A stretch of DNA of 24,058 nt from an uncultured bacterium. Lineage in GTDB: Bacteria; SAR324; NAC60-12. The DNA is taken from the NCBI GenBank assembly GCA_964010765.1, contig CAXGMD010000053.1:1-24058 (forward strand), read 5' to 3'. The notes below the pieces were generated by a model that was not told the DNA's origin, ran no database searches, and worked only from the letters and a program-made list of their open reading frames with translations. Position 1 is the first letter of the stretch. The number at the start of each line of letters is the position of its first letter. The position numbers were made by a program, and so were the translations under genes. Shown here one piece after another: positions 1 to 24,058 of this stretch.

Positions 1-2
1 CA

Positions 3-536
3 GAGAGAGAGCTCGCTGCAGCTCAGCTAGAATATGATCGGGCTAAAGAATTACTTGCTGAGGCTGAAGAAGAAATTAATCAGCTGGAAGAGCAAGTGGT
101 ATCCATGCGTGGTAATCTTCAACCAGGTGGTGATAAAGCAACACCTGAAACCCGCAGATACGAACTTCTGCCAGCGCCTGCCGAGACTGAGTCAGACAGA
201 ATTCAAGACTTGAACGTCGTCTACTTTGACTTTGATCAAAGTTCAATCAGATCAGAGTTTGAAACTCAACTCAGAGACAACTTCCGGTGGTTACAGCAGA
301 ATCCTGGTATCAAGATACAGTTGGAGGGCCATTGCGATGAACGTGGGACCAACGAATATAATCTTGCTTTGGGTGAAAGAAGAGCAAGAGCTGTTCTGAG
401 CTACATGATTGATAGACTTGGTGCAGATCCCAATAGATTCACCATAGTAAGCTTTGGTGAAGAACGACCTGCTCAAATGGGAAAAAGCGAAGAGTCATGG
501 AGTCTTAATCGACGCGTTGAATTTACAAGACTCTAA
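3..536 (+). CDS. pal: Pal-like peptidoglycan-binding OmpA-domain protein with upstream coiled-coil; 5'-truncated by window edge
   Basis: Pal/OmpA-C motifs VYFDFD, LEGHCDERGTNEYNLALGERRA, SFGEERP, NRRVEF. The frame is open from base 3 (ERELAAAQLEYDRAKELLAEAEEEINQLEEQV...), so the GTG at 96 is probably not the true start. Confidence 0.8.
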   Translation, partial: ERELAAAQLEYDRAKELLAEAEEEINQLEEQVVSMRGNLQPGGDKATPETRRYELLPAPAETESDRIQDLNVVYFDFDQSSIRSEFETQLRDNFRWLQQNPGIKIQLEGHCDERGTNEYNLALGERRARAVLSYMIDRLGADPNRFTIVSFGEERPAQMGKSEESWSLNRRVEFTRL

Positions 537-554
537 GGCAAACCGGTTCTCTGA

Positions 555-1286
555 ATGGATTCAGTACTGGCACAGTTGACTGATGGGCAAAGCCTTTTGC
601 AGGTAGTCCTTGAGGGTACACTCATTGGACAACTAGTGCTGGTGTCCCTCCTGCTATTATCTTCGCTTTCTTGGGCTGTCATCATCTTAAAGGGATTGCA
701 GTTCTACAGATTTCAAAAAGACGATCAGAAATTTCTTCTTCTCTTTCGCGAATCTTCTCTCGATCAGACATACAAACAAGTCGATACCTTCCCACAGTCT
801 TCACTAGCATACATTTTTCGTAAAGCTTACCAGGAAATAAATCAGACTTATCGTCGCTTACAAAAACCTTCTTCCCAGCATAGCGAAGCCACAGTAAGTT
901 TGCTAAACGAACGCCTTCAGAGAGTGATGGAACGCTCATATAATGAACGCTATTCATACTCTGAACATCGATTAAATATTTTAGCTTCTGTTTCGGGTGC
1001 TTCCCCCTACATAGGTTTATTTGGGACCGTTTTAGGTGTAATTGACGCCTTTCAGGGCATTGGAATTTCAGGTATCACAAGCCTTGCGGCTGTGGCACCA
1101 GGTATTTCGGAAGCGCTCATTGCGACCGCAGCTGGGCTTCTTGCAGCAATACCTGCATTAATGGCCTTCAATCATTATCGCAACAGAGTTAGAAACCTGG
1201 GTGGTCAAATGAGAGATTTTAGTCTTGAACTGACGAACCGAATTGAATGGGTTCTTTATGAGCAGTTGGCACAGTCAGGAAAATGA
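555..1286 (+). CDS. tolQ: TolQ (MotA/TolQ/ExbB proton channel)
   Basis: SPYIGLFGTVLGVIDAF and SLAAVAPGISEALIATAAGLLAAIPA signatures; three hydrophobic segments; next to pal and tolR. Confidence 0.9.
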   Translation: MDSVLAQLTDGQSLLQVVLEGTLIGQLVLVSLLLLSSLSWAVIILKGLQFYRFQKDDQKFLLLFRESSLDQTYKQVDTFPQSSLAYIFRKAYQEINQTYRRLQKPSSQHSEATVSLLNERLQRVMERSYNERYSYSEHRLNILASVSGASPYIGLFGTVLGVIDAFQGIGISGITSLAAVAPGISEALIATAAGLLAAIPALMAFNHYRNRVRNLGGQMRDFSLELTNRIEWVLYEQLAQSGK

Positions 1287-1689
1287 CTCTATCAGTGATA
1301 TTAACATGACTCCCTTTGTGGATGTCTTGTTAGTATTATTGGTAATTTTTATGGTGACAGCACCAATCATTAATCAAGCAATTCAAGTAGAGTTGCCCAA
1401 AGATAGCTACAAAGATGAGCAAACCCAGGAACTAGATCCGCTCCGTGTAGTTATCAACGCTGACAAAGAAATTTTTATTGGCGACAACAAAATCGGAGAT
1501 TTAAACGGTAAAGTCTGGGTAGACAGCTTCCAGACAAAGGTTGGTGCCTGGAAGCAAGGAAGTGGACCTTGGTTTGCAGATGTGGAGGCTGATGAAAACG
1601 TAGCTTACGGTGTTTTGATTCCTATAATCGCAAGGTTGAAAGAAATGGAAGTCAACTTGAATTTAGTCATTCAACCAGAGTCAAATTAA
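1258..1689 (+). CDS. tolR: TolR/ExbD family protein
   Basis: [23 protein letters not shown] signature with the conserved membrane Asp. ATG at 1258 preferred over TTG at 1243. Overlaps the tolQ 3' end. Confidence 0.85.
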
Positions 1690-1895
1690 CTAACTCCTTC
1701 TTTCTCTTTTGAAGATCCCTCCACCAGAACTGACTCTTCTTTTTTCTCTTCTAGTTCGTTTGTTTTCGTAGCTTTCTTGAAATTTGTGATCATTGAGCCC
1801 AAGCCCTCGCCGATCATGGGGAGTCGTTTTGCGCCGAAGAGCATCACGACAATACTGAGAATGATGATCAGTTCCCAAATGCCAAGACCAAACAT
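1686..1895 (-). CDS. tatA: Twin-arginine translocase subunit TatA/E
   Basis: [35 protein letters not shown] pattern (TM helix, FG hinge, amphipathic helix); AAGGA upstream. Stop overlaps the tolR stop (shared TTAA at 1686-1689). Confidence 0.92.
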
Positions 1896-1990
1896 ACATT
1901 ATCCTTGATGAATTGTTGATAGAATTCGATTCAAACTTTCTTGATAGGCCAAAGCTTGTTCTGTTGCAAGTTTGATTTAAATTCAGTGAA

Positions 1991-2275
1991 TCAGTTTTGT
2001 TGGTCTATATACTTTCTGAAAGCTTGATTGAACGCTTCGTCATTGTTTTTGTACATCTTTACCAATTCTACTGTGGGAATCTCCATAACTACGAATGATC
2101 CGCTTTTTGCTCTACGGCCCCCCAACTCAGTTGTGAGGCTTTCAACCTGAGATTCTAACATTCGGACCCTTGCTTCCAAATCCTGCAACTGCATCGAGTT
2201 ACGATTCAAATCATCTTGCCAGGGTTGGCATCCTGCGAGAACCAACAAACCAATGAAAACAAGAACCTTGTGCAT
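1991..2275 (-). CDS. Small coiled-coil lipoprotein, unknown function
   Basis: ATG at 2275 (GAGGGG RBS upstream) gives MHKVLVFIGLLVLAG-C, a typical lipobox, followed by heptad-like LQDLEARVRMLESQVESLTTEL. Confidence 0.75.
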   Translation of the reverse strand: MHKVLVFIGLLVLAGCQPWQDDLNRNSMQLQDLEARVRMLESQVESLTTELGGRRAKSGSFVVMEIPTVELVKMYKNNDEAFNQAFRKYIDQQN

Positions 2276-2295
2276 TCTTCCCTCTAGAATTGAAC

Positions 2296-2325
2296 TTGAC
2301 AATATGCCCGCCAAAGGCTTTTAAT
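2296..2325 (+). promoter_or_regulatory. Putative sigma70 promoter of the ffh operon
   Basis: TTGACA (2296-2301), 18 nt spacer, TTTAAT (2320-2325), about 50 nt upstream of the ffh ATG. Confidence 0.5.
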
Positions 2326-2372
2326 ACTCAGTTTATTTTCACTTCCAAACGCTTCGAATTCACAAGGGTTTC

Positions 2373-3731
2373 ATGTTCGAAAACTTGTCCCAAAAATTGA
2401 CCACGACATTGCGCAAAGTGCGTGGCCAGGGACGACTCACGGAAACCAACATTGATGATTCGCTCAAGGAAGTAAAGATGGCCTTGCTGGAGGCGGATGT
2501 CAACTTCCGTGTTGTCAAGGCTTTCCTAAGGTCCGTCAAAAGTCGTGCCATTGGTGAGGAAGTTCAAGGGAGTCTGACCCCGGGACAGCAATTCATCAAA
2601 ATCGTTAATGACGAGTTAACGAACATGATGGGTGCGAGTAATGAGTCCCTTGCCAAATCCGAAGATGGGCCAACAGTTGTGATGGTTGTGGGGCTTCAGG
2701 GTGCTGGGAAAACATCTTCTGTTGGTAAGCTGGCGAATTACCATGCCCAGAAGGGATTTAGCCCGTATCTGGTCCCCGCAGATGTTTACAGACCTGCTGC
2801 GATTGATCAATTAAGGATACTCGCAGAGTCACTTCACCTACCTTGTCATCCCTCTACAAATGACCAAAATCCAGTTGAAATTGCGGCTTCTGCCGTAGAA
2901 GCGGCAAGAATCAACAACCGAGACTTGGTTCTAATTGATACAGCTGGTCGCCTACATATTGATAGTCAACTGATGGACGAACTGCATCAAATGCGTCAGC
3001 GGGTCAACCCGCAAGAAATTCTGTTTGTCGCAGATGCGATGACGGGTCAAGATGCTGTCAATATGGCCAAGAGCTTTAATGATGAGCTCGACTTGACAGG
3101 GGTATTGCTGACAAAGATGGACGGTGATGCCAGGGGGGGAGCAGCTCTTTCAATTCGTGCGGTCACCCAGAAGCCGATCAAATTTATCGCAGTTGGTGAG
3201 AAGCTAGAGAACCTTGAAGCTTTTCATCCTGAGAGAATCGCATCAAGAATCCTTGGAATGGGGGATTTGCTCTCCCTGATTGAAAAAGTTGAGCACAATT
3301 ACAGTCAGGCTCAAGCCCTTGAGATCCAAGACAAATTCAGGCGCAATGAGTTCACGCTAGATGATTTTAGAGATCAGCTTCGTACGATGCGCAAAATGGG
3401 TTCAATGAAAGAGTTGATGGGGATGCTCCCAGGTGTGGATTCAAATTTGCTGAAAAATGCAAAGGTGGATGAAAAACAATTCAATCGCATTGACGCAATC
3501 ATCTCGTCCATGACTCGCGATGAAAGGCAAAATCACAATCTATTGAATGGCTCACGCAGACAAAGGATCGCTGTAGGTAGTGGGGTAGCAGTTAATGATG
3601 TCAATCGCTTGATGAAGCAGTTCACCCAGATGCGAAAGATGATGAACAAGCTTTCCAAGACCCAAGATCCACGCAAAGCCATGCAGATGATGAAAAATAT
3701 GATGCCGCCGCAGTCTCGCAGCTTTATGTAG
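2373..3731 (+). CDS. ffh: Signal recognition particle protein Ffh
   Basis: ALLEADV, GLQGAGKT, DVYRPAA, DTAGR, TKMDGDARGGAALS motifs; Met-rich C-terminal M domain. Confidence 0.98.
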   Translation: MFENLSQKLTTTLRKVRGQGRLTETNIDDSLKEVKMALLEADVNFRVVKAFLRSVKSRAIGEEVQGSLTPGQQFIKIVNDELTNMMGASNESLAKSEDGPTVVMVVGLQGAGKTSSVGKLANYHAQKGFSPYLVPADVYRPAAIDQLRILAESLHLPCHPSTNDQNPVEIAASAVEAARINNRDLVLIDTAGRLHIDSQLMDELHQMRQRVNPQEILFVADAMTGQDAVNMAKSFNDELDLTGVLLTKMDGDARGGAALSIRAVTQKPIKFIAVGEKLENLEAFHPERIASRILGMGDLLSLIEKVEHNYSQAQALEIQDKFRRNEFTLDDFRDQLRTMRKMGSMKELMGMLPGVDSNLLKNAKVDEKQFNRIDAIISSMTRDERQNHNLLNGSRRQRIAVGSGVAVNDVNRLMKQFTQMRKMMNKLSKTQDPRKAMQMMKNMMPPQSRSFM

Positions 3732-3764
3732 ACTGCATTTATTAAATCAAACTAGGAGAATTGA

Positions 3765-4010
3765 GTGGTCAAAATCAGACTTGCTCGAGGTGGAGCCAAA
3801 AAAGCTCCATTTTACAGAATTGTTGTAGCTGATGTACGCTCTAGAAGAGATGGGCGTTTCATTGAAAGACTTGGTTCCTATAACCCCATGGTTCAAGAAA
3901 ATCGCTTTAGTATTGATGCAGAACGAGCCAAATACTGGTTGTCTGTGGGAGCGAAGCCAACAGATCGTGTTCGGAAATTAATGAAGTTAGCTTCCATCGA
4001 AGGTGTCTGA
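3765..4010 (+). CDS. rpsP: 30S ribosomal protein S16
   Basis: [47 protein letters not shown] start. Confidence 0.98.
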
Positions 4011-4542
4011 GAAGAAGGAAATTGATTACCCGGATCTCACCTGGCTAGGAACGATTATCGGACCTCACGGTGTGCAGGGAGAACTTAAAGTTTATCCATT
4101 GACTGATGATCCAGATTTCTACTGCAAATCCCTCAAATCTTTCTTAAGAGAACAGGCCAATGGGTTTGAGACGATAAACATACAGAGTCTCAAAATTCAT
4201 AAGGGTATTTGGATTCTCAAATGTAAGGAATGTGGGGATCGAAATATCGCTAAAAGTTGGAAAAAATTGAGGTTGCTGGTCAATGATAAAGATCTTCGAC
4301 CGCTGGGTGATGATGAAGTGTTCTTGCACCAGATAAAAGGTGCCATCGTTGTTGATTCACTAGAGAAATTACTGGGCGAGGTTGTCGAAATTATTGAAAC
4401 TGGCGCTGGATACGTTTACACGGTTCAACAACCTAATGGAGAAGAATTTCTGGTTCCTTCCTCAGGAAACATTGTTAAGTTTTTTGATAGTCAGAACAAA
4501 AAGTTGGTCATTGATCCAATTCCAGGGTTAATGGAGTCGTGA
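4003..4542 (+). CDS. rimM: 16S rRNA processing protein RimM
   Basis: [17 protein letters not shown]-terminal motif and PRC-barrel C-terminus (IETGA..VY.V...LVP...GL); canonical position between rpsP and trmD. Confidence 0.93.
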
Positions 4543-5282
4543 AAAACCCTCTGACTTTTGACATCATCACTTTGTTTCCTGATCTATTCTCTTCGTTCTT
4601 GAATGAGAGTTTGATTGGAAAGGGAATATTCAAAGGAGAACTGGAGATTAAACTCACTAATTTGCGAGAATTTGGAATTGGTAAGCACCGACAGGTTGAT
4701 GATGAACCATACGGGGGTGGACCAGGAATGCTTCTTCGCCCTGAGCCGGTTGTTCAGGCGCTTGAAGACAGAAAATCATTCTATGAAAACCAAGATCGGA
4801 AAGTTCGTTCTATACTGCTAACTCCTCAGGGCAATCCCTTCCAGCAAAAGAAAGCAGAAGAACTGAGTGCCTGTAATGAATGTATACTTTTTATTTGTGG
4901 GCGTTACGAAGGCTTTGATGAAAGAATCAGAGATTATGTGGATGAAGAAATTTCGGGAGGAGATTTCATTTGCCTTGGGGGGGAAGTCATCGCAATGGTC
5001 TTAATTGAAGCCATCAGCCGTTTGAGAGGAAATATTCTGGGGAATCAAGAATCAGCTGAACAAGAAACGTTTAGCCATAATGGAATTCTCGAATATCCCC
5101 AGTATACGAGACCTTTAGAATTTAGAGGGCAGCGTGTCCCAGAAGTACTTCTTTCTGGCCACCACGCCCGAATATTGGAGTGGCGCAGTCAGCAAGCTCG
5201 GCAACGTACCTTGCAGCGTCGTCCTGACTTACTAACTGAAAAACACAAAGGCAAAGATGCCAGACTTGATGAAAGTAGTTGA
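4539..5282 (+). CDS. trmD: tRNA (guanine37-N1)-methyltransferase
   Basis: [57 protein letters not shown] motifs. Confidence 0.97.
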
Positions 5283-5625
5283 ACAAAGTCAGCTACGTGA
5301 CGATATCCCTGCCTTTCGGGTAGGATGCACAGTTCGAGTGAATTACAGAATTAGTGAAGGCAACAAAGAGCGTATCCAAGCATACGAGGGTGTTGTCATT
5401 CGCAAGCACCTTGGAGACAAGAACAGTAAGGCTACATTCACTGTTCGAAAAATGACTCAAGGACATGGTGTCGAGAGGATTTTCCCAATACACTCTCCAA
5501 GAATTGAGAGTGTTCAAATCCTCAAACATGGACATGTGAGGAGAGCAAAACTTTACTACCTGAGAGAGCGTCGAGGTAAGGCCGCACGTATCCGTGAAAA
5601 GATCAGTGCCCGCAGCAGGTCTTGA
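5257..5625 (+). CDS. rplS: 50S ribosomal protein L19
   Basis: [38 protein letters not shown] motifs. Confidence 0.98.
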
Positions 5626-6202
5626 TATTGAGGTGGCACTTTGGAATCAGGGCTATCATCGAGTTGTGGGTGTCGATGAAGCAGGCAGGGGTCCCCTTGC
5701 GGGACCTGTAGTCGTTGCTGGTGTGATTTTGAATCCGAACACGGCAGATTCTTTAGACGTTGATGATTCAAAAAAGTTGAGTGAATCACGTCGCGAAGCC
5801 CTATTTGAAGCGATTATCTCAGGATCAATTGGTCATCAAATCGAAGTTCTTGGAAACATTGAAATTGATGAATTAAATATCTTGAATGCTACGTTAAAAG
5901 GGATGCAACAAGCAGTAGAAGCCTTGAAGCCAGTCCCCGATTACGTCCTGATTGACGGGAACAGATTGCCTAAGCTAACGCTCCCTGCTCAAGCCATTGT
6001 AAAAGGAGATCAAAAGAGTAAATCGATTGCAGCAGCTTCAATCTTGGCAAAAGTGACTCGCGATAAGATTATGCAAGGGTATGATGAAGAATTTCCAAAG
6101 TGGGAATTTTCAAAGCACAAAGGCTACCCCACTAAACGTCACAAGGAACTGTTGCAGCAGTATGGTCCCACCCCAATTCATAGAAAAACATTTCGCTGGT
6201 GA
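5594..6202 (+). CDS. rnhB: Ribonuclease HII (start codon uncertain)
   Basis: [27 protein letters not shown]...[25 protein letters not shown] motifs. Confidence 0.95.
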
Positions 6203-6205
6203 AGG

Positions 6206-6562
6206 ATGTCTGCCAGAAAGAAATTGGGGATTGATGGAGAGAATTTGGCTGCGAAATATTTGGAGAGCCTTGGGTATAGTATTCTAGAGCGAGACTTCAG
6301 ACACCGTCTCGGTGAAATTGATATTGTAGCTGAGTTCAAAGACCATCTTGTAATTTGCGAAGTAAAATCTCGATCTAGCGGTAATATTGATCCATCTCTT
6401 TCGGTTACTCTAGCAAAGCGCACCAAACTCAGAAAACTTTATGAGGTGTTCATTACTCAGCACCCAAGTAAGCTGAGAATGCAGCCTCGCTTCGACGTGA
6501 TTTCGATTATTTTTCAACAAAACGATGCTCCGGAGTTGGAGCATATTCCAAATGCCTTCTGA
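6206..6562 (+). CDS. yraN: YraN family (UPF0102) putative endonuclease
   Basis: G..GE..A..YL...GY.IL, GEIDIVA, CEVKSR, RFDVI, HI.NAF; usual neighbour of rnhB. Confidence 0.9.
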   Translation: MSARKKLGIDGENLAAKYLESLGYSILERDFRHRLGEIDIVAEFKDHLVICEVKSRSSGNIDPSLSVTLAKRTKLRKLYEVFITQHPSKLRMQPRFDVISIIFQQNDAPELEHIPNAF

Positions 6563-6571
6563 AGGAGAAAA

Positions 6572-6841
6572 ATGGCACACCATAAATCTGCACTCAAGCG
6601 CATCCGTCAGACGATTAAGCGCACAGCAAGAAATCGATCTGAACGCTCATCCTTGAGAACTTCAGTGAAAAAATATCGAGAAGTTTTGGCTGGAGTTGAT
6701 AAGGCTTTAGCTGCAGGGGAGTATCCAGAAATTCAGAAGAGAATTGATAAAGCGGTAACAAAAGGTATTTTGCATGCGCGAACTGCAGCACGCTACAAAT
6801 CACGCCTTTCCTCAGCGCTAAATAAGGTTTCAGAATCTTGA
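6572..6841 (+). CDS. rpsT: 30S ribosomal protein S20
   Basis: MAHHKSALKRIRQ...N...S.LRT..KK, IDKAVTKGILH..TAARYKSRL; AAGGAG RBS. Confidence 0.96.
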   Translation: MAHHKSALKRIRQTIKRTARNRSERSSLRTSVKKYREVLAGVDKALAAGEYPEIQKRIDKAVTKGILHARTAARYKSRLSSALNKVSES

Positions 6842-6867
6842 CATCTGGAGACGTGATCGACTAGATT
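6838..6867 (+). promoter_or_regulatory. Putative sigma70 promoter of sdhCAB, overlapping the rpsT stop
   Basis: TTGACA (6838-6843), 18 nt spacer, TAGATT (6862-6867). Confidence 0.4.
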
Positions 6868-6950
6868 ATGCCTTCTGCTCAACTGACTTAAAGTGTGACC
6901 GGAGAGACTCACTGTTCTAACCTGCGATTTATTCCTGAGGAAAGGTCTAG

Positions 6951-7568
6951 ATGAACTCCCATTTCTTTGCCCGCCGTGTTCATAGTCTTACAGGTATTAT
7001 CCCAGTTGGTCTCTTTTTAGTATACCATCTCTACACCCAACTTTACCTTCATCAAGGGGCTGAGAAATATAACGAGCATACAAATGCATTCTACGATAGC
7101 CCTCTAGCAATCTGGCTACTGATCATCTTCGTTTACATACCTCTTTTCTATCATTCGATTTTAGGGGCAAAACTCTCCATTGAGGCAACCCCACAGCCTT
7201 CCTATCACTATTTCTCACATCTTCTGTACTGGCTTCAGCGAATTAGTGGTATCGGAGTTCTGTTATTTATTTTCGCGCATCTATATAATACTAAGGTGAT
7301 GCCACTGATGACGGATACTTACGGCCAACACTTCGAACACTTGGCCGAGGGATTTGCCTCTGCAGAAACAGGTTGGCTCACAAAAAGTGTTTATTTGCTT
7401 GGGATTTTGGGTGCAACCTTTCACTTTGCAAATGGTATTAACACATTCTGTATGACTTGGGGCCTTGCTCTGACACCCAGAGCACAGTTGAGAGTAAGGG
7501 TTTTGAGCATCATCGTTTTTGTTCTCCTGACAGCAGTAGCATTGTACTCAATGTCAGCGATTTGGTAG
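6951..7568 (+). CDS. sdhC: Succinate dehydrogenase cytochrome b558 subunit (single diheme anchor)
   Basis: RRVHSLTGIIPVGLFLVYHL resembles B. subtilis SdhC; His26/68/110/158 sit at the four heme-ligand positions; about 5 TM segments. Confidence 0.9.
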   Translation: MNSHFFARRVHSLTGIIPVGLFLVYHLYTQLYLHQGAEKYNEHTNAFYDSPLAIWLLIIFVYIPLFYHSILGAKLSIEATPQPSYHYFSHLLYWLQRISGIGVLLFIFAHLYNTKVMPLMTDTYGQHFEHLAEGFASAETGWLTKSVYLLGILGATFHFANGINTFCMTWGLALTPRAQLRVRVLSIIVFVLLTAVALYSMSAIW

Positions 7569-7636
7569 AATCTCCAATAATAAGTTTTCAAGAATCACCG
7601 CCTTAATTCATCCAATTAAAGAATGGAGAAAAATCC

Positions 7637-9571
7637 ATGACTAAGCAGAGAGCCATTGTTGTAGGAGGGGGTCTTGCTGGATTGGCCGCAACCATGAAAA
7701 TTGCGGAGCAGGGAATGTCAGTGCTGCTGGTTTCATTCCTTCCGGTGAAACGATCCCACTCGGTTTGTGCGCAAGGTGGAATCAACGGGGCGGTAAACAT
7801 TAAAGGAGAAGGAGATTCTCCGGAGATACATTTCTACGATACCGTCAAGGGAGGGGACTTTTTGGGGCATCAACCTTTGTGCAAGGATATGTGCTATCAT
7901 GCCCCCTTCATCATTTATTTGCTGGACCGCATGGGGGTTCCATTCAATCGAACCCCTGAAGGCAACCTAGACTTTCGCAGATTTGGAGGCACCCTACACC
8001 ATCGGACTGCTTTCTCTGGGGCCACGACGGGCCAACAGCTACTCTATGCATTAGATGAACAGGTTCGAAGATACGAAGTTGAAGGCTTGGTCGAAAAGAT
8101 AGAATGGCATGAATATCTTGGGGCTGTACAAGACGATGATGGAAAATGTGTCGGGGCCGTAATCCAAAATCTAAGAACTGGTGATATCCGAGCGGAGAGA
8201 GGTGATGCGGTCATCTTGGCCACAGGAGGACCTGGGGTCGTTTATGGTCGTTCTACGAATTCTGTGGTTTGTACTGGAACTGCAACAACCTCAGCTTATT
8301 TACAGGGTGCTAAGTTTGGAAATGGTGAATTTATTCAAATCCACCCAACTGCGGTACCTGGTCGAGACAAACTGCGCTTAATGAGTGAATCTGCAAGAGG
8401 TGAGGGCGGTAGAGTTTGGGTTCCTAGAAAGGCAAATGATCAGAGAGATCCAAAAGAGATTCCAGCGGAAGAGCGATTATATTTTCTTGAAGAGAAATAC
8501 CCCAGATTTGGGAATTTGGTCCCAAGAGATGTTGGTGCGAGAGAAATCTACGATATTTGTGTAAATCAAGGTCTGGGTGTGCATGGAGATATGAAGGTCT
8601 ATTTAGACCTGACTCATCATTCACGTGAATTCCTGGACAGAAGGCTTGGAGGAATCCTTGAAATTTATGAAAAATTTACTGGGGTAGATCCTCGTGAGGA
8701 GCCAATGGAAATCTTCCCAGCGGTTCATTATTCGATGGGAGGAATTTGGACTGATTACACAAGGACAGCCGACGGTTTTATTGATCACCAGTCTCCACGC
8801 AACCAAATGACCTCGATCGAGGGACTATATGCTGCTGGAGAAGCTGATTATCAGTACCATGGGGCCAACCGACTTGGGGCAAATTCGCTATTAAGCTGTA
8901 TCTACACGGGCTTGATGATGGGACCAGGAGTCGTGAATTACATCAAGAATCAAAAAGAATCTGCCACTGACCTTCCGTCTTCTTTGTTTGATAAGGCACA
9001 ACAACAATGGCAAGAAAAGTTTACTGGCATCAAGCAAATGAAGGGTAAGGAAAACCCATACAAGCTCCATGCGGAATTATCAGAAACGATGATGTCAAAT
9101 GTCCTCATAGTTCGCGACAATGCCAGACTTGCAGCAACCGTTGAAAAAATTGAAGAATACGATGAACGCTGGAAAGATGTTGAATGTGTGGACACGAGTG
9201 ACTGGACCAATCCAGTACCAAGCTTTGTAAATCAACTTTACAACATGATACAGCTGTCAAAGGTAATTGCCAAAGGTGCGCTGCTCCGTGACGAGTTCAG
9301 GGGAGCCCACTATAAACCTGAATTTGAAATCAAGCAGCCTAGTGATTTTAAGCCAGAAAGTTTCCTTGAGTATACCAAGTTGAAGGCGGAGGGAGGCCTC
9401 AAACAAGATTCTTTCAAGCCGGATCACCTAGAATATATGCGGCTTTACGGGGAATCGAACGAGAAATGGCTGAAAAGTTCGATTGCGACTTTCAATGGAA
9501 AAGGCCCTGATATCAGTTATGAAGCTGTAGATACCTCACTGATTCAACCACGTCCACGCAAGTACGACTGA
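7637..9571 (+). CDS. sdhA: Succinate dehydrogenase flavoprotein subunit
   Basis: GGGLAG, RSHSVCAQGG (covalent FAD His), QIHPT, SESARGEGG, HYSMGG, HGANRLGANSLL, RGAH. Confidence 0.96.
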   Translation: MTKQRAIVVGGGLAGLAATMKIAEQGMSVLLVSFLPVKRSHSVCAQGGINGAVNIKGEGDSPEIHFYDTVKGGDFLGHQPLCKDMCYHAPFIIYLLDRMGVPFNRTPEGNLDFRRFGGTLHHRTAFSGATTGQQLLYALDEQVRRYEVEGLVEKIEWHEYLGAVQDDDGKCVGAVIQNLRTGDIRAERGDAVILATGGPGVVYGRSTNSVVCTGTATTSAYLQGAKFGNGEFIQIHPTAVPGRDKLRLMSESARGEGGRVWVPRKANDQRDPKEIPAEERLYFLEEKYPRFGNLVPRDVGAREIYDICVNQGLGVHGDMKVYLDLTHHSREFLDRRLGGILEIYEKFTGVDPREEPMEIFPAVHYSMGGIWTDYTRTADGFIDHQSPRNQMTSIEGLYAAGEADYQYHGANRLGANSLLSCIYTGLMMGPGVVNYIKNQKESATDLPSSLFDKAQQQWQEKFTGIKQMKGKENPYKLHAELSETMMSNVLIVRDNARLAATVEKIEEYDERWKDVECVDTSDWTNPVPSFVNQLYNMIQLSKVIAKGALLRDEFRGAHYKPEFEIKQPSDFKPESFLEYTKLKAEGGLKQDSFKPDHLEYMRLYGESNEKWLKSSIATFNGKGPDISYEAVDTSLIQPRPRKYD

Positions 9572-9584
9572 ACTAGGGAGCGAA

Positions 9585-10334
9585 ATGTCAAACAAGACAA
9601 TTACCTTTAAAATCCTCCGGCAAGACGGGCCTAACCAGCCATCTTACTGGGAGACCTTCGTGATACCTTACCTGCCAAATTCGAACGTCATTTCCTGCTT
9701 GATGGATATTCAAAAGAATCCAATCAATTCAGAAGGAAAAAAAGTACGTCCGGTCGTTTGGGAGTGCAATTGCCTGGAAGAAGTATGCGGAACCTGCACC
9801 ATGGTGATCAATGGTAAGACTCGCCAGTCTTGTAGTGCATTGATCGATAAACTGATGCAACCAATTACTTTGCAGCCTCTGAGCAAGTTCCCCGTTGTCA
9901 GGGATCTAGCCGTAGACCGCTCTCGGATGTTCGAAGCACTGAAGAGAGTGAAAGCTTGGGTTCCAATGGATGGTTACCATGATCTTGGGCCTGGAGATAA
10001 GATTCTGCCAGATCATCAGGGAGTCGCTTACAAACTTTCAGAGTGCATGACCTGTGGCTGCTGCGTTGAAGCATGTCCTCAGTACAGCCGTGATAACAAT
10101 TTCTTGGGAGCCGCAGCGATCAGTCAAGCACGTCTATTCAATATGCATCCCACAGGAAAATTAATCGCCAATGAGCGACTAGACTCCTTGATGGACGATG
10201 GTGGAATTGCCGCGTGTGGCAATGCGCAGAACTGTGTGGAGGTGTGTCCAAAATCCATCCCCTTGACGGAAAGCATAGCTGAAATGGGCCGTCAATCCTC
10301 AAAAAGATTCTGGAAAACTCTCTTCCAAATTTGA
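9585..10334 (+). CDS. sdhB: Succinate dehydrogenase iron-sulfur subunit
   Basis: CLEEVCGTC...C (2Fe-2S), CMTCGCCVEACP, and CGNAQNCVEVCP (3Fe-4S pattern). Confidence 0.95.
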   Translation: MSNKTITFKILRQDGPNQPSYWETFVIPYLPNSNVISCLMDIQKNPINSEGKKVRPVVWECNCLEEVCGTCTMVINGKTRQSCSALIDKLMQPITLQPLSKFPVVRDLAVDRSRMFEALKRVKAWVPMDGYHDLGPGDKILPDHQGVAYKLSECMTCGCCVEACPQYSRDNNFLGAAAISQARLFNMHPTGKLIANERLDSLMDDGGIAACGNAQNCVEVCPKSIPLTESIAEMGRQSSKRFWKTLFQI

Positions 10335-10343
10335 ATCTAGCCA

Positions 10344-10368
10344 ACCCTCTTGTGCAAAGCAAGAGGGT
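10344..10368. terminator. Hairpin between convergent sdhB and kdsA
   Basis: ACCCTCTTG(T)-GCAAA-(G)CAAGAGGGT, a 9-10 bp stem; only a weak U-tract follows. Confidence 0.55.
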
Positions 10369-10385
10369 GTTTCCTCCCTCAAAGA

Positions 10386-11234
10386 TTACTCCACTTCGAT
10401 TGGTGGCAGGCTTTTAGCCAACTCATCTTGCTTCTTAAGCTGCATCAATAAAGTTTCCAATTTGCCCAAAGGCCAAGCACTGGGTCCATCGCATTTTGCT
10501 TCAGATGGATTTGGGTGAGCTTCCAGAAAGATTCCTGCAATGCCAGTGGCTAATCCCGAGAGGGCCAATTCGCGGAGTTGTTGTCGCCGACCACCAGCAG
10601 CAGAGCCTTGTCCACCAGGAATCTGTACTGCATGAGTTACGTCAAAAATTACAGGTGCGCCTAGCTTTTTCATCAAGCCAAAGCCCAACATGTCGACAAT
10701 TAAATTATTGTATCCGAACATTGTCCCACGTTCACATAGCATAATTTGGCTATTCCCAGCACTCTCAAACTTCTGAAGGATATTGTCCATTTCAGAAGGA
10801 GAAAGGAATTGTGCTTTCTTGATATTGATAGCTTTCTGAGTCTTTGCGAGAGCTATGACCAGGTCTGTTTGTCTCGATAAAAAGGCAGGCAGTTGGAGAA
10901 TATCTACCACGGAGGCAACAGCACTTGCTTGATGAGGCTCATGTACGTCTGTAATTACGGGTACATTGAAAGCCTGACGGACTTCCTCCAGCCATTTCAA
11001 TCCTTCATCAATTCCAGGCCCACGAAATGAGTGAACTGAGGAGCGATTCGCTTTATCGAAGGACGCCTTGAATAAATAAGGAATCGAGAGCTTTTCTGTT
11101 AAATTACAAAAGGTCTCTGCTGTTCTAAGCGTTAGCTCCCGACTCTCCAACACATTCATGCCCCCAATTAAAACGAAGGGAAGATGGTTTCCAATTTCAA
11201 TTCCAGTAGATAACGAAATAGTACTAAGCGGCAT
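10386..11234 (-). CDS. kdsA: 3-deoxy-D-manno-octulosonate 8-phosphate synthase
   Basis: [54 protein letters not shown]. Confidence 0.96.
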
Positions 11235-11450
11235 AATTTGATTTGGTAGAATGTAAACTTCTAATTTAGTATAATCAGATTAAATTAATTTTTATCAATG
11301 AAATGAATTATTTGTCACATATTTTTCACATGAGTAATCTATGGAAGAAAAGGATAGAAATAGCTTTACGAAGGGAAAAAATCTGCTAGCATCCATAATG
11401 TCAAAATATTTTAACAAAGTAATGAATCAAGGTTTTAGAAAGGAGTTTAG

Positions 11451-14291
11451 ATGAAATTTCAGTACCCTGGTTTGACTGAAGCAGAAGCGCTGCAGTCGAG
11501 AAATCAGAATGGTTCAAACGCTGTAACTACACAGGAGGTAGAGAGCTTTTCAGATAAGCTACTAGCAAACCTAAAAGATCCAATCATTATCATCCTGATT
11601 GCTGCACTTGGGATCACAGTTTTTCTCTCAGTGATTGGCTTTGCTCCTTGGTATGAGGGTGTAGGAATCGCAATAGCTGTGGCGTTGGCTACTCTCGTGG
11701 CGACCTGGTCTGAGTATAGTAATGAGAACGAGTTTCAAAAGCTTCTGGAAGAAGCCTCATTAGTTAAAGTGAAAGCCTTCAGGGACAACACACTTCAAGA
11801 AATTAGTATCAACGACTTGGTTGCTGGGGACCATGTTGTTCTACAACCAGGCGATACTGTCCCAGCTGATGGGTACTTGCTCGCAGGAAAACTCGAAGTA
11901 AATGCTGCCGCCCTGACCGGGGAATCAGAACCGATTAAGAAGGTTCCAGTCGAAGACCCAAATAAAATTGATGAAGAGCGAAATGAACTTCCCCGCGCGG
12001 CCTTGGTTGATGATGGTGAAGGCGTGATGTTGGTAACCGCTGTTGGGGATAAGACCAAATACGGCCAAACCATGAAGGAATTGGTCTCAGCCGAAGACCG
12101 TTTGTCTCCTTTACAAGAAAAGTTAGCAGATCTTGGGCAAAAGATCAGCCGCTTTGGCTACATTGGTTCTGTCATGATTGCCTTTGCTTTCATGTCCAAT
12201 CACATCTTCATTGAAGCTGAAAGTGTTGGTATCTACTTTTCACAGCCATTTGGAGAAATTGTCCATGATATCGTCACAGCAATTGTCTTAGCCATCATCA
12301 TCATCGTGGTAGTAGTTCCAGAGGGACTCCCAATGATGATCGCTACCGTCCTTTCGATGAACATGCGTAAGCTCTTGAAGGCTAAAGTTCTCGTGAGGAA
12401 GTTACTCGGAATAGAAACAGCCGGCAGTCTAACGGTTTTGTTTTCCGACAAAACTGGAACCCTGACGCAGGGCTTATTACAAGTTGCTGATACCCTAGAC
12501 GGTACAGGCCAGCACCACACTAAGCTTGATGAAATTCCTGATGGTCTACGCAATGAAATTATCTTTTCCTTGCGCAACAATACTAGCGCTGCCATTGACA
12601 CTACTGGTCCAAAACCTGTCATTGTTGGAGCCAATCCAACTGAACAAGCCCTCCTTAGATACTTGGATGAGAATCTAAAGGAAAAAGATGATGTAGAACT
12701 TGTCCAAAATATCCCCTTCAAGAGCTTATATAAATTTTCAGCCTCACAGGTGAAAGGTAAGAAGTCGGTCACGATGGTCAAAGGAGCCGCAGAAATTGTG
12801 CTGGCTAACTGTACGGCCTATATAGACGAAAATGGAAAGCGCCAGCCTTTACCCTCGCATGAGAACTTGCTGCATGAGATGAATAAGATGTCCGAGCGAG
12901 CTATGCGTTTGATCGGGCTAGCAGTAACCGATGAGTCAATTAGTGAGGATCCTTCCCTGCCTCAGAATCTTGCTTTAGTCACCATTTTCGGGTTGAGAGA
13001 CGAAATACGTCAGGAAGCCAAAGTAGCTGTTCAAGAGGCTCAAGCAGCAGGAATTCGGGTGGTCATGATCACAGGTGATGCCAAGAATACGGCGCGCGCA
13101 ATCGCTAAAGAAATGGGGATTATCCAAGGTGATAATCCAGTGGTGACCACTTCGACAGAATTGGGAGAGATGTCAGATGCTCAGGTTCGCGACATGCTTC
13201 CGAATCTTTGTGTGGTATCAAGAGCACTTCCAACCGATAAAAGCCGCCTTGTGAAAGCTGCCAAGGAACGCAATTGGGTCGTGGGTATGACGGGTGATGG
13301 AGTTAACGACGCCCCCGCTGTAAAAAATGCGGATGTTGGATTTGCCATGGGGAGTGGGACTGAAATGACGAAGGAGTCCAGTGATATTGTAATTTTGGAC
13401 GACAATTTCTCATCACTAACCCGTGCTGTCCTTTATGGAAGGACGTTGCTGAAATCTATAAGAAAGTTTCTAATCTTCCAACTTTCAGTAAACGTTGCTG
13501 CGATTCTGGTGGCTTTCTTTGGTCCTTTCTTTGGAATAGACCTGCCGCTCACCATGACTCAAATGCTCTGGATAAACTTGGTTATGGACACTCTGGCTGC
13601 GATTGCTTTTGCTGGAGAAGCTGCTCTGAGTCGATACATGAAGGAGCCCCCCATCCCCAAAAATGCGCCACTGATCACTCCAGATATGTGGTCTGCCATT
13701 TTTACAAATGGAATTGCAATGGCAATTCTTAGCCTGTTTTTCCTCACTAGTGATGGGCTAGGTAGCTTTTTTGCCTGTGATGAAAGCCGCTGTGGATTAC
13801 CAACTGATCCTGGCTACAATCCAGATGCAGTGCTTTTGACAGCATTTTTTGCGTTCTTTGTTTTCATCAATAATTTCAATAAATTTAATTCACGTACAGA
13901 GGGCACAGACCTGTTTGAGCATATTGGTGAGAACAAGAATTTCTTACGGGTCGTTGGCTTGATCTTCTTCCTCCAGATCCTCTTCACATACTTGGGGGGT
14001 GAGGTTTTAAGAACAGTTGGGTTGGGCTTTGGCGAGTGGCTGATGGTTATTACTTTGGCAGCCTTGATCATTCCAGTAGACCAGATTCGCAAAAGAATTC
14101 GGGATCGGGTTGTGGAGGCAATTGAAGCAAAAGGTCGCCAAGGTCACCGAGAAGGAATGCTGCGTGGACAAGAACATGAGCGAGTTGAAATTGCCCGCAG
14201 GCTAGTCAATGGTGAATCTGGTATGAACATTGACGTTGTTGCCGCAGCAACGAAGATGAAACCTGAGGAAGTAGAGAGATTAAAAGCCTAG
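11451..14291 (+). CDS. P-type II ATPase, PMCA-like Ca2+-translocating, with extra C-terminal tail
   Basis: TGES, VPEGLP, DKTGTLT, KGAAE, MITGD, GDGVNDAP; PMCA-type FQLSVNV and LWINLVMDTLAA; AAGGAG RBS. Confidence 0.9.
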   Translation: MKFQYPGLTEAEALQSRNQNGSNAVTTQEVESFSDKLLANLKDPIIIILIAALGITVFLSVIGFAPWYEGVGIAIAVALATLVATWSEYSNENEFQKLLEEASLVKVKAFRDNTLQEISINDLVAGDHVVLQPGDTVPADGYLLAGKLEVNAAALTGESEPIKKVPVEDPNKIDEERNELPRAALVDDGEGVMLVTAVGDKTKYGQTMKELVSAEDRLSPLQEKLADLGQKISRFGYIGSVMIAFAFMSNHIFIEAESVGIYFSQPFGEIVHDIVTAIVLAIIIIVVVVPEGLPMMIATVLSMNMRKLLKAKVLVRKLLGIETAGSLTVLFSDKTGTLTQGLLQVADTLDGTGQHHTKLDEIPDGLRNEIIFSLRNNTSAAIDTTGPKPVIVGANPTEQALLRYLDENLKEKDDVELVQNIPFKSLYKFSASQVKGKKSVTMVKGAAEIVLANCTAYIDENGKRQPLPSHENLLHEMNKMSERAMRLIGLAVTDESISEDPSLPQNLALVTIFGLRDEIRQEAKVAVQEAQAAGIRVVMITGDAKNTARAIAKEMGIIQGDNPVVTTSTELGEMSDAQVRDMLPNLCVVSRALPTDKSRLVKAAKERNWVVGMTGDGVNDAPAVKNADVGFAMGSGTEMTKESSDIVILDDNFSSLTRAVLYGRTLLKSIRKFLIFQLSVNVAAILVAFFGPFFGIDLPLTMTQMLWINLVMDTLAAIAFAGEAALSRYMKEPPIPKNAPLITPDMWSAIFTNGIAMAILSLFFLTSDGLGSFFACDESRCGLPTDPGYNPDAVLLTAFFAFFVFINNFNKFNSRTEGTDLFEHIGENKNFLRVVGLIFFLQILFTYLGGEVLRTVGLGFGEWLMVITLAALIIPVDQIRKRIRDRVVEAIEAKGRQGHREGMLRGQEHERVEIARRLVNGESGMNIDVVAAATKMKPEEVERLKA

Positions 14292-14310
14292 GCTTTAGAA
14301 GTAGCTCCTA

Positions 14311-14365
14311 CTCCGGCCTAGTGCATGCCAGGCCGGAGAGCTTGCCAAAGCAAGCTGACGTTTTT
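14311..14365 (+). terminator. Two tandem hairpins after the ATPase, probable terminator
   Basis: CTCCGGCCT...AGGCCGGAG (14311-14338), then AGCTTGC-CAAA-GCAAGCT (14339-14356), then GACGTTTTT. Confidence 0.5.
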
Positions 14366-14444
14366 AATAATGTATTCCCACCGCTGATTCATCTTCCGTT
14401 ACTGGAATCCCCACTTTATCTCTAGAGACAGAGTTTTTCTGATT

Positions 14445-15698
14445 ATGCGTTCAGACAATAAGGCATCATTGTTTACTCCAGTGCTATTGTCTGGTTGCGT
14501 CATTCTAATGGTGGGTTTTGCAATCAGGGCCAGCTTTGGGGTTTTTCAGGTCCCTATTGGCAACGAGTTCCTTTGGCCTCGCTCAGAGTTTTCTCTGGCA
14601 ATTGCTATTCAGAATCTTGCTTGGGGAATTGGACAACCACTCTTTAGTATCATTGCAGAGAAGTGGGGAGACCGAAAAGCAATTGTGCTTGGGGCCCTTG
14701 TATATGCTCTGGGATTAGTTTTGAGTAGCTATGCCGTCACTCCAGAAGCGCTTCAAATACTAGAAATTTTAGTTGGTTTTGGAATCGCTGGGACAGGTTT
14801 TGGGGTGATCTTGGCTGTCGTTGGAAGAAGTACGAGTCCTGAGAACCGTTCCCTTGCGTTGGGAGTTGCAACTGCTGCTGGCTCAGCTGGTCAGATTGTT
14901 GGTCCTCCAACCGCGAGTTGGTTGCTTGGGAAAATGCCATGGTCCGAGGTTTTTCTGGTTTTTGCAGTCTCAATATTTTTGGCATTAATTGTTCTACCTT
15001 TTTTGCGATCAACCAATTTTGCAACTCGGCAAGAGTTGGAGGAGAGTCTAGGAGAAGTTTGTGGCAGGGCTTTCAGGGATCCGAGCTACATCATGATTTT
15101 CTTGGGATTCTTTTCCTGTGGCTTTCAATTGGCTTTCATCACTGCACATTTTCCAGCTTTGGTGGAGGAAATGTGTATGGGAATTCCACAGGATAGCCTT
15201 TTACGGAGCATTGGGGTCTCAACAACCTCAGCTTTAGGTGCATTTTCAATCGCTGTGATTGGCATAGCAAATCTTTTGGGAACCATAGCCGCAGGGGCTC
15301 TGGGGAAATACTTTCCAAAGAAAAATTTGCTTTCATTGATCTATGTAGGCCGGACAATTGCGGCTGCGGCCTTCATCATGATGCCAATTACGTCGAACTC
15401 TGTTCTATTGTTTTCAGCTGTGATGGGAGGCTTATGGTTAGCCACTGTTCCACTAACCTCAGGATTGGTAGCCCATATTTATGGACTTAAGTACATGGGT
15501 ACTTTATTCGGATTGGTTTTTTTCTCTCACCAACTGGGTGGTTTTTCAGGGGTATGGCTAGGTGGTTTGTTTTATGATGAATTCGGATCTTACGATCTAG
15601 TTTGGTGGGTTGGCGTAGGGGTTGGGGCTTTCTCTGCGATCGTTCATCTTACAGTGAAAGAGCAACCGTTGCTCAATAGAAGGGCAGTGGGATATTAA
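14445..15698 (+). CDS. Major facilitator superfamily transporter
   Basis: About 12 hydrophobic segments; motif-A-like IAEKWGDRK and GALGKYFPKK loops; FFSHQLGGF.GVWLGG. Confidence 0.9.
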   Translation: MRSDNKASLFTPVLLSGCVILMVGFAIRASFGVFQVPIGNEFLWPRSEFSLAIAIQNLAWGIGQPLFSIIAEKWGDRKAIVLGALVYALGLVLSSYAVTPEALQILEILVGFGIAGTGFGVILAVVGRSTSPENRSLALGVATAAGSAGQIVGPPTASWLLGKMPWSEVFLVFAVSIFLALIVLPFLRSTNFATRQELEESLGEVCGRAFRDPSYIMIFLGFFSCGFQLAFITAHFPALVEEMCMGIPQDSLLRSIGVSTTSALGAFSIAVIGIANLLGTIAAGALGKYFPKKNLLSLIYVGRTIAAAAFIMMPITSNSVLLFSAVMGGLWLATVPLTSGLVAHIYGLKYMGTLFGLVFFSHQLGGFSGVWLGGLFYDEFGSYDLVWWVGVGVGAFSAIVHLTVKEQPLLNRRAVGY

Positions 15699-15781
15699 AA
15701 CGAATTACGAGATGCTTTTTGAAAGCAGGAAAAGCTGCAAAAGCGGAGTAATAGAACTGATTGCCTTTTGTGAGTAAGGCA

Positions 15782-15858
15782 TGGCGCGCCCGGGAGGATT
15801 CGAACCCCCGACCCTTTGATCCGAAGTCAAATGCTCTATCCAGCTGAGCTACAGGCGC
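15782..15858 (-). tRNA. tRNA-Arg, anticodon TCG
   Basis: GCGCCTGTAGCTCAGCTGGATAGAGCATTTGACTTCGGATCAAAGGGTCGGGGGTTCGAATCCTCCCGGGCGCGCCA: full cloverleaf, anticodon stem TTTGA/TCAAA, loop CT-TCG-GA, encoded CCA. Confidence 0.95.
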
Positions 15859-15861
15859 CCA

Positions 15862-15938
15862 TGGGGCGAGAGATGGGACTTGAACCCACGACCACTGGAA
15901 TCACAATCCAGCGCTCTACCAGCTGAGCTACTCCCGCC
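15862..15938 (-). tRNA. tRNA-His, anticodon GTG
   Basis: GGCGGGAGTAGCTCAGCTGGTAGAGCGCTGGATTGTGATTCCAGTGGTCGTGGGTTCAAGTCCCATCTCTCGCCCCA: encoded G-1:C73 pair and CCA. Confidence 0.96.
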
Positions 15939-15954
15939 ATCAGCAAAGCAGATA

Positions 15955-15983
15955 AAAATACTTTGATTGCTGTCACTTGTCAA
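15955..15983 (-). promoter_or_regulatory. sigma70 promoter for the tRNA pair
   Basis: Minus strand TTGACA (15983-15978), 17 nt spacer, TATTTT (15960-15955), just upstream of tRNA-His. Confidence 0.65.
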
Positions 15984-16002
15984 CTTTGATTAAGGATTCT
16001 AT

Positions 16003-16704
16003 TTGGTGGTTTTAGCAAAAGATTTTTTGGAACTTAATGAGTTGAACAAGTTCTATTTGGAGGGTGGTGAGAAGCGTCAAGTACTTCGAAATGTAAGTCT
16101 TAAAATTCAAGAGGGACAGATAGTGGCTTTGTTGGGAAGAAGTGGTTCTGGCAAATCTACTTTGCTCAACTTACTGGCCGGGATTGATGAGCCGTCCTCA
16201 GGAAGTATCAGGATATCAGAAACGATGTTGAATGAATTGGACGAGCATCAAAGAACTTTATTTCGTAGAAAAAATATTGGATTCGTTTTTCAGTCCTTCA
16301 ATTTAATTCCTACATTGACCGTTGAAGAAAATCTATTGCTCCCAATGGAATTAAATGGAGAATCTGCAAAAACTGCAAAAGCTAGAGTCGCTGAGCTAAT
16401 GCAGGAGCTGGGTTTGGGGGATCGATTGGAAAGCTTCCCTGATCGGCTCTCTGGTGGGGAACAGCAGAGGGTAGCGATTGCCAGAGCACTGGTTCACGAC
16501 CCAAATTTAGTATTGGCTGATGAGCCAACTGGTAACCTAGATCGACAAACTGGAGAGCAAGCTTTAGGTTTATTTCGGGAGCTTATTCGGAAAGCAGGGA
16601 AAACCATGATCGTAGCAACCCACAGCAGTGAGGTATTGGGGATAGCAGACAGGGTCATTTCTTTGGAAGAGGGGAAGCTCATTGAAAATGATGCTCCCAA
16701 TTGA
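16003..16704 (+). CDS. ABC transporter ATP-binding protein, LolD/MacB/YbbA-like
   Basis: GRSGSGKST, IGFVFQSFNLIP, LSGGEQQRVAIARAL, LADEPTGNLD, ATH. Start TTG 16003 or GTG 16006. Confidence 0.92.
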   Translation: MVVLAKDFLELNELNKFYLEGGEKRQVLRNVSLKIQEGQIVALLGRSGSGKSTLLNLLAGIDEPSSGSIRISETMLNELDEHQRTLFRRKNIGFVFQSFNLIPTLTVEENLLLPMELNGESAKTAKARVAELMQELGLGDRLESFPDRLSGGEQQRVAIARALVHDPNLVLADEPTGNLDRQTGEQALGLFRELIRKAGKTMIVATHSSEVLGIADRVISLEEGKLIENDAPN

Positions 16705-16857
16705 GTTGGGGCGTCTATTGCTTGTGGTTTCGAGAAGTTGGTTGCAATCTAATTCCTTTCTTCAAAATTTTCTCTATTCTCTAATGTGTTGAACAAACAA
16801 CTAAAGCAAATCCTTACAGGATTCTGAAATTTTGACTCATCATACTGTTTGAAAGTT

Positions 16858-19113
16858 ATGGATACAGTTTCAGATCAGGCCACCGTACAGGAATCACAAA
16901 AATCGTCTTTGCAGATTAGTTTCTATATTTTTCGCGCGTTGGCATTTGCAGATCGTAACAGGTCAATCGCATCGTTGGTTGGAGTAGTCTTGCTCGTCAC
17001 TCTTTGCGACATTCTTTTCGATGCCGTCCTCTTCGAGCCATATAAGGGTGTCATTGCCTTCTTCAGCGGTAGTTTCCCAGAGGGCTTTGAAGGTGTTGAT
17101 ATGGGGTTCAGTGCGGAAGTCTGGCAAGCCCTTCTAGGAATGATCTTGGGAACTTTGATCCTGGTCATTTCGATTGCTTCCCAAAGTATTCCAAAACTGA
17201 TCGACCTCTACATGAAAGATCTCCCCAGTTTGATCTACGTGTGGTTTTTGATCGTTTCGGGAATGCATGCAATCCTCATCAACCTATATGCCGATATTGA
17301 TCTGGTCCGCCCTGCGAGCCGAGTTTTTAACACCCATATTCTTCTTGTTCTCTCAGCATTTTTTGCATTTCCTTATATTTTCTACATTCTGCGGTATACC
17401 AAACCAAGTAACGTAATTAGTCGCATTTATGGGAACAATATTGATCAAATTCACGATCTGACAACGGAAAGAGCCCAGGCACTTATTACAGTGCCAAATA
17501 TCCGTGAACAGTACCAAGTTCAGATGTTCGAGGCTTTGAACCAGTTGGATGACATTCTAGAGTATGTGTCTTTTAAGGAACTCAAAGCGGATATCATTCA
17601 CCAGATGAGTTTGACGATTCATGAATATGTTCGAGTCAAATCTCATATTGGTGAAGAATTCTTCTCAGTGACGCCCAAAGTGCGAACCGACATCAGCTTT
17701 AAGACTATGATTGGTCAGTACGGGGACATGGAAAAAACAAAGACATTTTATGAGCAGAAGTTATTCCGCCTGCTCGGAAACGTTTACATACGTCAAATTG
17801 AAGATGGATCATTTGATCTGGCTTCATTGGTGGCGGCAGAAATGTCCGAAATCGGTCTAACAGCAATTGAATTAGAGGATGATCGTTTAGTAGATGTCAT
17901 CATCATTCGATTCAACACTCTTCTTCGATTTGCGATCAAGCATGCGATCAAGAACAACGAAGCTAGAAACCTTTATAACGTCGCGTTCCACTATGGGAAT
18001 TTTGTAAATCATCTGGCAGATTATCAGCGGATTGATTACCTCAAACGCTGCTTCATGTACTTCAGAATTTATGGTATTGAAATCTTTAAGCATGGGAAAA
18101 ATAGCCCTGCTCTGTATTTTATTGTCGATGTCATTGCCACTGAGATGAAAAAACTGTTGGAGAAGGTTTATAACGAGAAGTGGGATAGGGATTTACAAAC
18201 TCATCTGCTTGGAGAAATTCTGCAGGTTGATAACCCACCGGATGTTAATAAAGAGGACCTAGATCAAGGTGTTCTGATAAATAACGGAGTGAGAATTCTG
18301 CAGATTGGATTGGCTCTTTTCTATGAGCGACATAATGATGAGGAGTTTGTTGAGAAAATTCTTAAAGACGTAATGGATGATGTTAACGTTCTCGGGGAAA
18401 TTAACTTTAGCAAGGTAATTGAAATCTCATGTGGTCGATTGAAATTCGCAGGACCCACCTTTTGGGAAGATACTGACCGTGGAAATCTCAATATTTATTA
18501 CACACCAGATCAAAATTTAGTCGATGGTTTCAAGGTAAAACTATACGAACGCGCACGTCTAAAATTAATCGAGACGGTCAGCAAAGAGTTCCGTTTGGAA
18601 GAAGAAGAGGCTCAACTTTTGTGGGAGATGTCTAGATTGATGGATGTTAAAGATTACAAGGCAATTTCTAAGAAGGCCGAAATATTTGAGCAGTCAATTC
18701 AGAAATTAGGACAACTGGACTATAAGAAGTTAGATCTCTTGGTGAAGCTAAGGGAGAAGTTGAGGTTCACCTCCGAAAACCCGGATCTGGTTGTGGGAAA
18801 TTCCCGTCAGGTAGCTCCAGGAGTACAGCTAACTGCAAGTTATAGATCACCCACAGATCATCAAAAGAATGAAGAGTTCAGCGCTCTTGTCAGGTTTAAC
18901 TCTCCGAATTTCATTTATATTGAACCCAGTGACCTAAAACAACTTCCTGCCTCAAATAAAGAGCAGCCGCTGCCAATCACATTCCGTTTCACGACAAGCC
19001 GACATAAGCGTGTTTACCAGTTTACTTCACAGTTTGATCCATCAAAACCTCAGGAGCGGAACCTGTATCGTGTTCTGCACACCGAGAAGGTGAAAATCAT
19101 CGCAGAGGGCTAA
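16858..19113 (+). CDS. Large membrane protein: N-terminal TM block (DUF2254-like), helical cytoplasmic region, C-terminal YcgR-N/PilZN-like module
   Basis: Long uninterrupted ORF with 4-5 N-terminal hydrophobic segments. Domain calls are pattern recognition only. ATG 16858 preferred over TTG 16849. Confidence 0.7.
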   Translation: MDTVSDQATVQESQKSSLQISFYIFRALAFADRNRSIASLVGVVLLVTLCDILFDAVLFEPYKGVIAFFSGSFPEGFEGVDMGFSAEVWQALLGMILGTLILVISIASQSIPKLIDLYMKDLPSLIYVWFLIVSGMHAILINLYADIDLVRPASRVFNTHILLVLSAFFAFPYIFYILRYTKPSNVISRIYGNNIDQIHDLTTERAQALITVPNIREQYQVQMFEALNQLDDILEYVSFKELKADIIHQMSLTIHEYVRVKSHIGEEFFSVTPKVRTDISFKTMIGQYGDMEKTKTFYEQKLFRLLGNVYIRQIEDGSFDLASLVAAEMSEIGLTAIELEDDRLVDVIIIRFNTLLRFAIKHAIKNNEARNLYNVAFHYGNFVNHLADYQRIDYLKRCFMYFRIYGIEIFKHGKNSPALYFIVDVIATEMKKLLEKVYNEKWDRDLQTHLLGEILQVDNPPDVNKEDLDQGVLINNGVRILQIGLALFYERHNDEEFVEKILKDVMDDVNVLGEINFSKVIEISCGRLKFAGPTFWEDTDRGNLNIYYTPDQNLVDGFKVKLYERARLKLIETVSKEFRLEEEEAQLLWEMSRLMDVKDYKAISKKAEIFEQSIQKLGQLDYKKLDLLVKLREKLRFTSENPDLVVGNSRQVAPGVQLTASYRSPTDHQKNEEFSALVRFNSPNFIYIEPSDLKQLPASNKEQPLPITFRFTTSRHKRVYQFTSQFDPSKPQERNLYRVLHTEKVKIIAEG

Positions 19114-19138
19114 CTTTCTACCTTGTTGAGGAATTGTC

Positions 19139-19438
19139 ATGTCTGACGCCAAAGCTGATCGCAAACAGTATCAAATTACAGTCAACGGTAACCGATTTGC
19201 GATTGCAAGTCCTTATGGCGAAGAGCACATAAGGAAAGTGGAGAGCTTCTTGGAACAACAAATTTCAACGATTCAGCAAAGCTCTAGCTCCATTTCCTCC
19301 AGTAATTTATACTTGTTGGTAGCCTTGAATCTGGCTGATCAGTTGATGAGACAGAAGCAGCAACCGCAGTATGATGAGATGGAAAAAAATCTTCGTGATC
19401 TTTGCGAAAGACTTGATCAGGTTCTCGTCCAAGCCTGA
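19139..19438 (+). CDS. zapA: Cell division protein ZapA
   Basis: ITVNG.RF.I, EEH..KV..FL, LLVALNLADQL pattern with coiled-coil tail; GAGG RBS; followed by 6S RNA as usual. Confidence 0.85.
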   Translation: MSDAKADRKQYQITVNGNRFAIASPYGEEHIRKVESFLEQQISTIQQSSSSISSSNLYLLVALNLADQLMRQKQQPQYDEMEKNLRDLCERLDQVLVQA

Positions 19439-19444
19439 ATTCAC

Positions 19445-19473
19445 TTGCCCAGATGGGCTGTATTCGATAGGAT
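19445..19473 (+). promoter_or_regulatory. Possible promoter for 6S RNA
   Basis: TTGCCC (19445-19450), 17 nt spacer, TAGGAT (19468-19473). Confidence 0.35.
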
Positions 19474-19514
19474 TTAGTATGGTCTAAAAATCACATTGCC
19501 TGTGATTTTTTGCC

Positions 19515-19696
19515 GAGAAGTCCTGCGGTTCTCGTGATGACAAACTTTTGTTGCCTTTTCATCACCACGCGGAGATTGTCCCTGAGAATGGTGAGCACGC
19601 CTTTATCAAGGAAGCCTAAAATTCTTACACGCTTCTCCACCTATTCGGGCTAGGCATCAAATGCCCATTTGTTCACACGGTTCTCGTGGGCTTCTC
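19515..19696 (+). ncRNA. ssrS: 6S RNA
   Basis: 182 nt directly after zapA. Ends pair (GAGAAGTCC/GGGCTTCTC); further arms GACAAA/TTTGTT, TGCCT/AGGCA, GGAGA/TCTCC, TGAGAAT/ATTCTTA around a central bubble, giving the 6S rod shape. Confidence 0.8.
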
Positions 19697-19728
19697 CCCC
19701 TCCCCTTCATTCCCACATTTGCTTCCTC

Positions 19729-20640
19729 ATGGAACTGCTACTTCAAGAATTTATGGAATGGTTGAAGTCGCAATCCTACTCAGAAAGTAGCCTGAAAAAC
19801 CACCACGATGACACTCAGCAGTTTCTACAATGGTATGCAGCCACCACAGAGGCAGGAGATCTCGTAAAGGTCAATCGCTCGCTTATGGAACAATACCGAG
19901 ATCAGTTGCTTGATTTTATGCAACCCAGCTCGGTTTGCCGTCATCTCTCTTCCCTGAAACTATTTTTAAATTGTGCAGAGGGAAAGAACTGGATTCGTGT
20001 CAACCCACTACATCTTGTAAAGTTTCCTGAAATTCCTCCAAAACCCCCAGAACTCTTGAGTACAAAAGAGGTTGAAGATTTATTGGAGGCTCCTTCAGAT
20101 GATCATTATCTTGGACTGCGAGATCGGGCAATGTTGGAGCTGCTCTATTCAAGTGGTTTGAAAGTCCACGAATTATTGAATTTAGACATCTCAGATTTAT
20201 TTTTGGACTTGGGTTTTCTGAAGGTGCGAGGTCGAAGGGAGCGAATGGTTCCGGTCACTACAATGGCGATTGAGGTCCTTCAAAAATACCTCAAACAAGG
20301 CAGGCAAGGCAGGCTGCGTTACGAAGCAGATTTATGCTTATTTCCCAATAGAGATGGTGAGAGGATGACGAGGATTGGGTTCTGGTTCATGATTAAGAAG
20401 CACGCAAAACGAGCTAGAATTCAGAGCCGTATCAATGCACGTATCCTCCGTCATTCGTTCGCAGCGCACTTGTTGGAGAATGGGCTAGATTTGACTGATC
20501 TGGCTCAACTCTTTGGATACGTCAGCTTGGATGCTACTCTTCAATATGCCCATATCAACCGACCAGATTATGTTGAGGTTTATCGGAGATGTCACCCAGG
20601 GATCGTCGGAGTTGTGAATCGAGATCAGAATGGGTCGTAA
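19729..20640 (+). CDS. XerD-like tyrosine recombinase homologue with degenerate active site
   Basis: RDRAMLELLYSSG, ERMVP, MTRIGFW, LRHSFA.HLLENG.DL, terminal Y...HP. Start moved to ATG 19729 because the listed TTG 19669 lies inside 6S RNA. Confidence 0.85.
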   Translation: MELLLQEFMEWLKSQSYSESSLKNHHDDTQQFLQWYAATTEAGDLVKVNRSLMEQYRDQLLDFMQPSSVCRHLSSLKLFLNCAEGKNWIRVNPLHLVKFPEIPPKPPELLSTKEVEDLLEAPSDDHYLGLRDRAMLELLYSSGLKVHELLNLDISDLFLDLGFLKVRGRRERMVPVTTMAIEVLQKYLKQGRQGRLRYEADLCLFPNRDGERMTRIGFWFMIKKHAKRARIQSRINARILRHSFAAHLLENGLDLTDLAQLFGYVSLDATLQYAHINRPDYVEVYRRCHPGIVGVVNRDQNGS

Positions 20641-21856
20641 GCGTGTCTTCGTCACAGGCATGGGAATATTCTGTCCACTCGGTGGTGAAATAAAAGAATT
20701 CTGGAATAATCTCTCCCACGGGAAATCAGGTGTCCATCACATCACCAGATTCGATCCAACCCCCTCCCTGACTCAGGTCGCTGGGATCATTCAAAATTAT
20801 GATGCTAAGGGTTATTTTTCGCCCAGAGAGCAGCGATCTTGTGAAGCCTTTGTACAATACGGTTTGCTTGCAGCAAGAGAAGCAATAGCACAGTCTGAAA
20901 TTACTGGTCCTGACCTAGCTAAATGTGCTGTTGTTGCTGGGACGGGAATTGGGGGAATTGTTTCCTATAAACCTGCGTACGACGCACTATATCTTCCAGA
21001 GACAAATAAGAAGATCAATGCTTTCACAATTCCCAGAATGATGAATAATGCGCTCTCAGCACAGATTGCAATCAATCATGGCTGCAAGGGTCGGAATCTC
21101 ACTGTAAATACAGCCTGTTCTTCTGGAGCAAATGCAATTGGTATTGGTGCAGAATGGCTCCAGGCAGGTCTTTATGACACGGTAATTTGTGGAGGAGCCG
21201 AAGCCCCTGTTACTTATGAATTACTACGAACATGGGAGGCGATGGGAGTGCTCTCAAGGAGTAAGGAAAATCCGGAACGGGTATGTAAGCCATTTGCGAT
21301 GGATCGAGATGGCTTTGTGCTCAGTGAGGGAGCTGCTATGATCGTTCTTGAGACAGAGGAGTCCTGCAATCGAAGAAATCAATCACCGATCGCAGAGCTG
21401 ATTGGGTTTGCTTCGAATTGTGATGCAGAAAGTTTAACAAGCCCAGAACTGGAGGGAGTGAGCCAAGCAATTCAAAAGGCTATGAAAGATTCAGAGATAT
21501 CCCCAATTGATGTAGATTGCATAAATCTACATGGAACGGGTACGAAGTTGAATGATCAAATGGAAGGAGCGGCAATCAAGAAAATCTTTGGTGATCAAAT
21601 TCCTCCTTGTACTGCCAGTAAGTCGCAATTAGGACATAGCATGGGGGCTGCTTCTGCTATTGAAGCGGTCGTTTCTGCACTATCCATTCAGCATCAAGTC
21701 GTTCCACCAAGCTTGAACTGTCAACCTACTGACCCGGCATGTCATCTGCAAAATCTCTCACCAGTTTCACGCAAACATAAAATCCAAAATGTGCTTTCAA
21801 ACTCCTTTGCCTTTGGAGGCAGCAACGCTTGCTTGGTGTTTCGCTCATGCAACTAA
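20630..21856 (+). CDS. Beta-ketoacyl-ACP synthase (FabF-like)
   Basis: RVFVTGMG, TACSSG (catalytic Cys), DGFVLSEGA, HGTGT..ND, KSQLGHSMGA, SNSFAFGG; Cys-His-His triad intact. Confidence 0.92.
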   Translation: MGRKRVFVTGMGIFCPLGGEIKEFWNNLSHGKSGVHHITRFDPTPSLTQVAGIIQNYDAKGYFSPREQRSCEAFVQYGLLAAREAIAQSEITGPDLAKCAVVAGTGIGGIVSYKPAYDALYLPETNKKINAFTIPRMMNNALSAQIAINHGCKGRNLTVNTACSSGANAIGIGAEWLQAGLYDTVICGGAEAPVTYELLRTWEAMGVLSRSKENPERVCKPFAMDRDGFVLSEGAAMIVLETEESCNRRNQSPIAELIGFASNCDAESLTSPELEGVSQAIQKAMKDSEISPIDVDCINLHGTGTKLNDQMEGAAIKKIFGDQIPPCTASKSQLGHSMGAASAIEAVVSALSIQHQVVPPSLNCQPTDPACHLQNLSPVSRKHKIQNVLSNSFAFGGSNACLVFRSCN

Positions 21857-22104
21857 GCGAAGAAGAAATCCGAGACGTTTGCCTTGAGACAATTGCTCGG
21901 GAACTAGATCTCCCTCTGGAAGTCGTGAAGTTGGATTCAAATCTAAGAGATGATCTGGATCTGACATCTTTGGATGCGATGAACGTGATTATGGCCTTGG
22001 AAGATGAATTTGGTCAGGAAGCCGACATCGAGCAAATCTTGGAACTACAGACCGTTCAACAACTGGTAGCCTATCTATTGAATCTTCTTCAACAACCTAA
22101 GTGA
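21847..22104 (+). CDS. Acyl carrier protein
   Basis: Small acidic protein with DLDLTSLDAMNVIMALEDEFG (phosphopantetheine Ser) and TVQQL; ATG 21847 overlaps the fabF stop. Confidence 0.88.
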   Translation: MQLSEEEIRDVCLETIARELDLPLEVVKLDSNLRDDLDLTSLDAMNVIMALEDEFGQEADIEQILELQTVQQLVAYLLNLLQQPK

Positions 22105-22138
22105 TTGCCTGTACCACCCGAGTAGAAATGGAGTCTTC

Positions 22139-23005
22139 ATGAAAGGTGTGATTTTAGCGGCAGGGTATGCAACGAGATTTTTACCAGCTTCTAAGACGAT
22201 TCCGAAGGAAATGTTTCCTCTGATTGACCGACCAGTGATTGATTTCATTGTTCAAGAGATGGTGGATTCTGGTATTGAAGATATCCTTTTGGTATCTTCA
22301 CGCAGAAAAAAAGTTTTAGAAGACTATTTTGATCGAGAAGTTGAGCTAGACTCAGCTTTTTCCAAAGCGAACTCCATGGAAAAACTGGAGTTAATCAAGC
22401 CAACGAGTGCAAATATCTTTACATTGAGACAACAAGAGATGATGGGCACGGGCAATGCCCTGATGCTTGTAGAACCCTTTGTCCAGGATGCTCCTTTTGT
22501 GGTGGCCTATCCTGATGACATCGTGATGGGGGATCCTCCGTTGACTCTACAATTGATTGAAGCTTACAAGGAAACAGGGAATACGATCCTGACTGTGGAA
22601 GCACTTCCTGAAGAAGATATCTCACGCTATGGAGTGATTGATCCGGTTAATGAAGGTGAAATTATGGGGGTCAGACAGATGGTGGAAAAGCCAGCTCCGG
22701 GGACTGAACCCAGTAACTATGCGTCTTATGGTCGATACTTATATACCCCAGAAATCTTTGATGCACTTCGTGCGACAGATAATACTCACGAGCATCAAGG
22801 TGAATTTACACAGACGGAAGCGATTAATCAGTTGGCTTTAAGAGGCAGGGTTTCAGCTGTCAAAATGAAAGGGACACGTTACGATGTAGGGGAGCCCTTG
22901 GGATATTTGTTGTCCTCACTACAATTTGGTTTGAGGCAGGATCGCTTTCAAAAAACGTTAATCTCTGAAATGGAGAGAATTCTGCAGCAGGAAAATCTAA
23001 AATGA
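22139..23005 (+). CDS. galU: UTP--glucose-1-phosphate uridylyltransferase
   Basis: ILAAGYATRFLPASKTIPKEM, RQ...GTGNA, YPDD, VEKP, GRY; GGAG RBS. Confidence 0.88.
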   Translation: MKGVILAAGYATRFLPASKTIPKEMFPLIDRPVIDFIVQEMVDSGIEDILLVSSRRKKVLEDYFDREVELDSAFSKANSMEKLELIKPTSANIFTLRQQEMMGTGNALMLVEPFVQDAPFVVAYPDDIVMGDPPLTLQLIEAYKETGNTILTVEALPEEDISRYGVIDPVNEGEIMGVRQMVEKPAPGTEPSNYASYGRYLYTPEIFDALRATDNTHEHQGEFTQTEAINQLALRGRVSAVKMKGTRYDVGEPLGYLLSSLQFGLRQDRFQKTLISEMERILQQENLK

Positions 23006-23017
23006 TCAGCTTGTATT

Positions 23018-23509
23018 TCAACGAAGGGTAGCTTGTTCCAAAAGTGCGTAGGCCTCGCAAGTATCTCTTTCAGGCATCGTTGAATCTGGAAACCACTGCT
23101 GGATTAGACATTCTTCTTCGCAGCCTTTCTGCCAGGGATAGAGGTTGTTTTCATCAGGCCAAATCAAGCGGAGTCTGCCATTGGTCATAGGCTTGCCAAG
23201 TGGATCAATTGGGTTTTCCACAAGGATCAAATCAACTCCATCTACAATATCTTCAAAATGGCAGTTGGCATGAAATTTTTCACCATTGACGACTCGTCTG
23301 GCCAATTCATTTAGCAACATTGCAGCGATTTCTTGATTCAGGCCGATGAGTTCAATCTCTTGGTGTTCATAGCCCCAGCTTAGACCAACTGTGTGTGTGA
23401 AAAGTTCATCGCGGTAAATTGACGAAATGAGACTCCAACCATACTGATCCAAATCGGCGCGAATCTTTGCATAAACGGTTTCCCTGGTGGGAAAATCAGA
23501 TGGTTCCAT
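23018..23509 (-). CDS. DUF4262-like protein
   Basis: YGW...FTHTVGL...H.EI...GL...A..LLN, and LIWPD....YPW pattern recalled from DUF4262. ATG 23509 (or GTG 23518). Confidence 0.65.
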   Translation of the reverse strand: MEPSDFPTRETVYAKIRADLDQYGWSLISSIYRDELFTHTVGLSWGYEHQEIELIGLNQEIAAMLLNELARRVVNGEKFHANCHFEDIVDGVDLILVENPIDPLGKPMTNGRLRLIWPDENNLYPWQKGCEEECLIQQWFPDSTMPERDTCEAYALLEQATLR

Positions 23510-23590
23510 GAGAATCACTTTTTAGGAGGTTTCAATCCAATGAAACACACAAACTTGCCAATTACGTATATTTTGTAACTAAAGGGCGTG

Positions 23591-23941
23591 ATGGTAGCTC
23601 AAATTAAGAAAAAAAGAAAACAAACTCCCTGGCATCGATTAGAGGGCACTACCAATTTCTATCCTCAGTATCTAGATGGGGCAAGAGACCGGGTTACTCC
23701 AATTGCACCGATACAACCAAACGAATTCCAGAGAGTGGAGCCTCGCTATCAATTGTCTATGAGTGAGACAAGAGATACAGGACTGGGGCCAATGTTCTTG
23801 GAAGTAGAATATCCAACTCCGGAACAGCGAGCAAATGGTGCAGTCACTGCCAAGCAACGTGAAGAAAAAAAGGAACCAGAGCCACTCTTCAAGTGTCCTG
23901 TCCATGCGAAGAAAAAAGTGCGGACAGACAAGTGGGGTTAA
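23591..23941 (+). CDS. Hypothetical protein
   Basis: 116-aa ORF divergent from the DUF4262-like gene, with AAAGGG upstream; fills otherwise empty sequence; no recognisable family. Confidence 0.5.
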   Translation: MVAQIKKKRKQTPWHRLEGTTNFYPQYLDGARDRVTPIAPIQPNEFQRVEPRYQLSMSETRDTGLGPMFLEVEYPTPEQRANGAVTAKQREEKKEPEPLFKCPVHAKKKVRTDKWG

Positions 23942-23950
23942 TTGAGAGAG

Positions 23951-24058
23951 TTAGGCCGAATCCCCCCTTTTACCATCATCAATATTTTCCAAAAAGTAGT
24001 CCCATACTTGTTGTGTCACAGGTCCTGACACAGTGTTCCTTTTCCTAAGCAAGTAAAC
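23951..24058 (-). CDS. 3' end of a gene entering from the right edge, possibly a LysR-type regulator C-terminus
   Basis: Open minus frame from the edge: VYLLRKRNTVSGPVTQQVWDYFLENIDDGKRGDSA*. Strand-loop-P-helix pattern is reminiscent of LysR substrate-domain ends; only 35 aa visible. Confidence 0.35.
   Translation of the reverse strand, partial: VYLLRKRNTVSGPVTQQVWDYFLENIDDGKRGDSA

Follow-up and report, generated by a model that had tools for sequence, protein, structure and literature searches.

An XerD-like gene with an altered active site

The stretch of DNA analyzed here (the window, 24,058 nucleotides from an uncultured SAR324 bacterium) carries an open reading frame whose product, referred to as protein A, is an orthologue of XerD. 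Its residues were mapped against E. coli XerD, taken from the K-12 record, and the counts over 55 sequences given below comprise 54 of 57 loci plus the query, three fragments having been dropped.

19139..19438, + strand: zapA, upstream of the 6S RNA; a zapA homologue occurs in 21/47 protein A loci
19517..19696, + strand: 6S RNA, directly upstream of protein A (Rfam 62.9 bits, gathering threshold 46.4)
19729..20640, + strand: protein A (P0001), XerD orthologue with an altered site, 303 aa, open ORF, identified by profile, fold and alignment
20161..20163, + strand: Lys145 (AAA), E. coli R148 (Arg-I); Lys in 55/55 orthologues (AAA 36, AAG 19)
20227..20241, + strand: shortened catalytic-Lys loop, residues 167-171; Arg169 in protein A; of 55 orthologues, 42 have Lys here and 13 have Arg
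20440..20451, + strand: Arg238 (CGT at 20440), E. coli H244 (His-II), and retained Arg241 (20449), E. coli R247 (Arg-II); each Arg in 55/55
20518..20520, + strand: Tyr264 (TAC), E. coli H270 (His/Trp-III); Tyr 52, Phe 2, gap 1 of 55
20545..20547, + strand: retained nucleophile Tyr273 (TAT), E. coli Y279; Tyr in 54/54 ungapped sequences, never Phe
20569..20607, + strand: C-terminal helix (residues 281-293) with a conserved His-Pro; its docking in the cleft of paralogue B is predicted (see below)
20630..21856, + strand: fabF-like gene, sharing 11 nt with the 3' end of protein A; in 11/47 protein A loci

The gene reads open from 19729 to 20640, as the first-pass annotation had stated in reporting neither stops nor frameshifts. 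Its start was placed at the ATG, since Met occupies that position in 102 of 121 orthologues; a TTG at 19669 was rejected as the start because it lies inside the 6S RNA and the orthologues favor the ATG. The product has the two-domain tyrosine-recombinase fold and the length (about 300 aa) of an XerD and is nearer XerD than XerC. In profile searches it scored 229.9 bits on the XerD model TIGR02225, which is below that model's equivalog cut-off of 329.6, and 200.2 bits on the XerC model; the family profile gave 246.6 bits with XerD and 185.7 with XerC. Retention of the fold, which had been claimed at the outset, agrees with the AlphaFold (AF2) model, in which protein A is predicted to adopt the Xer fold with a pLDDT of 89.6. 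Protein A formed one clade in the tree (support, 1.0), with the branch points of A and of its paralogue B left unplaced.

The neighbors of protein A vary among 47 loci, the 6S RNA/zapA arrangement, a glutamate-cysteine ligase-like gene and fabF all being found, and a ParA-like ATPase gene lies directly downstream in 6/57 loci. No conserved operator was seen upstream of protein A. Most of the ORF is covered by RNA contigs in three metatranscriptomes, contigs that show neither transcription, strand nor level. Several features nearby were recorded separately. Protein A is followed in several genera (L116:5947-7469, L114, L120, L200) by genes for a ParA-like ATPase and for a protein of 250 aa without a Pfam family above the cut-off. 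Directly upstream of zapA in the window (16849-19113, + strand) is a gene for a 754-aa membrane-type protein that matched nothing in Pfam or NCBIfam. A contig of run X1 covering the 6S RNA (window 19470-19691) has a depth approximately 45 to 100 times that of its neighbors and starts 47 nt upstream of the Rfam match.

Alignment to E. coli XerD and reading of the codons placed the substitutions exactly where the first-pass annotation had them. The beta-hairpin Lys loop of protein A is two residues shorter than that of E. coli XerD and contains no Lys, and Glu148 (Glu-I) is retained and is invariant in the orthologues. The catalytic set of the family is thus K-(K/R)-R-R-(Y/F)-Y rather than the canonical R-K-H-R-H/W-Y. 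The earlier description of four of six catalytic residues as replaced stands order-wide for Arg-I, His-II and His-III; a loop without any Lys was found in 12/55 orthologues, at five separate places in the tree. Because loss of the Lys is not family-wide, and because the deletion blurs the register (R167 or R169), we regard three replacements as order-wide and the fourth as recurrent. The change of TRQ to TRI in the DNA-recognition helix, to which significance had also been attached, is not distinctive, since Gln is present in only 47/64 canonical XerD-like representatives. Loss of the FtsK-contact residue E184 was set aside as evidence for a similar reason, Glu being present in only 8/64 of these representatives.

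Conservation across a SAR324 order

The query family comprises 36 genomes and its sister family 19, together 55 relatives of one SAR324 order. Orthologues of protein A were found in 50/55, made up of 34/36 query-family and 16/19 sister-family genomes (two copies are cut short by contig ends), compared to 0/5 genomes of another order, and the gene is kept in two closed genomes of 1.6-1.7 Mb. Named homologues of protein A belong to the SAR324 cluster. When 185,579 species genomes were scanned with family-derived patterns, 57 loci were recovered, labelled SAR324, Lambdaproteobacteria, Deltaproteobacteria or unclassified, a distribution that is partly circular given the origin of the patterns.

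An alignment of 121 proteins contained Lys at Arg-I in 120, Arg at His-II in 119, Arg at Arg-II in 121, Tyr in 117 and Phe in 3 at His-III, and the nucleophile Tyr in 119; the residue pattern agreed in 47 loci after removal of two duplicates and one non-orthologue. Among 197 aligned domains, representing 149 of the best 150 representatives at 50% identity (the 150th, P0046, is a family member already in the 121-protein alignment), the full K-R-R-Y-Y signature was confined to three proteins, all members of the family. Lys145 is the sole invariant position among 16 Lys-majority columns and is never Arg, though Arg is one transition away. The Arg at His-II is encoded by all six Arg codons among the 55 sequences. 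Values of dN/dS for protein A were 0.045-0.083 over seven pairs, indicating strong purifying selection. The first-pass annotation had proposed a check of the orthologues, holding that normal catalytic residues in them would speak against its reading; the substitutions proved to be shared, with dN/dS far below 1, and normal residues were not what the orthologues showed.

Recent pseudogene decay or sequencing error might be suspected from the score below the XerD cut-off and from one relative (G032) whose copy reads with stops. The break in G032, however, is an assembly gap of Ns. Contigs from four independent sequencing runs were unchanged at the altered codons wherever they covered them, and one of these contigs spans the entire stretch with three differences elsewhere, its run being possibly the source of this DNA. 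With the same residues present order-wide amid full synonymous codon variation, dN/dS near 0.05 and agreement between independent contigs, decay or error is so improbable as to be negligible. Being fixed throughout the order, these residues reflect neither chance nor recent decay; judged from these sequence comparisons, the altered active site is an old, selected state.

As a side observation, 32 XerD-like proteins (e.g., P0170, P0179, P0200, P0234, P0251 and P0259) form one clade (support, 0.996) with a short Lys loop and frequent Arg-I-to-Lys or His-II changes. Its two named clusters are clostridial, and it possibly represents a parallel erosion of XerD catalysis.

Paralogue B, FtsK and the intact recombinases

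The remaining components of a putative Xer system were sought in the genome to which the window belongs (G000, 92% complete) and in its relatives, with the following features being of consequence.

G000:C2:103666-104574, - strand: paralogue B, the second Xer, more degenerate than protein A
L039:10664-11575: further paralogue B locus, behind glnB
G000:C13:42660-43595, - strand: truncated FtsK, 312 aa, N-terminal membrane domain without motor, between coaD-like and trpD-like genes (named by sequence resemblance)
G000:C9:50728-51681, + strand: recombinase C, an intact plasmid-type tyrosine recombinase present in 35/36 query-family genomes
L040:6729-7685: further recombinase C locus, same family
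L154-L166 (e.g., G039:C1:914075, G044:C1:1447195, G045:C5:566166): recombinase D loci with palindrome

The XerC model was exceeded at its cut-off in 0/61 genomes and the XerD model TIGR02225 in 0/88. Both cut-offs are strict (controls, 3/14 and 4/14, respectively), and seven other strong Xer matches were therefore looked at individually; these were rejected as canonical XerC or XerD, being sporadic, often tandem, mobile-element-like genes. Tandem Xer-like matches of 530-870 aa were likewise rejected as strong candidates because their high scores came from the summing of two domains. The asymmetric Xer synapse suggested by the first-pass annotation requires an active canonical partner; none was found in these searches, and the second Xer is more degenerate still. 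Apart from this question, about 50 proteins of 490-870 aa (among P0124-P0264) were seen to hold two tandem Xer-like units whose catalytic sets are for the most part intact; in G081:C14, pairs of neighboring genes beside a primase-like gene encode units of a similar kind; and chain 14 of PDB 9i5v, a 401-aa protein named as the ribosome-associated inhibitor RaiA, is an Xer-like recombinase over its N-terminal 295 residues.

Paralogue B was detected in 38/55 relatives (E below 1e-10) and lies behind glnB in 27/30 loci. It has the Xer fold (pLDDT, 87.1) and a profile match to protein A of 99.9%, with dN/dS of 0.15-0.19 in two pairs. Arg-I, His-II, His-III and Tyr vary freely among 29 paralogue B sequences, and only Arg-II is kept (28/29). 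Paralogue B is likely a former XerC, as suggested by scores of 138.6 bits on the XerC profile versus 111.1 on the XerD profile, although NCBIfam matches are split. Prediction of an A-B complex gave a score of 0.63, compared to 0.00 for the best control, a mark reached by 116/157 solved pairs and 2/215 mismatched pairs; runs agreed in at least 80% of contacts, and partner pLDDT was at least 79. The predicted interface is a reciprocal swap of C-terminal helices, each placed in the cleft of the other protein on conserved residues. Proteins A and B are thus predicted to pair by helix swap, a prediction that may reflect solved Xer dimers and that speaks of likeness to them, not of binding. Searches of G039, G044 and G041 did not recover paralogue B. 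Its absence from the G039 and G044 searches indicates that protein A does not need B; in G041 (92% complete, 6 contigs) recombinase D is present, and neither A nor B was found.

FtsK is the activator of XerD, according to the accessible part of PMC5052618. The FtsK ATPase (motor) was found in 1/61 genomes and the gamma domain in 1/61 (controls, 8/14), and the N-terminal FtsK_4TM domain was found in 79/88 genomes, mostly in short ORFs. Since the short membrane-domain form is so widespread, the activator is truncated and not merely unassembled, and since this truncation is class-wide, it also covers lineages without protein A. The single full-length FtsK, in G022, was rejected as native: it lies on a 17-kb contig whose five matched proteins are 27-36% identical to proteins of the window's own genome, G022 carries the short form as well, and the full-length gene is probably foreign.

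Two other tyrosine recombinases are intact. All six catalytic residues of recombinase C are canonical in 30 aligned sequences, one ambiguous base aside, and its dN/dS is 0.04-0.07; no conserved site adjoining it was seen in the query family, and G013 showed no clear skew switch near it. Recombinase D, a Cre-like protein 33-37% identical to plasmid integrases, is present in 14/19 sister-family genomes and in 7/7 high-quality ones. An 11-6-11 dif-like palindrome lies just upstream of D in 12/14 loci (one of the others has no upstream DNA, and one is unexplained), compared to 2/57, 0/30 and 0/30 in control loci. Within the 400 kb examined of the closed G039 genome, cumulative GC skew peaks 11 kb away from the D site (914,075), which lies some 28 kb from the dnaA antipode; that of G044 is about 41 kb from the antipode and 115 kb from the skew maximum, the two genomes being of one genus and hence not independent. 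Looking for what marks a single-recombinase Xer system, an intact catalytic set and a gene-linked dif-like site, we found both in the sister-family D and neither in protein A. By sequence, D and its palindrome make a candidate FtsK-independent dimer-resolution module. At several D loci, the gene that follows appears LexA-like, judging by its first codons only. One sister-family locus, L126:1495-2052 (- strand; G045:C5), encodes a 186-aa recombinase-like protein consisting of the catalytic domain only, which has Lys in the Arg-I position and Gln-Thr-Leu-Arg in the His-II/Arg-II positions; short matches of this kind recur in the sister family.

Searches for a site belonging to protein A gave no candidate. 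Counts of the canonical dif pattern in 61 genomes were not clearly above a reversed-pattern control, although a diverged site would escape this search, and counts of an XerD-arm pattern in five genomes were not clearly above control. The D-type palindrome was not enriched in the query family, where the best matches in the window's own genome fell below all 12 true sites. Terminus-enriched k-mers in 400-kb windows of G039, G044 and G013 were only tRNA and low-complexity words, and neither these windows nor pattern searches and upstream regions contained a protein A binding site or a terminus-clustered motif. GC skew in the contigs of the window's own genome and in G013 was too weak to locate a terminus. 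An 11-6-11 palindrome near the G013 antipode was rejected as a terminus site because it is a dispersed, genus-specific repeat (56 and 22 copies in G013 and G022; e.g., G013:C1:3941930). This repeat, which contains an 8-6-8 palindrome with a fixed spacer, resembles a non-autonomous element or a repeated RNA. An additional, shorter gene of the GyrA/ParC family (G000:C61:1719-2942; G013:C1:773704-774945) was present in both query-family genomes examined and was not found in three sister-family genomes.

Function of protein A and comparison with known systems

The effects of comparable changes are known from Cre, for which the accessible part of PMC2943603 reports that only the Tyr and the general-acid Lys are strictly required, that R173K is inactive in vitro and active in vivo, that H289R and H289K (His289 is His-II) are inactive, that W315Y is near wild type in vivo and that K201R has low activity only; its authors suggest that recombinases without Arg-I may be inactive yet keep Arg-II and Tyr. 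Protein A stacks a weak change, a dead one and, in 12/55 orthologues, a near-dead one, a combination that favors no cutting, and from these residues it is likely that protein A no longer cuts DNA. The idea of a repurposed, non-catalytic protein put forward by the first-pass annotation thus holds as far as fold, shared substitutions and purifying selection are concerned; the loss of catalysis that it also contained is deduced from residues, and no canonical synapse partner was found (0/61 genomes for XerC, 0/88 for XerD).

The invariance of both the new residues and the nucleophile Tyr also fits a remodelled site that is still catalytic. The Arg at His-II would then take the phosphate contact lost through Arg-I to Lys, and Tyr264 would position Tyr273; protein A might make one strand exchange or nick, FtsK-free and with dead B as a scaffold, leaving the Holliday junction to host enzymes or replication. 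All six positions are constrained (K 55/55, K/R 55/55, R 55/55, R 55/55, Y/F 54/54, Y 54/54), unlike those of B; Cre tolerates R173K in vivo and W315Y, and in IntDOT a different Arg stands in for the absent Arg-I (PMC8138268, part of the text). Moreover, RecA was found in 5/5 genomes, so that chromosome dimers should form, and no recombinase C site was found in the query family. On the other hand, Cre H289R and H289K are inactive, the strictly required general-acid Lys has been lost repeatedly (12/55) from a loop that is itself shortened, no dif rose above background, and each family has fixed an intact recombinase, C or D, the latter accompanied by a site. We consider continued catalysis, the chief alternative to a non-cutting protein A, to be rather unlikely.

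Together, a fixed altered site, a more degenerate sister Xer and a motorless FtsK point to an XerD that is likely non-cutting and likely a DNA-binding chromosome organizer. B. subtilis XerD retains a canonical catalytic site. It is described as performing recombination-independent SMC unloading at the terminus (Karaboja et al. 2021, via PMC8523169, PMC10945525, PMC12322038 and PMC8357415), the only recombination-independent job of XerD described in the accessible parts of these sources. SMC was found in 5/5 and ScpB in 5/5 genomes, and ScpA in 77/88, the search of the window's own assembly being negative for ScpA; since ScpA is also present in lineages without protein A, co-occurrence with SMC does not discriminate. 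Because no site for protein A was found, the SMC step rests on analogy. Our main reading, to which we give a probability of about 0.5, is that protein A is the non-cutting, single XerD of this SAR324 order, a DNA-binding chromosome-segregation factor with B as its predicted partner, acting most likely in SMC unloading near the terminus. Taken alone, SMC unloading as the retained job is a doubtful identification drawn from B. subtilis, and a different terminus-organizing or bridging role may fill its place.

A quite different proposal is that protein A, with or without B, has been domesticated to regulate transcription, or as a general nucleoid protein, with no part in segregation. The highly conserved DNA-binding helices would suit such a protein, as would the failure to find a terminus-clustered site, the variable neighbors of protein A and the position of B behind glnB in 27/30 loci. 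We regard it as unlikely, since no conserved operator lies upstream of protein A, the oligomerization tail is retained, and both the retention in 1.6-1.7 Mb genomes and the ParA-like ATPase directly downstream in 6/57 loci point to chromosome handling.

Under the segregation-factor reading, loss of the FtsK motor and gamma domain would have left XerCD no longer activatable, dimer resolution would have passed to recombinase C or D, and XerD, with XerC where kept, would have been retained for DNA binding as a non-cutting segregation factor, the basic pocket of protein A still clamping the phosphate while Lys at Arg-I blocks cleavage. A broader and more tentative proposal, which we think somewhat less likely than not, is that XerCD-FtsK dimer resolution was retired order-wide, FtsK being reduced to its membrane domain, that XerD and XerC became a non-cutting, chromosome-organizing heteromer with Arg-I to Lys as a selected safety catch, and that FtsK-independent dimer resolvases arose twice by domestication of plasmid-type recombinases, in one case together with a new dif-like site. 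Protein A would be a natural separation-of-function experiment on XerD. If it is non-cutting, a non-recombinase job of XerD keeps the gene order-wide after catalysis and FtsK activation were lost, giving a clean handle on that other job, an issue that streptococcal YnbA raises as well. If it cuts, it has a new tyrosine-recombinase active-site chemistry.

A literature search on SAR324 XerD and FtsK and on dead or degenerate Xer proteins, outside which most subscription journals fell, returned no description of a SAR324 system. Protein A shares with E. coli XerD (PDB 1a0p, 5dcf; TIGR02225) the fold, length, RDRAMLELLY, MTR..FW, LRH.FA.HLL and the terminal His-Pro, and a second Xer paralogue is likewise present beside it, as in E. 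coli XerCD/dif/FtsK. It differs in that three catalytic positions are replaced order-wide, the Lys loop is shorter and the partner is degenerate, and the searches turned up neither the FtsK motor and gamma domain (1/61 genomes apart) nor a dif clearly above control. The SMC-unloading XerD of B. subtilis offers a recombination-independent job in SMC-ScpAB bacteria that would explain the keeping of a non-cutting XerD, whereas no XDS-like sites were found for protein A and its SMC role is proposed by analogy. Archaeal XerA/dif, an FtsK-independent single-recombinase system (PMC5357621, as far as its text is accessible), and Cre/lox are models for recombinase D, which has a linked 11-6-11 palindrome and belongs to a lineage without an FtsK motor, and not for protein A.

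By analogy, protein A would work most like streptococcal YnbA beside XerS/difSL. In streptococci, XerD/YnbA is degenerate and shows no activity on difSL, dimers being resolved by XerS (PMC1914069, in its accessible part; compare the title of Reichmann and Hakenbeck 2002); as with protein A, an altered XerD-named protein coexists with a single intact recombinase that has a linked dif-like site of its own. YnbA lacks the extreme C terminus and XerS needs FtsK (same part of PMC1914069), whereas protein A keeps the C-terminal helix and the Tyr. A score of 30.7 bits on the YnbA model NF002685 (cut-off, 178), together with the C-terminal helix, marks protein A as an analogue of YnbA and not a member of its family. 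Compared to the YnbA system, SAR324 also keeps a second degenerate Xer, a motorless FtsK and Cre-like or plasmid-type substitutes.
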